Positions 1-64,000 of a DNA stretch of 64,000 bases are shown here, in pieces. Location of the stretch: the IMG/VR virus record IMGVR_UViG_3300012979_000003, positions 1-64,000 of that record. The stretch is one strand, 5' to 3'. This stretch comes from a virus (taxonomy: Duplodnaviria; Caudoviricetes). A program made the translations under genes and the position numbers. Positions within the stretch are counted from its first letter, which is position 1. Every line of letters starts with the position of its first letter. The notes under the pieces were generated by a model. It searched no databases and was not told the DNA's origin. It was given only the letters and a program-made list of their open reading frames with translations.

Positions 1-159
1 ATATTCCTCCAGTAGTCTCTGCACTTTCTTAGAGTGTACTCTAAGCTTAGCTCAGGATTGGCATGTAAAAATGTCATTTCTGAGCATTTTTATTTAGCTT
101 TCCCTGAATTCATCCGATTATTCAATAAGTATTTCTACTTAAGGGGTCCGACTTTCACA
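1..159 (-). mobile_element. Group I self-splicing intron, 5' portion (runs off the left edge of the window)
   Basis: The minus strand shows the conserved core in order: P-like AATTCAGGGAAAGC (110-97), Q-like GCCAATCCTGAGC (62-50), R-like GTGCAGAGACTA (24-13). A P1 helix forms between GGGTTT (164-159) and the IGS GGACCC (149-144) with a U.G wobble. A P2-like hairpin TAAGTAGAAATACTTA follows. Confidence 0.8.
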
Positions 160-197
160 AACCCTCGTCTTAATAGCTGTATAATGACCTAACAGTC

Positions 198-464
198 TTA
201 TTTATCGAAAGGGGTGTTATCTTTTGAGGTAAATGGTTGTTCTATGCCGTTTTTTGCACTATATAATAATTTCCATTTATCATCTTTGTGATAACTTTCG
301 AATTCATCACCATCTTGAGTAAAGACTATTTCGTTATCTTTTGGATTATAATAAACCCCATCCATTTCTGTTGAGCAACATTCCCATCCGCTATCACTTA
401 TCAAGCTTACATTTTTAGGAATGTTATTTTTCTCGATGATTTCACTTAATAGTTCAAACGTCAT
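198..464 (-). CDS. Hypothetical protein with a strong Shine-Dalgarno site
   Basis: 88-aa ORF ending in TAA. AGGAGGT lies at 479-473, just upstream of the ATG. Confidence 0.7.
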   Translation of the reverse strand: MTFELLSEIIEKNNIPKNVSLISDSGWECCSTEMDGVYYNPKDNEIVFTQDGDEFESYHKDDKWKLLYSAKNGIEQPFTSKDNTPFDK

Positions 465-1120
465 TTTAATTTACCTCCTGTTACTTTAAAGTTTTACACC
501 TGTTTATAAATCGAAGGTGTGCACATGACCAGCTTATGGTTTCCTGCACACACCCGCCTTAGTATAGGCTAGTAGTATGAGGACCGATCAAAGTCCTCAT
601 ACTTAGTATTTTACATCTCTTGTGAAGTGAGTGATTGTGTAGTCATCCTGTACACATTTTTCACCTTAGTGCCATCGAACAACTTTCACTCCTTGCATAA
701 AAGCTATCTCCACAAGTTAGATGATATATATTGATTACGCTGTCATTGCAACACATCCTACTGAGTTGGATTTTATGTAGGCTTAACACTCTGATGTTGC
801 AGACTATTTAAGTACCATGACAAATATTGAATATTGCTATTTATTTATCGTCAGTAGACTAGACATCGATCCCCTTGGGATATTTCTGTATTGGCATATA
901 GCACGAACATAAGATGTCATATCCTTTAGGCACATTGGCGCGTATTTTTTACCCTCCCTTTGACACAAAGGTACTTGGGCAAATTGTCAATTCAATTTTT
1001 CTCACTCACACTGCGTTGCGGAATCTGTGACACCTACTTATCTGTCGGTGCAGTCGGTCGTCCTGAGTGTCTGTTGTGAAAGGTGTTTACGTTTAGCATA
1101 ACACCTTGGGTAGTCGGTGA

Positions 1121-1498
1121 TTAGTATCTCCAGGAGTCTTCACCGTAAATCTCACGTTTGCCTTCCGCGATAGCCTTGTCGCGTTCTTCGATGGCTTTGC
1201 GGGAGGCCTCATCGTAAGCCTTGTAGTTACCAGTTGCTTCGAAATCAGCGTCAGCTTTGTTCAGAGATTCGAGGTAAGCCTTTTGAGCTTTTTCTCTAAC
1301 GCGAGCCATGCGAAGAGCCTTAACGGCGTCTTCAGTGCTACTCTTTGATTGACTCAAGCGGCGCTCGATTTCAGCTGTTTCTTTGCGGAGTTTCTGCTCG
1401 GCAAGGTTTTCTTTAGCCTTAGCCATTGCTTCCTGTGAACCGTAGTTCTGTTCTTTCTCCTGATTTTTTACTGCGTCTTCTACATTAAAATTTCCCAT
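1121..1498 (-). CDS. Hypothetical coiled-coil protein
   Basis: 125-aa ORF rich in Ala/Glu/Lys, with an A-rich leader (TTATCAAAAAATTATG). Confidence 0.75.
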   Translation of the reverse strand: MGNFNVEDAVKNQEKEQNYGSQEAMAKAKENLAEQKLRKETAEIERRLSQSKSSTEDAVKALRMARVREKAQKAYLESLNKADADFEATGNYKAYDEASRKAIEERDKAIAEGKREIYGEDSWRY

Positions 1499-1752
1499 AA
1501 TTTTTGATAATTTTTAATTGGTTAATAACTGATTTATTTTCTGTTAGAGCGATATACTCTGAATGGACATTTATCACAATGAGTCATGTCGCAATTTATT
1601 GGGCAGTCGTTTTTAATCAGATTTTCTTCTGATTTAACAACTGGTCCTGTTGTACCTAGCAAATTCATTGTCTTTCCTGTTATAAGGTTTCATTTTTGCG
1701 TGCTTCACCTTTTTAGGGTGTGCTTGTTGCTTACTGTCCCAAGTTCGTTTCA

Positions 1753-2169
1753 TTAGATTCGAATTTTTGGGAGTGTGTCGATGAATTTTATTGCGTAGGT
1801 GTAGCCCATGTGGTCTAGCCATGCACGTTCATCTGCTGTTATGTCGATTAATACCTCTTCGATTGGTATTTCGACATGTCCATCAGCATATGCACGTAAT
1901 GCATTTCTATAAAATTCAGGAGTTTTTGGACTGCCGCACACTTTTTTAAGTGCTTCGATTGCTCTCTGAAATTTTTCACGGACTCTGTATCGTGCAATTC
2001 CAAAACTTCCACTATTTGTGAGTGTAAAGTCTGAATCACTTAACAGCACAGGTGTTGTGTTGGGGGCAATTACTTCTTTAACTGCCAAATCACCTAATGC
2101 TTGTGCAATTTGTTCTTCTGAACAATTTGCATCTACTATAATAAGTAGAATCTTTTTTCCATTAAACAT
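1753..2169 (-). CDS. Hypothetical protein
   Basis: 138-aa ORF preceded by the TTATCAAAATG start motif. Confidence 0.7.
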   Translation of the reverse strand: MFNGKKILLIIVDANCSEEQIAQALGDLAVKEVIAPNTTPVLLSDSDFTLTNSGSFGIARYRVREKFQRAIEALKKVCGSPKTPEFYRNALRAYADGHVEIPIEEVLIDITADERAWLDHMGYTYAIKFIDTLPKIRI

Positions 2170-2183
2170 TTTGATAAAGTTTT

Positions 2184-2342
2184 TTAGTGTTTGTACTTGT
2201 GGTATCTAGCACCACATCGTTTACAATATGTGCGAGTCGTGATTCCGGCTGAATTATTTGCGTTTTTGACTCTTTCTGTTGTCCAGGTGTGACCACGAAT
2301 CGCACATACTACTTTGTTCCATTTTTCTTTCAATGATGACAT
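2184..2342 (-). CDS. Small Zn-finger-like protein (DUF1660-like)
   Basis: Hand-translated 52 aa MSSLKEKWNKVVCAIRGHTW...YCKRCGARYHKYKH, with a C-x3-GH-x-W...CxxC pattern. Confidence 0.55.
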   Translation of the reverse strand: MSSLKEKWNKVVCAIRGHTWTTERVKNANNSAGITTRTYCKRCGARYHKYKH

Positions 2343-2672
2343 TTCGTATAAGTTTTAAGTTAAACAATGCGGACTTACATCTAGTCCTGGGTTAAATTCT
2401 CTACATCTGAGAATGACGATGGGTTTTTACATCTTTTCCTTGACGAATTAGAAAACAGAATAGTTTAATTGTTAGTACTATAGTTTAAAGTCAGTCCATT
2501 ACTGAACGGACTACCTGATTTTTACATCCGCACGATTGCAGACACAAATACGAATATTACAGAATTTCACATTTGTCGCATTCTCTGCTTGGTTCTGCTA
2601 TGCATCTGCTTACGCCCCACAGGTTTGTCATCTTCTGAAGATGCCCCTTTCGGGGCACCCAAAAACACATTA

Positions 2673-3167
2673 TCAATTAACAGAAGCTGAATCTGTCAGC
2701 AATCCTGATGGAATCGGTGCTTCGTCAATCGGCACTGATTTCTTATCAGGTTTTGCTTTGTTTGGCATTGGATCAGGTAGTTTTGGAGTTGAATAACCTT
2801 CTTCATATGCCGTGTAGTATGCAATGTTGGACTCATATATCTGGACAATATCTTCAATACCTAGTTGTAGACCATGGTGTTGTAGGATGTGTCGTAAAGA
2901 TATTTCTGGCATTTTTCGCCATTTTTCAACTGTTTGCATCCACTGAATGTCTTCATTTCTGAAGTCAATTGCTTGTTGAACTGATTCCCAAATGTTTGAG
3001 CTATAGTCCAAATAGTTTGTTGTGTCAACTGGTACATCTATTTGATGGTACTGTTGTAACTCGGCAATTACTTTTGCCTGTTCTCCTACCTTGTGCACGT
3101 TGAACGCAGACAAGGCGACTATGGCCATTACAGCCAAAATTGCTAAAATGTTGTTAAATGCTTTCAT
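2673..3167 (-). CDS. Hypothetical protein with N-terminal signal/TM segment
   Basis: 164-aa ORF with hydrophobic N-terminus ILAILAVMAIVALSA. Confidence 0.7.
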   Translation of the reverse strand: MKAFNNILAILAVMAIVALSAFNVHKVGEQAKVIAELQQYHQIDVPVDTTNYLDYSSNIWESVQQAIDFRNEDIQWMQTVEKWRKMPEISLRHILQHHGLQLGIEDIVQIYESNIAYYTAYEEGYSTPKLPDPMPNKAKPDKKSVPIDEAPIPSGLLTDSASVN

Positions 3168-3189
3168 TTTTCTAAATTGATTTTAGTTT

Positions 3190-3576
3190 TTAATCTGTAA
3201 ATCCGTGATTTTTAAATCTATTTGGTAAAAGTTGGCGTAGTACCCAATCAGTCTCACGCATACATTCTGTGGAATATACTGATGGTAGTTTGCATGGGTC
3301 TGTTTTAATTATAAAACCATGTGCTGATATTTCACGTATTAACATAAAATTTACAGCTCTGTTTAATAATTCTCCAGCTAGGATTGTCGGTTGCGCGTTA
3401 TTTGTGTACGCGTTACGCACATATATTGTGTATCCACTATATCGAACAGTTAGTTTATTTTTTAAGTTTTGTACCCATCTAACCGTTGTCATTGTTTTTG
3501 GTAACTTTTTACCACCCATAATGCTAGCTAGTACAGCTTTTACCAGTAGGTATATACAGTTTTCTTCCTTTGTCAT
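3190..3576 (-). CDS. Hypothetical protein
   Basis: 128-aa ORF in the tightly packed minus-strand array. Confidence 0.6.
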   Translation of the reverse strand: MTKEENCIYLLVKAVLASIMGGKKLPKTMTTVRWVQNLKNKLTVRYSGYTIYVRNAYTNNAQPTILAGELLNRAVNFMLIREISAHGFIIKTDPCKLPSVYSTECMRETDWVLRQLLPNRFKNHGFTD

Positions 3577-3949
3577 TGATTAGTTTGTTTAATCTTTTGA
3601 CAATTTTTACACGTACTTCATGCGGTACTGGTAAGTATGGGCGATGGTTTAACATCGCATTTGCCCACATCCAAATTGAGTCGAATTTAACATATTTTTG
3701 GTTTTCTTCAGAATGCCACGTTGTTGTCATTGTGATAATCTGATTATATCTGCAATTTAATCTATTTACCATTTGCTCGTCTGTTAGCATATAATACAGT
3801 AATACACTGTAATGTTTTGTTAATGCTACTCTTATTGCTTCGCTAAGGGTTTTTGGATCTTTAATACAGTAATGTTTTCCTAAATCTGTTTTTACTCGAC
3901 GTTGGATTCTCCAATGCATGAATGAATTGATTGCACTATTCGGTTTCAT
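3524..3949 (-). CDS. Hypothetical protein (ends in TAG)
   Basis: 141-aa ORF overlapping both neighbours. The terminal codon at 3526-3524 is TAG. Confidence 0.55.
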   Translation of the reverse strand: MKPNSAINSFMHWRIQRRVKTDLGKHYCIKDPKTLSEAIRVALTKHYSVLLYYMLTDEQMVNRLNCRYNQIITMTTTWHSEENQKYVKFDSIWMWANAMLNHRPYLPVPHEVRVKIVKRLNKLINDKGRKLYIPTGKSCTS

Positions 3950-4142
3950 CGTTGTTCTGTTTATCGATTAAGTCTTCTATTTTTTCATCTTGATATTCAG
4001 CATGTGCTGCACACGCTGCAAATATTGCAATCATCAGAGTTACTACAAAGAGTAAAGAACCTGGCTTTGTTGTGTAGCAAAGCCCAAACGTTACGATTGC
4101 TATTGCTAACAATCTTAATAAGAATTTGATTTTCTTTTTCAT
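3936..4142 (-). CDS. Small two-TM membrane protein
   Basis: Start reassigned to MKKKIKFLLRLLAIAIV (ATG at 4142), because the longer ORF runs through the tRNA-like element. Two hydrophobic segments. Confidence 0.6.
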   Translation of the reverse strand: MKKKIKFLLRLLAIAIVTFGLCYTTKPGSLLFVVTLMIAIFAACAAHAEYQDEKIEDLIDKQNNDETE

Positions 4143-4166
4143 ATCACTGAGTTTTGAGTTAGTTTG

Positions 4167-4238
4167 TCGGTCGTCCAGGAATCGAACCTGAATTTTACTA
4201 TGTACATCTCGTATGTTCTGCCATTGAACTAACAACCG
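4167..4238 (-). tRNA. tRNA-like element with an aberrant anticodon arm (identity undetermined)
   Basis: CGGTTGT TA GTTC AATGGCA GAAC A TACGA GATGTACA TAGTA AAAT TCAGG TTCGATT CCTGG ACGACCG A. Acceptor, D and T arms are intact. The anticodon stem is mismatched with an 8-nt loop, and no CCA is encoded. Confidence 0.75.
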
Positions 4239-4409
4239 TAATAATCACACTATTCTCACGAACCGTGTGATGCAGTTAAGTAATCTAAAATCGTATATGA
4301 TAGGAATATTAGAGTATCCAATAAAAATGCACTCTATCTTCACAGACGGAGTGCAATTCAGCAAATCTTACAAACTATAAGACACAATGATTCTTGGTTA
4401 AAAAGGTTT

Positions 4410-4919
4410 TTATTTACCAATCTTCTTTCCTGTCAATCTTTCTAGTTCATTCAAGGCTTTATGCCTGTTTTTGAATGATGTCTGAATAACCATACCATCT
4501 TTATCGATGTTAATGGTCCATTCGTAGGCATATCTACCACATACTGTGATAGTGTTGCCTAATTGGTCAGTTACTGTGAATCTGACTCTGTTTACACAAT
4601 TTGATTTGTGTATTTTATGCTCACGTCTCTTTTGTTTAGGCTGACGTAATGATTCTTCCCATTTTTGCATTATCTTTTTTGCTTCAGATAGTGATACGAC
4701 TTTTCGTGAACGCATTATGTCGGAACCTTCACATTTGACGAATATGTCATTCGAATTAGACTGTTTTATCGCAAAATATAGGTTATTTCTGTATGCGTAT
4801 GTTAAGGTGGTTGCGTTGGTAGCACCATGTAAAACAAAGAATTTGCTTATTTCATTTGCTATTGTTTCATCACCTAGTATTGCTATTTCGAACAATGGAT
4901 TTACTTTTTCGGTTTCCAT
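4410..4919 (-). CDS. Hypothetical protein
   Basis: ORF 4410..4973. The likely start is METEKVNP (ATG at 4919), which reduces overlap with the upstream gene. Confidence 0.6.
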   Translation of the reverse strand: METEKVNPLFEIAILGDETIANEISKFFVLHGATNATTLTYAYRNNLYFAIKQSNSNDIFVKCEGSDIMRSRKVVSLSEAKKIMQKWEESLRQPKQKRREHKIHKSNCVNRVRFTVTDQLGNTITVCGRYAYEWTINIDKDGMVIQTSFKNRHKALNELERLTGKKIGK

Positions 4920-5269
4920 AATGCTATGTTTTCGGTTATAATTCCAATTGGTAACAGTATACACAATATGCATTTAGATAATGTGACGAAATTGTCATTT
5001 ATCTCATTTAGCCATCCCCATATAATAACCAACGCAAAGACAATTGCAAATAAAGCACATATTGCTGCTATTATTAAACAGTTTAGCTGGAAATCATGGT
5101 CAATGCATGATGCTTTGGCTAACACTACATCTGTTAGTATTATTGATGCCATTGCAGACAATATCCATATGACTATCATATAGTCATTGTTGAATATTGG
5201 CCATCCGCTTGTCAGTAGCGTTAGCATGATGCATATACACCATGCTATTTTGTCTAGCTTTTCGTTCAT
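4901..5269 (-). CDS. Membrane protein (3-4 TM)
   Basis: 122-aa ORF with several hydrophobic helices. Confidence 0.65.
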   Translation of the reverse strand: MNEKLDKIAWCICIMLTLLTSGWPIFNNDYMIVIWILSAMASIILTDVVLAKASCIDHDFQLNCLIIAAICALFAIVFALVIIWGWLNEINDNFVTLSKCILCILLPIGIITENIALWKPKK

Positions 5270-5565
5270 AGGTTGTCCTCCTCATCATCAAATGTGAGAT
5301 TGATGTCGCTGAATGTCTCGAATGTTTGGTTTACCGTTATTGGTTTTTCGAGCAGTTCAGCTAGTTGGATGAGGTTGTCATTGTGGTCACCTGCCAGTGC
5401 TATTTTTGCACCGTGCATTCCCATTTCAATCATTGTGTGTTGTTTGCAATCTGATAATTCATTTGCGACGACGCATTTTATTGAATTAATGTTGACAATT
5501 GCTTGTTCTGGTTCGTGATCGTTAAACCATTGTTCTACGAACAAAAAATTTCCAATTCTTTTCAT
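5266..5565 (-). CDS. Hypothetical protein
   Basis: 99-aa ORF with a TTATCAAAATG start and an ATGA overlap with the next gene. Confidence 0.7.
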   Translation of the reverse strand: MKRIGNFLFVEQWFNDHEPEQAIVNINSIKCVVANELSDCKQHTMIEMGMHGAKIALAGDHNDNLIQLAELLEKPITVNQTFETFSDINLTFDDEEDNL

Positions 5566-5855
5566 TTTGATAATGTGTTAAAATGTTAATAAAATACCCA
5601 CTCACTGACTGACATTGCGGTAAGAAAGGAGGTCGGCTTGTCTAGTCGAGTGAGTGGGTCACCTGAGAATAATTTTAATAACTTTATTCCGACATTTTTA
5701 CAACTTCGGATTGTTGTGTAGGTGTTAACACACGAATCAACGTGTGGGAACAATCAAACCCCGTTGTGCGAACACAATATTAGGGCGATTCATAGTGGCT
5801 TTTTTCAAATCATAATGATTTGATACTTTGCCGTCTTTGATAGATTTGTAAATTC

Positions 5856-6005
5856 TCATGACTTTGACTTTATGTTTTTGACGTAGTCTTGGTACGTTTT
5901 ACAGTTTTCTAGCCATTCACCTTCTGTTGTGCATCTTTGAGACCCACAATACATACAGAATTTTTGTTTGAATTCTTTTAATCTATCTCGGGTGATTTTA
6001 TCCAT
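5856..6005 (-). CDS. Small Cys-rich hypothetical protein
   Basis: Hand-translated 49 aa MDKITRDRLKEFKQKFCMYCGSQRCTTEGEWLENCKTY... Confidence 0.45.
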   Translation of the reverse strand: MDKITRDRLKEFKQKFCMYCGSQRCTTEGEWLENCKTYQDYVKNIKSKS

Positions 6006-6166
6006 ATATCAGTGCTTTTAATGCTAATATGAACATCCACCCTAGATATATACCCATAATAATGAGTATTACCGAAAATAATGTATTTGCCAATTTATCC
6101 ATTTTGATAACGTGAATAATTGTACCCCTGCCAGATATTCTCTACGCTGACAGGGGTTGTGTGTCA

Positions 6167-6694
6167 TCACATGTCGGCAAGGTTGTTTATGATGACAGAT
6201 ACTAATCTGCCAAATCCAATACCGTTGCGTTCTTTGCGGTCTTCTTCAGGAACCCAATACAGTGCTTTTGCGATTTGGTCGCAAGCATACATTGAGTTTA
6301 GTATATATTCAAATTCACCATTTTTGAGTGCCTCGATTGTGTCTTGCATTACTTGAAACGAAGCGTGGCTGAATATGTGAAGCTGTCCGTTATTCTTTTT
6401 GAACTGTACGAACTGGTCGTTAGCAATCATGACCTTGTCACTGTTTCGCATCAACATGCACACACATGCATCCATGCGTGCTTCTAATGCACGAATTATT
6501 ACATCTGCAAATGTATCAATAACACCCAGTTCTAATGCCCGAATATCTATTGGTTTTACATCAATATCTTCTGTGAATTTTACACGGAAGAATGTCGAGA
6601 ACTCAGCATATCCGTTTTCTGGATAAACGATTGCTGTTGATTTGAGATTGGTTGATTTGATATCTGCCATCTTTTTCACAACCCCGATTATCAT
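6167..6694 (-). CDS. Hypothetical protein
   Basis: 175-aa ORF. The start may be the second Met (MADIKST). Confidence 0.65.
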   Translation of the reverse strand: MIIGVVKKMADIKSTNLKSTAIVYPENGYAEFSTFFRVKFTEDIDVKPIDIRALELGVIDTFADVIIRALEARMDACVCMLMRNSDKVMIANDQFVQFKKNNGQLHIFSHASFQVMQDTIEALKNGEFEYILNSMYACDQIAKALYWVPEEDRKERNGIGFGRLVSVIINNLADM

Positions 6695-6699
6695 GCTCG

Positions 6700-7520
6700 G
6701 GATAACACACTGTTATAAGTTGTGCGTGTCTTTCCACGCTGCCATCAACCCTTTCATCTCGAACAAGGGTAAGCCTACTATACTTCAGCTTTTACGAAAT
6801 TTGCACATAGTCTCTTCCTAGTGACTAACCAAGTTCTATTTTTACTTCCCAGAGACGCAGAAGGCTGTCTTTCCAAGCTGTCACGGATTACTGTTCTATC
6901 CTAAGTCAACTCAATCTGCATAATACGGTTCTTTTAGAATATTGTTAACCTACCATGATTAACTAAACGAGTGTGAAATATCCTAAGTTTTGTTATTATG
7001 CCTATTAAGATTTTACCGTTACGCGTATTCGTCGTGTTTCATATTTAGGCGATTGCCAAGGGAACGACTGACCCTGTCCGTCCACGCGCAAGGTTTGTTT
7101 GAAGGTTTCAGTTTATCTTACCTACAACTTGACCGTTTCATTGTAACCATCGTACGGACAACCTTTCCCCTCTTTGTTTCGGCACGGTTAAGGGAACCGC
7201 CACATTTCGCCTAATTTTCTTTACCATTTCCATAACGCCCCCTTTCCTTTCGTACTCCAGGGGCTAACTTTAGTTGCAGCTTTGTTTGTTGTTTATAGCA
7301 CATTTCTGTGGTAGGATTTTGTGATACTCAAAATGTGGAAATTTCTCACATTACCTACAATCTTTTTCTACTTATCGCCTACTGCTCTGGCTATCCCTTT
7401 CATCGGGAAGTCTGGTTGATTAGACCAAACCTGACGAGGTTAACCGTCAGGATTGTCACCGCTCTATTATCCTTTTGCCGCACACCCGTGACCAGTGCCA
7501 GGATACACAAAGGTGACTTA
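6700..7520 (-). ncRNA. Candidate large structured non-coding RNA
   Basis: About 820 nt with no minus-strand ORF in the track. Nested long-range helices (7045-7052 with 7207-7214; 7075-7081 with 7154-7160), several local hairpins and a duplicated GRCAGCKTGGAAAGACA motif. Confidence 0.45.
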
Positions 7521-7522
7521 TG

Positions 7523-7747
7523 TCACTCTTTGTCATACATCTCATCGTCAAGTTCTTGCCAACTAGATGCGCCATTTGCCGATGCATCTTGGGGAACTGT
7601 TGTTAATAAGATGTATATGTTTTCGGGGTGTTCGCCCCGCATTGCGAAGAGATATGTATTTGCATGTTCTTCATTATCAAACCCCTCTTTTATCGTGGGG
7701 TTGAAGAAGTTGTGACATACGGCCACGTAGAATTTTTTCGCTTTCAT
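7523..7747 (-). CDS. Hypothetical protein
   Basis: 74-aa ORF with a TTATCAAAATG start. Confidence 0.65.
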   Translation of the reverse strand: MKAKKFYVAVCHNFFNPTIKEGFDNEEHANTYLFAMRGEHPENIYILLTTVPQDASANGASSWQELDDEMYDKE

Positions 7748-7830
7748 TTTGATAATGCGTTTAAACGGATGAATAGGTTACCGCTATATATTAAATAGTG
7801 GCGTTAACGTTAATCCTAGATTGGAACTCC

Positions 7831-7862
7831 AAAAAGGGGTGAGTAGGGTTCCCTACTCACTC
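7831..7862 (-). terminator. Rho-independent terminator overlapping the TAG stop of 7853..8455
   Basis: GAGTGAGTAGGG-AA-CCCTACTCACCC followed by CTTTTT on the minus strand. Confidence 0.7.
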
Positions 7863-8455
7863 ACCTCTTCATCCTCTACGTCGCCGAATAACTCGGCGCG
7901 TACATCGGCCCATGTAATGGGATCGATGTAGTAGTCGGAGTAATCCTCTCCGCGGACGGGAACGTACCACGTTCCTGCCTTGTCTTCGTCCGGCTCATCT
8001 TGAGCCAGACAACGACGCATCATTTCCGCGTCCACAAGGGTGCGGAAATTCTCACCAAGGTCGTCTAAGGCGACCACACTCACTGACGCAACGCACGTCG
8101 GTGGAACTGCTTCCACCGTGTCGTTGCCATCGGCATCACGGACAATTCGCTTCCTATGCTGTATAAGCTTAGGAACGTTGTCGTCCGTGTAGATAACGCC
8201 CTTTCCAAGGGAAACGGCGTTTGTAAGTCTCAGTCGTTTATCGACTGAAACCTCTGCACCATCCTTCGGCATCTGTGCAAGCACAGATTCGAAGAACTCA
8301 CTTTGGGAACCCCAGTTCCCAAGTATCCGAGTGAAGCCACCCTTGGCTTCCTCGGACTTTGAACACTCAACCATTAGGAATTGAGTGCCTCTGGTTGATG
8401 TACGCAGCGTAGCTGCTACTGCGTACAGTTCGACACTTTGTGTTGATTGTCTCAT
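7853..8455 (-). CDS. Hypothetical protein with acidic C-terminus (possible ssDNA-binding protein), first gene of the left arm
   Basis: 200-aa ORF, GC-richer than its surroundings. It ends DVEDEEVSE-TAG inside a terminator hairpin. The SSB idea rests only on the acidic tail. Confidence 0.65.
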   Translation of the reverse strand: MRQSTQSVELYAVAATLRTSTRGTQFLMVECSKSEEAKGGFTRILGNWGSQSEFFESVLAQMPKDGAEVSVDKRLRLTNAVSLGKGVIYTDDNVPKLIQHRKRIVRDADGNDTVEAVPPTCVASVSVVALDDLGENFRTLVDAEMMRRCLAQDEPDEDKAGTWYVPVRGEDYSDYYIDPITWADVRAELFGDVEDEEVSE

Positions 8456-8567
8456 AATAACGAAGTTTTATTGATTAATACTCGAATGTGAAACATTCGG
8501 TTCTCACCGAATGACCGGGGCTTGCCACGGCCATGAGGGTAGGGGGGCCTTGAATGGAGATGGATTC

Positions 8568-8624
8568 GCGCTCTCACAAGTTCTTACAATTTTTTAAAAA
8601 ATAAAATTTTTAGCGCTCTCACAA
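8568..8624. repeat. 12-bp direct repeat GCGCTCTCACAA in the divergent intergenic region
   Basis: Copies at 8568-8579 and 8613-8624, between a G/C-rich patch (8514-8550) and a very AT-rich tract. Confidence 0.8.
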
Positions 8625-8700
8625 ATGCTCTTCAAAAAATTTTTTATAATTTTTGTTAAATTATAGCTGTTAAAAATTTATAAAATGTGACAAATTTTGG

Positions 8701-8724
8701 CAACCCTTTTATACGTGTATCGTT
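8701..8724 (+). promoter_or_regulatory. Putative phage (late) promoter motif WAC-N15/16-CGTT
   Basis: CAAC-N16-CGTT at the start of the rightward arm. The same geometry recurs at 9611, 14027, 24320, 43476 and 46716. Confidence 0.5.
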
Positions 8725-8749
8725 CTGACTATATCAGATTACGTCAGTC

Positions 8750-8905
8750 ATGAGTAAGAAATTAATTGAATACATAGAAGAATATTAGAAACTTCTATAG
8801 TAGGAAAAAGCTAAACCTAAAAAGACATATAATATAGATATTATAGATATAGTACTACCTACTTTAGTAGAAGACTTATTAAAAATTAAACATGAGCAAG
8901 AGTAA
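8750..8905 (+). CDS. 51-aa ORF with three in-frame TAGs (including tandem TAG TAG)
   Basis: MSKKLIEYIEEY(Q)KLL(Q)(Q)EKAKPKK...HEQE-TAA. It overlaps the ATG at 8892. Confidence 0.55.
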
Positions 8906-9098
8906 GTCCCCCAAGATTACAAGATACGGTGATACTGTTAAAATCAACAGTGCGATGTATCAAATTAGAGATGAAGTAAGTAAACGTAGTTGTGAAGGTT
9001 GTGCATTTATTAATCAGTATTGCTGCAAAGACATTACAAACATTTGTACAAATGAACACGTCATCTTCAGTAGAATTAAACCTAACAAAAAGAAATAA
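8892..9098 (+). CDS. Small Cys-containing hypothetical protein
   Basis: 68-aa ORF with CEGCAF...CC...C. Confidence 0.65.
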   Translation: MSKSKSPKITRYGDTVKINSAMYQIRDEVSKRSCEGCAFINQYCCKDITNICTNEHVIFSRIKPNKKK

Positions 9099-9100
9099 TT

Positions 9101-9460
9101 ATGAATCCAGGAACAACAGTGATAGAAACAGTAGCAAACAATCTTCCTTTTACTTTTGAAAAGGACATCCTTGTAAAGCCTTTGGAGATTGAAAAGATCG
9201 AAAAGGAGATTACACGACAGGTACCTACCGGTGAGAAGGATGAGGATGGTTTTGAGAAGTACGAAACAGAAACAACTACTGAAGAGGTAACTTCAGATTT
9301 TAGAAAGGGCGTTATTTTGGCCCTCCCCACAACATATGAAGGTCATTTGCAGATTGGAGATACTATTGTGTATGTAGAGAAATTTGCTAAATATTTTGAC
9401 CTTTTCAAAGATTCACAATTGGTAAAACCCTATGATGTAATTGCCGTTATTAAGGCATAA
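9101..9460 (+). CDS. GroES-like co-chaperonin-fold protein
   Basis: DILVKP...KGVILAL...LQIGDTIVY...DVIAVI resembles the GroES pattern. Confidence 0.55.
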   Translation: MNPGTTVIETVANNLPFTFEKDILVKPLEIEKIEKEITRQVPTGEKDEDGFEKYETETTTEEVTSDFRKGVILALPTTYEGHLQIGDTIVYVEKFAKYFDLFKDSQLVKPYDVIAVIKA

Positions 9461-9541
9461 TGACTTTTTGATTTTAATAAGCATCACGTGGAATCAGTCC
9501 AATTGTAATAAAGTTACTAAAATTTGAATAGTTAGAATTTG

Positions 9542-9573
9542 AATAACCCCGGCTTCGGCTGGGGTTATTTTTT
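9542..9573 (+). terminator. Rho-independent terminator
   Basis: AATAACCCCGGC-TTCG-GCTGGGGTTATT followed by a T run. Confidence 0.85.
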
Positions 9574-9663
9574 ATTATGTGTATTTATGTTAAATACTGT
9601 TAAGGTTTATCTACTTTTCAGGATATGTGCGTTATAGTAACATAACAATAAAAATTACGATTT

Positions 9664-10074
9664 ATGGATTACAAATTTATTAAGGATACCGAATTCGCTT
9701 TTGGTAAGTTTACAAAGGGAGATGTTATTAAGTATGATGCTGAGTTTGACAAGTGGATCTATGCAGATTGTACAGATGACAGTGAGGTAATGGTTACACT
9801 CAACGAAGGTATGGTTAAACGTTTGATTGAGACTGGTTCTGTAATCTCATTGGACACTAAGTGTTGCTGCTGCAGCGATTGTGCTTGTGATAAGGTTGGT
9901 AAGGTGACAGCTAAGATTGATGAGTTACTTGAGACATACGAACGTAATCATGCAGAGCTTGTTGAACAGTACAATGAAGGTGATCTGCCCGCTTGTATTA
10001 AGGTTGAAGCTGATACAGTGTATTTCAACTTGACAAAGGTGTTGAACGAAATTAAAGGAATGCTGAATGAATAA
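9664..10074 (+). CDS. Hypothetical protein with a Cys cluster
   Basis: 136-aa ORF containing CCCCSDCAC. Confidence 0.75.
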   Translation: MDYKFIKDTEFAFGKFTKGDVIKYDAEFDKWIYADCTDDSEVMVTLNEGMVKRLIETGSVISLDTKCCCCSDCACDKVGKVTAKIDELLETYERNHAELVEQYNEGDLPACIKVEADTVYFNLTKVLNEIKGMLNE

Positions 10075-10450
10075 ATTAGTTAAGTCTGTGCCTAGACGAA
10101 AGATATACTTTGAATATCTACAGTCATTAAATGGCATACTTAACTTATCATACAGGGAATTAGAAGTAATGGCAAAACTGGTAGAGGTTGACGTAAATAC
10201 TGTGGTAAAACCAGGTGACTCAAAGAACGTCATAAACACCCAGGTACGCAAAACGCTGATGAAAGAGTTAGGGTTTACCCCAGACAACCTCTGCCGCCTT
10301 ATTTCTAAATTGAAGAAAATGGGTTATATCAAGCAAGGCTTCGCTGAAGATGAATGGGAAGTAAATAAGATATTGATACCCGAAATAATATCAGACAGAG
10401 TTCAAATAAGTATTGTATTGAAAGTTGATGATGCCGCTGAGAAACACTAA
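10067..10450 (+). CDS. Winged-helix DNA-binding protein (RepL/MarR-like)
   Basis: LSYRELEV...LMKELGFTPDNLCRLISKLKKMGYI is a wHTH pattern. Confidence 0.6.
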   Translation: MNKLVKSVPRRKIYFEYLQSLNGILNLSYRELEVMAKLVEVDVNTVVKPGDSKNVINTQVRKTLMKELGFTPDNLCRLISKLKKMGYIKQGFAEDEWEVNKILIPEIISDRVQISIVLKVDDAAEKH

Positions 10451-10670
10451 ATCTAGTATTTACACCCAATTAGCTAACAAATACAATTTACCTTACCAAG
10501 TTATTGAAGTGATCTGCAACAGCCCGTTTGTATTTGCAAACAGAAGTATATCAGATGATACAAATAAAAAACCAATCATGTTTCCTTACTTGGGTAAAAT
10601 AAAGTTGAAAAAGAAGTATGAAAAACAAGCAACAACCGAAACAACAGAAGGAGCCGCTGTACAAGTTTAA
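10425..10670 (+). CDS. HU/IHF-like DNA-binding protein
   Basis: IYTQLANKYNLPYQVIEVICNSPF...IMFPYLGKIKLK resembles the HU fold. Confidence 0.6.
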   Translation: MMMPLRNTKSSIYTQLANKYNLPYQVIEVICNSPFVFANRSISDDTNKKPIMFPYLGKIKLKKKYEKQATTETTEGAAVQV

Positions 10671-11082
10671 ATCAGCAATATACCCTAGAACCTTTTGGGT
10701 ATACTTTGGTAACAACGCTGAGTTCATAGCAAAGACATTTGAACCAAACTGTGAAATGACTGAAGCGGCTCAGATAGCAGAGATGACAGACGCGTTGAGT
10801 TCACCAGGCAGCACTACCAATGTATACGAGGAAGCTGATTTGTGGCGAGGTGTTCTGTTGTGTTTCCCATTGACTGAAGAACGTGAATTTAGAGATAATC
10901 TGAGATCATTTGTACACGAATCGGGACACGCTTGTGATTTACTATTTCAAGAGTTAGGTATAACAAAACAAGACTTTGATGAAGGTAATGAAGCATACAC
11001 ATACTTGCTAGAATGGGTGTTTGACAATATTTACGAATCTTATTTAAAATACAAAGATGAATATAAAACTGATAGAAAGTAA
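10618..11082 (+). CDS. Zincin-like (HExxH) metallopeptidase-domain protein
   Basis: FVHESGHA followed by NEAYTY. Confidence 0.6.
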   Translation: MKNKQQPKQQKEPLYKFKSAIYPRTFWVYFGNNAEFIAKTFEPNCEMTEAAQIAEMTDALSSPGSTTNVYEEADLWRGVLLCFPLTEEREFRDNLRSFVHESGHACDLLFQELGITKQDFDEGNEAYTYLLEWVFDNIYESYLKYKDEYKTDRK

Positions 11083-11998
11083 CGCAGTATTTGCACCACA
11101 AACAGACTTTACGGTAGATGGTATATGGAAGCACATTGAACGTTGTGGTAGAATCTGTTACAAATCTGAAGACCGTATAATGAAAGACTCTCACATACGT
11201 TTTGTGGATATGATTGTCAAACGTGGTCACTTGGCAGTACTTGAACACGGCACAGTGTATTTGGCCATTCCTAAAACAGACGGTGCAGATTTCATAGAAT
11301 GGTTCAGTTCAAATCCTTACAGTAGAGTTAATTCTACAGATGACGCTGCGGTAGCATACGTTACGACAAACTACAGAGTTATTATAGAAAACGGACACAC
11401 TTCAGCAATGAAGTGGATATGTAACCCTACTGAGTATCATGTGAAACGTATCACTGCAATGATCCTTTGCGATAGAGGAGTGTCGCATGAAATAGTTAGA
11501 CATAGAGTGTTCAGTTTTGCTCAAGAATCAACACGTTACTGCAATTACAGTTCAGATAAGTTCAATAAGCACATTACTTTTATAAAACCAACTTGGACAG
11601 ATCGTGGCAGACAAGATGTGTTCAATATGGCAGGAATTGATTTTGTGAGTGAGGAGAAAGCATTGATTGAATACTTGCGTGTATGTGAAGCTACTTATCA
11701 CATGCTTATAAAAGCTGGTCAAACACCTCAAGAAGCCAGAGCAGTATTACCCAATTGTACAAAAACAGAAATAGCTATGACAGGGTTTACTGATCAATGG
11801 GAAGCATTCTTCAAGCTACGCAGCGCACCCACAGCTCATCCTGATATGCAGAAAGTATCAAAGCAGTTGGAAACTGAGTACAACATCATGCAGAAAGGTA
11901 AAATAACAGGTGATATAGAACTTACCGCTGAGACAGAACAATTATTGGAAGAACAAGTTAATATTGTAAATGGAGATGAACAAATCAATAAAGAATGA
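11057..11998 (+). CDS. thyX: FAD-dependent thymidylate synthase
   Basis: GHLAVLEH, SHEIVRHRVFSFAQESTRYC and PQEARAVLP are ThyX motifs. Confidence 0.95.
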   Translation: MNIKLIESNAVFAPQTDFTVDGIWKHIERCGRICYKSEDRIMKDSHIRFVDMIVKRGHLAVLEHGTVYLAIPKTDGADFIEWFSSNPYSRVNSTDDAAVAYVTTNYRVIIENGHTSAMKWICNPTEYHVKRITAMILCDRGVSHEIVRHRVFSFAQESTRYCNYSSDKFNKHITFIKPTWTDRGRQDVFNMAGIDFVSEEKALIEYLRVCEATYHMLIKAGQTPQEARAVLPNCTKTEIAMTGFTDQWEAFFKLRSAPTAHPDMQKVSKQLETEYNIMQKGKITGDIELTAETEQLLEEQVNIVNGDEQINKE

Positions 11999-12431
11999 CT
12001 TCAAGGATAAGAAACTCAGGTGGGACTTATTGCCGTTACAAGAAATCGAAGATGTCGTCAAAGTGTACACTGCGGGAGCTGAGAAGTATGGAGACAATAA
12101 TTGGCAAGGTCTTGAAAACGGATACCAGAGATACAAAGCGGCGCTCTTTAGACACATTTTGGCGTACGAAAAAGGCGAAATCAATGATCAAGAGACACAT
12201 TGTCAACATCTCGCATGTGTGGCGTGGAACGCAATTGCAATGCTGTATTTATCAAAGCATCAAAGGGATGATCATGAACGGAATAATCTACACGAAGATA
12301 AAACGGCTACATTAATCGACGCATTGGATGAACGCATAATGTAGAGTGTGGATAACATTAATAAACTATTAGACGAATTAGAATATGATAGGAACACACA
12401 ACAGTCTAACATATCTACCACCAAAGAATAA
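11970..12431 (+). CDS. dATP/dGTP diphosphohydrolase domain protein (DUF5664), extended through TAG 12342
   Basis: KLRWDLLP...GAEKYGDNNW...AALFRH...HLACVAWNA. Reading through the TAG gives an open frame to TAA 12431. Confidence 0.8.
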
Positions 12432-12963
12432 ATTGTATAGTTTGTTTAAACCTTTCTGGCGATGTCAGAATCGATCTATATGGCGACAATTGGATGATGT
12501 AAAATTCTTCGACATCAGGCTAGTGTTCGACGAACTTGGTGAAATAAAAAGTGCAGCACATGGTTTGGTTGATCTAGATGTTTCACAACTAGGCTTAATG
12601 ACAATGTTGGCCTCAATCAAAATGCAAAATGCATACTGTAGAATAATTGTCGAACGCGGTGATTGTTCCAAAGTAAACAATGTGCTGGATAGCATAATGG
12701 TTTTGTTAAAAGACAATATCACCGAAGTAAGAATAAAGGATGGGTGGGAACTTCTATACAAAAACCCAAATATAAATCTAAACATCATTGATATGTCGTT
12801 TGTACCGTTTCATTCCGATCAACCGTGGTGGAAAGAGTGGAAAAACATATTCAAATATCCCATAAAACGCTGGGTGAAGAAGCATAAAACCAAGTTAACT
12901 AAAGAACAAATCGAAGATCCAAATACGGTATATTTCGTAGATTATTACCAATATTATATTTAA
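12385..12963 (+). CDS. PI-PLC X-domain-like phosphodiesterase
   Basis: MIGTHNS...CQNRSIWRQL...FFDIRL...AHG fits the PLC-like phosphodiesterase N-terminal motifs. Confidence 0.7.
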   Translation: MIGTHNSLTYLPPKNKLYSLFKPFWRCQNRSIWRQLDDVKFFDIRLVFDELGEIKSAAHGLVDLDVSQLGLMTMLASIKMQNAYCRIIVERGDCSKVNNVLDSIMVLLKDNITEVRIKDGWELLYKNPNINLNIIDMSFVPFHSDQPWWKEWKNIFKYPIKRWVKKHKTKLTKEQIEDPNTVYFVDYYQYYI

Positions 12964-12968
12964 AAATT

Positions 12969-13475
12969 ATGAAGCGAATTAAAACTTTAAAATTTAAGAA
13001 GTTAGACTACTCGGTAAAGAACGAAGACGGTAGTGAAGAGATTAAGAAATCAGAAGGGGTGTTGCCCGTAAGAGCACATGATACTGATGCAGGATTAGAC
13101 CTTTATGCTACACGTATTACTCAAGAACTTGACAACAGTGGCAAGTTGATCTTGGTTTATCACACTGATCTTGCTGTAGAGATTCCAGAAGGTTATGTAG
13201 GATTGTTGTTTATGAAATCATCGGTTAGCAAGCGATCAATTACTCTAGCTAACGCGGTTGGCGTAATTGATGCCGGATACAGAGGCGAACTTATGTTCAA
13301 GTACAAGATTACAACAGACGCTGTACCTACAATCTATCAGCAAGGCGAAGCTTGTGGGCAGTTGGTAATTGTTCCCATCGTAACCCCTACTCCAGTATTG
13401 GTAGATGAATTAAGTGATACAGATAGAGGTGAAGGTGGATTTGGTTCAACAGAAAATTTACAGGAAGCTGCATAA
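12969..13475 (+). CDS. dut: dUTPase (trimeric)
   Basis: AGLDL, KSS, GVIDAGYRGE, GQLV and RGEGGFGST correspond to motifs I-V. Confidence 0.95.
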   Translation: MKRIKTLKFKKLDYSVKNEDGSEEIKKSEGVLPVRAHDTDAGLDLYATRITQELDNSGKLILVYHTDLAVEIPEGYVGLLFMKSSVSKRSITLANAVGVIDAGYRGELMFKYKITTDAVPTIYQQGEACGQLVIVPIVTPTPVLVDELSDTDRGEGGFGSTENLQEAA

Positions 13476-14002
13476 TGAAACTAGCAGATATAGTTGCAGG
13501 TAAAGTGGTAATCCATCAGGATATGCTTGCCATTCCAGCCTTTAAGAAATTATATGAGGCTGATAAGAAAGACAAGAAACACGCTACAGACGTAATAAGC
13601 TATATCGTATTAAAGAATAAGCCAGACAGTCCATACGTAAAAAGTATGGCTGCTGGCGATATCGAAACAAAACTTAAGAAGGAATTCTTTAATGACGAGG
13701 CTTATACACTTACTTTAGATGAACAGTTGTGCGAAGATGAATACAAACTGTTTATGAATACCAGAGAGTTGCAAATGCTCAACGCAATGCGTAAGAAACT
13801 AGACAGCATTAGTGATTACTATAGTAAATCATTAGCTGAAGAACTAGATGAAAAGAAGATTAAAGACCTGTTATCAGGTATGGCTTCAGTAGGTAATGTA
13901 TTTAAGTCTATTGACGCATTGGAGAAAGCTGTAAAAGCAAACGAGTTAGCAGCAAGTAAGGTACGCGGTGGCGTTGACATAAACCCATACGAAATGGCAT
14001 AA
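13475..14002 (+). CDS. Conserved crAss-type hypothetical protein
   Basis: 175-aa ORF coupled to dut by a TAATG overlap. It ends VRGG...NPYE. Confidence 0.75.
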   Translation: MKLADIVAGKVVIHQDMLAIPAFKKLYEADKKDKKHATDVISYIVLKNKPDSPYVKSMAAGDIETKLKKEFFNDEAYTLTLDEQLCEDEYKLFMNTRELQMLNAMRKKLDSISDYYSKSLAEELDEKKIKDLLSGMASVGNVFKSIDALEKAVKANELAASKVRGGVDINPYEMA

Positions 14003-14076
14003 TTGTCTTTGCTAAACATTTTATAAATACTTTTTTTGAAATCGTCGTTTATACGACATATACAACGAATAGAATT

Positions 14077-14310
14077 ATGAAGAAGAATACGAAACGAATT
14101 AAAAAGAATACTAAACCAGTAGCAGTATTGGATCTCACAAACCTCACAAGTATTGAAGATTTCTATAATAGAATGGAAACTTTTAAGGAAGAGCATGGTA
14201 TTACATTAGTACTTCCTGAGGTAGTGATCCCTGTAAAGAAAGAATCTTGGTTGTCTCGAATGTGGAAGAACGTTAAGAACTTCTTTAAGACAATCTTGTT
14301 TTTGAATTAA
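14077..14310 (+). CDS. Hypothetical protein
   Basis: 77-aa ORF with an amphipathic C-terminus. Confidence 0.6.
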   Translation: MKKNTKRIKKNTKPVAVLDLTNLTSIEDFYNRMETFKEEHGITLVLPEVVIPVKKESWLSRMWKNVKNFFKTILFLN

Positions 14311-14389
14311 CTTTTTCATACAAATTTTGTTTTTAAATAACTTTTGTCTTGTAAGTCTTAGTGGGGAGACGTTAAACACCCCACCACAT

Positions 14390-14464
14390 TCCCCTATGGT
14401 GTAATGGTTAGCACAGGAGGCTCTAACCCTCTTAGTCTGAGTTCGAATCTTAGTGGGGGTACCA
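14390..14464 (+). tRNA. Amber suppressor tRNA (anticodon CUA), tRNA-Gln-like body
   Basis: TCCCCTA TG GTGT AATGGTTA GCAC A GGAGG CT CTA AC CCTCT TAGT CTGAG TTCGAAT CTTAG TGGGGGT A CCA. The anticodon CTA is at 14423-14425 and the 1:72 pair is unpaired. Confidence 0.95.
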
Positions 14465-14638
14465 ATAAGAAAATGCTTAAAGTGGATTACTACATATTTA
14501 AGATCTGTTGAGTAAGTGATTGCTGTGAACAGAGGCGCAAGTTAAGGCTACTTGCAATACTGAGTGCCAAAATACCCAAATCTCAGTTGCCTCCCTTACA
14601 TTTCTTTGTAAGGCCCGCCCCTGGAAAGGGGCTTATAT

Positions 14639-14713
14639 CGCGGAGTGGAGCAGAGGTAGCTCGACAGGCTCATGACCTGGAGGTCGCGGGTTCGATTCCC
14701 GCCTCCGCAACCA
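14639..14713 (+). tRNA. tRNA-Met(CAU), initiator-like
   Basis: Full cloverleaf with a C1:A72 mismatch, anticodon CAT and encoded CCA. Confidence 0.9.
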
Positions 14714-14731
14714 ATTGCAATTAAAATTTAC

Positions 14732-15487
14732 ATGGTTGACTTCTAGAAGAAAATTCGTAATTCTGATAAATTGATTTCATATCTACCAAGCATCCCCTTA
14801 GATGAAGTGAGTATTCATCATTGGGGATGTTGTGGTATCTATCAAATCAAAAATAAAAAGAATGGAAAGTTGTATATCGGTTAGGCATTGAACATTAAGA
14901 AGCGACTGCTGCAACACATTTCTACAGCAAAACGATCTGCAAAACTTCCAATACACCTGGCGATAAATAAATACGGTATTGACTGCTTCGAGGTGACAAT
15001 ATTGGCTTCAGTGAATTTGTATGGAAAGTCAAAAGACACAATTAAGACTGAGTTAAACGCCCTAGAACAATTCTATATTGAATTGTATGATAGTTATACA
15101 AACGGATACAACGCTACAATTGGTGGAGATTGTGGACGATTAGGGCAGCATCATTCCGAACAAACTAAGTTGAAGATGAAGCGATCTGCAAAAGGTTATA
15201 AACCAAAGTGTGCCAAAGACGCTTAGAAACCGGTTTTCGGATACGATTTGCAGAATAAACGATTTATTGATGGCGAAAGTGTTGCTGATGTTGCTAGAAA
15301 ATGCGGTGTTGACACCAGAAGCGTTAGTTATATTTGTAACAATACCACGTACACATTGGGAGGTAGATTCATTGCACACTATCGTTTTTTATTTTCATTT
15401 GAACGTGAGGATTTGGTAAATCGAATAAATTGGTACTTTTCTAAGAATTACAAACCGTCTAGAGGGCAGCACAAATATCATGGTTGA
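14732..15487 (+). CDS. GIY-YIG homing endonuclease (NUMOD3/HTH C-terminus) with a terminase-derived N-terminus and 3 in-frame TAGs
   Basis: MVDF(Q)KKIRNSDK...CGIYQIKNKKNGKLYIG(Q)A...GYN...HHSEQTKLKM. TAGs at 14744, 14882 and 15224. The TGA stop overlaps the terL start. Confidence 0.9.
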
Positions 15488-17543
15488 CTTTAACAAAAAA
15501 ATAAAAAATTCAGATAAGTTCAGATAGAGTGCCCTGACTTTCATAAGTACAGGGCATTACTGTTCATACCCACCTGGATCTACTGAGTACTTTCAGTTTT
15601 GGGATGAAGAGAAGCGTAGATGCTTAGACGGTTATACTGCTGATGATGGAGATTACATCACAGGGTATAACTATTTTTATTTAAACTATTGCCCAATCGA
15701 CCGTATCGTATATGAAGAAGTAACCGATAGATTTGGTGTAACCAAATAGGTACGTAAGAAGAAGTTATTCTTCCCAGACTTCTATGATTACGACTATTAC
15801 TTTTATTGGGCAGTATAGGAAGCAGAAGATAACGGTAAACACATGTGTGTACTTAAGTCACGACGCAAAGGTTATTCTTTTAAGTGTGGATCAATGTGTT
15901 GTCGTAACTATTACTTTATTCCAAATTCGAAATCATACGTATACGTAAGTAATAAGCAATATCTTACTGAAGACGGTATATTGAATAAAGCTTGGGCATA
16001 TTTGGACTTCATTGACAAGCATACAGCATGGGGTAAAAAGCGTCAAGTGTTTGATCAAATGATGCACAAACGTGCGTCATTCTTAGTATCAGATGAGTTC
16101 GGTAATAAGATTGAAACTGGTTATAAATCTGAGATAATCGGCGTATCCTTGAAGGATAATCCTGGTAGTGTGCGTGGTAAAGCAGGTAAACTAATCTTAT
16201 TTGAGGAGGCTGGTTCATTTCCTGAGTTAGCTGCCGCTTGGCAAGTAGCTAGACCGTCTGTAGAACAAGATGGTATCGCATATGGTTTGATGTTGGCATT
16301 TGGTACTGGGGGTGATGAAGGTAGTAGTTTTACTTCATTAAAAGATATGTTCTATAACCCTAAAGGTTATAACTGTTTAGAGTTTGAAAACATATGGGAT
16401 GAGGCTGTAGAACAAGGTAGTAAATGCGGATTCTTCATACCGTAGTTTACTAATTTGGATGTTCGCGATAACGACAGCAAACGCTTGTATATGGACGAAG
16501 ACGGTAATACATTGCACAAAAAAGCAATGGATTACGTACTATCCTTACGTAAGGAAGTAATTGAAAACGCGACCAGTCAATAGGCTGTAGATAGGTATGT
16601 TGCAGAGCAGCCCATTACGCCACGTGAAGCCTGTCTTGAATTTACCGGTAACATCTTCCCAAAGAAGGAATTACAGAATCATTTGGCATTCATTCGTACA
16701 CACAAAAATGTGTAGGCACACAAACAGATTGGTGATTTAGTATTCGACCACGATGGTAACATACAATGGGAAATAAAGAAACATGGTGATATTACTAGGT
16801 ACCCGTTGAACAAAAATGATGACCCTACTGGAGCAATTGTGATATGGGAGCACCCAGTCAAAGATGCACCACACGGGTTGTATATTGCCGGAATTGACTC
16901 GTACGACTATGACCAATCTGGTACCAATTCACTAGGTAGCTGCATTATCTATAAACGTTTCTAGAACTTTGAAGAGTATTATGACTTACCAGTAGCAGAG
17001 TATACAGGCCGTCCTGCAACCGCTGAGATATTCTACGAAAACATACGCAAGTTGCTTACATATTATAATGCAACAGCGATGTATGAAAATCAGAATAAAG
17101 GTCTATTCACATACATGACACAGAAGCATTGTGACTACTTACTTGCGGATCAGCCTGATATATTGGCAGACATTGTTGGTAATTCTACAGTACAGCGTAA
17201 GAAGGGTTGTCATATGAATAAGTAGATTAAAGCGTGGGGAGAAGGTAAGATTAAAGACTGGTTAAATGAAGAATATGCACCTGGTAAAAAGAACCTTACA
17301 AAGATACTTTCTGAACCATTATTGGAAGAATTAATAAGCTATAATGACTAGGGAAACTTCGACCGCGTAATGGCTTTTATGCAGATTATAATATACCGTG
17401 AACAACTTTTTAACGTTGTTGTCAAATAGCGCGAGGAAGTCAATAAATCACGTTTGTTGTTTGATGGGCCTATCTTTACCAATGAGTGGTTTAATGATTC
17501 TTCGTATGATACAAATGATAATATACCGGTATTTACATTTTAA
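15480..17543 (+). CDS. terL: Terminase large subunit (687 aa, 10 in-frame TAGs)
   Basis: Walker A-like LKSRRKGYS, Walker B LILFEEAG, FGTGG, and nuclease motifs YIAGIDSYD and GNFDRV. The frame is continuous from ATG 15480 to TAA 17543 when TAG is read through. Confidence 0.93.
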
Positions 17544-17545
17544 TT

Positions 17546-20050
17546 ATGAGAGATATTAAAAGTTTCCCTACACAGAAATTGTCTATGTTTAAGAAAACAC
17601 AGGCTTGGAAAGAAGCTTGTGTTGACTACATTATCGGATCAGGTAGTGTTGGTATGGGGGCATAGACTAGGAATCGTTAGGGAGAAATGCAAGAATTATA
17701 CGATTTGTACAATGGTATTTACGATGAAAAGAATCTAAAACATGTTACAAATCCGTTCAAGTAGGCTGACCAGTTCCCAGCAACTGCGCAAGACTACAAT
17801 ATAATTAAACCCAAAGTAGATGTATTGCTTGGGGAAGAGACCAAACGCCCCTTCAACTTTAAAGTATGTCGCACTAGTGATATTGCTACAGGTGAGATTC
17901 AAGAGACAGCTAAAAAGATGTTGGAAGACTATTTGATGGCTACGTTTATGTCCAAACTGTCTCCTGAGAATCAACAGCGTTATCAACAGGCATTAGAGTC
18001 TGGTGAGATACAACAACCAGAGGCTATTGCAAAATACATCACAAAAGATTATAAAGACATTGCAGAGAGTGCTGCACATCACACACTCAATTACCTAAAA
18101 CTTAAACTCAACCTTACCCATGAATTTTACAAAGGTTGGGAGCACGCATTGATTGGTGGCGAAGAATGTTACTACGTTGGTATTCGTAACGGTGAACCGT
18201 TTGTGGAATGTCGGAATCCGATGAGGATTACTTATGAAACATTTGATGGTATGGAATTCATCCACGAAGCTGCATGGTGTTGCTATGAAATGGATATGAG
18301 TGCCACCGAAATCTATGACAACTTTTACGACAAGATGACAGAAAAACAACTCAATGAGTTGTTAGAGTTGATTGAAGATAAACCAGGTGGTAGATCTGCA
18401 AAACTCGGTAAGTCATCTTTGGACTACAACCATATAGAGATTCGCAATCGTAATACACTTACTGACAATCCGTTTGACGCAGATCACATTAAAGTGTGGC
18501 ATTGCTGTTGGAAATCATTCAAGAAGATTGGTTTTGTAAGTATCCTCAACCCTGAAACTGAAGAAGTTGAAGAATATCAGGTTGACGAGAACTACAAGGA
18601 AACTGGTTTAGAAGAATCAGTTGAGTGGAAATGGATCATTGAAATATGGGAAGGATACCGTATTGGTAAAGATATGTATCTTGGTATACAGCCTTTAGAG
18701 TACCAACACGTGTCTATGGAAAACCCAAATGCACAGAAACTGCCTTATACTGGTGCCGTGTATAACAACCTTAACACGAAACCACGTTCACTCGTCAGCA
18801 TTATGAAACCACTTCAGTACATGTATATTATATTATGGTATAGACTGGAGTTAGCTATCGCTAGAGATAAAGGTAAAGTTGCAGTAATGGATGTAACGCA
18901 GATACCTAAGAATATGGGTATCGATGTCAATAAGTGGATGCACTATTTGTCGGCACTTGGTGTTGCGTTTGTGAACCCATACGAAACCGGTTGGGACATC
19001 CCTGGTAGAGAAGGTGGTAGACCTAGTCAGTTCAATCAGATGCAGGCATGGGATTTGTCTATGTCAAACGTAATTGCTCAGTATATTCAGTTGATGGATA
19101 AGATTGAGGATATGCTTGCGCAATTAACTGGTATTACTCCTCAGAGACAAGGTGCCATTTCATCTAGTGAATTAGTAGGCAATGTTGAGAGATCAGTAAT
19201 TCAGTCTTCACACATTACTGAACCTTGGTTCTGGGTACACAATCAGGTTAAGAAGCAAGTACTTACTATGTTGTTGGATACAGCTAAGTTTGCATGGAAA
19301 GGTAATAAGAAGTCACTGCATTATGTACTTGATGATGCTACTAGAGCATTCATAAATCTGTCAGATCAATTCTTCAATGAGGACATGGATGTATTTGTTG
19401 ATGACAGCACTAAGGAGAATCAACAGATTGAAATGCTTAGAAATCTTATGTAGCCCGCAATGCAGAATGGAGCTAGTTTGTTAGATATTGCTGAGATCAT
19501 TACTTTGGATAATGTCAACTTGATTAAGCAACGTTTGCAAGAGATTGAAGAGAAGCGTATGCAGCAAATGCAAGAACAACAGCAACGTGAACAAGAAATG
19601 CAGATGCAGTTGCAACAGGCTGAGAATGAAGCTAAGGAAGAAGAACTTATGCTTAAGGAAGCTGAACTTGATTTGCAGAAGTATAAGATTGATCAAGACA
19701 ACGCTACTAAGATTACTGTAGCTCAGTTGAATGCGTACAGAGGCAGTGAGAATATGGATCAGAATGGCAATGGAATACCCGATCCTATTGAAATTGCACA
19801 CGAAGCACTGGAAGAACGTAAACAAGCATCTGATGAAGCATCTAAACAATTTGAACTCAATAACAAGCGTAGAGAGTTGGAAATGAAACGTGAGATGGAG
19901 AATAAGCAGATTGAGTTGGAACGTGAACGTATGCAGCATGAGATGAAACTACAGAAAGCTAAGGACGATGCTGCAATGCAACGCGAAAAGCTTAAAGCAC
20001 GTACTGCAATTAGAAATAAGGTAGCTGGCGAATCTAAGAAGAAATCATGA
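17546..20050 (+). CDS. Portal protein (834 aa, in-frame TAGs)
   Basis: Follows terL. Contains NIIKPKVDVLLGEE and a Gln-rich coiled-coil C-terminus typical of crAss portals. Joins track ORFs 17825 and 19460. Confidence 0.88.
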
Positions 20051-21603
20051 CACCTTTTAAAGAAAGAATGAATTTATATAGGGCTTATCGGGAGTAGAAT
20101 CCCGGTAAGAACTATTGGGATTGGAAAGCTTCTTTGGAAGTACCTGCTATGTAGGATGGTGGTGATACTAAAGATTATGTTGGACAACAAATAGATCAGT
20201 ACGCACTACAAGAAGCCATAAATCAAACCGGTAGAGATTTGTATGTTGCTGATCATACTGATCCAAACACTGGGGTAATTAGCCCTTTCTACAATAAGAA
20301 CACTGATACTTACGGCACATATCAGTTACCAGAACTCACAATAAAGCCTGAATATAAATCCGCTGCACAGATGGAACGTGCGTTAAACGCAGCTGCCGCA
20401 AACCGCGGTAGGTAGTATTATCATGACGCAATGCGTGAAATAGATGCTGGTAGACGAATTGCGGAATTGGCTGAATGGACTCCTGCAGGAGATATTATCG
20501 ATTTGACAAATGCCGGTATTGCCGCAGCGCATGGAGATTATTAGACAGCGGGTATGATGGCAGGTATGATGTTTGTACCAGGATTTATACAAAATCCCGG
20601 CAAATTGCTGTATCGCGGATTACGCAATAATGGTATATCTCGAGCTGCAGCAAAACATTATACGAAACACCCTGATGCACTTATATACGGAATTGAAAAC
20701 AACGAAATTCCAGCATTTGCTGGTAAATCAAAAGACGAAATTAGAACAGTGCTGGAACAGTACGGTGTATCTCCTGGATTGGCCGCAGACCTTGTGGAAT
20801 TTCCATATACCACATTGAATACCATTCAAAAAGCACCGGATCTGTCAACTTTTGCAAAAAAACGAAAATTTTTATAGGACGTGCATGATACAATGGATGA
20901 CTATCTGGCTGTGGCGCAGAGATTGAATGATGAAGATTTTGCACTACGAAGATCGTTATTCTTTCCACAATACCCTCTTGTGGCAAACCGCGCTAAGTGG
21001 AATGTTGCATTGGCAGATTTCCCAATTAACACTGACGTTGCGCTCAACAGTGCCAGTTTTAAAAACAATCTGTACAAGGGTGTTCCTGATGAAAAAATAC
21101 CGTATGGTTCCAGTGGTGTAACACGCCGTGTAAATCAACACGTTTCGCTATTGGACCCTGTAACCGGAATTCCTCAAACACCTTCCGAGATTGCAGAAAC
21201 CGCGGTACACGAAGTATAGCATGCCAGGACAAGACAGCAACCAGAATTTGAAAAAATGCAAGCATATTCAAAAGAAGAAAACGCACTTGTTTTCGCGGGG
21301 GATGTGCCGGGTATTCCAAAACAGGCAACAGATATATTTAACCCGTTGGCCAGATGGATTGGTATTAATAATTATAATGGCAGTATTTCCGAATGGTTTT
21401 CTCGAAAGGCGGAATATGAGGCTGGAAGAAGTAAGAAACATTTTAGAGAAATGGCAGCTGATGAACAAAATGAAATGGTTGATTATATGTATATGTACTT
21501 TGGTAAAGACTTTGGTGACGAGCATATTACAAAAGATGATATTCGAAAAATGCTTACAGACGGCAGCGCCATAGGGTTTAAATATGGTGGAATAATACTA
21601 TAA
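20047..21603 (+). CDS. Putative virion-associated protein with a PT-TG-like segment and HExxH zincin motif (518 aa)
   Basis: Joins ORFs 20554, 20881 and 21256 in frame via TAGs. Contains WTPAGDIIDL...GDY...MFVPG and VHEV(Q)HA. Confidence 0.7.
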
Positions 21604-21629
21604 AAATAAATCTAATTAATATATTAATT

Positions 21630-22787
21630 ATGGAAAAAGAAACAACAACATTAGGAGGATTCGAAGCTATCTTTGGAGGCTTTGACCCGAATGCAAAAGC
21701 AAATGAAGAACAGTTTGATGATGACCTCTTGGCAGGTGGTGAAGAGCTTGATGATGATGCTCTTGACGCAATTAAGAATCAAACTACAAAAACAACTAAA
21801 ACAACCAAAGTGACTGAAGAACCCGAAGATGACGAGGAGGATGATGAAGTCATTGAGGAACCAATTAAAACAACCAAGAAGACAAAGAAGAATGAAAGCG
21901 TTGATGTTAACGACGATGATAACACTGTTGATAATAGTGTTAGTGAAGGAGTAGATTCGGAAGTAATTACAGGATTCTTTGATGCTATTTCTGAAAGACT
22001 TGGTTGGGAATTCGATGAGGATGAAGAAAAGCCTACCGATGTAGATTCACTGTTGGATTATTTTCAGACAGTTATTGAAGAGAACTCTAAACCTGATTAC
22101 GCTTCTGAGGAAGTTGCCGCATTGGATGAGTATGTAAAGAATGGTGGCGACATTCGTAAGTACTTGAGCATTGATGCTGAAGTAGATTATGATAATATCG
22201 ATATTACCGATGAACGTAATCAGAAGACAATTATAAAGGCATTCCTTAAAGAAAAGGGAATGAAAGATACACAGATCGAACGACGCTTAACACGATATGA
22301 AGATTCTGGAGTACTTGAGGAAGAAGCAGAAGACGCTTTGGAATCAATGAAGGAGATTGTAGAATCAAAGAAGCAACAGCTATTGGCCGATCAGAAAAAG
22401 GCCGCTGACACATATCGTGAAAATCAACAGAGATTTTACAATAGCGTTGTCGAGGAAGTAAAAAATTTGAACGACATTCGCGGTATTAAAGTACCTGCAA
22501 AAGACAAAGAAAAATTACTGAACTACTTGCTTAAACCTGAAGCGGATGGTAAGACCAGATACTACAAGGAATATTCTAGTAATGTAAGGAACATGATCGA
22601 ATCCGCATACTTCACTATGAATCGAGACAAGATGCTTGAGCAAGCTGAAAAGAAAGGTAATAACTCTGCTATCGAAAAATTCAAAAACAGTTTGAAAAAC
22701 ACTACCGTCAGAGGTGCTGGCAGAAGTATGAGAAGTAATAATAACGATCTCTGGTCATCAGTAGTACGTGGACTGCGTGCGTCGTAA
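21630..22787 (+). CDS. Acidic capsid scaffolding-like protein (conserved gene upstream of MCP)
   Basis: 385 aa, with a very acidic N-half and coiled-coil C-half. It lies immediately before the MCP and has no TAG. Confidence 0.7.
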   Translation: MEKETTTLGGFEAIFGGFDPNAKANEEQFDDDLLAGGEELDDDALDAIKNQTTKTTKTTKVTEEPEDDEEDDEVIEEPIKTTKKTKKNESVDVNDDDNTVDNSVSEGVDSEVITGFFDAISERLGWEFDEDEEKPTDVDSLLDYFQTVIEENSKPDYASEEVAALDEYVKNGGDIRKYLSIDAEVDYDNIDITDERNQKTIIKAFLKEKGMKDTQIERRLTRYEDSGVLEEEAEDALESMKEIVESKKQQLLADQKKAADTYRENQQRFYNSVVEEVKNLNDIRGIKVPAKDKEKLLNYLLKPEADGKTRYYKEYSSNVRNMIESAYFTMNRDKMLEQAEKKGNNSAIEKFKNSLKNTTVRGAGRSMRSNNNDLWSSVVRGLRAS

Positions 22788-22822
22788 TGAAAAATTAATT
22801 TAATTAAATTATTTAAGTATTT

Positions 22823-24292
22823 ATGGATAACGATATTCTTAATGGATTAGTGCTCTATAAGGGTAAGCGTTTCAGCGACCTCGTAGACACTAACAAGATT
22901 TATGCAGCCTCACGTCAGGAGCCGTATAAAGTCGCTACCATCCTGTCATACGTATTCGGTACTAAGGACAGTGGTTACAGCACTTCATTGGATATGTTGA
23001 CTGGTGGTCTGGGTAATGTAATGACAATTGACAAACCTGTTTATGAGTGGAACGTAATGATCGAATCTGATCGTGCCGTTGCTATCCGCGACGCTAAGTG
23101 GAACGGTCAGTCTATTTCTACTGACACTCTCGCTGGTCTTGGTAACACTCCTATCACTCTTTGGTTGGAAGATAACATCTTTGGTCCTGGTGCCGTAATC
23201 GAATTTGATGACAAGAACTACCAGGTTCGTATCGATGGTGCTCCCTATCAGGATGGCAACCTTTGGGTTTACAACGCATTCATTGCTACAGCTCGTCCTT
23301 CAGACTACATCCCCGGTGATCTGTTGCAGCCTGGTTGTCAGGTATCTCGTGTTGCTTCTGCATACGAAGAGTACAGTGAAGAGGGTGATATCCTGAACTA
23401 CAGCACTCACATGGCTATGCGTAGCCACTTGTCTACTATCCGTATCAACTATGATATCACTGGTTCTGCTTATTCAGAAGTAATGACTATCGCTTTGAAG
23501 GATCCTAAGACTGGTAAGACTTCTTACTTGTGGGCTGATTATCAGGAGTGGTTGGCTCTCCGCGAGTGGTACAAGCGTATTGAGTACGCAATGGTATATT
23601 ATAAGAACAACGTAGATAAGGATGGTACTTGCCGTCTGAAGGGTACTAACGGTCGTCCTGTATATATGATGGCTGGTTTGCTGGAGCAGATTTCTCCTTC
23701 TAACCGTCGTTACTATACTAAGTTGACTGCTGAGTTGCTCGAAGACTTCTTGTTCGACCTCTCTTACAACGTACTTGGTACTAACGAGCGTAAGTTCGTT
23801 GCCTTGACTGGTGAGATGGGTATGCGTGAGTTTGACCGCGTATTGAAAGAGAAGGCAGCTAACTGGTCAGATATGGCTACTATCTTTGTTACTGGTTCTG
23901 GTGATAACCTTACTTTCGGTGGTCAGTTCAAGACTTACAAGATGATCAACGGTATCGAGTTGACTTTGAAGTATTTCCCCTTGTATGACAACACTGTTCA
24001 CAATCGTAAGTTGCACCCCGTTACTTTGAAGCCGGTTGAGTCATATCGTATGACTTTCTTGGATCTCGGTCGTCGTGACGGTTCAGCTAACATTGTTAAG
24101 GTTGTTCGTAAGGATCGTGAGTTTGTACAGTGGTACACTGGTGGTTCAGTTGGTCCCGATGGTTACAAGCACAGCACTAATACTCTCGCCTCTAACGGTA
24201 AGGACGGTTACACCGTATTCTTCCTCGGTGAGTTCGGTATAATGGTGAAGGATCCTAGAGCCTGCGGAGAATTGATCCTGGACGTAGAGTAA
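22823..24292 (+). CDS. Major capsid protein
   Basis: 489 aa with strong high-expression codon bias (CGT/GGT/ATC) and crAss MCP-like motifs (GLLEQI, FVALTGEMGMREFDR, DPRACGEL). No TAG. Confidence 0.9.
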   Translation: MDNDILNGLVLYKGKRFSDLVDTNKIYAASRQEPYKVATILSYVFGTKDSGYSTSLDMLTGGLGNVMTIDKPVYEWNVMIESDRAVAIRDAKWNGQSISTDTLAGLGNTPITLWLEDNIFGPGAVIEFDDKNYQVRIDGAPYQDGNLWVYNAFIATARPSDYIPGDLLQPGCQVSRVASAYEEYSEEGDILNYSTHMAMRSHLSTIRINYDITGSAYSEVMTIALKDPKTGKTSYLWADYQEWLALREWYKRIEYAMVYYKNNVDKDGTCRLKGTNGRPVYMMAGLLEQISPSNRRYYTKLTAELLEDFLFDLSYNVLGTNERKFVALTGEMGMREFDRVLKEKAANWSDMATIFVTGSGDNLTFGGQFKTYKMINGIELTLKYFPLYDNTVHNRKLHPVTLKPVESYRMTFLDLGRRDGSANIVKVVRKDREFVQWYTGGSVGPDGYKHSTNTLASNGKDGYTVFFLGEFGIMVKDPRACGELILDVE

Positions 24293-24370
24293 TTTCTGTT
24301 AAAAAGTTACAATATTTGCCAACCAATTTAAATTTCGCCCGTTATAACTCTGTAACTAACACAGAAAACA

Positions 24371-25450
24371 ATGGAAAAGACTTACGAAATTTATAGGTTG
24401 ACTAATACAGTAAATAACAAAATTTACATTGGTGGTACGACAGACGGGGCCGGTTATCGGTTCAAAAGACACATCGTCAAGGCGAAAGCCGGCTCCGAGT
24501 ACCCCTTACACAAAGCCATCATAGAATTTGGCGAGCAAAACTTTAAGCTTGACATTCTCGAAATGTGTGACAACCTTGATCACATGAATGAAAGAGAAGC
24601 TTATTGGATTGTAACACTCAGTAGTACAAATCCTGAAGTCGGATATAACGGGAAAGTAGGTGGTGGTATTAGATTCCAAACCGAAGAATCCAGAATAAAA
24701 ATTGGAAATGTCCACAGAGGCAAGATCAGTGATCATCGCAAAGCAGTTCTACAGTACGATGCCTTTGGTAACTTGATAAAAGAATTCCCTAGTCTTCAGA
24801 GTGCTAGCGAAGAAACTGGAATACAAAGAACTTCCATTCTTCGAGTAATCAACAAGAAGGCAATGAAGCCATCTAAGAAGAACCCTTATCTGTGGATATA
24901 TCGCGATTCTTTTGACGAAGTTCCTTTGCACGTTGAGTTAAAAGATTACTTCTTAGACCTGAATAGGGTTGAAGGGAATATAGAAAATCTTAGAAAAACT
25001 TGGGAGAAGAATCAAGTTATTAACGGTAACATGGCCGGTAGAGCATTACCCGTAGAACAATACGATTTGCAAAACAATTTAATTGCCAGATACAAAAGTA
25101 TTGCAGAAGCTGCCGAAAAATCAGGAGTAAGTACTACAACAATAAAAAGATATTTGAACAACCCAGAATACGTAGCCAATCTTAAAGGCGCACAGCGTAG
25201 TCAGTTCTTGTGGAAACGTGGTGATGTTAATGACGAATCATTGCGAATGACTTTGAAAGAATCTAGAGAAAAGGCTGCTGCAAAATATGCCAAAAAGATA
25301 GAATGCTACACTTTAGACGGAATTAAAGTGAGTGAACACCAAGGCATCGTAGAACTTGCTAAACGGCTTCACTCTGATTCAAGAACACTGAAATCATATA
25401 TTCTAGATGGTGTACCATTTAAAGGGTTTCTGTGGAAGTTTAAAGACTAA
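24371..25450 (+). CDS. GIY-YIG homing endonuclease with NUMOD1-like repeats
   Basis: EIYRLTNTVNNKIYIG, GYN, and repeated V(L/E)QYD..(G/N)NLI..(F/Y).S...A modules. Confidence 0.9.
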   Translation: MEKTYEIYRLTNTVNNKIYIGGTTDGAGYRFKRHIVKAKAGSEYPLHKAIIEFGEQNFKLDILEMCDNLDHMNEREAYWIVTLSSTNPEVGYNGKVGGGIRFQTEESRIKIGNVHRGKISDHRKAVLQYDAFGNLIKEFPSLQSASEETGIQRTSILRVINKKAMKPSKKNPYLWIYRDSFDEVPLHVELKDYFLDLNRVEGNIENLRKTWEKNQVINGNMAGRALPVEQYDLQNNLIARYKSIAEAAEKSGVSTTTIKRYLNNPEYVANLKGAQRSQFLWKRGDVNDESLRMTLKESREKAAAKYAKKIECYTLDGIKVSEHQGIVELAKRLHSDSRTLKSYILDGVPFKGFLWKFKD

Positions 25451-25470
25451 CTTGATAAATCTTAGAAATA

Positions 25471-26223
25471 ATGGAAGTAATCGTTAGAATTGTAAAAGTA
25501 AACCCTTGGTCTAACATTACCAAGTGGGATAATTGCTATGACTGGATTTCAAACTACCTTACCAGATCTGGTAATCGGTATACAGGTTTGACTCCAGAAC
25601 AAGCTGGAGAACTCGAAAAGAGACTCGGATATCCGGAAGGACACCTTAATCCTAACAGCCCGTTCTGGGACACTTTTGGTATTAAGGTTGGTAAAAGAGA
25701 TCTCATACTTAATACAGATAAAGCTGAAGACGAGCTCAAGTATTTGTTCTTGCGTTCGCACAAAAGAGTAGCACAAGGTTTAGCTAAAGTAAATGCATCT
25801 ACTGACTACGTACTAATTAATGTAGAAAGTGAAGCTGTAGAGCAGAACCGTGTTAATAAAGTTAAACGTGAGGCATTTAGAGAACTTGATAAGATGTCTA
25901 TTGAAGACATGCGTAAGTGTCTGCGTTTGTATGGACTTAAGTCCAACACTATGTCTAATGAACTCATTGAAGCCAAGATGACAGAGATGATCGAGAAAGA
26001 TCCTAATAAGTTCATGCTTCGTTGGGTTAACAACAAACATAGAGAGATTAACTTCGTAATTGAAGAAGCAATTAGTAAGAATATTATACGCAAGAATCGC
26101 ACACAGTATTACTTTGGTACTGACTTGATTGGTAACGGTCTTGATGATGTAGTTGCTTATTTAAATGACAAGCAGAACCAAGATATTAAGATGGCGATTA
26201 TGCAAGAAATACAGTCTAAGTAA
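25471..26223 (+). CDS. Conserved crAss structural-module protein
   Basis: 250-aa ORF between the MCP and the ring proteins. No TAG. Confidence 0.75.
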   Translation: MEVIVRIVKVNPWSNITKWDNCYDWISNYLTRSGNRYTGLTPEQAGELEKRLGYPEGHLNPNSPFWDTFGIKVGKRDLILNTDKAEDELKYLFLRSHKRVAQGLAKVNASTDYVLINVESEAVEQNRVNKVKREAFRELDKMSIEDMRKCLRLYGLKSNTMSNELIEAKMTEMIEKDPNKFMLRWVNNKHREINFVIEEAISKNIIRKNRTQYYFGTDLIGNGLDDVVAYLNDKQNQDIKMAIMQEIQSK

Positions 26224-26951
26224 TGACAGGTAGATAGGTTATACAGGCAATAAAGTTGGCGTTGGATAAATATTCGGCGTCAACTTCTGCCGTTATTGGT
26301 CCAGCGTTTTTGGATGAAGAATTGTGCTCGTTTGCAAATCAGGCGATGCTTGAAATAATTTGCACAAAGTTCACTGGTAACAATTAGTTGCAACAAGGGT
26401 TTGAGCAGAGTGTAAAGCGTGTTGCTGACCTAGAAAAGCTAATCATTGAAAAAGTAACACAGATCGACCGTGTGGAAGGCACAAATAGATGGATAACAAC
26501 TGATGCCGATTTTGAAGATTGCATGTTTTTAGTGTCAGCAAAAATAAAAATGTACACCAAAAATAATGAGATTGTTTACACGCCTGCAGAATTAGCCGAT
26601 AGACAGACCACCCAACGATTTGAGTTAACCCCTACAAATTGTCCGTATATACCTATACCAAAGGTTATCAGTACAACATTTTGGGACTACTACGATGTGC
26701 CCATTAAAGGTGCCACTGTATATGTAGACCCTTTGTGGAATGATAAATATACTAAATTTGAACTGGTAACAGAGCACGTGAAATAGCCGTCTGGATTAAA
26801 CGCCGATGATTTAGACGTTTCTGCATTTTCTGGAGGATTTTCAGATTCCGTATTGTATGAAATTATAGATAGAGCTGCACTGTTAGCATTAGATAATATT
26901 GAATCACAACGCGTTGAAACAAAAGCAGCGCTAAATAAAATGCAAGAGTAA
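26223..26951 (+). CDS. Tail ring / head-tail connector protein 1 (in-frame TAGs)
   Basis: ATG 26223 to TAA 26951. Contains GFEQSVKRVADL and is paralogous to the next two genes. Confidence 0.75.
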
Positions 26952-27673
26952 TGACAGCAAGAGAAATGCAAATTGAATTTGAACGCCGCTTGGCGTTAAT
27001 AAATCCTGAATTAGTAAATAACCAAAAGCCAGATTCAGATACAATCTTTTCATTTTTGAATGCGTACACGTTACGATTCGTGTAGCAGATTTTTAATTCG
27101 GAAGATTCTGCAGAAAACGGTACACGTATTCAAAAATATGGTAAAGACTCGATTTATACACTGCTGACAAAAACAGTTTTAACTGCAATTCCATCACAAT
27201 CAACCGACTTGGAGCCAAACAATCACTTTTTTTCTTTGCCAAATGATTACTTTTTGTATGTACGCAGTACTAGTGGTGTGAATGTGTTATATGATTTCAA
27301 AACTGGCAAACTCCGCAGAGTTCCAAACGAATTGGTATCTGAAGAAGAATTGAATAAAATTTTAACATCGGCGTGGGATCAAATAATATTACCACACCCG
27401 TACGTATCTCTAAATACTGGCAGTTTGGGAGCATAGATTTCGCCCAGGTTGAATTTAATAGCCGATAAATACACGACAGTTTATGATCTATAGTTAGTTT
27501 ATTATAGAAGACCCAAACTGTTTAATGTGTTGGGGGTAGATGGCGAAACAGTATTAAACGCATGTGAATTACCGGAAGCGACGCATTTGGCAATTGTTGA
27601 CGGTGCGGTGAACATGTTCATTGCCGAGAACAAATATAGACTTAGTGCTAATACAAAACAAGATAAAGAATGA
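26951..27673 (+). CDS. Tail ring / head-tail connector protein 2 (in-frame TAGs)
   Basis: MTAREMQIEFERRL...KPDSDTIFSFLN...CELPEATHLAIVDGAV. Coupled to neighbours by TAATG/ATGA overlaps. Confidence 0.75.
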
Positions 27674-28410
27674 CACCGTTTGAATTTCAAGTAGCATTTG
27701 AGAGAGAATTAAACGTGTTTTACAAGGCGTTGGAAAAACCAACATCTGACACAACGTTTTATTGGCTCAACCAAGCTGTTGTAAAATTTGTTAAAACTAG
27801 ATACAGCGGTACAAATGCAAAAACAACATCGTTTGAACAAGACCAAAAACGAATTGATGATTTGCGAACATTGGTTACACGTAAGACATTTACTACTAAA
27901 GATAAAAGTGTTACATCATTGTATAGCAAAAATGAATATTCTATAGAACTTCCAGGAAATTATGTATTCTTGGTTGGAACTAGAGTTGGTATACTCCCCA
28001 GAACCGATGGATATAATAAACATTTATCGTGTTGGAATATTGACGACGATGGGAACGCAGTAATGCGATATGTGGATCCAATTGAGGTAACACATGACAC
28101 ATTGGACAGAGAATTAGAAAATTCTTTATCAGAACATCGTGTGCATTATTGTTCAGCGAAGCCATTGAAATTGTTGCGAGGAAATCGAATAACGTTTTAT
28201 ACTGATGACCATTACAGAGTAGACGAGGTACAACTAGAGTACATAAGAATGCCAAGAGCTATTACTTTAGTGTAGCCTTTTGTAAATTACTTAGAATTGC
28301 CAGAACATACCCATCAGGAAATCGTTAAATTGGCGGTTCAGATGTACTTAGAAAGTACTGCTGATCAAAGATACACTTCGTATTCCAACGAAGTAAATAC
28401 AATGGAATAA
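27670..28410 (+). CDS. Tail ring / head-tail connector protein 3
   Basis: MTPFEFQVAFERE...SFEQDQKRIDDL...(TAG 28273)...ELPEHTHQEIVKLAV. Confidence 0.78.
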
Positions 28411-28454
28411 TTAACCTGCGCCCTGGCCGTGGAAATTGACTAAAAATTAAAGCT

Positions 28455-29096
28455 ATGTCATATGCCGAACTGCTAAATTCAGATGTTAAGAAACTTAACA
28501 ACGTTGTTTATCTGATTTGCAACAAAACAAACAATAAAAAGTATGTTGGACAGACTTCAAAAACACTGGGTGATCGAATAGCTATGCATATCTGGCAAAG
28601 TAAAAATCAACGAGGTTATTTTCATAAAGCGTTGTCTAAATACGGAATTGAAAATTTCGATATACAGATCATAGACGTATGTGACAATAAAAGTAGTTTA
28701 AATGAACGAGAGATTTACTGGATAAACCATTTTGGATCCAATAATCGAGATCTCGGATATAATTTAACAAAAGGTGGTTCTGCTTATACACATGTATCTG
28801 TACCTAAGAAAGATTCAGATGCAACTAAACAAAAGAAATCAGAATCTGCAAAACGCAAATGGCAAGATCAAGAATATCGCAATCGATATAAACGTAGTAG
28901 AAAAGATTACATAAAAATCGCGCAATTGGACTTAAACGGTAATCTTGTAAACGTACACCCTACCATAACCGATGCTGAAAAGTATTTGTTTGGCAAACGA
29001 AATGATAAGCTTCGTATCAAACTTGTTGTTAAGAATATGGATTATTACTTGTGTAATGGGTTCATGTGGCAGTTGTATGATAAGTTTATAGTTTAA
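28455..29096 (+). CDS. GIY-YIG homing endonuclease
   Basis: VVYLICNKTNNKKYVGQT, GYN and a NUMOD-like C-terminus. Flanked by a perfect 13-bp inverted repeat. Confidence 0.88.
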   Translation: MSYAELLNSDVKKLNNVVYLICNKTNNKKYVGQTSKTLGDRIAMHIWQSKNQRGYFHKALSKYGIENFDIQIIDVCDNKSSLNEREIYWINHFGSNNRDLGYNLTKGGSAYTHVSVPKKDSDATKQKKSESAKRKWQDQEYRNRYKRSRKDYIKIAQLDLNGNLVNVHPTITDAEKYLFGKRNDKLRIKLVVKNMDYYLCNGFMWQLYDKFIV

Positions 29097-29165
29097 TTTT
29101 TAGTGGGAAAGTAGAAAGGGGTAATGATGGGCGCGATTTACATAACTTAATAAATATTATTTAAA

Positions 29166-30191
29166 ATGATTCAGAGAGTTGATACCGTATTGATCGGTAA
29201 ACAGATTGCATCCGCTACTGACATCGCTTCAATGGCTGAAGGTGACGTAGCAATCTTTAACGAAAATCGTATGCCTATCGCCGCAGCTGACGCTGCTGAC
29301 GCTACTACTTTGTATATCGGTGTTGCTGGTAAGGAAGTAGAAGCTGTTGATAAGGATGGTAACATCACCAAGACTCGTCTTGTTGATTTTTCAAACCCCA
29401 TTAAGAAAGATTCTAAACCCCGTATGCACGTAAGCGCACACGTAGAACCCATAGAAGAGGAGATTACTATTGATCTCGCTAACGCTACTGTGGTAGCTGG
29501 TCACCGTTATGTTCTTCGTATTGTTTACAAGGATATTGAAGGTGCACCCGGTCAGTTTACTCATACCTATGAGCACTACGCTACTAGCGATCAGGCTGCT
29601 GATCTGCTCGCAGCTTTGCTGAAAAAGATCAATAAGCACGCCAATCGTCGTGTTTCTGCTACTGTTAGTGGTACTACTATGACCTTGACTGCAATGGCTA
29701 AGACTGACAACGAAGGCGTAGATTCACTCAACGAGTATTCTATCGTTAATATGGAAGCTACCATGTATGAGACTGTACCTGGTCAGTTGCTGAGCAACAT
29801 CCCCGAGAGCTTTGGCGAAGAGATCGAAAAGACTCCTGCTACTCACGGTGTTGGTTATTGGAAGCAAGTTCGTGATCAGGAAGTTCGCAACATGGGCTAC
29901 AAAGGGTTGGTTTACACTGGCACATTCCCCGAGTTGAAACAGGATATGAAGACTGTTGAGGGTGCTGAGTACAATGTCATTACTATTGAAAATGACAACC
30001 TGTATTTGAGCAACGACAACCAGTATATCAAGACCACACCTATGGTTACTGAAGTATACGTTCCTGATGAAGATTATACTACAATTGCCACAGCTTTGAA
30101 GAATTTTGGCGTAGTTGAATTGAACGCTGACGCAAGTAACACAGATGGTACAAGTAACAGCGACCCAGATACAGGCGATACCCAGCTGTAA
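29166..30191 (+). CDS. Abundant structural protein (auxiliary capsid-protein-like)
   Basis: 341 aa with high-expression codon bias like the MCP and no TAG, followed by a terminator. Confidence 0.65.
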   Translation: MIQRVDTVLIGKQIASATDIASMAEGDVAIFNENRMPIAAADAADATTLYIGVAGKEVEAVDKDGNITKTRLVDFSNPIKKDSKPRMHVSAHVEPIEEEITIDLANATVVAGHRYVLRIVYKDIEGAPGQFTHTYEHYATSDQAADLLAALLKKINKHANRRVSATVSGTTMTLTAMAKTDNEGVDSLNEYSIVNMEATMYETVPGQLLSNIPESFGEEIEKTPATHGVGYWKQVRDQEVRNMGYKGLVYTGTFPELKQDMKTVEGAEYNVITIENDNLYLSNDNQYIKTTPMVTEVYVPDEDYTTIATALKNFGVVELNADASNTDGTSNSDPDTGDTQL

Positions 30192-30215
30192 TTTTAATTT
30201 CGTTTCATATTACCT

Positions 30216-30256
30216 AAGGGGTGCATTGGGTTTATCCCGTGCACCCTTTATTGTTT
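30216..30256 (+). terminator. Rho-independent terminator
   Basis: AAGGGGTGCA...TGCACCCTTT hairpin with a T-rich tail. Confidence 0.7.
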
Positions 30257-30261
30257 AATTC

Positions 30262-30819
30262 ATGAAAATAATTGATAAGTAGGTAAAAGAAAACACACTA
30301 ATTCTTGTGTTTGATTAGGCACTACCACCAGTAGGTAAAACGATAACAGTTGGCATAGATAATGCTGAAAATTACTATAAAAATAGTAAAGCGTTAAAAC
30401 ACGATCTACTGTATGAATCACCAGCAATTGTAGATGGGCAGATACACATAAATTTGCCAACTGATGTTTCAGCATTACTTATAATAACTGCATATATTGA
30501 TGGCACAAAGTGCACAGCAATGTTTTTAAACAGTTATATGCTATTTAAAGCTCAGAATAGGCATCTGTCTGTACGAAACTGTACTAAGTGCACTAACGAT
30601 ATGTGCCAAGATTGTAATGAAAAAAATTGGAGAACCGAAGCAATTGCAATACTGTTGAGAACTAGATTATTAGACTACGCGTATCAAAACGATTTGATGG
30701 ACGACGCGATTTGTTTTTATACTGGTATCGTTAGAGTGCTTGACATGGATGGCATAACATTTGAAAGTATTCCTGAGTTTCGTAATAATTTGAATAATTA
30801 TGTTGCACAGTTGTTGTAA
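30262..30819 (+). CDS. Tail-module hypothetical protein (2 in-frame TAGs)
   Basis: ATG 30262 is in frame with track ORF 30454. Contains a CxxC...CxxC cluster. Confidence 0.65.
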
Positions 30820-31483
30820 TCAAAATCACCATTGTGATTCTGGTTTACCATTTTGTTTACTCAAATCAGTGTTGTATGACGTTTGCAGTGTTTTGCACGA
30901 AGAGGACTTCTACTATAAGTACGCATACATACCGAAAGAACTACTTCCTGGAGGTACGGTAAATCATCCACATCCGGATGATCCGACACCAGATGAATAT
31001 TATCCGGTTATCCCTGAAGATACTCCAATTATTCCAGATAATCCAGACATAGATGATCCTGATAATCCTGACAATCCCGATAATCCGGACAACCCTGATA
31101 ACCCAGATAATCCAGATGCACCCATCAACAACGCAATCTACATCGGAACAATATCTATGCCCATTACAGGCATAAAAAGTTTTAAAGATGTAACCCAAGC
31201 CGATATAAAGAAGTTGACATCAGTTGCTGACGGCACTTATAACAAATACGAAATACAAGTGAACTCTTACGATCTTATCACAGTCGCTGTTCCAAGTAAT
31301 AGAAAAGTATATTGTGATGACGGGTTTGGTGGAAGAATCCCGTTTTACGTAGATATTGTCGATGCGTATGGTCAACCTTTTTATTGTAATGGGGACGTGA
31401 CTTTGACTATCGATAATGCAGTATATGCAATATACGGATTATTTACTGGAGCAGCAGGTACACTTTATATTTATATAGAATGA
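30800..31483 (+). CDS. Tail-module protein with an Asp-Asn-Pro linker
   Basis: 227-aa ORF with a (DNP)6 repeat. Confidence 0.7.
   Translation: MLHSCCNQNHHCDSGLPFCLLKSVLYDVCSVLHEEDFYYKYAYIPKELLPGGTVNHPHPDDPTPDEYYPVIPEDTPIIPDNPDIDDPDNPDNPDNPDNPDNPDNPDAPINNAIYIGTISMPITGIKSFKDVTQADIKKLTSVADGTYNKYEIQVNSYDLITVAVPSNRKVYCDDGFGGRIPFYVDIVDAYGQPFYCNGDVTLTIDNAVYAIYGLFTGAAGTLYIYIE
31061..31114 (+). repeat. Degenerate 9-bp tandem repeat encoding (DNP)6
   Basis: GAYAAYCCN repeated six times. Confidence 0.85.
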
Positions 31484-34137
31484 TGGATAAAATTATAATA
31501 AACGCCCCGTTACAAATAAATACCGAACAGGATGACGCATCATTGGATGCTAGAGAATTTGTTGAAACTGAGCAGGACATATATAATATTGAATGCCCTC
31601 ACGAAGGATTGATTGTGTATGTCAGGGATTCCAGTAAATTCTTTGTTGTAACCTCCGTAGGTGCTGCTGCAGTGAATGGTCAGTATGTTGGTAGAAAAGT
31701 GAAAGAATATAGGTTATTTCAGAGCAATGGTATTAACTATCGTGGGGAATTCACATTAGACAACCTACCTCAGAATCCTACAGATGGCGATTGGTATAGA
31801 AATACCACATATGGAAAAACATACATAATGCAAAACGGTGCATGGTGTTTGATGGCGCAAGATGGTGTAAACGGAATTAATGGAGATAAAGGCGACAAAG
31901 GTGAAACTGGTGATAAAGGTCAGAAAGGAGAAAAGGGTGAAAAGGGAGATCCTGGTGAAGACGCTCCGTATCAGGAATTCATTTATTTGTTGACCGATTG
32001 GAAAGCTGGAGAAAAAGATGTATCTCAAATACGTATGCCTGAATATACAAATGAAGAATACCAGCATGACGACTTTATAAATTTACTTTCCGAAAACAAA
32101 AGACACGGTTGGACAGATAGTCCAAGAGGTGTGAGTAGCGATATGCTGACAGAATGGGTTTCACACCGACGTAAAGCTAGTACAAACGGTATGACACAAT
32201 GGGGAGAATTAAGTTCTCCGGTACCTTGGTCAGTATGGGGAGTAAATGGTACAGATGGAGATGGTATTACATACATCTTTTGTAAATCCGCTAAAGAGCC
32301 TAATGAATTTTTAAAAACTGATTGGGGAACGATTTTGGTGTTTTCTGACGATGAAATATCTTCTGGAAAACATACACACATTGATGGAATACCAGAATCA
32401 GCAAAAGAAGCTGGTTGGACAGATAATCCAGAAAATACTGATTCTACAGACAGATTCATTTACGTTGCAATTCGCAGACGAATAACAAATGCTGAGGGTA
32501 TCGCCGAATGGCAAACGTATTTTACTACACCAACCCTTTGGGCAAGTTACGGATAGAAAGGTGATACGGGTGACCCGGGTCCTGAAGCAACTTTTGATTT
32601 TTATGAATTGCTACCGAGCGCATCCACAATTACCGCAACATTTGATCAAGCTACAAGTCGTATAACCAAAATATCCCCCACATCGTTGCGCGCAGATCTG
32701 AAAAAGATTACGCAATCTGGATCTTAGATTACGAATACCTTGGCAGATGCTGAATTAATCGTCTCTGCGTATACTTATGAAGAATCAGTAAGTGACGATA
32801 AAATATACAACTTAAGTGTTGCTGTACCAAGCATCGACTTATTGGAATGGTGGGGATATGAAATTCCTGCATACGTTGAAATGCAACTTAAATTGAATGG
32901 AACCGTATTTGATACCAAACGTATCCCAGTACAGTATTCATTTACTGGAGTTTCGGCAACAATGCCGGATTGGGTTGACGAATGGAATGACCCTAACTCA
33001 AAAGCTTAGTTTAACGGTCAAAACGTTTTAGCAGTACGAGCTTATATTGGTGATCAGCCAAAACCAAGTGAATTGTGGTCTGGTATATTGATTGGCAGTA
33101 GTATTGCATATGTTGACGGATTACATTGGGATGAAGATCCGATGAACACATATGATTTTTCGGGGATATTGGCAGTTAAGAATTTTGATCCCAATGTAGG
33201 GGACAACATCATTGGAGAAAATGATGCAGAAGTTTCATTTGCATTAGACGCCAAGACTGGAGATGCTTATTTCAACGGTATTGTGTATGCAACTGCTGGT
33301 GAGTTTAAAGGTACGGTGTATGCGACAGATGGTAAGTTTACTGGAGAGATTGAAGCTACATCCGGTAAGTTTGAGAATGGTGTCATCACCAACTCAACTG
33401 TAAGCAATCTCACTGTAAGCAATTCTTCAGATGATTATAATGTTATAATCGGAGGAGATCAAGCCGGTGACAGAGCATTTACAATAAATGGGGTAAACAT
33501 TCATGAGCGATTCCAATCTGCTGTAGTTACAGCTTATGCGCCCTTCGTACAAGAAGGTGATCTATTAGATTCGTCAGCAGATCTCGTACTCCCTGATGAT
33601 ACTTTGGACAGAGTGGAATTAGACTTCACAAATAAGACTGTCGACATTTACAATACAATTGCCAACGCAATAGCAAGAGATCCCTATTTTGTGGTTAAGA
33701 CTACAGAAGAACATCCCATACAAGGTATGGTGACCGTATATTATCCTGCAGAGGTTTCACAAAACGGAAGTTCATACGACGTAGGATTTAATCGTAAATC
33801 TATGTCACTGGCACCAATTGTAGAAATTAATTGTGATACTCAAGGTAAAACTGGATCAATTTCAGTTACGTCTTACGAAGCAGTCGATGGTATATATAGT
33901 AGAACTACTATGAATGGCGGTTCTTTTGCAGTAGAATACAATGAATCAGCTAGTTTCGGAGATTCTACTTCCATTTCGTCAGTAAGTATTGTTGACAACG
34001 GCATAAAGATTTTGGGAATCCCTACTTGCGCAACAACGCATACCCACAATTATGACAAGGGTGTGCTATATGTTGATGAAAATGGAGTTGTTAGAGTATC
34101 TAATGGAGAAGGTTCATATATAAAAGCAACAGTATAA
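31480..34137 (+). CDS. Tail fibre protein with collagen-like GXY repeats (885 aa, 3 TAGs)
   Basis: GDKGDKGETGDKGQKGEKGEKGDPG, duplicated GWTD-P domains and G(Q)KGDTGDPGP. Joins ORFs 31480, 32740 and 33073. Confidence 0.8.
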
Positions 34138-34138
34138 T

Positions 34139-34645
34139 ATGGTAGAATACTTAATAAACAGAGCTTATTAGCTTAACAATTAGATAAAATACAACCTACA
34201 GCAGTGCGAATTGGTCGCATTGCAGTGGTTGATCAAGGATTCTATAGCAGACTAGCTTACTGCTAGTATAGAACAGTCACGCAAGTATAAATTCAAAATA
34301 CGACCGTCCGAAATAACAATTTCACAACGAGGAGGTAGTACTTCAGCAATTGTTACATCAAATACTAATTGGAAAGCACCCACTACAGTTGATTGGAATG
34401 TTGGAAACGGGTAGATATCGATATCAGGGAACGGATACGGTAATGGATCGATTACGTTCGAATCTGCAGAAAATGATGAGATTGATAGAAAACAACAAGT
34501 GCCAATAACTGTCGGTGACTCCTCAGTTAATTACATTTTGGTAAAACAAAATGGGCTTCGCTAGCTATTTGAAACTAAAGACGGTGATTTTTTATTGGCC
34601 GATAACAAAAAACTTATAACATTAAAACATGACTTACAAGAGTAA
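34139..34645 (+). CDS. BACON-like domain tail protein (168 aa, 5 TAGs, absent from the ORF track)
   Basis: Hand translation: ...IVTSNTNWK...W..GNG(Q)ISISGNGYGNGSITFESAENDEIDRKQQV...VKQNG, similar to the N-terminus of 39134. Confidence 0.7.
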
Positions 34646-37600
34646 ATATACTGGCCAACAACTAGAAGCATTGTTGGATAAAGTTGCAGAAGGTTCTGAA
34701 AATACATCAGATGTAACCAGACATGAGTTTGATTTGGTTAAACAACAGTGTGATGGTAATAGTACAGATATTGTAGATTTGAACAACGAAATAGATGCTA
34801 TTTCAAACACTGTTGACGATATGACTGGCACCGTGGCGAATATAAAAAGTACTCTATCCGAACTTGAGTAGGAAATTGTCGATGAAACTACTAGAGCCAC
34901 TGGTGTTGAGGGACAATTGTAGCAATCTGTTTCCAACAATACCGAAACTATTGCAGCAACAACCTAGTCACTACAACAAGAGACACAGCGTGCAAAGGCA
35001 GCAGAAACTGCGTTGTCTTCTAGAATTGATAATCTTGTTATAGAAGGAGGTGGCACAGGAAGTGTTGAAGTTTTAGATACATTGGATTCAACGTCTACAA
35101 TCGCAGCATTGTCTGCAAATAAAGGTCGTGAGCTAAAAGAAACAATTGACGGATTTGGGGAAGCTTCAACAAAAGATGTAACTGATGTCATTTCTGAAAA
35201 TAGTCAGGAACTAATAACAAGCGGTGCCGTTTATACGGCAGTTAGCAATTTAGAAAACATTAACTCGAATATAGTTGACGCGTTCTCTACGCTTGGAATG
35301 TCAGAGGAATCCAAAACGGACGGCTATGAGATCGCACTGGTTAAATCAACGAATACGGCTGAGAAGACAAAGGTGAAAGTACCTGTCTTTGACGCTCAGA
35401 ATATGGCTAAGAATCCTGTGGGGCTTGTGAGTGAGAGTTTCGTCGATGCTATGGGCACAATGATGGACGGAAAGATTGAGACTGCTTTGGAGGGATTCAG
35501 TCCTGAAGGTGAAGGCAGCAATGTGACAATAGTTCAAGAGACAGGAGCATCTACAACTGACGTGATGTCTCAGAAGGCTGTTACAGATGCTATTAATAAT
35601 GAGAAGGAAAGAGCGGAAAGGATAGAGGGCAATTTATCTGACAGCATTGGCTCGCTTGGAACTACTGTTTCAAGCATAGGCAATGAGTTGATTAAAGAGA
35701 AAGCCCGTGCAGAAGAAGCGGAAAAGGGACTGTCTGACAGGATAGACAACCTTGTAGCAGGTGGAGGTGGCGAAAGTACAGAAGTGATAGATAATCTTAA
35801 TTCCACATCTACGACTGCTGCTCTATCGGCTAATCAGGGACGGGTATTGTCTGAGAAGATAGGTAATTGGAGTGCCAATGATTACGGTAATACAATTACT
35901 GAGAATCTAAGCACTATCAACAAGGCATTGGAAGATAGTGCGCCTGATGAAGTGCCAACAGAAGGAAGTACTTCTACTGTGATGAGTGGAGGTGTGTATC
36001 AGGCTATAGAAGAGACAGAGGGTTTAATTCCTGTCCCTGACGAAGAAGATGTGACCAAGACAGAGGATGGCAAGTTGAAGTTTGCAGATAGAGGCAATAC
36101 GACAGGAATGGGATATGTTATATTGAGAAAGGATAAGACGTTTGCCGAGCAGGTGAATAAAGAGAATACTATTTATGAAATCAGGTATGACTTTGTGATT
36201 GAAGGTTCGGTGACTATCCCTTCAGGTTGCATATTGAGATTCAACGGTGGTAGTCTTAGTGACGGGGCTATTACAAGTGATGGAACAATCTTTGAATTAC
36301 AGCTTCATTGCCTTAGAAATATATCGCTATTAGAGAAGAATGGCCAAGTAAATTACAACCCGATTGATGTCGATTCTGCTTTGCTGCAATATGCATTGAG
36401 AGGATTTATGACGTGGAATATTGTAGAAGATATTACAGTCAGCATGAGTGATATAGTTATGCACAACAACGCTGAAAATAAATGCAAATTAACAATAAAT
36501 GGCAATGGCCATAAGATTACATTCGCGAATGATGGATTAACGAGGCAGATATGTGATGTTGTAGAACTCAAGAATGTACACATCTATGCTGAGACAGAAG
36601 GTAAACAATATTATTGGTATGCGACGGGGCTAAGAGATAGATATAATTGTGAAGTTTATGCCGATAATTGTATCTTTGAAAACTTATACATTGGTGGAAC
36701 TTACAAATCGTTAAAATACAATGCTTGCAAATTTATAAATTGCTGGCAGATATATGGTCATAATGCAGAAGATGCTGATATGAATGGAGAATTAAGTATA
36801 GATTCATCAACCTTTGTTCTTGGCAGTATAAATCAAGATAATAAAGCGGCGATACAGATTTCGTATTTTGGCAAACTTGGGAGTGCGACAATAACAGGAT
36901 GCAAATTCATTGATGAATCGGAAGATAGAAGAAGTACAGATTGGGTAGATTGCTACAGTACCCAAAATCTCATAATTACAGGATGTACATTTCAGAGTTA
37001 CAACGTAGGTAGTGGTGAGGCTGTATTCGTCAATATTAAAGGCCATTCCGAAGCAGCTACATCAGGACAATCGAGCTGGTTAGACACGATTGGAGATACA
37101 TTCAATTATATTGTAAGCAACAATATTTTCAATATTGAGAGAAAAAAGGCTGAATATGTTAATATACCGTCATTGATTACAATTCAAAATTATCCGAGAT
37201 TGGAATCTGTGGCAGGTGAAGAATTTAACAGCAAAAGAAATGCTCAAATTGTGAATAATATAGTAAGAATAGCGGGCGAGTTTCCATATCCTCAGACAAA
37301 TTCAAATAACGGTGATGCCAAAGCTGTAACTGTATTCTCCATTGCAGATGGATTCAATGAGCTTATAATTTCGGGCAATACTGTGTTTGGAAATGTGCCA
37401 TTCAAAGAAATTGTTGTTGACGAATCAACAGGAGAAACATTTTCATTGTTTGAGCGTATCATTTTTATCGAAACATCAAGATACAACGGACCTATATATA
37501 AGCAGAGAGTTGAGAATATGGTTGTGAAGAACAATGCGATATTTGCGAAGAGTATGGCAGTTATGTTGATTCCATCTATGATATATTACAGCAATTTGAC

Positions 37601-37928
37601 AGACGAGGAGAAGAAGGAAGCCCTGAAGCCTGTACGGAATGTATTTGAAAATAATTATGTATTATCTGCGTCTTACAGAACTAATTTCAATTTGTCCACA
37701 ATACCAACGGCATTTGCAGATGAAAGTAACAAGTTTAAGGGTAATATCTATATAAGTGATAGCGATGGTTATACTATCGGAACTGCAAGCAAGCAGTTTA
37801 ACACCCTTAATAGGCAGGACAAAGACAGTTCTATTGTTCATGCCGTAGGTGATTGCCTATTTTCTGACGGAAAGCCTAAGTGGTGGTCAGGAAGTAAATG
37901 GGTGGATGCGACTGGTGCTGCTGTTTGA
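34629..37928 (+). CDS. Tail fibre/spike with a C-terminal parallel beta-helix (1099 aa)
   Basis: Joins ORFs 34629 and 35013 via 3 TAGs. Contains tail-fibre repeats (D.L.STST.AALSAN.GR.L), NTIYEIRYDF...IPSGCILRFNGGSL and a KPKWWSGSKWVDATG C-terminus. Confidence 0.8.
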
Positions 37929-38251
37929 TTTTAATATGGAAGCGTATGAATGACGTGCAAGAATACAAACTGAATGTCCATGTGGAGCCTATTGCGGGCT
38001 TCCACATGGATGAATTGGCAATTAAGTGTAAACTTTTTGTCTATCCAAACAAAACCGTTGAAGTAGGAAAGGAGACAATGGTAAAGGTGGATAAAGACAA
38101 CTATGTCATTCCACTGACAGCCGAGCTTGTGAAGAGAGTTGGGAGGGGGCAGTTGAAGGTCAAGGTAATTGCTGAGATTCCAGACAGTGATTTCCCTGAT
38201 AATTTGAGGACAGAAATAGCGGAAGTATGCACAGGTATTGTAATCAATTAA
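37898..38251 (+). CDS. Tail-associated protein
   Basis: ORF immediately after the spike gene. The start is probably MNDVQ. Confidence 0.6.
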   Translation: MGGCDWCCCLILIWKRMNDVQEYKLNVHVEPIAGFHMDELAIKCKLFVYPNKTVEVGKETMVKVDKDNYVIPLTAELVKRVGRGQLKVKVIAEIPDSDFPDNLRTEIAEVCTGIVIN

Positions 38252-38505
38252 AAGAAGGGTGTCTATCTGTCAAGGTGACACAGATTAGAGACCTTGTTGT
38301 GGCGAGAATAGAAGATGTAGGAGAGCATATACGGTGTAAGGCTACTGATGCTGCTGAACATCTGCAAGTATGTTGCAGCCTTGTATGTGGTGTCAATACT
38401 ACAGACAAGTATTTGAATGTTACTCCTACGGTGGTATGGCTTACTCCTGATATGCTATCAGGTGAGTTTAATATATATAGTAATACAGATTGGGATATTG
38501 TTTAA
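38227..38505 (+). CDS. Small protein with a partial BACON motif
   Basis: YLNVTPTVVWL...FNIYSNTDWDIV. Confidence 0.55.
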   Translation: MHRYCNQLKEGCLSVKVTQIRDLVVARIEDVGEHIRCKATDAAEHLQVCCSLVCGVNTTDKYLNVTPTVVWLTPDMLSGEFNIYSNTDWDIV

Positions 38506-38524
38506 CAAATAATAAAAAAAGAAT

Positions 38525-39127
38525 ATGGTAAAAGCAAGTTGGGCGGTGGTAAATCCGTCAAGTGGCAGTGGTAATAAGACGGTCAATGTGTCGTCAAGTT
38601 CTGAACATACTGGACGTAGTGCAAGAACAACTACGCTGACTATTACGGCGGCGAATGTTGATGCTAAGACAGTAACGGTAACACAGAGTGGTAAGCCTGT
38701 TTATACAGATGTGCAAGATTCTGCAAGTGCGGCTAAATCGGGTCAGAATGTGACTATTAGAGGTAAGGCTAACAGCCAGAAATTGACATTCTCGTTGGGA
38801 TCAGGAACACTTGCTGTTGAGCTACCATCAAGTTATACAGCAGGAGGTGTAAGCACCAATAATGGCACTAATATTACAGGAGACCCCGGAGCGACCGCAG
38901 AGTATGACTTCAGCATTGTGATAAATGTGCCTGAGAATGAGACTATCGAAGAACTTACGAGACAAATTATCGTCACTGATGAAGGTGGCAATTCTGACAC
39001 TTGTCTGTTGACTCAGGCTGTTGGTGATGCTACATTGTCTGTATCTAAGACAAGTATCGAACTTGATTACACTGGTGCTGCTGTGAGCTTCGACATTACA
39101 AGTAATACAAGTTGGACTATCAGCTAA
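38525..39127 (+). CDS. BACON (Ig-like) domain protein
   Basis: W.VVNPSSGSGNKTVNV...HTGRSARTTTLTI...VTVTQ and FDITSNTSWTIS. Confidence 0.8.
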   Translation: MVKASWAVVNPSSGSGNKTVNVSSSSEHTGRSARTTTLTITAANVDAKTVTVTQSGKPVYTDVQDSASAAKSGQNVTIRGKANSQKLTFSLGSGTLAVELPSSYTAGGVSTNNGTNITGDPGATAEYDFSIVINVPENETIEELTRQIIVTDEGGNSDTCLLTQAVGDATLSVSKTSIELDYTGAAVSFDITSNTSWTIS

Positions 39128-39133
39128 TAGCCT

Positions 39134-40591
39134 ATGGTAACAAAGACAGTTGCATGGAATAGTGGAAGTGGTGTCATTACCTTGACTTATACAGGTCAGG
39201 GTAATGGCTCTGTTTCTGTCAAGAGCGATGCTAATGATAGTTTCGATGAGAGAAGTCAGAATCTGAATATAGTCACTACTGCTGGTAGTCCTGAGAAGGC
39301 TGTACAGGCGCTTGTGAAGCAAGCGGGAAAGCCGCTTGGCTGGACTACTAAGGATTTTGATTATACGGGTAGTGTACAGGAGGTCACACTGCCAAAGGGA
39401 AGATATAAGTTGCAATGTTGGGGCGCACAAGGAGGTAGTGTGACAGGAACTTATGCTGCTACTGGCTCCAAAGGCGGATATTCTGAGGGTATCATTACTT
39501 TGACGGAGACTACTACTCTGTATATCTTCGTAGGAGGACAAGGAGCGAGCTATACAAGTGCTGCAAGTCAGACATCCACTACTGTACTTAACGGAGGTTG
39601 GAATGGTGGTGGAGCTGGTGTGAGGACATCAAGATATAGCAGTGACGGAGTTGATGGAAGGTCATTTCCAAGAGGTGGTGGAGGAGCCACTGACATTGCT
39701 ATTGTAACATCATCTATGAGTTATCTTAGTGGTAGGACAAACAGAAGTTCACAATCGCTATTAAGCAGAATCATAGTTGCTGGCGGAGGTGCTGGCGCAA
39801 GTGCAAGCCACACAATAAAGACAACAACGGAGAAAGAGTTAGTCTCAGCTAAATTGCTGCCCGTTACAGTATGGTGGACAGACGGAAGCGGAAGAAGATG
39901 TGCACAAATACATATTACAGACTTGAGTATTTTCGATTCTTCGTATAGATATGCGCTACACTCTTCTGTAAGTGATAATGTTTCGCTTGTAACTTTTAAT
40001 GTGCAAGAAAAACTTGGAGGAGCATTATTAACAGGTCTCAATATAACGCTGGATGAACCATTTACTCTTCCTAATATCCCAAGTAATGCTACGTTTGCGC
40101 GATTTGACATTAGATATACAAGTGTGTCGGATGAAAGCAGTGTAACAGCCGAATTGCTCAAGGAAGTAGTAACTACAGCCGAACAAGAATCATCAAGCAA
40201 GTCAACTACTTACCAACATGGCGGTGGTGTTCGCGGGCTTGGTGTATATCCAGGAAAGGAATCTTCTGCTGGGAATGGGGCTGAATTTGGTAACGGAGCG
40301 AACCAAATAACAACCAACTATCGTTATTGCGGAGGTGCTGGAGGTGGAGGCTGGTATGGCGGTGGCACTAATCATGGAGACAATGATGCAAATTATGTGC
40401 AATATAGCGGTGGAGGTTCAGGATTTATCAATACAGCCGCCAATGCGAGTTACAGGCCGAGTGGATATACTGGATTGCAGCTTGATAGTGGCAGTACTAC
40501 GGCAGGAAATAGTTCTCATCCTTCTGTGAGTGGTGGGACGGAAGTAGGGCATAGTGGTAATGGTTATGCGAGGATAACGGTTATAAACTAA
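39134..40591 (+). CDS. BACON + glycine-rich domain tail/receptor-binding protein
   Basis: YKLQCWGAQGG, LYIFVGGQG, GGGGATDI, RIIVAGGGAG and GGGGWYGG are Gly-rich domain motifs. Confidence 0.8.
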   Translation: MVTKTVAWNSGSGVITLTYTGQGNGSVSVKSDANDSFDERSQNLNIVTTAGSPEKAVQALVKQAGKPLGWTTKDFDYTGSVQEVTLPKGRYKLQCWGAQGGSVTGTYAATGSKGGYSEGIITLTETTTLYIFVGGQGASYTSAASQTSTTVLNGGWNGGGAGVRTSRYSSDGVDGRSFPRGGGGATDIAIVTSSMSYLSGRTNRSSQSLLSRIIVAGGGAGASASHTIKTTTEKELVSAKLLPVTVWWTDGSGRRCAQIHITDLSIFDSSYRYALHSSVSDNVSLVTFNVQEKLGGALLTGLNITLDEPFTLPNIPSNATFARFDIRYTSVSDESSVTAELLKEVVTTAEQESSSKSTTYQHGGGVRGLGVYPGKESSAGNGAEFGNGANQITTNYRYCGGAGGGGWYGGGTNHGDNDANYVQYSGGGSGFINTAANASYRPSGYTGLQLDSGSTTAGNSSHPSVSGGTEVGHSGNGYARITVIN

Positions 40592-40596
40592 AGAAT

Positions 40597-41220
40597 ATGA
40601 GAATAGAAACTACAGAAACAAGTGTAAAGCTCATTGAACATTACGAAGAAAGAGGTCAATGGGCTGTGCGTTGGGACTTCAAGAAGAAGCCCAACGAGGA
40701 GGGTGTATATTTTTATGAGGAGGAAGTGTTCAACTTTATTCCAACAATAGAAGACATTCAGCAAGTGATAACAGAGTGGCACAACAAGCAGACTGACGGA
40801 GTAATCAAACATGGCTTTGTGTGGAACGGTATCAGTGTATTGCTGACTGACGAGAACAAGTTCAACTATAAGGCCATCACCGATGAGGCGGCAAGACGTG
40901 AGACTGCCATCGCCATTTGGGACAAGGAGCATCCTGAATTAGCTGGGAAAGATATTATTTTTGTGGAAGGTGTAGATGAAGATGGTAATGCTGTTCAGAT
41001 TGCCGATCCCACAGGAAGACCCCAATCGTTGCTTCCTGTAACGCTGAAACTTGGAGAGAACAATCTTCCTGAGAATTTCCACACGTTTACAACCTTGTCT
41101 GAATTGCAGGATTTCTTCAGTGCTGGTGTTGACCATTTGATTAGCGCGTATTGGGCAGGATGGTACAAGATTGCCACGTTCGATTGGATACCGTACGTTA
41201 GATCACTAGACCAACTGTAA
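40597..41220 (+). CDS. Putative tail fibre assembly/chaperone protein
   Basis: 207-aa ORF directly after the Gly-rich protein. Contains GFVWNG..V.LTDENKFNYKA. Confidence 0.55.
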   Translation: MRIETTETSVKLIEHYEERGQWAVRWDFKKKPNEEGVYFYEEEVFNFIPTIEDIQQVITEWHNKQTDGVIKHGFVWNGISVLLTDENKFNYKAITDEAARRETAIAIWDKEHPELAGKDIIFVEGVDEDGNAVQIADPTGRPQSLLPVTLKLGENNLPENFHTFTTLSELQDFFSAGVDHLISAYWAGWYKIATFDWIPYVRSLDQL

Positions 41221-41244
41221 GCAAAGTGCGTAATGATGTGAAGT

Positions 41245-41676
41245 ATGAAAATTGTTGTTTGTAGGTTTTACAAAGGACCTAAATATACTGTAGGTAAATT
41301 GTATATAGATAATAAATACATCTGTGATACAATGGAAGACAAAGATAGAGGTCTGACTCAAGATATGCCTTTGACTGAAATAAAGAAGAAGAAAGTATAT
41401 AGTCAGACAGCCATACCTACAGGTACATACAAAGTAATCGTTAATAATTCACCTAAGTTTAAACGCAACCTGCCTAGACTACTTAATGTGCCCGGGTTTG
41501 ATGGCATTCTCATTCATAGAGGTAATACTCACGTTGATTCAGCAGGCTGTATACTTGTTGGTGAGAATAGGCTGGTTGGTAAAGTAATTAACTCTACCAA
41601 ATATGAAAAACTGATAACAGAGCTGCTTACCGCAGCATAGAATAGAAATGAAGAAATAACAATAACAATAAAATGA
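41245..41676 (+). CDS. DUF5675 family protein (putative endolysin/peptidoglycan peptidase)
   Basis: YTVGKLYID...CDTMED...AIPTGTY...GILIHRGN...DSAGCILVG. Read through TAG 41638 to TGA 41676. Confidence 0.8.
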
Positions 41677-42596
41677 AAACATTACAAAAGACATATACGG
41701 GCAAGTATGCCTCTAATCACTTAGAGTTTGATTATTGGATTGACTTAACTGCTGACGCAAAGGGTTCTGTTATAAAGACTTATAGTGGAATGGGTTGGAC
41801 AGAGATAAGTGGTAGTTCTGGCGGATCTGATGGTAGCGGTATGAGTAGTACTACATCAAGGTTGTTAATATCAATCTTACGCAACGGTGTATATGACTCA
41901 GACATGTCTTCTGCGATAAATGATTTGGAGAAACAGCTGAGTGTGTAGAGTAACAGAACTTTAATCAGTATATCTGCTTTATACTCTGGTGGAGAAGTTC
42001 CAGTAGGTACAGCCGTCGGTAATCTGAAAGACTTGATTGTGACAGCCCACTATTCAGATGGAACAAAGGAAGACATAACAAATTATACAATACTTGGTGA
42101 AATTGTAAAAGGTGACAATACCATTACGGTTGAGTATCAGGGGAAAACTGCAACATTTGTGGTAGTTGGGATATCTGTAGAATTAACCGGCATAGCGTTG
42201 GGTGCAAGTGTTTCATTTGAAAGTTCCAACGGAATGACTATTTCAAATAGAACAGATCGTGCCACAGCATTGCCGGTGGGATAGTATTTAACAAAAGGTA
42301 AGACTTACAATTTTAGTCTTGGTGAGTTCAGTGACGATTATAGTTACGGAATTCAAATAATGGTTGTATCCTCAAAAGGTTTGGTATTTGAGATAGACGA
42401 TATTGAAGGCATTCAATACTTCCCAGAAGTATCTTCTCGTGAATTAGATTCTGGTTGGCTGACTGCCGATTATCAGTACCCCGCTACTAAAGATAACAGA
42501 ATATTGTGTATTAATTTTAAGAAGAACGCAGGCGGTAACTTTTCAGAAACAGATAGGATAAATCTCATTAATAACTTTAAGATAGAAGAAGTATAA
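41673..42596 (+). CDS. Ig-like (Big) domain protein (2 TAGs)
   Basis: LISISALYSGG..PVG...LIVTAHYSDGTKEDITNYTI. Joins ORFs 41673, 42033 and 42360. Confidence 0.7.
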
Positions 42597-42598
42597 TC

Positions 42599-43435
42599 AT
42601 GGTAGATTTTTTCAATGGCACAGGTGATCAGATAAGATTAAATGAAACCGTTAACCAGAAGACTAATGCGATTAACTCTATTAACATAGAATATGGTCGT
42701 GCAAATAATTCCAGCTATTACTTGATTCGCATACCAAAGTATACCATAGATGGTAAACACATTGTACCCAAAGTGGCAATTACTTCTGAAGACGGCAGTG
42801 TTGGCGGTGCGAAAGTGTCTGCGTTAGATTTTGCAAAACGCGAGAACACTGTATTTACTTTGAATGCTGGATTGTTTAACACATCTTCTATGAAACCTCA
42901 AGGGTAGACCATTATTGATGGAGTGTCTATAACAAACACCCCAATGGAAGACGATATGGGTACCGCGATTGCTGACGATGAGTGTTATCCGTTATGCATT
43001 GATAAAAATGGTGATTTGTCTGCACCATATGAACGTAGTGTTGACACATCTGCCATGATTGCGGATGGTGTTAAGTATGCGGTGACCGCCTGGGGTCAAT
43101 TTATTGAGAATTATGCAAAAGCTGATTCTAGTAAGTTTGATGAAATAGTACATGCTGGCGCATATGTTCGTCAAAGCATTGGTTAGTTTCAAAATGGAGA
43201 CTATTTCGTATGTACATGTGACGCGAAGAAAGGTAGTATTACTACTAATGAATCCGGTATGACATATGATCAACTGGCTGATCTGCTGATAGCAAAAGGG
43301 GTAAAGTTTGCTTATTCTCTCGATGGGGGAGGCAGTGCAGAAACAGTAATTGGAAATAGACAAATAAATCCGATATTTGAAGGTGTGTCTGGTAGGAAAG
43401 TTCCAACAGTCATTTATTTCGAAGTTGTTGAATAA
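42599..43435 (+). CDS. Phosphodiester glycosidase (NAGPA-family) protein (2 TAGs)
   Basis: LNAGLF, RQSIG(Q), GMTYDQLA, AYSLDGGGS and RKVP motifs. The LDGGGS motif lies downstream of the second TAG. Confidence 0.85.
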
Positions 43436-43542
43436 CAACGGCTATTACTGAACAATAAACAGAAAGTCGCGCTAGCAACATAATTTAACATACTTCGTTA
43501 ACATGTTACTTTCAGCGACTTTCAGATATTTATAAATAAGAA

Positions 43543-44028
43543 ATGGTACATAATGTAGGAGAGACAACAATGACACTAGTAAAGAGTATATTTGCATCTC
43601 CAGATCGGTTGCTCGGGTGTCTATGTTCAGGAATCATTTCTTTGTTTGCCCCTATCTACATTGCAATCTTATCAGCCTTTTTCTTTATAATTGCTGATTG
43701 GGTTTACGGATATAAGGTCTCAAAGAAATACAAACGACGGAAGATAGAATCGAGCAAGATATGGAAGACAATAAATAAGATGACTGAAGCAGTCATGCTT
43801 ATTGTTGGAGCTCATATAGTTGATTCATTTGTTGTAGTATCGTTAGACCTACATGCCGTAGAGTTTGTGGCCGGACTAATATGTTTCACTGAATTCTGGT
43901 CAGTACTTGAATCACTCAGTGATTTGCATCCAAAAGGTCCGTGGAGACTATTAAAGAAAGTTATCAAAGCAAAGGGTGAAAAATACCTGGAAGTAGATAT
44001 ATCAGACAAAGACTTACAGAACCTATGA
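43543..44028 (+). CDS. Phage holin
   Basis: Three hydrophobic segments, IESSKIWKTINK and EFWSVLES. Confidence 0.8.
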   Translation: MVHNVGETTMTLVKSIFASPDRLLGCLCSGIISLFAPIYIAILSAFFFIIADWVYGYKVSKKYKRRKIESSKIWKTINKMTEAVMLIVGAHIVDSFVVVSLDLHAVEFVAGLICFTEFWSVLESLSDLHPKGPWRLLKKVIKAKGEKYLEVDISDKDLQNL

Positions 44029-44654
44029 CAGTATTATCAGTGTTAAGGTCCTTTCATAATAATTTCAAAATAATCGCAGTAATTATCATATCGGTATTAT
44101 CTGCGATTATTTTTTTACAGAAAGGTACCATCGAAAGAAAAGATGCAGAGATAGCTAGACAGGCAAACAATATTGCCTACTACTAGGATCAATGTTCTAC
44201 GGAAAAGTAGAATAACAAAATACTACAACTGACTATTGATGAGCTACACTATAGTAAAGATAGTATTTTACAAGAAATTAACAAAGTAAAAGAAGAACTT
44301 AAAATCAAAGATAAAAGCCTTAAACGGGCACTCACTGTCCAAACACATATGACAGATACTATCAGAGATACTGTAACTTTGGCTTGTAATTTCACCAAAG
44401 AACTTAAACCTAATTTACAGACAACTATCACAGTTATTAGGGAAGACTCAAACTTGACTGTAATACCAGATATAAAGAACGAACAATACTTATTTGTAAC
44501 TAGTGAACGTAAATACAGACGTAAGTACAAGAACTTTATATCACGACTTTTACACTTTGATTTTAAAAAAACTACTGCATATGAATATCAAATTGTAAAC
44601 AGTAACGATCTCATAAACATAACAGATAGTAAGGTAGTTGAAATATCACATTGA
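44025..44654 (+). CDS. Putative spanin-like lysis protein (N-terminal TM + coiled coil, 2 TAGs)
   Basis: ATGA overlap with the holin. TM segment IIAVIIISVLSAIIF. In frame with track ORF 44349. Confidence 0.6.
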
Positions 44655-44682
44655 GTATTAATCAACTTAATTAATCAATAAT

Positions 44683-45273
44683 ATGAAAGAGAGAATGTTT
44701 AAAAAGCATATGTACGAACATGGTCCTCATTTCGACGAGAAACTAGCTCGTAAAGCAGTAGAACATATGAAAAATGAAGACGGTACTCACGGAGAACACT
44801 GGTCTATGGAACAAGCTCATAAGCTTGCAGAACAGTACGGTGTTAACGTGAAGGGTGACTTCAATAAGTATGACTGGTATGTTGCTTTGAACATGGTATA
44901 CTCAGACTTCTACAGGGCAGTTGTTACTTTAACTGGTAGCAACAACCCAAAAGCATTCGTTGAACTTGCTAAGGCTTGGTTGATGGATAAAGACGTAGAT
45001 GAGGGTAAGATGTGGTATTACTACTCATTTGTCATCTGCGATAAACTCCGTGAATGTTTTGAGGAGGAAGATGACGAAGAATATGATGATGAAGAAGAAT
45101 ACGGCTTCGGATCAAAACACCGTAGAGGTGGTCGTAGAGGCGGTATGAGAATGCGTGGTGACATGTATGGAGATACATCATATCGAATGGGTAGTCGTAG
45201 ACGTCACAACATGTATGAAGACTATGACGACGATGACGATGATGACGTATATGAAATTCGTCATAAAAGATAA
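44683..45273 (+). CDS. Conserved hypothetical protein
   Basis: 196 aa containing HGPHFDEKLARKAV...HWS...NKYDWYVALNMVYSD, with a low-complexity tail. Confidence 0.75.
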   Translation: MKERMFKKHMYEHGPHFDEKLARKAVEHMKNEDGTHGEHWSMEQAHKLAEQYGVNVKGDFNKYDWYVALNMVYSDFYRAVVTLTGSNNPKAFVELAKAWLMDKDVDEGKMWYYYSFVICDKLRECFEEEDDEEYDDEEEYGFGSKHRRGGRRGGMRMRGDMYGDTSYRMGSRRRHNMYEDYDDDDDDDVYEIRHKR

Positions 45274-45308
45274 TCAAAAATTAATTTAATCAATAAAAAC
45301 TTACAATT

Positions 45309-46160
45309 ATGGTAGAAGATAGAATTTATGTAGATCGTGGTTTGGATGCCGGAACTGCGGCATTACTTAACCAACACGGAAATGGATTTGGTAACGATCC
45401 TTGGGCTGCTATGGCCATGATGAATGGCGGTATGGGTGGCATGAACGCAATGTGGAATAACCCCATGATGTACCTCGTATGGTTAGCCGTACTTGGTCGT
45501 GGTGGATTCGGTGGATACGGCTACGGCAACGAAGGCAATGGATGTGGCTGTTGCGACTGTATCCAATCTCAGTTGGCATCTATCCAGTCAACAATGGCTG
45601 ACAATCAGAATACAGGTCTGTTGATGGATGCAATCAAGGGTAACGCTTCTGTTATCGGCGATTTGGCTACTAGCCTTAACTGTGACTTCAACGCTTTGAA
45701 CAGCGGTATCTGTGCAATTCAGTCTGCAATTCAGAACGTAGCTGCTCAGACTGGTTTCTCTGCAGAGCGTATTATCAACGCTGTTAACCAGGGCGATTGT
45801 GGTGTAATCCAAGCTATCAAAGACTGCTGCTGCAATACTCAACAGTCTATTTTGAAGATGGGTTACGAGAACCAGCTCGCTAACTGCAACCAGACTAATA
45901 CCCTCATCGGAGCAATCAATGGCGTAAACACTGGTCTTGAACGTGGTTTCTCTAGCGTAGCTTATGAAACTTAGAATCAGACTTGTCAGCTGTTGAAGGC
46001 TAGTCAGGATAACACACAGCGTATTGTGGATGTATTAAATAGCCACTGGAATCAAGAACTGCAGCAGAAGTACGATTCAGCTCGTCTCGAGTTGTCTCAG
46101 CTTCGTCAGAACGCAGTATTGATTGAGGCTCTTCGTCCTACGACTACAACTGCAGCCTAA
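45309..46160 (+). CDS. Gly/Met/Cys-rich coiled-coil protein (1 TAG)
   Basis: Contains IKDCCCNTQ...GFSSVAYET(Q)NQTC. Read through TAG 45972 to TAA 46160. Confidence 0.75.
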
Positions 46161-46173
46161 TCTATATATTAAC

Positions 46174-46204
46174 AAGGGCTACTTCGGTAGCCCTTTCACT
46201 TTTT
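46174..46204 (+). terminator. Rho-independent terminator
   Basis: AAGGGCTAC-TTCG-GTAGCCCTT followed by a T-rich tail. Confidence 0.8.
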
Positions 46205-46208
46205 AATC

Positions 46209-46658
46209 ATGAATTTCAAAGACTTAAAAGTAGGCAATCCGGTTTATATACTTGAGAGTGCCGGTACATTCTTAAAGACGAATGTATATTATGTTGGTAC
46301 AGTTTCCAACATTGGTGGGGTGTATGATGATAACACCATCAATAATCCTTACTTGTCTCCATCACTTAAAAAGAAATTAATAGACATAACCGTAAGTTGC
46401 AATGGTATATCCAAGAAACTTACTGTAAATGCCGACAAAGATATAATGTGTGATGCTGCAATCGGTTTGACGATTGCTACTAACAAATAGCAATTGGTTA
46501 ATCAAGTAACCAGTTTGTATAGGGACTGTGAATAGAAGATAGCATCTATTGAATATTATAAGACAGAAGCTGACAAATGTAAACGAATCCTAGACCAACT
46601 GAAATCAGATGATCCTATTTCACAAGAGATTGAACATGATAGTATAAAGGTAGACTAA
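46209..46658 (+). CDS. Hypothetical protein (2 TAGs)
   Basis: Open frame to TAA 46658 when TAG is read through. Confidence 0.7.
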
Positions 46659-46766
46659 GGTCTACCTTTTTTGTTATAAGGGCTATAACAATTGTATTAG
46701 TGGTTGATGACCAAATTACTTTTTATGGTTTTTTACGTTACGCTATTATATTAATATATTATAGTC

Positions 46767-47447
46767 ATGACTTTAAATAACATTATTGATGATATCTTAC
46801 TTATTGCACGCAACAGTAGTATATCTGAATCTGAACACTTATCTAGAGTATAGGTAGAATAGTGGATTCATAGCTACAGAGCAAAGCTAATAAAGGAAGA
46901 TATAGATAAAGGTAGAGATATCAATCCAATGTATCTCACCACAATCAAAGATATTCATTTGGATAAAGAGTAGTACGTAGATGGCCACTACGTATTTAAA
47001 GGAGATAAGAAGCTCCCCAAACTCATCGACTTTCATTATATGCCTGGCGTAGTTGCCGTTAAAGATAAATTTGGCAATCTTATTTAGATTGGTTCTGAGA
47101 CAAAGATGAAGTTCCAGAAGTATCGTAAATACAATTGCCACGACTATATTGCATATATCAAAGGAGATGACCTGTATGTTGACGGAGAATAGGACTTACT
47201 TGAGTATGTTGACATCGATGTTATTGCTGAAAATCCTGCAGAGCTTGCTGATTGTTATGATCCAAACAGTGAATATCCTGCACCTGCCGCGATGATTCCA
47301 ACAATAAAGGAATTGATATTTGCCAAAGAACTTGGTATAATGCAGTAGAACTATACGGATACCACTAACAATACGTCAGATGACCTTCAGGATGGCACTG
47401 TAGCGGCTGCTAATCGACTTAAACAAGCTAGGAGGAGATCAGTATGA
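46767..47447 (+). CDS. Tail ring-type structural protein (226 aa, 6 TAGs, absent from the ORF track)
   Basis: MTLNNIIDDILLIARNSSISESEHLSRV(Q)VE(Q)WIHSYRAKLIK...ENP...YP.P. ATGA overlap with the next gene. Confidence 0.78.
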
Positions 47448-47893
47448 CAGAGACTAAAAGTCACACTACAAAGGATTTCTATGCGTCCTACAAGGCTAAT
47501 ATAGACCCTGATACAGTATATGATGTAGATTACAAGGTCTATAAACAAATATTGATAGATTACTTTAAGTTCTTAAGGGATGAGGTCATTGAGAACAGCA
47601 AAGAAATAAGGTTGCCGTGTAGATTAGGTTACTTAAGTATAATAAAGAAAAAGCCTAAAACTTATACAAGTGGTAGCCTTAGAGTAGATTATCATGCTAC
47701 TAAGCAGTACGGTAAGGTAATTTATCATTTAAATGAACATAGTGATGGATATAAATACAGAGCTTATTGGAGTAAAAAAGACAGCTTGTTAACCAACAAG
47801 ACCAAATACTAGTTCGTATTAACTAGATACAACAAACGAAGATTGGCTCAGATAATTAAGAATCGGGAACACGATTTCGTAGAAATTTATTAA
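47444..47893 (+). CDS. IHF/HU-like protein of the crAss tail module
   Basis: EIRLPCRLGYLSIIKKK...YHLNEHSDGYKY. Read through TAG 47810. Confidence 0.7.
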
Positions 47894-47894
47894 C

Positions 47895-48788
47895 ATGGTA
47901 GATAAATTAATAAGTTCTAGCGCCGTAGTTGCCAAAGTAATTGCAGATAACAATCTTCAAGAAAAAGATATGCGTATCGCAGATATACGTGCTTGGATTG
48001 GCGAAGCTGTTGAAAAGATCGGCGCTGTAACTCAATTAGACCACAGAGTTGCGATTATAAACATCAAAGGATATTAGGCGTAGTTGCCATGCGATTTGTA
48101 CAAACTAGACCAAGTAGCCTACTCAAGTAACGGGAAAGGATGGTTGCCTATGCGTAAAACTAGTAGTGCATTTCCTGCACAGTTGAATCGTCACAGTAAG
48201 TGTCATAACTGTGAAACAAAGATGACGATACCCGATGAAGCTATATTTCAACTCACAAAGACATTATTCAATCTTACTGATGACGCAGCAGCGTTAGCCA
48301 AATTAAATGAGAATCCTGGCATACGCTCAACATTAGCTACTTTAGTGGATAACCATACCGTAGATGTACGATATGGTTTTAAGCGTTTACATACGTATCT
48401 TCAGTACGATGTCAAACCTGGGTACTTAGTATGTCCTATGTGTGATGGACAACTTAAAGTATCGTATTATGCAATACATACTGATAACGAAGGTATGCCT
48501 ATGATTCCTGATATGTAGTCATATCAAGAAGCAATATACTGGTATGTTACTATGAAGATGTTTTACCCTGATTACATGAAAGGTAAAATACCTCAGTACA
48601 TATACAATGATATGAAAAACTCATGGAACTTCTATGCCAAACAAGCATATGCCGAAGCAATGCTCCCTAATGTGGATGGATTAGAATCTATATAGAATAA
48701 TTGGAATAGATTAGTACCTGATTTAGACGACCACGATGAATTCTTTGATCATCTTGGTGATGAAGAAATAATTTATAATTGGAATTGA
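47895..48788 (+). CDS. Tail tubular/ring protein (P22 gp4-like)
   Basis: Position between the IHF-like gene and the stabilization protein. Contains WIGEAVEKIG, LPCDLYKL and G.PMIPD. 4 TAGs. Confidence 0.72.
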
Positions 48789-48789
48789 T

Positions 48790-51700
48790 ATGCAGAACAG
48801 TTAGACAAATACCTTTTTAAAAGGTATGAATTTAGATACGGCAAAGGAGTTTATCGGTTCCGACCAATACACATACGCTGAAAATATACACTTGTCTGCA
48901 AAAGATTAGACAGAAGGTTGTATAACAAATCACAAAAGCTTATATGATACTGGAGTTGCTGTTAACACCGATGGTAAAATTTTAGCAACAACGTCTGGTA
49001 GTATATATCATGAAGACTCTGTACAAGAATGCTACATCGTATTAAGTAAATTGCTTGACGGTAGCACAAATCTGTCAGCGTATATCGGAGTATCTGCTGT
49101 CGAAGAAACACCCATCAAGGTATTTGATCTCACGTCATTTACTTTAGATGTTGCTTCCGATAGGGTTAAAATGATAAATGTATATGACAATCCACATCAG
49201 TCAAATGTGTACATAGCTAGTGAAGGTAGTGAGTTGCAAGTAGTGAATCTTTAGGCAAAAAATAATCCAAATGACACGTTTTCAATATTTCCAGAAACCG
49301 GCGCATTACCACCAATGGAATTTTATAATGAAGTTGTCGGTGCGCTAGACAATTGTAGTGTGCAATATGCATATCAATTATTCGACGTTCGCGGAAAGTA
49401 TACTGCGTTATCAGCAGTAAGTTCTGTTATTCCGGTAGGAACTGGTAAACCAGGCGAATCTTCTGGACTCGGTTTGTAGTTAAAAATAACCGGTAATTTC
49501 AAAAATTATTCAAAGATACGTGTGTATAAAATAAAATACACTAGTTCGCTTGAATTACCAAACGTGTATATAAAAGATGAAATAAATATATCTGGAAATA
49601 CACAAATTATATATTAGGATACATCTGAGAAATTCCTTACCCAAATAACTTTAGATGAATTCCAAAATATAAAAAGAATTGGATTTTCTGCAGCAACTAT
49701 TGAATTTTTCAACAATCGATTATATGCTGCCAACTTGACTGAAAATTTATTTACTGTTGAGTTTGACGCTCGTACGTATCGTTGTGATGATTCAGGAACT
49801 GTAAAACTGGAGTCTGATACAAACGTGCAAGAAACTATAACAACAACAATGGTTGATGCGGTCAAGCCGAATACAATTGCTCAAGATCATGATGCAATAA
49901 ATCCGTCATTGCGGTCAGTTTCTGATGAAAAATATAGTTACACCAACAAATTTGGAAATTTGTTTTTAGGTGGTTCTGGGCCGAATGTGGATTATTGTTT
50001 TGTTCATCCATACGTATATTTATCTGCAAACAACTCTGTGTGTATTGAGCCTGGCGCAGATTCAAATGTAGTTAGTTCAGATTTGTCGTTCAATAGTGGA
50101 AGTTTTACTTTAAGTGCCATAAATGGGTCTAAATTCTATGCCCCGTGTACAATCCCATCCGGAACAAGTCAATTTGTGACCGAAGACTACATTGATTACG
50201 ATGATATAGCCTATGTGGCTAAAGACAAATCATTCAAGGATACGTACTTTAGTACGAAATTCAGGGGTTATAAACGAGGTGAGATATACTCGTTTGGTAT
50301 AGTGTTTTATAACCGAAAACACTAGCCGTCACAAGTGCATTGGATAGGTGATATAAAAATACCAAACTCTGACTATCCGTACATTGCTGCATACAGTGAT
50401 GGTGACACACAACATGATTGTGTTGGTAGCTCCGTAGGTATACGATTTAAAGTTGACTTATCAAACATAGATAAGACAACGCGCGAAGACATTTCAGCAT
50501 TTGAAATCGTAAGATGTGACCGAACGGTTGCCGATAAGACAATATTGTGTCAGGGTATATGCAGTAAGTTGAATGGTGGGTACTTTAGTAAAGAAGATGG
50601 ATTTCCTGACAAAACGGGATTTGGAAAATTATTAAATACACCTTTTTGCAAAAACGTATTTACTGAAATACGTATGATAGATCACTTAAGTGATATATCA
50701 TACTCTGTGAACAGAGAGCGTCCTTATGCAAATGCTGTTGCGTTTATTTCTCCAGAAGTATCAACAAATCGTGAATCGGTTGAGGGACTGTTAGACGGAG
50801 CAAAAAATGTACAAGTTAAAGGATTTTTAACATCTGTTATATACAATGAATCTCCTTTTGAAAGGCTTGGCGACGGACTAATCGTATTTAAAAATATAAC
50901 ATAGGGAATAGTATATACTACTGATCGCCCAGAAGCAAAAGCTAAAGTACAAGGTCGTATTGTTGGGCAATATGATAATCATGATACCAGACCGCGCTAT
51001 GTGTTCGGAATTACTTCCACAAATAGTTTGCGGAACGAAAACGATTCTATTCTTACTGACACACTATATAAACTTTTCACTCCGGTTGTTGACAGCCAAT
51101 AGTCAGAAATTAAAACTATAAATTTGAACGCATACAAATACATAGCCCCATACGATCCAATATAGCAATATTCCCCAATTTCGCTAGACAACACAGCTGT
51201 CGGTGATTTAGCATTTCAAAATATATGTAATGGTTTTCCATTAGGAGCTGACCCGACTGGCGACATAGGTAAATATTTTGGTGCGGGTGGTCCAAAATTA
51301 ATATTGCTTGGAGATTTCTACAATCTTTAGATACTTGATGGTAGTGATGTACACATTGCGTTGAATGACAAACTCAAACAAGTTGATGATTTTGTCAGAT
51401 ATGATACGTTTGCTAACAATATTCGAAATGTGTCGGAAATATTGCAAGTTGCTGTGCCAATAGTAGAGCTTACATAGGACGTTGGTAATTAGTATGGGGG
51501 GTTTTCAAAAACTGCCAGACTTAGCCGATCATATTAGTCAATTGGTTGTTACAGTAGTGTGGAAAAGGACGAATCTGTTTTTTACGTGAACTGCTTTGGC
51601 GGAGATACGTTTATTGAGTTGCACAACGATGTTTGGTCATCGTATATGACAAGGATTAAAAGTGATGGTGATACTTTTTCAGAAACACGTAACACTACTG

Positions 51701-52902
51701 TCAGAATATCATATCCTGTCGAGACCAGTATTAACCTTAGTAGGACGTATGGAATTGACTTGTAGAACCCTAAATACCTTTACGAACGCAAAGTCTTACA
51801 GGATCCTGCTTAGGTAGACAGTTACGTACAGACTGAACAACTAAACGCATACAACGATGCATACTCGCCGCACGCAACAAACATCATACATGTTGCACCT
51901 GGTTTATACGATTATGATAATAAACATTTGTTATATAGGGTGGTGGTGTCAAATGTTAAAAACTTTGGTGAAGTTGAAGACAAGCTTCAAGATTTCGATA
52001 CACTGAATTACTTAGATGTTGACGCAAAGTACGGCCCAATTACTAATTTGATTTCAAACAAAGAAAGGCTGTATTATACACAATCCAGGTGTTTTGGAAT
52101 GATCTCTTCTGAAGAAAGATCATTGGTGTAGGATACAAGTGGTTCGAGTCTATTGTTGGGTACAGGTACAGTACTGCAAAGATATATTACCATGAGTGTT
52201 GATTATGGTGACGATATTATCAATGACCACAGTATATTGTGTTCTGATTCTGGCATATATTGGTTCGACTCATTGGCAAAAGATTTAGTATTGTACGACG
52301 GAAGTAGGATAGGTGGGTTATCTAATACAAAAAATGTAAATGGTTTTTTCAAAGCCATAAAATCTGAAATACATTCTGGAAGAAATCGCCAATCCGGTGA
52401 AATATGGTTTAAAGCAAAAGACGATAATAGGGCATTAATTTACAATGAAAATATTGGTCAATTTGTGTCATATTATACAGACAATGTTGAATATATTTCG
52501 TTAATGAAAGGGTGTTCCGTCGGAATAGATGTTTCCAAAAATCAGCTGATAAAACTTCATGACAATGAAGCTGGGGTTAAGCACAATAGTATGATACATT
52601 TTGTAGTTAATGATAACCCGTTAATAGTAAAAGTGTTTGATACTTTAGTTGTGGTTGATACAAATCTTCCAACACATGACGGAAACAATTTGCAATATCA
52701 ATTTGAGTGCAAAACTACAAGACAAACCAGCACTTAGCGTGCAAATGGTAGAGCGTCTACAGAAGGTGTTTATTACTTACCAATCGGCAGAGATGAAAAT
52801 GCAGAACGTATGCGAGGAAGGACGCTTACGGTAAAATTTGTAGCAAACGGTGAATTCAACATTCCTTCAATACAAACAGTATATAGATAGTCAAGAGCAT
52901 GA
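48790..52902 (+). CDS. Tail stabilization/muzzle protein (P22 gp10-like, ~1370 aa, many TAGs)
   Basis: TNTFLKGMNLD N-terminus, GYKRGEIYSFGIVFY, WIGDIKIP and YLDVDAKYGPIT. All track fragments from 49051 to 52153 share one frame. Confidence 0.8.
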
Positions 52903-54353
52903 TAAATAAAATATTGGGTGGGGTTGGTTCATTCCTCGGTAATTTTGGAGAGAACGCTGCACTTGGTTCAAGCATTGGTGGAGCATTTGGACCAATAGGA
53001 GGATTAATTGGCGGTGGCGTAGGGCTCATATCCGATTTACTTAATAATGATGAAGAAGAATAGTTAAAACAGATGCGAAAGCGTGAAAGCAATCTGAAAC
53101 AGTATGGTGAAAACAGAGCCATGACATAGGCATTACGCGCTGATTGGGTTGCAAACAGCAATCCTGTGATGGCAGCAAAAGACGGTGGAGAAATACCAGT
53201 TTAGGCAATGGTTGCACCTGGAGAAGTCGTTGTCACTGAAGATGGACGTGTTGTACACGTAAAGGGAAATGGCAACAAAGATAATGTGCCTTGGACCGGC
53301 GGGCCTGCCACAGTGTTTGGTAATTTAAAAATGCCAGGCACAAATACAAAGTTTAAAGATTTTGCCAAAACGCATTATAAAGAAACAAGAGAAAATTCAA
53401 ATACCGCTGAAGGCACATTAAAGGCTTAGGCAGCGACTGCAAAAATATTAAGCAACATGTAGAAAAACGTACAGCGATAGTAGAACATTGGGCCAAAAAC
53501 AGCTGTAGTGACTCCCAAAAATCTGAAAAACATTAAAAACGCGAAAGTTCCGGCAGCTGAAACAGGTATCGACTATAATACGCTTTTGCAGCAAAACTTG
53601 GATATTATGAAGAAAGCTGCAGCAACGGCACAACAAACTATCGATTAGCAAAACGAAACTAATTTCAGAACTAGTTTGGCAGATGCAACGCCTGTTAAAA
53701 CAACAACCCCTATTGTAGGCAGTGAAAGAAAATTTAATTGGAAAAATGTGTTAAATTCGTTTACAAATGCGGTTCCGGCAATTGGACAAATGGCCATGCT
53801 TTACGGTAACGCTCGTGAAAACAACATGGCACCGGATCAAGTTCCTATTAACTACAATCGGTTAACACCGGCTGCAATTAGATTGGGATATAACAACACG
53901 TACGATTTACTTGGGGGTTTGAATGACGTTAATGACTTAAACCGCACAATGACTTATAATGCTAATATGCTAGGGAATAGTTCAGGTGTCAGTACTATGT
54001 AGAAAATAGCAGCTCATGCAAAATCATTAGACGCCATGCGTAACGTGCACCATGATTACAGTGTTGCGTAGGCAGAAGCGAATAGAGCACTTGGTGATTT
54101 TCTACATAAAGCTGGTGCAGAAGATGTTGTTGCTGAAAATTACCAACAGGATTTGCAAGCTAGAAACAATGCTGCCGCATATAAAGCTAGACAAACCAAT
54201 AGACGAGATATCGCAAACGCATACGCTAAGATTGGCACAGATATGAAAGGCAATGCTAACAATGATGCGTTAATGGCAATATTACAACCATACTTAGCAC
54301 ACGGAATAGATCAGGAAACTCTCGATAGTGTGTTAAGTAAATTAACAGTGTAA
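52899..54353 (+). CDS. Virion cargo/ejection protein with an N-terminal glycine zipper
   Basis: GSSIGGAFGPIGGLIGGGVGL and MAAKDGG. Fragments 53208, 53676 and 54153 are in one frame. Confidence 0.65.
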
Positions 54354-54356
54354 TCC

Positions 54357-56423
54357 ATGAATAGATATTATGAACCAGTAAGCATTGATTTCTAGAGTAC
54401 TTATGTACCAATACCTTTTTAGGAATTGGTTACCATAGGTAGAGAGTTAAATGCTCGTAGAGATGCTGCCGAAAAGCAGTTGCGTGACGCAAATAGAGAA
54501 TGGGGTAAGTTTTAGACAATGTCTGACGTAGATCGTGCTGCATACAATGAGGAAACGTTTGATAGAATGAAACCGTTGTTGGATCAGTTCGCATCTGATC
54601 CAAATATGATAAAAACTGCAGCTGGACAAGCAGCTATATCCAACCTTATTAATAACACAGATTATGGTAAATTGGCTTAGCTTGAGTTAGGCGCGAAAGC
54701 GTATGCACAGCGTGCTGAAAACATAGCTAAGTTAGAGGCTGCGGGTAAGTACAACAAGGACTGGGATGACGTCAACATGAAGGCGTGGGATACACTGAAT
54801 CAAGGCGTGGTGGGCTTATCACCCTTGGAGTATAGAAGTGTTGTTGACATAGTGAAACCGTTCTTGAACGACCTTGGTGAAAAATCATAGCGTACAGGCA
54901 CAGGATATATTTGGAAAGGTAAAAGTAGAGACATGGTTGAGCATCAAGTACAACAAAACATGTCGGCAATATTAAATTCGCCGTTTTCGTAGGCGCACAT
55001 TCGTTCAATCATGCGTAACAATCCTAGCATGTCTGAAGATGATGCTGTTAAACAATACATGCAATAGGTAATGACGGCGTCACATGAATTTGAAACTAGT
55101 TCATTGACAGCGGATCCAGTTTATATTCAACAAATGGTAAACGACCGTTATTTAAATAAGGGAAGTGGTAGTTCGGATAGTTCATCACCGTTGCAAGATT
55201 GGATGTCTAGAAATGGTAAAGTTAGTCAAGACACACATGCTGCAAATTTCGACGAATTTGCATCAGATGACTACAAAGACATGGCTGCACAACGCAATGC
55301 AAATTAGGCAGGAATATTGGCTCGAGCTAAAGAATTACAAGCAGTATTGAATGATTCAGCATCTTCCGCAGAGGCAAAAGAGTCAGCTAAACAGCAATTG
55401 CAGACACTAGAACAACAATACGTTGAGACAGCAAAACTTGCAGAAGCAGAGGACAAGCATGAAATTGTACAAGGGGCTTTAACTAAATACGTTACAGGTT
55501 TAAAAGGAATGGGTAACTTCTTTGACGAAAGTAGTCAGTTATGGACTGGTGAATATGAAGGTGGTGGTAGCGAAGATAGTCGTAGACACAAATATTCTGC
55601 TTTTGCTCTCGATGCTCCGTATACTTCCACAACACAATCTGCAAAGAAAACTCGCGCAAGGGAATACGGTAACGTATTCGATCTAAATAGTGAGAAATAC
55701 AATGAAGGTTGGTTTAAAGATGACAATAAATACTCAAATTCTGATGTTGATGACTTGTTTAATCATGTTGCTAACGTTGTAATGATACCTTCTGAAAATG
55801 GAAACGTTAAGGCTGTTGAAGAGTATCTTTTCAAAAATCTTACAAATTATGGAGGAGATCAAAGCGGTTATGATTTACCTAGTAAATTTAGAATAAAGTC
55901 TACTGCGCAGTTCCTTGGCGAATATGATCCAATGCTAAAAGAATAGGCAAACTCTGCTGGGATTAATCTAGATCTATTGCGGCGTGATGACTTTCCTATA
56001 CCGCAGTGGTTAAATGGAAATGGTGATGGTAAGATAAGTGGCGCTAAGGTACACGACATAGTAGGTCTAAACTTTAGTACAGATTTACACAACCGCAGAC
56101 AGGTTGATATTCTGATGAACGTTGACGTTCCTTTATCTGAAATAGAAAGACTGTCTGGTTCGTGGACAAGCGACGAAGATGATTTGCGCGAACTTCATTT
56201 TCAAATAGTTGGCGGTGTTGGGGAAGGTGCTGAAAAATACGTTAGAGTGCCAGTAGTTACTACAAGACCATACGATGTTAACTTTAGTTCGTTTGTAAAT
56301 CCCACATACCAACATCAGGTAAACATGCCGTCAACAGCAATTCGCGATAATGAAGCATACCGCAGTTTGTTAGAATACATGGCTTATGGAATATCTCCAG
56401 CCGATCAATATGTAAACAATTAA
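54357..56423 (+). CDS. Virion cargo protein (688 aa, in-frame TAGs)
   Basis: MNRYYEPVSIDF(Q)STYVPIPF(Q)EL. Fragments 55071, 55317 and 55977 are in one frame. Confidence 0.65.
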
Positions 56424-56424
56424 T

Positions 56425-59400
56425 ATGGAAAACAGTAAATATATACCAAAAAGATCTCTATTTACGAGCTCATTTTCAAGTCTTACTAACAGTACAACCC
56501 CCGCTGTAAATTCTGCATACGATCCTGACTATGGGTTTACTGATTGGTTTAGTGACATGACGTCTGCATTTTACAGATCTTTGCAGTAGGGTGAAATGGA
56601 GGAGAGTCTGGACATCATCGCGAAGGCGTAGCAAGATAAAAACGATGCACAAGCGTATAAAGAATACCTTGAACTCACTGCTGAAATGACTGATGATGAA
56701 CTGGAGATGTTTAAGAATTCAGAAGATTACAAATTCTATTCAGACAAGTTAGAAAGTCTGCGCAAAAACGGCATGTGGACAAATAACAATGAACCAACGT
56801 TATAGAATTTGGATCAAATAATACAACAATCTGATTCTGATATATCGGAGGCTTAGAAAAATTACGCCATCGATAGAGAACAGTATCAATCCAGTATAAG
56901 AAATAATGATATAAGTCAGTATTATACGTCCAAAAGCAACGAAGAGGTTATGAATTTTGGCAACCTCTTCTTCAAAATGCCTGCCACAATGGGTACTAGT
57001 AATACTAGTGCCGGTTGGTAGGCAATTAGTATGCTTGGTGCATTTGTTGGCTCCAAGGTTGGTACTTGGCTTGGTGGTATTAGTGGTAGTTTTATTGGCC
57101 CTGAAGGAACTGCTGCGGGTGCTATGGTCGGAAACGTGTTGGGTTCAGCATTAGGTTCTTTGCCTGGAAATATCATGGCTAGAAAGGGCGAATCACACAT
57201 GGAAGCTTTTGCTGGCATAAAGCAGAGAGCCTTGGATGAACTAGCAAAATAGGGTGTGGACACTTCTGGTGTAATACAAGCAGTTAAAGATCAGTATAAA
57301 CAAGCTGGCATCGATACTTATGGTATGACTGATGACATGCTGTTGTCTGAGGCAATGACTAACCCGGATATTCGATCTGGTAACAAGCTATTCGATGAGA
57401 TTGTAAGCGAATCTTACAAAGGCTCTAGACGTCTGTATGAACGAAACATGGCTCTTGGTGCGGGTGAGGTTCTTTCAGATATGTCCTACTTTATCCCACT
57501 GTCTAAGTGGGCCACAAACGGTTTAAAATCAGCTTATAATGGTATTGCTAGAGGTTTGACAAAACGAGCATTGGCTGGCACACAGGTTGCTAGAAAATCA
57601 TTAGATACTGCCATAGGTAATATCACAAAGAAGGTTCATTGGGATTTCTGGAAAAACGGTTTAGTTGGTACCGGTATTAGGTCACTGATAGAGGGATCTG
57701 AAGAAGGTACGCAAGGTATGTGGACTGACGAGTTCATTAAAGGTATGTATGACGATGAATACGCAAACGATTCATTTTTGGATGCACTCGGTAGTGGTCA
57801 AATTGTAGAAGATATCGCAGAGAGTACTCTGAAACGTGGTAGATCTCTGTTGGCTGCGTTTACTCCATTTGACCCTATATACTCGGATGACCAACAGCTG
57901 CTGGAACAAATCGTAAGTGGTATGATGTTGCCATTAACTAGTCCACAAGCCATGATTGGTAGCGCTAGTAACTTTTATGACTACGTTAAGTAGGTGCAAG
58001 CGTCAAAACAGTTTGAGCAATTGTACTCTAACGCATTACTTGAACACGAACAGTTTGATAGAGTTGTGGCGTTAAATAAAATGTTGCGCGAGGAGAAAAT
58101 ATCATTCGACCAGTATCAGAATATTATGGACAATATTGCTGAGCAACTCAAATCTGGCAAATACGATACCAGTACTTTGAGTGAGGACGGTTAGACTCAA
58201 ATGTCCAATGACGATATTGACAAATTTGTAGCAGCACAAAAGCAAAGTCATAAAATATTATCAGGCATACAGAAGAAGTATAAAAAGATCGCTGATGAAT
58301 TTGGATTGTCTGACGAAGATGCAGACTACTACTACGCGTTAAAATTCCGTGCCAGAAACGGAAAGGTGAATACTGGAAATCAGTTGATTCAAAGTAATCT
58401 CCAGAAGTTGCAATAGATTTCAAGATTAACTGAATCCGATGAATTCTCTGAAGCAGTTGCTCGCGAATTAGGGGATGAAATAGTTTCTAAATCTGGAGAT
58501 GCGTTGAAACCACTGATGGCCAGATTGGCTGTACTGAACCGACAGATAGAAATTCTTGACGCGCAATTAGCTAAAGAAATAACAACCGCTTAGTTTCAAT
58601 CAGCACTTGCTGAAAGAGCTGGTAGCATTGAAACTAATGTTTTGACTTTGGCAAATACGGCTAATTCTTCTTTAAATGTTAAAGACAAATTAGTGAAAGA
58701 GCGTCGTGAACTGATTAAGAATATTAATAAGTTGTATGATGCAGCTGAAATGGATAAGCACAGTGAATGGTGGTTTGAAAATTTTGATGGTATTTCCGAA
58801 GATCAGGTTGAGGAACTCAACGAGTTACTTCAAAAAACTAACAGTCATCTTGTTACTGCGGATATGTTCAAGATTGCGGATGAATCTTTATCAAACGATA
58901 AACAAGCAACAATAGATAAAATTACGGCCGCAAAGAACAGAGTTCGCAGACAACATGTTTTGGCAGATGCTGCTGATGCTGCGGCTAGAGAAGTTACACC
59001 AACATCTGCACAGTCATACCAAGCCTCATCGTCTGAAACACTTGACGAACAAATCAATACGATGCGTGGGGAAATACAAACTGAAGTAGATCAGTTTGAT
59101 TCTGTATTAAGTAACATTCCTGTTACGCATCCCATGTATCGTTTAGCACAGACGTTGCGAAGAGGAATTGCTTTGGCGGACACTGCTGAATCAAAAGCCG
59201 CATTTATCCAAAATAGGGCAGAATCGTTGTCTAAATACTACGATAAAGAGTCTGCTAGAGAAGATGCTACCGAAGAAGAAAAGAATCTTGCAAAACAGCT
59301 GCGCGACCATGCCAAAACAATTGCAACAAGGTATCAAAACATAAACAATGCTGTAGTTGAAAGCAAGGCGCGTAAACAAGTTCACAATCCCAGATTTGAC

Positions 59401-62400
59401 AATCACAGTACCGTATATACTGATGAGGCAGGCAATCGTTATCAATTCAGTATGCAAAATGCAAGATATACTGAAGAGGGCGGCTTGGAATTACAAATGT
59501 TTAACGCTACAGAACACGATAGACGTAGACGTGAAACAGAAGAAACTTTGAAATTGATTGAAACGCAGCGTAAAGAAATAGACAAACGCTTGCAACAAGC
59601 GATAGCAGACACAGAAAGGGAAGAGCAGGAAAAACTAGACTCTGGAGTATTTACTTCGGATCAGATTGCTGACATTCAAGAAGAATACACTGAAAGGTTA
59701 GATGGTCTACGCAGAGATAGAGATGCCGAACAAGAACAACTAAATTCATTGGAGGATTCTCTGAAGAAGAGTCTAAATGCCGGCATATAGTATGAAACTG
59801 TGAATGTGAATGAGCAGCGAGACTTTTTGAATAGTCTGAAACACACAGACAACAAAGGAAACGTCAAAGAGTTTAAAACCCATCTTGACAAACTTGTAAA
59901 AGATGTAGATAAAGCGATTGAAAAGCATAAATAGAACAGACAAGACTATAAAGATACTCAGTATCATGAAGGCGATGTTGTTATAGATAACACCAGCGCA
60001 ACAGACAAGATGAAGAGTCTTACTGATATGGTAGAAAATGCTGAAGATCGCGCTTTACGTGTGCACGCATACCCGTTGAGAAATTCCGATGGTGCAAAAT
60101 CACAAACAAAACTTGGAAATCCTCACTTTAGAGCAGAATACTGGCGTGGGTACATTTATATGCCTTATAATGACGTAGCGGATCTGATTGAATCGTTCTC
60201 TAAGAACCTAAAAGGATCTACTGAACAAGAAAGAAAAGATGAGCTTAATGCAAAACTCGTATTTGAAAGCGGTGGTAAAAAATACAATCGCAAAAACGCT
60301 GTGATCGCTTTTCACGAATTAGCTAAAGCTTTGGCCAGTTCTAGGATAACGAATAAACAAGCTACTGATTTTATAAATGCACTTATCGAAGGAAAAGATA
60401 TCGAAGTAGGCAAGTTAAAGTTTACAAAAAGTCAGTGGGAAAACCTTGTAGCGGCTTTGCCAGTTACTCAAGTGTTGTATCAACCTCGTGCCGGTTATGC
60501 CAGAGAAGTATTGCCTGACTTGGGTAGCATGAAGAAAACAGAACACAACACTGAAGCAGAAACAAAACATCGTGAAGAACTCATTGCAAACCTTGTTTTG
60601 AGTTATAATCCAGATGTGGTTAAAAATGCATCTGAAGCTGAATTGGATTCAATTGCTGCTTTCGACAGCAAAGCTGAAGACAAGCACGCTGCTAAACGGA
60701 ACAACGGTGTCATTGTTAGACCAGGCATGGTTGTGGTAGTATCTAGCGCGTTCAATCAAAAAGTCGTAACCACTGCCGATACATCAGATTCAGTATTCTT
60801 GGATGAAACTGGCAACGAGTTGACCGATCGCGAATTGCGGGAACAGTATGAAAATTCAGCCATGGCTGCTCAAGCAAACATTGACATAAATCAGTTGGCA
60901 GACATACTTGTGTCGCTTGGTTATGGTGAACCGTCTGACGTTGCAGCTGCGTTGCACGCAATCGATTCAAAAACAAACCAATCCGGATTGTACACACTTA
61001 CATTGGGGGCACTTAAGTATGGTGACGGATATATTAAACAAGAGACATTCCTTCTCAACTATGTTAAACCTGTACTTGGTTTGGCGAAAACGACTGGTAA
61101 CAAGAAAGCTGCTGCTAATTTGAGAGCCAAAGGCATCTTGAATGCTTTTAGAAATTTTGTACCACAGTCTTTCAGAAGCTACAGGGATGTTCAATTTGAG
61201 ACAGGCAATACACCATCTGTAGAAGTTACGGTTAATGACGCATTGTAGAATTTTTACGGCAGTAAGATAAAAATTTCATATAATGGCGAAGAACTATTGT
61301 TCCAACCAAAAACACAGCGTGGTAGTAAGGGATACAGAGAGGAAGCTGCCAGCATTAGAGATTCTGCATACGTAAGCCGTGTTTCTAGACTTATGGAAAC
61401 GTTGGAAGAAGTGCTGACAAAAAGCACTTCCGCTGATCAATTCTGGCAAGAAATAACCGATTTAGGTTTCACATTTGACGGTGGCAGAATCAATGCTGAA
61501 GAAGTACTTAAAGAGTATTTCAATAACAGAAAATTCCAGCTGTTAAAAACGCCTACAAACATAGTAAATGCTATTACTTTGGGTAAGTCTACACCTTTGA
61601 ACGATGATATAAATTACGACCAATTTAGAACAAAAACAGCAGTTGTTCAGAGTAACTTGAACGAGGTTGATTCATTAGGTCTTATCAAAAATAAGGCTGG
61701 CGAATACGTGTTCTCTATTGAAAAGTGGCGTCGTAAAACAGACGATGAAAGTGCGGAAGCTGCCAACGAAGAAGTAGACAAAAAGTTATAGGAGTTTGCT
61801 GTATCTCGTACAGAGGTTGAAAATGATCGTAAAGCGTACAAAGCAACACTCAAGGCGATTAACTACAAGGACAAGAACTTGCTTAGTGACTTTTTCAACA
61901 GTTTGATTGAATCTTACTCAGAAGAAGAACAAAACAGTATTCGTGAACAATTTAAAACCACCAAGCAAGACTTGAGTAGGCTTGTTGATAAGGTGGTAGA
62001 TGATAAAATTGCTGCACTGGATACACAAGAGCAAGCGTATATGGAGCAGCAAGAGGCTGAAGCGTTAAAAGAAATCGAAGAAGCTGTCATCGAAGACTTC
62101 TCTGATAGAATGTCTTCCCCGTTGGTGTTTGTTGTTGGTGGTCCTGCGGCAAGAGGTACCGATAAAGGTTCAGCTATTTATGTGGACAAATACGGCAACA
62201 AGCACGTCATGAAAAACGTTCCTGCTACACCTGGATCGATTTATTTGCTATTGCCGAAGTTGTTACATCCAAATGGCGTAAAAGCATTGATGAAGCTGAA
62301 TCCAAAAAGTTTTGATGATTCTATGATTAATGTATTGTTGACATTGTTTAGCACCGGTATACAAACAGGTTTCGATTCTAGTATCAACGACATACCAGGA

Positions 62401-64000
62401 ATGAGTGGTGATTATACAATAGAAGAATTACTCAACGAGCTTATTTTTATGGGCAAGGACGCGGTGTTAAATCGTCCAACGCAACACAATTATGACCATT
62501 TGCTTTATATTGAAAACGGAGTAGTTCACTACGGCAATTCTGTTGATGAATCCGGATTTATACTAGACAACACACCTGAGTCAAGAGAACACTTTGCCAA
62601 ATGGTTGACACAATATAAAACATTTAGAATAGATCGCGAAAAATTATAGAAACCTGGTTATAGATACAAGAAGGCAGTATCTATTTCTGATGGTACCAAT
62701 GTTGTATATAGTCACGAAGCTGACCAATTGTACACAACCCATGTAATTGAAGCTGGTCTACTCACAACATCGTTGAATCCAAACAAGGGCGAACGAATAT
62801 TCCAGAATATGAGTACATATTCTAACTATGTTCGTACTGCAAGATATCAGTCTTCTGCAAACGCTTCAAATAAAAAATCAGCTGTTAGTAGAGAGGAGTC
62901 TGCTAAGAAAAAGACTACAAAATCTACAGCACAGTATGAGCCAGGAAATTGGCCATCTGCAAAAGGTGTTGATAACGTTTCTGACGAACAATTGGCTGCA
63001 TATCGGAAGCAGATCATTGATCAAATTAATGAATTTTTAAGTCCATATATTGTAAACGAGGAGTGGGATGACGCACCCGATAAGGCTAGAGTTCACGCTA
63101 AAGTTGCAAAAAAGAAACAGCAACATGGCACAATTAGCATAAATGAAAGCAACAAGATAGTTAAGATATCAGACGGTCTTCTCAAATACATAGTTGATGA
63201 AATAATTAACAACAACCAAAAAGTTACGCTAAACTTTGGTCAACTTGTTAAAGAAGGGCTTGTTCCTAAAAAAACACAGCTTGATATAAAGATAACTCGT
63301 ATAAACACTACGCAAGATGAATCTCAAACAGCCTCTACATAGCAGCAAGCGGCAACAACTACGGCAACTACTGCTCCACAACAGCAAATGCCTAGTGTTA
63401 ATGCTCCAACATCTTACGCAGTTGGCCAACCTGTAATTGTACCGCAAGATACAGAATTGCACTTGACGTTGCCAAATGATCTTGGGGTTGTGGTACTGCC
63501 TGCAGGAACAGACGTTGTGGAATACATAAATAATTACGATCAGTCAAAAATCGACAAGATTCGTAAAAAAATGTTTATCTCACAGCTCATTAAAAAGCTG
63601 AATGACGGTGTAGTTAAGTTCACACAAACATCAACCCAGCCTGCAACACCAACCGCACAAACTGTTGCTAATACACAAAACGCCACTGAGGACAACAATA
63701 CTAATGCCACAGGTTTACTAATGGGGTCATTTTAGACACCTGCTGCAAAACCAGCAGAACAGCAAAATAAACCAGCAGCTGCTAAATTTGAAGATGCTAC
63801 AATCTCCTCAGATGCCGTAACCGCTGCGATTACTTGGATTAATTAGAATGGTAATACGAATGCGAAAGCCAACGCAAATGCAACGGATGAAGAAAAAAGA
63901 AAAGTTGCTGCTATAAAAGGTGCTACAGACGCACATTCACGATTGAAGGAAGCTTTGTAGAACAACGACGTGGTTGAATTCGTAAAACAGGCAAAAGTTA
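56425..64000 (+). CDS. Giant virion cargo protein (>2500 aa, truncated by the window end), possibly part of the virion RNA polymerase/ejection locus
   Basis: ATG 56425. All large track fragments from 57031 to 63388 share one frame and are separated by TAGs. Has a glycine-zipper TM region and IEGSEEGTQG. No catalytic DxDxD motif was seen within the window. Confidence 0.7.

Follow-up and report, generated by a model that had tools for sequence, protein, structure and literature searches.

On the evidence of homology and covariance models, positions 201 to 1 of the minus strand are very probably the start of a phage-encoded, circularly permuted, two-piece transfer-messenger RNA (tmRNA) gene, whose acceptor piece is split by a mobile group I intron. 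An earlier sequence-only reading of this DNA had proposed an intron-interrupted phage tmRNA and had suspected circular permutation, and both proposals have held up. ARAGORN finds no tmRNA in the unspliced DNA and calls a permuted tmRNA after in-silico removal of 870 nt; intronless homologues of the gene are annotated as SsrA; and the acceptor piece is followed, 115 nt downstream, by the 5′ half (GGGGGTA...).

The phage genome and the probable permuted gene

The window, i.e., the whole stretch of 64,000 nucleotides that was analyzed, covers the first 64 kb of a contig of 100,253 nt, which IMG/VR classes as complete, with direct terminal repeats. An 85-nt direct repeat is present at both contig ends (exact match, by script), leaving 100,168 unique bases. 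Because these ends are identical, the phage genome is either circular or terminally redundant, and because the two copies match, the left edge of the window joins the right end of the contig. This junction is also backed by two overlapping half-matches to the intron model RF00028 that fit one model, and by relatives that hold the intron in one contiguous piece. The phage had been described as stop-codon recoded, and TAG is read as sense in it: the share of the genome within open reading frames (ORFs) of 150 codons or more rises from 61% under the standard code to 85% with TAG open (one of the ORFs then has 5,373 codons), and a CUA-anticodon tRNA lies at 14390. A search of the phage genome for SmpB (PF01668) found none. 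Downstream of the tmRNA gene, on the same strand, are a tRNA-like gene (8-nt anticodon loop, CCA encoded), an L7/L12-like protein, and a sigma factor, and these neighbors recur in cr125_1 and cr114_1. Megablast and blastn searches of phage records with a 7.5-12 kb stretch returned no relatives, only collagen-repeat noise, and the phage is placed with the crAss-like phages because of its tmRNA and intron homology and the common neighboring genes. The class Bacteroidia is the host class of crAss-like phages.

The gene and its surroundings comprise the following parts, in which L001 4169..3459 equals contig 100168..99458:

Window 1..85, unstranded: copy of the terminal direct repeat, identical to contig 100169-100253
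Window 198..464, minus: 88-aa ORF (ORF list) with a strong AGGAGG ribosome-binding site
Window 160..201, minus: 5′ exon, 42 nt, the 5′ part of the acceptor piece (ARAGORN on the spliced product; 79 unique homologues; RF04321 alignment of an intronless homologue)
Window 201-195, minus: P2c strand AUAAGAC (homologue alignment)
Window 187-180, minus: P2b strand
Window 177-170, minus: P2a 3′ strand GCUAUUAA
Window 169-167, minus: GAC of the 5′ exon
Window 166-162, minus: T-stem 5′ strand GAGGG of the 5′ exon
Window 161-160, minus: first two T-loop bases, U161 and U160
L001 3458..3441, minus: 3′ exon CGAATCCCTC-TACCTCC-A (RNA CGAAUCCCUC-UACCUCC-A), 870 nt past the 5′ splice site
Between acceptor piece and coding piece, minus: spacer, 115 nt
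L001 3325-~3181, minus: coding piece, ~145 nt, with GGGGGUA, D-loop analogue, tag frame, and conserved 3′ hairpin
L001 3263-3222, minus: tag frame GGC...UGA encoding GKTFVTDYTCIAA (ARAGORN)

The order on the minus strand is 5′ exon, intron, 3′ exon, spacer, coding piece, and tRNA-like element. ARAGORN reads the 3′ tRNA-like half of the spliced product as GCTATTAA-GAC-GAGGG-TTCGAAT-CCCTC-TACCTCC-A, and the 5′ half, beyond the 115 nt, as GGGGGTA-TTTTGGTTTTGA-TTAGTAGT. The acceptor stem has 7 bp, GGGGGUA with UACCUCC-A, and includes G3·U70 and A73, while the T-arm GAGGG-UUCGAAU-CCCUC arises once the exons are joined. The tag frame has a resume codon and a stop, and the tag it encodes closes with a C-terminus of the hydrophobic-Ala-Ala type. 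The 3′ exon had been predicted to begin CRAnTCCCTC, a motif with ~0.01 chance occurrences expected in ~1.5 kb by our own estimate, and to end in CCA. Its beginning is as predicted (CGAATCCCTC, then TACCTCC-A), but the CCA is encoded only in part, as the first C (A-C after the acceptor stem). No pseudoknots were established in the coding piece.

As had been noted from the sequence, no start codon leads into the exon and the upstream ORF stops at 198: no ATG enters the 42 nt, and the stop codon of the 88-aa ORF (200-198) falls within the first helix strand of the acceptor piece. Restoration of a protein frame by the ligated exons, which the sequence-only reading had named as counter-evidence, was not found; no frame crosses the junction, and the joined exons form a T-arm and an acceptor strand. 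The 88-aa ORF matched no Pfam or PHROG family. GGAGGTA at window 477-471 was considered as the acceptor 5′ strand and rejected, as it is the ribosome-binding site of this ORF.

The group I intron and its terminal base

A group I intron core on the minus strand had also been recognized previously, and RF00028 matches it in two halves across the circular junction. Window 170..1 (minus strand) matches model positions 1-153 with 45.4 bits (E 4e-10), its 3′ part lying beyond the window edge, and L001 4254..4082 matches model positions 69-253 with 54.6 bits, cut at the 5′ side. The catalytic core P3-P9 thus fits the covariance model, and P7-P9, whose absence would have spoken against the assignment, are completed beyond the window edge. 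L106, a relative that has the same intron with no ORF and a core 96% identical to that of this phage, scores 96.7 bits over the full length of RF00028 (cut-off 50), so the match is not due to chance. The 870 nt of the intron (window 159-1 plus contig 100168..99458) are arranged as follows:

Window 1..159, minus: 5′ 159 nt of the intron (RF00028), with the P1 3′ strand, P2 (140-127), the P3 5′ strand (117-112), P4-P6, and the start of P7/P7.1
Window 144..150, minus: internal guide sequence CGGACCC (read from the sequence and the RF00028 alignment)
Contig 100168..99458 (L001 4169..3459), minus: remainder of the intron, with P7.1/7.2, P3′, P8, P7′, P9, the antisense endonuclease ORF, and a 3′ tail ending in AAAGA
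L001 3529..4134, plus (opposite to the intron): endonuclease ORF, 201 aa (PHROG)

In P1, exon bases GGGUU (164-160) are paired with GGACCC (149-144). This places the wobble U160·G148 at position 160, and thus the 5′ splice site directly after it, in agreement with the sequence-only reading; the U·G wobble is kept in the 19 listed clade members (see below) and in sister introns. A possible P10 would pair G149, C150, and U151 with CGA, the first three bases of the 3′ exon, and the same P10-capable guide design is present in G-ending sister introns at the same T-loop site. A consensus fold of 8 relatives recovered P1, P2, P3, P6a, P7.1/7.2, and P8, with compensatory double changes in 18 of 63 pairs. 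Because of the hairpin between P7 and P3′, the intron is tentatively assigned to subgroup IA, and it appears to be an IA-like group I intron of the self-splicing type. The proximal G after P9 (L001 4082, the end of the Rfam model) was rejected as a 3′ splice site; the product joined there is without a T-arm, and the L106 intron reaches ~50 nt further.

Introns at this site form a clade. The 13 sequences of a first scan (own gene included) and the loci of a second scan carry the intron at GGGTT/TGTGAAA...AAGA/CGA (slashes mark splice sites), which amounts to 19 members among the matches listed, partial loci counted. Their introns are 868-872 nt long, except for that of L106 (297 nt), and the core is 87-97% identical between members. 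The insertion lies between T-loop bases 2 and 3, i.e., internucleotide position 3 in published numbering (PMC11915505). Within the same tmRNA family, L030 has an intron after loop base 7 (UUCGACU/...UUUAUG/CCCUC), and cr1_1 has one after loop base 6 (UUCGAU/...AUCUG/UCCCUC). A looser viral pattern for position-3 introns gave mostly noise, and filtering left four small introns in standard tmRNA genes. The introns of L319, L384, and L390, at the site and with the P1 design found here, measure 222-228 nt, lie in standard tmRNA genes of other viral contigs, and end in G; L357, a sister of L390, ends ...UAUUUA/CGAAA, with no nearby G. The cr128_1 intron, with the same site and P1 design, ends ...CUUCG/CGAAU. 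In bacterial genomes, the exact 5′ junction pattern had no match, and a looser junction pattern gave chance matches only, save one unclear Prevotella locus.

The terminal G that had been expected of this intron was not found. Its 3′ end reads ...CAAAGA/CGAAU; omega G is absent directly before the 3′ exon, where the base is A, and a G is located one base earlier. The last intron base is A (...AAGA/CGA) in 19 of the 19 listed clade members. According to the textbook mechanism, exon ligation after a terminal A with a G-C pair in P7 should be poor, and the guanosine-binding pair of P7 is an ordinary G-C here. A literature search for natural non-G terminal intron bases found nothing usable.

Two ways of joining the exons are about equally likely. 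The first, ligation as UU/CGA after the terminal A, is a tentative reading that predicts ligated exons GGGUUCGAAU and GGGUUCGA. For this ligation, P10 (CGA with UCG) is contiguous with P1, sister introns ligate at the same point, identical exons are found in intron-free alleles, the GG of the D-loop is canonical, and ARAGORN recognizes the joined product. The second, which can likewise be given somewhat less than an even chance, is that the ribozyme uses the G one base upstream (...AAAG/A) as its terminal guanosine. The ligated exons would then be GGGUUACGAAU and GGGUUACGA, and the mature T-loop would be the 8-nt UUACGAAU rather than UUCGAAU. The ordinary G-C pair in P7 points to such a G, as does L030, which combines a core of 100% identity across 186 nt with an intron ending in G. 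Furthermore, the AA directly before the G can pair with UU of J7/9 (P9.0), just as in the sister L390 the UU before the terminal G can pair with AA. G and A are both invariant in the 19 listed loci, where a one-step change from A to G is never seen, and intronless family relatives with 8-nt T-loops exist (UAUCGUAU, UCUCGGAU). On the other hand, use of the upstream G would leave P10 one base out of register with P1, whereas four sisters of the intron, alike in P1 design, ligate UU/CGA; intronless alleles with identical exons carry a 7-nt loop, and ARAGORN sees no tmRNA in the product. The upstream-G junction is also found in no metagenome contig, which is weak evidence in a collection with few RNA assemblies; for the same reason, a metagenome scan for GGGT(T)ACGA... 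(upstream-G and U/ACGA junctions) that returned nothing is uninformative. Ligation as U/ACGA is itself very improbable.

That no productive splicing takes place is unlikely. In its specific form, also improbable, this would mean that the intron can no longer complete exon ligation, that the tmRNA gene is inactivated, and that the intron persists only via endonuclease-driven homing. No clade member has a terminal G at the exon boundary, the second, isolated loss of the terminal G in L357 looks like decay, and the intron is polymorphic among otherwise identical alleles, all of which would fit a dead intron. Against this, P2, P6a, P8, and P9 keep their pairing by compensatory changes while cores are 87-97% identical, and the ORF-less 297-nt copy retains the whole ribozyme. 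The exons of intron-bearing phages are intact and have compensatory changes of their own in the acceptor stem, P2c, and the tag hairpin. Loss of splicing is unlikely because the helices of the ribozyme and those of the tmRNA both keep covarying.

The tmRNA family and the putative antisense endonuclease gene

The coding piece is 73-82% identical to sequences of human-gut crAss-like phages. RefSeq annotates the corresponding stretch of cr125_1, cr114_1, and cr52_1 (Suoliviridae) as transfer-messenger RNA, SsrA, and ARAGORN finds these copies permuted, with continuous T-arms and with tags GNFYVTDYTRIAA and GNTSYVTDYTRLVA. RF04321 (tmRNA_permuted) aligns over its whole length with the intronless homologue of cr125_1 at 46.3 bits against a cut-off of 47 (E 6e-8), and this alignment draws helices identical to those inferred beforehand. 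In cr6_1, cr128_1, and cr1_1, the gene is likewise split by an intron, and no tmRNA is annotated in RefSeq.

When IMG/VR was searched with a pattern of 26 nt derived from the conserved 3′ hairpin in the coding piece, at least 116 loci were found. Among those listed, 73 have a continuous canonical T-arm, 13 are split as here (own gene counted), and in ~27 the T-loop has an unusual length of 6 or 8 nt. Across these loci, the tag core (F/Y)V(T/M)DYTx(I/L)xA is kept with synonymous differences, and the tag stop, which lies in a covarying hairpin, is TGA in 78 and TAA in 38 of those listed, and TAG in none. The acceptor piece precedes the coding piece in all relatives (spacers of 68-192 nt in split loci), and the intron is polymorphic, with identical exons occurring with and without it. 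Among 79 unique homologues, compensatory double changes were seen in 5 of 5 T-stem pairs and in 3 acceptor pairs. Some compensatory changes are this phage's own: the acceptor stem is GGGGGUA with UACCUCC in this phage and GGGGCAU with AUGCUCC in most relatives; P2c, the helix between the coding piece and the 5′ end of the acceptor piece, is AUAAGAC with GUCUUAU here and AUUGAC with GUCAAU in relatives; and the stop-codon hairpin is UGCAU with AUGCA here and CGUAU with AUACG in relatives. Because a search for the complement of the 5′ strand was used to find the acceptor 3′ strands of relatives, their 100% acceptor pairing is partly by construction; the position of the complement, always directly 3′ of the T-arm and at a fixed distance from the conserved (U)GACUGUUAGGUC, is not. 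Column-based covariation for P2a and P2b (~60% paired) was set aside as not meaningful, the alignment register differing between lineages.

It is scarcely credible that the exon belongs to a tRNA, to a structured RNA of some other kind, or to a short exon of a protein and that the ARAGORN call is a false positive, to which its permuted-tmRNA mode is generally prone: although the Rfam tmRNA models had no match on the unspliced DNA of this phage, the homologues are annotated SsrA and align with the full RF04321 model, G3·U70 and A73 are present, the helices covary, the tag frame is conserved at the 116 or more loci with synonymous variation and only TGA or TAA stops, and no reading frame crosses the junction.

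The antisense ORF within the intron matches PHROG families phrog_3322 (1e-21), phrog_1035 (endonuclease VII), and phrog_3118 (HNH); a Pfam search, HNH models included, matched no family. Its homologue in cr6_1 is annotated "endonuclease," and the "endonuclease" of cr128_1, a phage with an intron at the same T-loop point, shares 49% identity with it. The product is a putative homing endonuclease of HNH/EndoVII type, and the intronless T-loop DNA, GGGTTCGAMTCCC, would be its target. The last ~28 codons of the ORF are the complement of P9-P7′-P8. L106 is a 297-nt version of the intron, minus 574 nt that hold the endonuclease gene, and from this deletion the gene sits between the P9.x hairpin and the final 16 nt of the intron. 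The motif GCAAC-N16-CGTTA is located 26 nt upstream of the endonuclease ATG (contig 99477-99502) and occurs 5 times in the genome against 1.4 expected; related introns have similar motifs at the same place relative to the endonuclease gene. The gene is probably expressed from this promoter-like motif of its own within the intron 3′ tail.

The core of this intron has been combined with other parts elsewhere. Compared with this phage, L030 is 100% identical over the 186 nt of P3-P7′, 55% identical in P1-P2, and 36% identical in the remainder. The endonucleases of L030 and cr1_1 are canonical HNH proteins (PF01844), 52% identical to each other, and belong to a different family from the one here, with which they have only a zinc-finger-like N-terminus in common. 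The identical core, together with the differing P1-P2 and endonucleases, indicates that one catalytic core has been combined with different guide and endonuclease modules. A further proposal, which we regard as possible but rather doubtful, is that the clade (19 loci in four phage tmRNA lineages) ligates after a 3′-terminal adenosine despite a standard G-C guanosine-binding site. It would then be a natural omega-G exception under selection, with a core swapped between targeting and endonuclease modules aimed at T-loop positions 3, 7, and 8.

Comparison with known systems and significance

Bacterial tmRNA genes have been grouped into standard, intron, and permuted forms, and a combined permuted-plus-intron form is not among the categories (PMC11915505). 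T-loop introns in that catalogue occupy positions 7, 8, 2, and 3, with position 3 known from Bacteroidia only; they carry LAGLIDADG homing genes only, none exceeds 700 bp, and every one has a terminal G. The first case of a T-psi-C loop intron is credited there to its ref. 11. The present intron resembles these in being a group I intron of the T-loop with U at -1 in a U·G pair, a P7.1/7.2 extension, and insertion at position 3. In contrast to them, it interrupts a gene that is circularly permuted and phage-encoded, is 870 nt long, carries an antisense HNH/EndoVII-type gene in place of a LAGLIDADG gene, and has A as its last base. Of the features that define the intron form (PMC11915505), loop position 3 and the -1 U fit, whereas the permuted gene and the terminal A do not; the gene would work like the intron form but is a combined form.

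As in the two-piece tmRNAs of Alphaproteobacteria, some Betaproteobacteria, and Cyanobacteria (RF01849-51, merged into RF04321), the acceptor piece lies upstream of the coding piece; in those tmRNAs the spacer is removed by tRNA-processing enzymes and the pieces are joined by the acceptor stem and P2 helices, as would be the case here, and RF04321 aligns end to end with an intronless phage homologue. However, that homologue scores 46.3 bits against 47, the clade-specific models gave no listed match, and the coding piece is short (~145 nt) with no pseudoknots demonstrated. The T-arm and acceptor sequence resemble the 3′ ends of standard tmRNAs in other viral contigs, and this likeness hints that the permutation arose separately from that of bacterial two-piece tmRNA. 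As close counterparts, the SsrA genes of cr125_1, cr114_1, and cr52_1 have 73-78% coding-piece identity, the tag core, the 5′ motif (U)GACUGUUAGGUC, the 3′ hairpin, and the L7/L12-like and sigma neighbors in common with this gene, but are uninterrupted, whereas it is split. Antisense homing endonuclease genes are known from nuclear rDNA group I introns such as Didymium S956-2 (PMC3679873; PMC9548176). There too the endonuclease gene lies in a peripheral part of the ribozyme and is read from the opposite strand, an orientation that uncouples its expression from the host RNA. Those introns, however, are eukaryotic and nuclear with His-Cys box genes, while the one described here is from a phage, has an ORF end complementary to P9-P7′-P8, and has a promoter-like motif in its 3′ tail.

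Taken together, these features suggest the following course of events. The ribozyme would remove itself and restore the T-loop, after which host tRNA-processing enzymes would excise the spacer and finish the CCA terminus; the acceptor stem, along with helices P2a, P2b, and P2c, would keep the two pieces together. Host AlaRS would charge the RNA with alanine (G3·U70, A73), and host SmpB would bring it to stalled ribosomes, where the tag would be added and translation would terminate at UGA; the CCA end and SmpB would come from the host because neither is fully encoded by the phage. This rescue may free ribosomes stalled on broken or read-through mRNAs during infection, a need that plausibly rises when the suppressor tRNA reads through host TAG stops. 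The endonuclease would spread the intron to intronless alleles. For "splicing-gated" regulation, as suggested in the sequence-only reading, no support was found, and the intron resembles a selfish mobile element whose removal is necessary.

Each of these ingredients is already known, and RefSeq already labels the intronless gene; a literature search found no discussion of crAss-like phage tmRNA. Four features are particular to this case: the antisense gene of HNH/EndoVII type, the length of the intron, the clade-wide missing terminal G, and the retargeted core. The split gene was missed by ARAGORN and Rfam, and it is likewise unannotated in cr6_1, cr128_1, and cr1_1; phage tmRNA genes are under-counted because standard finders miss the split gene. 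With it, the tmRNA catalogue gains a combined form that is both permuted and intron-split, occurrence in a phage, a homing gene of HNH type in antisense orientation, and an intron of greater length. The clade is a natural test of the terminal-G rule and a clear case of one catalytic core retargeted to neighboring sites by exchange of guide and endonuclease modules. For the biology of the phage, the presence in a TAG-reassigning genome of its own rescue RNA, with an L7/L12-like protein and a sigma factor encoded next to it, suggests that the phage deliberately manages stalled ribosomes of its host.

Endonuclease Genes over the Ribozyme and a Candidate Promoter

The complement of the ribozyme J8/7-P7 segment is read in the same frame by the endonuclease ORFs of three introns, namely those of the phage tmRNA gene (locus L001), of a relative interrupted after T-loop base 7 (L030), and of locus L124. 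These endonucleases belong to two unrelated families, and they share the C-terminal peptide TISSP because this complement is read in the same frame.

Endonuclease ORF stretches over the J8/7-P7 complement
L001 4051-4134, plus strand
L030 4323-4400
L124 3127-3200

The motif (G/C)AAC-N16-CGTTA occurs 5 times in the genome (1.4 expected), and related introns carry motifs resembling it. As a candidate promoter, it could be recognised by the ECF-like sigma factor of the phage.

Motif copies and sigma factor gene
Contig 99477-99502 (L001 3478-3503), plus: copy 26 nt upstream of the start codon (ATG) of the antisense endonuclease
Window 24319, 28302 and 43475, plus: three copies
Contig 84094-84119, minus: copy
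L001 737-1288, minus: ECF-like sigma factor

Genes and Structured RNAs around the tmRNA

The second gene downstream of the tmRNA (L001 2441-2845, minus strand) encodes a 134-aa protein resembling the C-terminal domain of ribosomal protein L7/L12 (PF00542, E-value 9e-5, slightly below the cut-off), and its equivalent in the crAss-like phages cr125_1 and cr114_1 is annotated "ribosomal protein-like." Two tRNA-like genes and two structured RNAs were also found.

RNA features
L001 3109-3180 (contig 99108-99179), minus: tRNA-like gene, 8-nt anticodon loop, encoded CCA (Rfam tRNA, 43.7 bits)
Window 4166-4238, minus: tRNA-like gene, abnormal anticodon loop (ARAGORN, 4-base anticodon tgta)
Window 2513-2642, minus: Hatchet self-cleaving ribozyme (RF02678, 82.1 bits, cut-off 51, full model)
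L004 2150-2256 (cr125_1), plus: RAGATH-9 RNA (RF03146, 89.4 bits; 5' end clipped by the edge of the searched range)

The first of these begins exactly where the tmRNA coding piece ends (3' end). At the matching position, relatives carry a T-arm/acceptor minihelix, which may be a processing signal. In cr125_1, the RAGATH-9 RNA lies immediately 5' of the tmRNA gene; no RAGATH-9 match came from the corresponding ORF-free 640 nt in this phage (minus strand, window 465-1120), which contain a perfect 11-bp hairpin (window 574-603).

Permuted tmRNAs and Their T-Loops

In cr114_1, the spacer that separates the tmRNA acceptor piece from the coding piece contains a complete tRNA-His(GTG) gene (L006 2351-2423). 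The tmRNA catalogue (PMC11915505) describes a tRNA within a permuted tmRNA spacer as unique to one MAG. Another permuted tmRNA is found in an unrelated viral contig, L146 (IMGVR_UViG_3300028840_006756), sharing the T-arm and acceptor 3' half, with the coding piece GGGGGTAACCTGGTTTCGAC..., and a tag of approximately GEHKLAA ended by TAG.

Among the IMG/VR loci listed for the phage tmRNA family (at least 116), about 27 intronless members (L009, L015, L025, L040, L049, L050, L053, and others) have non-canonical T-loops of 8 nt (UAUCGUAU, UCUCGGAU) or 6 nt (UUCGCC); in those with the 6-nt loop, the D-loop analogue has lost its GG as well. ARAGORN detected none of these roughly 27 tmRNAs. Such T-loops may represent rewired elbows, or alleles resistant to the homing endonucleases.

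Follow-up and report, generated by a model that had tools for sequence, protein, structure and literature searches.

A covarying three-hairpin leader downstream of a predicted hatchet ribozyme, and a separate tRNA-like element, in the early arm of a gut crAss-like phage

The window, the whole stretch of 64,000 nucleotides that was analysed, belongs to a gut crAss-like phage with TAG recoding, and UAG is a sense codon in its late genes. All of the RNA elements discussed here lie in the early, minus-strand arm of the phage (Table 1). On that strand a 164-aa gene is followed by a predicted hatchet ribozyme, a leader with three hairpins (hp0, hp1 and hp2) and a conserved 52-aa gene; an Rfam search over positions 1-9000 reported only the hatchet, a group I intron and a tRNA. 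The 52-aa product is a basic protein whose model combines one helix with a beta hairpin in a zinc-ribbon-like arrangement (pLDDT 74). It has no Pfam family, its PHROG matches are weak only and carry no function, its atlas neighbours are uninformative, and Foldseek returned no match at an E-value of 0.001 or below. No RNA-binding domain could be assigned in this protein or its neighbours.

Table 1. RNA elements and the small gene on the minus strand, in window coordinates
Feature	Positions	Strand	Remarks
AGATGTAAAA copy	609..618	-	predicted helix strand in a conserved non-coding region of ~630 nt (465-1120)
52-aa conserved gene	2184..2342	-	C-x4-H ... C-x2-C motif; 77-94% identity among relatives
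A/U-rich tail, 28 nt	2343..2370	-	GCAUUGUUUAACUUAAAACUUAUACGAA, reaching the start codon
hp2	2371..2387	-	GGACU-AGAUGUA-AGUCC
Linker	2388..2395	-	UUAACCCA; invariant among leader sequences
hp1	2396..2414	-	AUUCUC-AGAUGUA-GAGAAU
Conserved single strand, 15 nt	2415..2429	-	UAAAAACCCAUCGUC
hp0	2430..2445	-	4-bp stem CGUC/GAUG; conserved loop AAGGAAAA (8 nt)
Variable spacer	2446..2492	-	length and sequence differ among relatives
Post-hatchet hairpin	2493..2512	-	AGUCC-GUUCAGUAAU-GGACU, then conserved UUUAAACUAUAG
Hatchet self-cleaving ribozyme (predicted)	2513..2642	-	Rfam RF02678, 82.1 bits
P0 hairpin	2642..2657	-	UGCCCC-GAAA-GGGGCA; direct reading; just 5' of the hatchet cleavage site
Non-decoding tRNA-like element	4167..4238	-	ARAGORN 'tRNA-???'; Rfam tRNA 44 bits
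Stable GNRA hairpin	4244..4271	-	AUCACAC-GG-UUC-GUGA-GAA-UA-GUGUGAU; 5 nt before the tRNA-like 5' end

The ribozyme score compares with a gathering score of 51, and the Rfam covariance model is matched from position 1 to 133 of 133. The core reads GAUGUAAAAAUCAGG here and GACGUUAAAAUCAGG in the consensus, and otherwise shows nothing unusual; homologous hatchets occur in at least eight reference crAss genomes. Self-cleavage by hatchets leaves products with a 2',3'-cyclic phosphate and a 5'-OH, and the ribozyme together with the P0 hairpin would cut the transcript after the 164-aa gene. A hairpin is retained at the P0 place in the relatives, with different sequences, as it is in ~90% of hatchets (PMC4604424). 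The hairpin following the ribozyme is longer in the relatives and occupies the same place. One of the additional loop copies listed in the original prediction, GGATGTAAAA at about 2530, belongs to this domain: it lies at 2529-2520 and is the conserved 3' strand of the hatchet core, not a displayed loop.

The leader is ~100 nt long, begins ~70 nt past the hatchet and forms the 5' untranslated region of the 52-aa gene. It comprises, in order, hp0, a single strand containing CAUC, hp1, a linker, hp2 and the tail, whose 28 nt separate the end of hp2 from the ATG, and its three AGATGTA copies are spaced exactly 26 nt apart. We compared nine distinct leader sequences, those of the window and of eight relatives, all closely related; contigs L049 and L050 both stop short of the leader. 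Across these sequences the leader stays ~92% identical where the neighbouring 164-aa protein drops to 56% identity. The segment AAAACCCAUC with the UC that follows it, and GCAUUGU and UAA in the tail, do not vary, and with nine close relatives many such 'invariant' positions may be just young. A covariance model of the leader (R1) finds one copy per genome, always before the 52-aa gene, with no second copy in the window's genome or the relative loci, and the leader is absent from three other crAss genomes (Suoliviridae) searched with it. The twin hairpins hp1 and hp2 lie outside the ribozyme, and the hatchets of other crAss genera are not followed by them.

Beyond this group of relatives, no counterpart of the leader was found in the collections searched. 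Rfam 15 gave no match to positions 2343-2453 at an E-value of 1 or below, and when phage records were searched by blastn, the leader query matched at the hatchet only and the tRNA-like element matched nothing. In IMG/VR, a search with both flanking proteins yielded no relatives, and three AGATGTA copies at 26-nt spacing matched only unrelated giant-virus contigs; every match of the leader patterns in IMG/VR, JGI metagenomes and GTDB genomes was a chance one in coding DNA. A pattern for the tRNA 5' half recovered ordinary tRNA-Phe genes in unrelated contigs and nothing else. Contigs from four runs supplied near relatives only, and the sole difference in their leaders is an A to U change in the hp1 loop.

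The two adjacent hairpins at 2414-2396 and 2387-2371 read exactly as originally predicted, down to the identical AGATGTA loops. Such an identical-loop pair (within 45 nt, stem of at least 5 bp, 7-nt loop, both strands) occurs once in the 100-kb genome, and 5 of 60 Markov shuffles contain one or more, so that a single genome is suggestive only. Hairpins with an N-GATGT-N loop number four in 100 kb against ~1.9 expected per pentamer, and the fold of the single leader sequence, with its short helices, is no more stable than those of shuffles (z = -0.6). It is comparative conservation that settles the reality of the twin hairpins as predicted helices. Compensatory stem changes, proposed at the outset as a check, are present in both hairpins across the eight further distinct relatives: hp1 and hp2 are kept in all nine sequences, with compensatory change in 5 of 13 pairs against 0-1 in slid controls. 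When hp0 is included, 94.7% of cells are paired and seven pairs have changed on both sides (slid controls, 0-1). Four of these changes on both sides fall in hp2, which reads GGAUU/AAUCC in L016 and L046 and GAGUC/GACUU in L017, and the base of the hp1 stem changes from A-U to G-C in L012. The hp0 stem, CRUC/GAYG, is paired in nine of nine sequences (100%) with two pairs changed on both sides, pair 10-24 being A-U, G-C or G.U and pair 9-25 C-G or G.U. It replaced the pairing initially given by RNAalifold, GAUG 2433-2430 with CGUC 2418-2415, which is broken in two of the nine.

Within the loops, the predicted constancy extends to the GAUGU core, which is invariant in both hairpins, but not to the whole of AGAUGUA, the first and last letters of which vary. 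Most relatives have UGAUGUA or UGAUGUG in hp1, giving a seventh pair and a GAUGU pentaloop. In each loop an AUG is also directly followed by a stop codon (AUG-UAG in hp1, AUG-UAA in hp2); ribosomes loading and releasing at such start-stop mini-ORFs could tune initiation at the true start 28-55 nt downstream. The stop recurs every time in hp2, as AUG-UAA, AUG-UGA or AUG-UAG in three lineages, and hp1 has AUG-UAG in six of the nine sequences; in three, however, hp1 reads AUG-UGG-AGA-AUU-UAA. Purines at both of the next positions would make three of four combinations stops anyway, ribosomes would initiate poorly at an AUG confined to 5-7 loop nucleotides on a stable hairpin, and UAG is read as sense in the phage's late genes, so that we consider this explanation very unlikely.

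G.U pairs are found on the sense strand only, namely the closing U.G pair of hp1 in three sequences, in hp2 of L017 and in hp0, and RNA of the gene's strand is therefore favoured. On the template strand these pairs would be A.C mismatches, which weighs against a signal at the DNA level, in which the inverted repeats would be operators or extruded hairpin promoters for the virion RNA polymerase or a repressor. The position of the element upstream of an early-type gene block would suit such a signal, as would the use of single-stranded DNA by the crAss virion RNA polymerase, which transcribes it in vitro and for which early promoters are unknown (bioRxiv 10.1101/2020.03.07.982082). Double-strand operators, however, conserve their half-sites and vary the spacer, the opposite of the pattern here; the element occurs once per genome, and a common motif upstream of early transcripts was not found (bioRxiv 10.1101/2020.03.07.982082). 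We regard a DNA-level role as highly improbable.

Copies of AGATGTA are also found at 2434-2428, 618-612 and 4209-4203. In total the window has 22 AGATGTA, compared with 12.9 +/- 3.7 for shuffles, though most of them belong to the sense strand of coding sequence. The sense-strand intergenic DNA of the early arms has a mild excess of GATGT (19 against 8.6 under a zero-order and 14.7 under a Markov expectation). A second GATGT cluster occurs at 90.9 kb of the genome, in a region whose folding energy is no better than that of shuffles. The copy near 2434 covers the end of the hp0 loop and the 3' strand of its covarying stem, so it does not display a loop, and three relatives have GACGC, GACGA or GACTT at this site. 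That near 618 is invariant, yet predicted to be paired as one strand of a helix. Since these copies, including the one in the tRNA-like element, are unrelated features, one loop is not displayed on several scaffolds.

The tRNA-like element has the arms of a cloverleaf, and the 5-bp anticodon stem and 7-nt loop (U33, purine 37) of a decoding tRNA are absent. The sequence UACGA-GAUGUACA-UAGUA forms its central arm, whose stem contains a G.A mismatch and whose loop has 8 nt (ARAGORN reading 'tgta'); in the Rfam tRNA alignment, 12 nt stand against 11 in the model. The heptamer had been read as a closed 7-nt anticodon loop, G-AGATGTA-C; it instead spans the G.A-mismatched stem end and the 8-nt loop, and is not closed in this way because the next pair would be C-A. 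Across eight relatives, 99.2% of cells in the acceptor, D and T arms are paired and 9 of 16 pairs are compensatory. The central arm ranges from 11 to 35 nt with unrelated sequences, and the total length of the element varies from 66 to 90 nt as a consequence; the same element thus carries wholly different central arms, contrary to the idea of a loop grafted onto a tRNA fold. As far as this comparison reaches, selection is on the acceptor, D and T arms only, and AGAUGUA in the central arm is a coincidence. In the tRNA-like arm, a GA(U/A)GUACA loop is carried on different stems by the lineage of the window and L044 and by the otherwise distant L017, so that drift alone does not account for the central arm in all lineages.

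These observations bear directly on the model originally proposed, in which one factor reads AGAUGUA on the twin hairpins and on a tRNA-like decoy or carrier scaffold. Both the window and L044, its closest relative, do have the heptamer at each of the three places, a coincidence with an a priori chance of ~0.2-0.3% for one given 17-nt segment. However, five other lineages keep both leader hairpins and have unrelated tRNA-like central arms, and in L017 the central arm reads GAAGUACA, which breaks the GAUGU core, the sole invariant part of the hairpin loops, while both leader hairpins of L017 have it intact. The tRNA-like heptamer is moreover no closed 7-nt loop, and the many sites expected of a sponge RNA, also part of the original prediction, are absent, with one leader per genome and two hairpins in it. 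The model is hardly credible on these grounds.

A decoding tRNA was rejected, as the anticodon arm is not conserved among orthologues. So was a quadruplet-decoding tRNA (UACA codon, 8-nt loop): TACA occurs at three junctions, where the mean over all quadruplets is 1.35 and the maximum 12, and the three candidate +1 junctions are ordinary gene junctions. The element lies between cistrons, with ~24 nt from its end to the next start codon. The hairpin preceding it covaries in L017, where its loop is GCGA, and similar GUGA hairpins precede the hatchets of other crAss phages. Other early genes of the genome, too, have a T-arm or minihelix hairpin 22-33 nt ahead of them (positions 88563, 97329 and about 90670 of the genome). 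We propose that the tRNA-like element is a non-decoding processing signal, independent of the leader, which RNase P and the tRNA 3'-end enzymes would cut, making it a cistron separator like the hatchet. The tRNA punctuation model and the minihelix substrates of RNase P are precedents for tRNA-like processing. Such signals in mRNAs are also known as the t-elements of plant mitochondria (PMC1920247), with which the element shares a retained acceptor/T/D architecture, a dispensable anticodon arm, a position between cistrons and the occurrence of several such elements in one genome, here including an acceptor-T minihelix. It differs in its carrier, a phage early operon in a presumed Bacteroidales host.

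With its twin identical loops and invariant single strands, the leader is more than a plain terminator hairpin. Loop and spacer geometry speak against a pistol-like ribozyme, a second hatchet-like ribozyme or a cloverleaf lacking its acceptor stem. Stems that covary around a fixed GAUGU core are the pattern expected of a loop that a sequence-specific partner recognizes, and a protein-binding operator would be a reasonable interpretation of the twin hairpins. Loop-specific RNA operators include those of the MS2 and PP7 coat proteins, the lambda and P22 boxB sites of N, and the twin GGA hairpins bound by the CsrA dimer. The leader resembles these phage and bacterial operators in its short, changeable stems, fixed loop and position in a 5' leader near the start codon, and its two sites ~26 nt apart are reminiscent of dimeric binders. 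Unlike them, it has GAUGU without GGA, a GNRA-like pentaloop or a bulged A, and we claim no membership. A sponge or leader of the CsrA/RsmA type was rejected, as it requires multiple GGA loops and the leader has two hairpins with GAUGU loops.

Alternatively, the loops may be read by the leader itself. The conserved strand contains CAUC (2421-2418) and CGUC (2418-2415), each complementary to the loop GAUG, with which it may pair. In an RNA-only fold, both GAUG loops would dock on this strand 5' of hp1 to form a compact knot requiring no dedicated protein, which would keep exonucleases off the new 5' end, or else hold or release the A/U-rich ribosome landing site. The first contact would be an H-type pseudoknot, made up of CAUC, 3 nt, the hp1 5' strand, 1 nt, GAUG, 2 nt and the hp1 3' strand. 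Consistent with this, CAUC and the overlapping CRUC are invariant or purine-conserved, complementary to both loops and 100% paired; the strand becomes CAUCAUC, with two overlapping perfect complements, in L013 and L017, and both hp0 and the helix predicted at 618 also use GAUG:CAUC pairing. Against it, the invariance of the CAUC and loop columns leaves the fold without a covariation test, a 4-mer complement arises by chance in a 15-nt strand at ~5%, CCUC in L012 breaks the second contact, and one C is common to both contacts, only one of which can be complete at a time.

Exonuclease-stopping two-hairpin knots are known from plant RNA viruses, in which the coremin motif (xrRNA) stalls exonucleases (PMC6546385). 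The leader is similar in having a small hairpin, a conserved A-rich spacer (GUUAAACUAC in coremin, UAAAAACCCAUC in the leader) and a second hairpin with a covarying stem, and it could likewise protect a newly made 5' end. However, coremin hp1 has 3-5 bp and a YGAD tetraloop, followed by a 10-nt spacer, and its hp2 loop is free to vary (PMC6546385), whereas in the leader the hp0 loop is AAGGAAAA, of 8 nt, the spacer measures 15 nt and the loops of hp1 and hp2 are invariant; the leader therefore falls outside the coremin definition and was rejected as an xrRNA of this type. Overall, we consider the RNA-only fold unlikely. Quite unlikely, too, is the stronger claim that the leader is a new functional RNA class, a double-docked knot in which CAUC-R-UC captures both GAUG sequences as a 5'-end-protecting or switchable gate on the gene that hatchet cleavage releases first, or that it is the specific operator of the 52-aa protein, whose orphan family would thereby gain a role in RNA binding.

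We favour the interpretation that the three-hairpin leader is a lineage-restricted, uncatalogued cis-regulatory RNA in which the loops would be the recognition determinants. Acting as RNA, it would set how efficiently the first gene past the ribozyme cut is translated or how stable its message is. Most likely the loops are bound by a factor that recognizes them specifically, and this factor is probably an RNA-binding protein that acts as a dimer or has two sites. The basic product of the 52-aa gene is one candidate for this binder, and docking of the loops on the invariant CAUC/CGUC strand may help. For the account as a whole, comprising the hatchet, the cis-regulatory leader and the tRNA-like processing signal, we estimate a probability of about 0.5.

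The early arms of crAss-like phages are full of structured RNAs, and this case separates true groupings from lookalikes. What is new is one uncatalogued, covariation-supported leader motif directly downstream of a hatchet ribozyme, and its two fixed loops and one small conserved gene would provide a system in which to ask about the fate of a natural hatchet 3' product. The comparative data on the second element indicate that a phage 'tRNA' with an intact elbow and acceptor can be selected without anticodon function, and such tRNA-like elements should accordingly not be annotated as decoding or suppressor tRNAs. This comparison supports the view that tRNA-like elements and ribozymes may be interchangeable cistron separators in crAss-like phages.

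Two neighbouring minus-strand hairpins, hp1 and hp2, precede the gene for a 52-aa protein and share an identical AGAUGUA loop; the sequence reads exactly as stated in the original prediction. Since a nearby hairpin pair with identical 7-nt loops, found once in the genome, was also seen in 5 of 60 Markov shuffles, a single sequence is only suggestive. We gathered relatives with the upstream 164-aa and the downstream 52-aa proteins as queries, which yielded contigs from 10 further assemblies. The leader is ~92% identical from TCAAGG to the start codon (nine distinct sequences), and the 164-aa protein beside it falls to 56% identity. The compensatory stem changes expected in relatives are present, with 5 of 13 pairs altered on both sides against 0–1 in slid controls. 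At the base of hp1, relative L012 has G-C in place of A-U; the hp2 stem reads GAGUC/GACUU in L017, and both L016 and L046 have GGAUU/AAUCC. A DNA-level signal instead of an RNA element is a rival explanation; G.U pairs occur in the leader helices in the sense strand alone. The GAUGU loop core is constant across relatives, with A or U as the first loop letter and A or G as the last, and start-stop mini-ORFs inside the loops are another rival. Most relatives have a 7-bp stem in hp1, closing a GAUGU pentaloop; AGAUGUA, as in the window, is the minority form.

The third AGATGTA copy (2434-2428) is unconserved and reads GACGC, GACGA or GACTT in L012, L013 and L016. Extending the alignment shows that its GAUG forms the 3′ side of a short CRUC/GAYG stem, which closes a conserved AAGGAAAA loop. 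Pairing in this stem is 100%, with A-U, G-C or G.U at the second pair, so the leader comprises three hairpins. Its invariant single strands are AAAACCCAUC, UUAACCCAG and GCAUUGU. Immediately 5′ of hp1, a CAUC overlaps CRUC, each complementary to the GAUG of the loops, and this layout fits an H-type pseudoknot with a possible loop-strand tertiary contact. Because the CAUC/CRUC columns show no variation, the contact can only be inferred; a docked fold formed by the leader RNA alone is a further rival.

By covariance model, the leader occurs once per genome and always ahead of the 52-aa gene, with no second copy elsewhere in this genome and none in three other crAss genomes; pattern scans of public collections returned chance matches only. 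AGATGTA is found 22 times across the window, compared with 12.9 ± 3.7 in shuffled controls, but the majority of these copies belong to coding sense strands. Sense intergenic DNA of the early arms shows a mild excess of GATGT (19 observed; 8.6 or 14.7 expected, by model), and hairpins with an N-GATGT-N loop number four genome-wide against ~1.9 expected per pentamer. A second intergenic GATGT cluster, on the far-end piece of the genome (L047), contains a UAAGUU-UGAUGUG-AACUUA hairpin; GAUGAUGUAUGAAAC is present there twice, once in the loop of an 8-bp hairpin.

The AGATGTA at ~618 lies in an ORF-free stretch of ~630 nt. Identity among relatives is 80-96% over this stretch and far lower in their proteins. 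Rfam gave no match to it; in the RNAalifold prediction it forms long-range helices that include a few compensatory pairs. The region is a candidate for a large non-coding RNA of the phage. The copy is invariant among relatives; since in the RNAalifold structure its AGAUG is paired to a CAUCU ~130 nt upstream, it is predicted to be a helix strand and not a displayed loop.

Coordinates of RNA and related features (L handles denote contig loci of relatives or reference crAss genomes; L047 is the far-end piece of this genome)
Feature	Position	Strand	Detail
hp1	2414-2396	minus	
hp2	2387-2371	minus	
Full-length hatchet ribozyme	2642-2513	minus	Rfam, 82 bits
Usual hatchet P0 hairpin	2657-2642		
ORF-free region	465-1120	minus	
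tRNA-like element	4238-4167	minus	
GUGA/GCGA-tetraloop hairpin	4244-4271	minus	
GUGA/GCGA-tetraloop hairpins	L001, L005-L008 ~1460-1500		
tRNA-like piece	L047:8240-8290	minus	genome 88.5 kb
tRNA-like piece	L047:17000-17050	minus	genome 97.3 kb
tRNA-like piece	L047:10340-10400	minus	genome 90.7 kb
Second GATGT cluster	L047:10340-10626	minus	genome 90639-90925 (90.9 kb)
TTGACA-N16-19-TAAAAC	L011:4640-4700, L012:4660-4720		also reference loci L001, L006-L008
RAGATH-9 RNA	L001:1-142	minus	95.7 bits
CTA-anticodon suppressor tRNA	14390-14464		ARAGORN label 'Pyl'
Group I intron	1-170 and L047:18700-19954	minus	

The 'GGATGTAAAA' at ~2530 is the conserved 3′ core strand of the hatchet, where the consensus is GACGUUAAAAUCAGG; ribozyme and P0 are ordinary family members. 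At least eight reference crAss genomes carry a homologous hatchet downstream of a gene of ~155 aa, and none of them has the twin hairpins, which are thus not part of the ribozyme. Within and after the post-hatchet hairpin, relatives and reference loci carry TTGACA-N16-19-TAAAAC, which resembles a promoter of the sigma-70 type; in the window, L018 and L044 the hairpin is shortened and does not contain it. In L001, an unverified phage scaffold (MT835863.1), a RAGATH-9 RNA follows ~1.4 kb downstream of its hatchet.

The tRNA-like element was proposed to carry the same loop grafted onto a tRNA scaffold, which the relatives do not bear out. ARAGORN reports 'tRNA-???' with a four-letter anticodon, and the Rfam tRNA score is 44 bits, with a central arm one nucleotide longer than the model. 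Relatives keep the element at the same site: a conserved GNRA hairpin precedes it, and the next gene begins ~24 nt further on. Pairing across its acceptor, D and T helices reaches 99.2%, and 9 of 16 pairs show compensatory change; its central arm (11-35 nt; total length 66-90 nt) is unrelated between lineages. GAGAUGUACA is confined to the window and L044, the relative nearest to it; in L017 another stem carries GAAGUACA, and GAUGU is retained in both leader hairpins. The heptamer here is a coincidence. No support was found for four-base decoding. Further T-arm or acceptor-T minihelix hairpins stand 22-33 nt ahead of other early-gene start codons in the same genome. Given the covarying helices, the hypervariable arm, the unsupported decoding and these similar hairpins, the element is, in our reading, a processing signal with no decoding role; it would work as mitochondrial t-elements and minihelix substrates of RNase P do. 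The tRNA-like pieces take three forms: an acceptor-like stem with the T arm GGGAG-UUCAAGU-CUCCC, an 11-bp acceptor-T minihelix (CAUGGAGAGGG-UUCGACU-CCCUCUCUGUG), and a T arm whose following strand pairs ~270 nt upstream. GUGA/GCGA-tetraloop hairpins, which have an inner stem of 2-4 bp and a small internal loop, stand a few nucleotides 5′ of the tRNA-like element and of hatchets in other crAss genera; both types of cleavage module seem to have the same kind of 3′-end hairpin in front of them.

The complete record, a single contig of 100,253 bp, has nucleotide matches to crAss-like phages of the Suoliviridae, and its near relatives come from ruminant and other gut assemblies. The first 9 kb of the window hold small minus-strand genes without family assignment. 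Reading TAG as sense raises ORF cover from 75% to 92% across the genome, affecting plus-strand late genes, and a suppressor tRNA is encoded. A group I intron spans the contig ends and splits a tmRNA-like gene (tag GKTFVTDYTCIAA*; tRNA-like domain ending ACCA), intron-free relatives of which ARAGORN labels permuted tmRNA.

The stems covary around fixed loops, the leader is present once and keeps a fixed distance from the start codon, and it is more conserved than the flanking genes; all of this points to a cis-acting 5′-UTR RNA. In the reading we prefer, a loop-specific binder would act on two leader sites 26 nt apart. The 52-aa product, a conserved, basic, zinc-ribbon-like protein for which no informative relatives were found, is a candidate for this binder. 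The leader would work like operator hairpins or like two-hairpin protective knots, but falls outside the definition of either. The original observation is partly confirmed, the idea of one loop shared across several scaffolds being unsupported. What stays is one small leader RNA, specific to this lineage and uncatalogued, whose general kind is already known.

Follow-up and report, generated by a model that had tools for sequence, protein, structure and literature searches.

A homing endonuclease gene is known to reside harmlessly in a self-splicing intron or intein, or between genes. In group I introns that carry an ORF in a peripheral loop (T4 td with I-TevI), a GIY-YIG ORF is looped out of an RNA helix and the fold is kept, as at the locus analysed here. 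Pairing in these introns also limits the access of ribosomes to the ORF (PMC2988022), and the same is predicted for the phage RNA. Unlike a group I intron, however, the phage host RNA lacks a catalytic core and exons that could be joined, and it does not interrupt a gene; the insert appears to be tolerated through a dispensable loop instead of splicing. The free-standing endonuclease genes seg and mob of T4 are likewise intergenic, polymorphic in presence or absence among close relatives and covered at their start by a predicted hairpin. Here, in contrast, the masking helix would be formed by two cassette ends ~650 nt apart, it doubles as one of the stems of a conserved host RNA that was there beforehand, and the insertion point is a tetraloop. 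An endonuclease gene in the loop of a non-intron RNA is a new variation on known endonuclease lifestyles; nested in a dispensable loop of a functional RNA, with ends that re-close the stem, it would have taken a third harmless route.

A mobile endonuclease cassette associated with translational bypass in a coding gene, the T4 mobA and gene 60 cassette, was reportedly described in 2011 by Bonocora and co-workers. That cassette and the one described below each carry their own RNA-level device to neutralise the damage of insertion, but here the device is a terminal inverted repeat that would restore a non-coding RNA hairpin. With regard to its position, the host RNA resembles the T4 gene 32 pseudoknot and the MS2 coat-protein operator, which are also structured RNAs placed immediately before a gene for a structural or abundant product, with an AU-rich start region in between. 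If the phage RNA acts as a leader, control of output at the RNA level would be a further likeness. It nevertheless resembles them in neither sequence nor structure, and the phages and hosts (here Bacteroidales) are different. Shine-Dalgarno pairing is little used in Bacteroidales, and the element may offer a handle on protein ratios in the long late operons of phages whose hosts largely ignore these signals.

The window (a stretch of 64,000 nt of viral DNA, positions 1 to 64,000 of IMG/VR record IMGVR_UViG_3300012979_000003) belongs to a phage genome represented by a 100,253-bp record with terminal repeats. A near-identity DNA search of the locus against GenBank phages gave no match. Relatives were reached via the downstream protein (341 aa) and are crAss-like Suoliviridae. 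Many fragmented plus-strand ORFs fuse into long genes once TAG is taken as a sense codon. The gene upstream of the element has an in-frame TAG (28273-28275), read as glutamine, and ends at a TAA (28408-28410), and the downstream gene has no in-frame TAG at all. Judging from these ORFs and proteins, the phage is a crAss-like member of the family Suoliviridae with TAG recoded to glutamine. The upstream gene and its two ring-like paralogues matched Pfam CrAss_Ring_3_4 below threshold (E 3.2e-5), and the three hold the same place as gp34/gp35 of crAss001 (synteny; PMC10172136).

The downstream 341-aa protein had no sequence-family match. Its AlphaFold model (pLDDT 81.9) gave as best Foldseek match chain a of 7qof, the crAss001 capsid (333 aa, E 5.8e-14, TM 0.63). 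The 333-aa length of this chain and the gene position fit the auxiliary capsid protein gp36 (PMC10172136), and the downstream gene product is thus predicted to have the gp36 fold. That a structural gene follows the element, as the earlier note had claimed, is therefore upheld with one correction: the product is the auxiliary and not the major capsid protein, whose gene lies at 22817-24292 and matches crAss001 gp32. In crAss001, gp36 is present in nine copies per asymmetric unit, as is the major capsid protein, and the ring proteins are dodecamers (PMC10172136). By homology with this stoichiometry, the required output would climb ~20-45-fold from the ring genes to the auxiliary capsid gene at the RNA locus, so that the element sits at the junction where output must rise from tail-ring to capsid levels. 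A scan of the spacer for sigma-70 promoters and terminators, which does not cover Bacteroidales promoters, found none. With the upstream ORF closing at 28410 and the next one opening at 29166, the RNA element interrupts no gene. The features of the locus are collected in Table 1.

Table 1. Coordinates of genes, RNA segments and cassette at the locus (positions in the window)
Feature	Position	Strand	Evidence
Upstream gene, last of three ~244-aa paralogues, tail ring protein-like	27670..28410	+	ORFs merge under TAG=Q
Outer helix 5' arm, (U)GCGCCC; shares CCC with the P1 5' arm	28417..28423	+	Fold, relatives
P1 5' arm in the family register, GCCCU	28420..28424	+	Anchored comparison with 51 relatives, model alignment
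J5, 5' strand of the internal loop, GCCGUGGAAA (consensus RAC(G/C)NGGAAA)	28426..28435	+	Comparison of 51 sequences
Native P2 5' arm, UUG-ACUAAA	28436..28444	+	Endonuclease-free alleles identical up to 28444
Mobile cassette, 654 nt, in place of the P2 GNRA tetraloop	28445..29098	+	Empty-allele joints
GIY-YIG homing endonuclease ORF, 213 aa, no in-frame TAG	28455..29096	+	Pfam, PHROG
Native P2 3' arm, UUUAGU-GGGA	29099..29108	+	Endonuclease-free alleles, fold
J3, 3' strand of the internal loop, AAGUAGAA (family RAGUAGAR)	29109..29116	+	Comparison of 51 sequences
P1 3' arm, GGGGU	29118..29122	+	Anchored comparison
Outer helix 3' arm, GGGCGC(G); at the place of the P3 loop in relatives	29129..29135	+	Fold, duplex energies
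Downstream gene, 341 aa, homologue of crAss001 gp36 (auxiliary capsid protein)	29166..30191	+	AlphaFold/Foldseek

The earlier note had described a GIY-YIG ORF bracketed by a perfect 13-bp inverted repeat and nested within an outer helix, and its coordinates for the repeat, the helix and the ORF proved exact. The arms ACTAAAAATTAAA (28439-28451) and TTTAATTTTTAGT (29092-29104) are complementary at 13/13 positions over a distance of 640 nt, with GCGCCC (28418-28423) and GGGCGC (29129-29134) flanking them on the outside. The 5' arm stops 3 nt short of the endonuclease ATG and the 3' arm includes the TAA stop codon. The GIY-YIG domain of the encoded protein was confirmed by Pfam (PF01541, E 1.7e-13, over the curated cut-off) and by a match to PHROG 314 (homing endonuclease, E 1.3e-31). 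A perfect inverted repeat of at least 13 nt anywhere in the 1-kb stretch arose in 4/300 dinucleotide shuffles (~1%). By itself, the 13-bp repeat is only modestly unusual and suggestive only; it is its position and the comparative data that make it real. When the whole 758-nt intergenic RNA was folded with ViennaRNA, 10 of the 13 repeat pairs had a probability of at least 0.98, and the minimum-energy structure included the outer helix. In this structure, the repeat helix extends over the endonuclease AUG.

An element of ~50-90 nt was found as a single copy between the last tail-ring gene and the gp36 homologue in every relative examined; the sampling comprised ~250 loci from IMG/VR and GenBank, which reduced to 51 distinct cores. 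In the first four relatives, a spacer of ~100 nt contained the core delimited by the earlier note, with a short hairpin replacing the ORF of the window. The order of the core is a 7-bp helix P1, the 10-nt strand J5, the hairpin P2, the 8-nt strand J3 and the 3' arm of P1. The gp36-like gene is preceded by this motif in Uncouvirinae, Bearivirinae, Loutivirinae, Boorivirinae and Oafivirinae, which are all Suoliviridae subfamilies sampled, and the motif is kept where the identity of the downstream protein is down to 27-31% between subfamilies. The distance from the upstream stop codon to P1 ranged from -3 to 24 nt. The large majority of genomes with the motif carry no endonuclease. Such relatives retain CGTGGAAA...GAAAGTAG together with the closing helix in every subfamily sampled, and the loss that the earlier note had named in advance as speaking against its reading was not found. 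In crAss001, which belongs to another family, the same gene order occurs with a spacer of 31 nt and no match to the motif. The element is thus not a general requirement, as crAss001 faces an identical stoichiometry problem and does without it.

A covariance model built from a gapless seed alignment gave one significant match per complete genome in 5/5 genomes. On 216 kb of flanking sequence, it gave one match with E<0.01 per locus and none off the known site. In the 100-kb genome of the window, model R1 found no second copy of the element; it also misses the window's own copy, in which P2 is split by the cassette. We scanned the window region and short endonuclease-free segments against Rfam 15 at permissive thresholds (E up to 10) and obtained chance-level matches only, which lay far under the gathering scores and were inconsistent between loci. 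A literature search found no description of such a motif, which appears to be undescribed. The family in which it occurs is an abundant and mostly uncultured one of gut phages, and the covariation that marks it as a conserved structured RNA is unusually clean.

Whole-leader MAFFT alignments misplaced the stems, and we used an anchored parse that is independent of structure as well as the gapless seed. In the anchored parse, columns 2-7 of P1 were paired in 51/51 distinct sequences with up to four or five pair types per column; they included 11 G·U pairs and zero A·C. In the model alignment, 97.1% of the cells were paired compared with 63.4% in shuffles, although many of the aligned sequences are akin, so that cell counts exceed the number of independent events. 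Compensatory changes were seen in 10/10 pairs of P1 and P2, and sliding the partners collapsed the pairing. The presence of G·U pairs and the absence of A·C fit a plus-strand transcript (or a single strand of that sense) better than duplex DNA. From this comparison of sequences, we conclude that a conserved structured RNA is encoded on the plus strand throughout the Suoliviridae sampled, and the covariation, which the earlier note had proposed to test, is strong.

Between the variable helices, the core consists of ~18 nearly invariant unpaired nucleotides. In the 51 distinct sequences, C3, G6, G7 and A8-A10 of J5 and the AGUAG of J3 are invariant. The AGUA of J3 faces the GAA of J5, which is the signature of an S-turn as in the loop E or sarcin-ricin (bulged-G) module, and the strand orientation, checked by hand, is the one that the module requires. 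The internal loop may therefore form an S-turn 3D motif, for which the signature in sequence is our indication. In contrast to the sarcin-ricin module, the phage loop has extra invariant nucleotides (RACGNG, with GAA on the 3' strand). Two other likenesses of the loop were considered and dropped. A T-box-like reading, with the UAG of J3 as specifier for an amber suppressor tRNA and the GG of J5 facing the CCA end, was abandoned when inspection by hand showed that the unpaired nucleotides are on the wrong side of the S-turn and that the would-be UGGN is NGGA. A likeness to the E-loop of the glutamine riboswitch could not be substantiated and had no Rfam match.

P2 is free to vary in length and loop, from 2 bp plus GAAA up to 56 nt. 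Its forms include CC-GAAA-GG (one phage), UGC-GAAA-GCA (several phages) and UCG-AAA-CGA (a further phage); GAAA, GAGA, GUGA, AAA, CUAGA and nested hairpins all occur as loops, and in Oafivirinae P2 is an arm of 29-56 nt that contains a nested, covarying hairpin. These comparisons show that P2 is dispensable.

In most clades, an extra hairpin, P3, follows on the 3' side between P1 and the AU-rich start region, with clade-specific, GC-rich palindromes of 6-10 nt in its loop. The 5' arm of P1 can pair with the P3 region of the same leader at a mean of -13.0 kcal/mol, versus -5.6 ± 2.5 kcal/mol with a shuffled arm, and the own partner ranks first in distinct clades. For the window, this duplex reached -14.8 kcal/mol and ranked 1 of 26. 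The pairing also shows in RNAalifold. We conclude from these data that the outer helix of the earlier note is present and corresponds, in the window lineage, to a long-range pairing that is conserved, overlaps P1 and, as predicted, competes with it; the closing helix of the family is P1, which adjoins the conserved loop. Oafivirinae have neither P3 nor the long-range pairing. Their spacer consists entirely of the motif, with the 5' arm of P1 overlapping the upstream TAA and the 3' arm ending 6-15 nt ahead of the ATG. In the window, P1 is reduced to 5 bp (G·U, three C-G and U·G; 28420-28424 with 29118-29122), and the thermodynamic fold favours the outer helix over the family P1. Given this short P1 with two G·U pairs and the preference for the outer helix, the window lineage may have a weakened or altered form of the family core.

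We aligned contigs from public ruminant-gut runs to the locus and found near-identical phages with a GNRA tetraloop in place of the cassette. In this empty allele, seen in two studies, position 28444 is joined to 29099 with GAGA or GTGA between, and the folded P2 is ACUAAA-GNRA-UUUAGU. The empty allele (X1 and X4) is carried by a 100.7-kb sheep-gut contig and by a contig from the second study, and the cassette-bearing form occurs in a bovine-gut run (X2) of a third study; the flanks are 95-99% identical to the window. The GIY-YIG cassette is thus polymorphic in presence or absence at one site among close relatives. Only 28445-29098 is missing from the empty allele, which keeps the entire RNA. 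The cassette termini, AAUUAAA (28445-28451) and UUUAAUU (29092-29098), form a perfect 7-bp inverted repeat, and the 13-bp repeat is the sum of this terminal repeat and the native 6-bp stem of P2. The perfect repeat brackets the ORF, as the earlier note had observed, but about half of it belongs to the mobile cassette and not to the native RNA. The alleles show that the GIY-YIG gene is looped out of the hairpin P2 in the fold deduced from the sequence, and they bear out the proposal that an RNA was invaded at a loop with its fold preserved. P2 would be lengthened to a stem of 13 bp that has the ORF for its loop, and no splicing would be needed for the host fold to survive.

The same endonuclease family was found in P2 of three further clades (L128; L131, L162 and L198; L248), with an insert-plus-stem length of 666-673 nt. 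The window endonuclease is 47-50% identical to those of L128, L131 and L248, colinear over the full length. The end-pairings of the cassette differ by clade and each reaches the start codon, and a compensatory change replaces an A-U pair of L128 by G-C in L131. Not every cassette-end duplex stands out in energy: -12.7 kcal/mol was met by 30% of random pairs at equal spacing and -19 kcal/mol or lower by 3%. Two of the four cassette-end duplexes fall inside the random range. The case for end-pairing is one of position and compensation, not of energy. Experiments should be straightforward, as nature provides both an occupied and an empty allele as well as four independent versions of end-pairing.

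Taken together, these findings lead us to favour, with moderate confidence, the reading that the RNA acts in cis as an intercistronic leader and sets how much product the auxiliary capsid gene yields, and that an endonuclease cassette with self-pairing ends is nested in its P2. Most likely, the function of the RNA is the cis control of auxiliary capsid gene expression. P1 would bring the upstream stop codon close to the downstream start region, and the S-turn-like loop would be a putative docking site for a protein or the ribosome. As the conserved second pairing (GCGCCC/GGGCGC in the window) competes with P1, the element may switch between two states and in this way act on translation or on the stability of the mRNA. 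The dispensability of P2 has let the GIY-YIG gene colonise it, and the cassette would be tolerated through ends that re-close the stem. In T-even phages, RNA structure limits the translation of endonuclease genes, whose host RNA would be disturbed if ribosomes moved through freely (PMC2988022). The closing helix of the phage RNA, which reaches across the AUG in the predicted fold, may similarly keep ribosomes off the endonuclease start. By folding, the start region lies in a predicted helix in the window and in L128, L131 and L248, although random pairs reach the energies of two of these four.

We also consider, as a tentative possibility, that the element represents a new class of RNA switch (driven by a ligand, a protein, tRNA or the ribosome) or a new small ribozyme which times or boosts capsid protein, with a dedicated lineage of homing endonucleases whose stem-restoring ends allow it to occupy the dispensable loop. 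If this were true, an RNA switch or ribozyme would time or boost capsid protein in some of the most abundant gut phages, and the endonuclease lineage would be a splicing-free counterpart of intron-borne homing. Among the functions listed in the earlier note, the regulatory leader fits best, and a ribozyme or an intron found no support. Cleavage at the element, either by a ribozyme activity of its own or by a host RNase that processes it, could release the message of the auxiliary capsid gene from that of the ring genes, with a stabilising structure left at its 5' or 3' end. The core has the size of a ribozyme and is nearly invariant in its unpaired nucleotides among variable helices, the long-range pairing is pseudoknot-like, and the element falls exactly at the boundary of genes whose required outputs differ greatly. 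Nevertheless, such an activity seems unlikely: even the short endonuclease-free segments gave zero ribozyme matches at permissive thresholds, two helices around a single internal loop do not resemble any small self-cleaving class that is known, and the Oafivirinae do without P3 and the long-range pairing. The use of one 5' arm by two mutually exclusive conserved pairings might instead point to a riboswitch-like sensor, in which the aptamer-like invariant loop binds a small molecule or tRNA and thereby chooses between P1 and the duplex that the 5' arm forms with the P3 region; in Oafivirinae, the 3' arm of P1 adjoins the start codon, as in translational riboswitches. We regard this as quite improbable, as the element resembles no riboswitch family in Rfam 15, metabolite sensing ahead of a capsid gene lacks an obvious rationale and the competing helix is absent from that entire subfamily.

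There is little to recommend the view that the RNA fold is incidental to a DNA-level site, be it a regulator-binding site, a promoter, a hairpin in single-stranded DNA or a homing site kept by the endonuclease. The palindromes in the P3 loops are operator-like and the spacer attracts endonuclease genes, but G·U is common and A·C absent in P1 and P2, the stems are free in sequence yet covary, the large majority of genomes retain the motif without having an endonuclease, and the cassette ends evolve yet stay complementary. The remaining alternative, a degenerate group I (or other) intron with its endonuclease, or else a chance repeat around a free-standing endonuclease in a meaningless spacer, is hardly credible. 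It is typical of group I introns that an endonuclease ORF is looped out of an RNA helix, and a repeat of at least 13 nt is expected in about one in a hundred shuffles. However, neither Intron_gpI nor any other intron model matched: at E up to 10, a group I core (P3-P9 with the G-binding site in P7) was detected neither in the window region nor at loci that lack the endonuclease. No gene is interrupted, the empty allele lacks the loop insert only and the motif is conserved family-wide. The earlier note had likewise argued that the host RNA is not a group I intron, and we agree.

Returning to the leader with its nested cassette, the nuclease would probably target the DNA that encodes the invariant loop on either side of P2, which would allow the gene to spread between diverged phages. 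A single-protein search with the endonuclease found no relatives; an alignment-based search found full-length relatives at the same P2 site only, among the matches listed. Endonuclease genes of two kinds have a hot spot in this spacer. In L181, L185, L313 and L316, an endonuclease-free P2 is built on a stem that elsewhere borders an endonuclease, and these hairpins are either footprints of loss or preferred targets.

The structural block is crowded with endonuclease genes across crAss families. In addition to the endonuclease nested in the P2 hairpin of the RNA element, the window carries a second GIY-YIG gene, which belongs to a different family. In several relatives (sampled loci are designated by L-numbers), an HNH-type endonuclease ORF is inserted past the 3' hairpin P3, between the RNA element and the auxiliary capsid gene. 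Two endonuclease families with no relation to each other thus recurrently target the short spacer before this gene, making it an insertion hot spot. The RNA element is absent from crAss001 (L318), which lies outside Suoliviridae, yet homing endonuclease genes are annotated directly after gp36 and after gp40 of this phage.

When TAG is read as glutamine, broken ORFs fuse into long ones in many late genes of the window (1-64000), and TAG is thus evidently a sense codon (Gln) in these genes. TAG codons do not occur in the window's major capsid gene, auxiliary capsid gene or either GIY-YIG gene. In the nested endonuclease copy of L131, as in those of L162 and L198, TAG codons occur in frame. Read with the standard code, the L131 gene would stop at the invariant UAG of J3, the 3' internal-loop strand; with TAG as Gln it extends 24 nt beyond this UAG. 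Translation of this copy may therefore hinge on the code switch of the phage.

Coordinates of endonuclease genes, fused ORFs and P3 loops
Feature	Location	Remark
Second GIY-YIG gene	window 24371-25450	359 aa, NUMOD1 repeats; directly 3' of major capsid gene
HNH-type ORF	L005:2678-3004	cr113_1
HNH-type ORF	L205:2008-2508	cr50_1
HNH-type ORF	L235, L250, L284, L061	
crAss001 gp37	L318:5402-6076	annotated homing endonuclease
crAss001 gp41	L318:7818-8519	annotated homing endonuclease
Nested endonuclease copy	L131:1790-2473	
ORFs fused under TAG=Gln (examples)	window 48772-52902; 31417-34137; 15429-20050	
P3 loops (examples)	L125:2462-2475; L206:2468-2477; L205:1975-1991; L261:1470-1477	

GC-rich palindromes, 6-10 nt long and with a sequence that varies by clade, are present in the P3 hairpin loops (TAAGCGCTTA, GCGCGC, TGAGCTCA, GGATATCC, GGCGCC, GACGTC, GTCGAC). 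Such a palindrome was found in 19 of 24 distinct leaders, compared with 13% of shuffled loops, and in some clades the 5' arm offers no sequence for it to pair with. The palindromes could serve loop-loop dimerisation or be a site acting at the DNA level.

P3 is absent from the subfamily Oafivirinae (L210-L226, L319-L323), in which the P2 arm holds a nested hairpin. Its loop is conserved as UUAGGU, or UUUAGGU in some members, and its stem covaries (GCUAG/CUAGC, GCCAG/CUGGC, GAUAG/CUAUC, GCCGG/CCGGU). Because P3 is missing there, this loop may stand in for its role.

Among the 51 distinct cores, the first P2 pair and the first J3 nucleotide vary jointly: U-A occurs with A in 37 sequences and C-G with G in 12, the exceptions being L261, L320 and forms with G·U plus G. 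This coupled change hints at a base triple or at an ambiguity of register.
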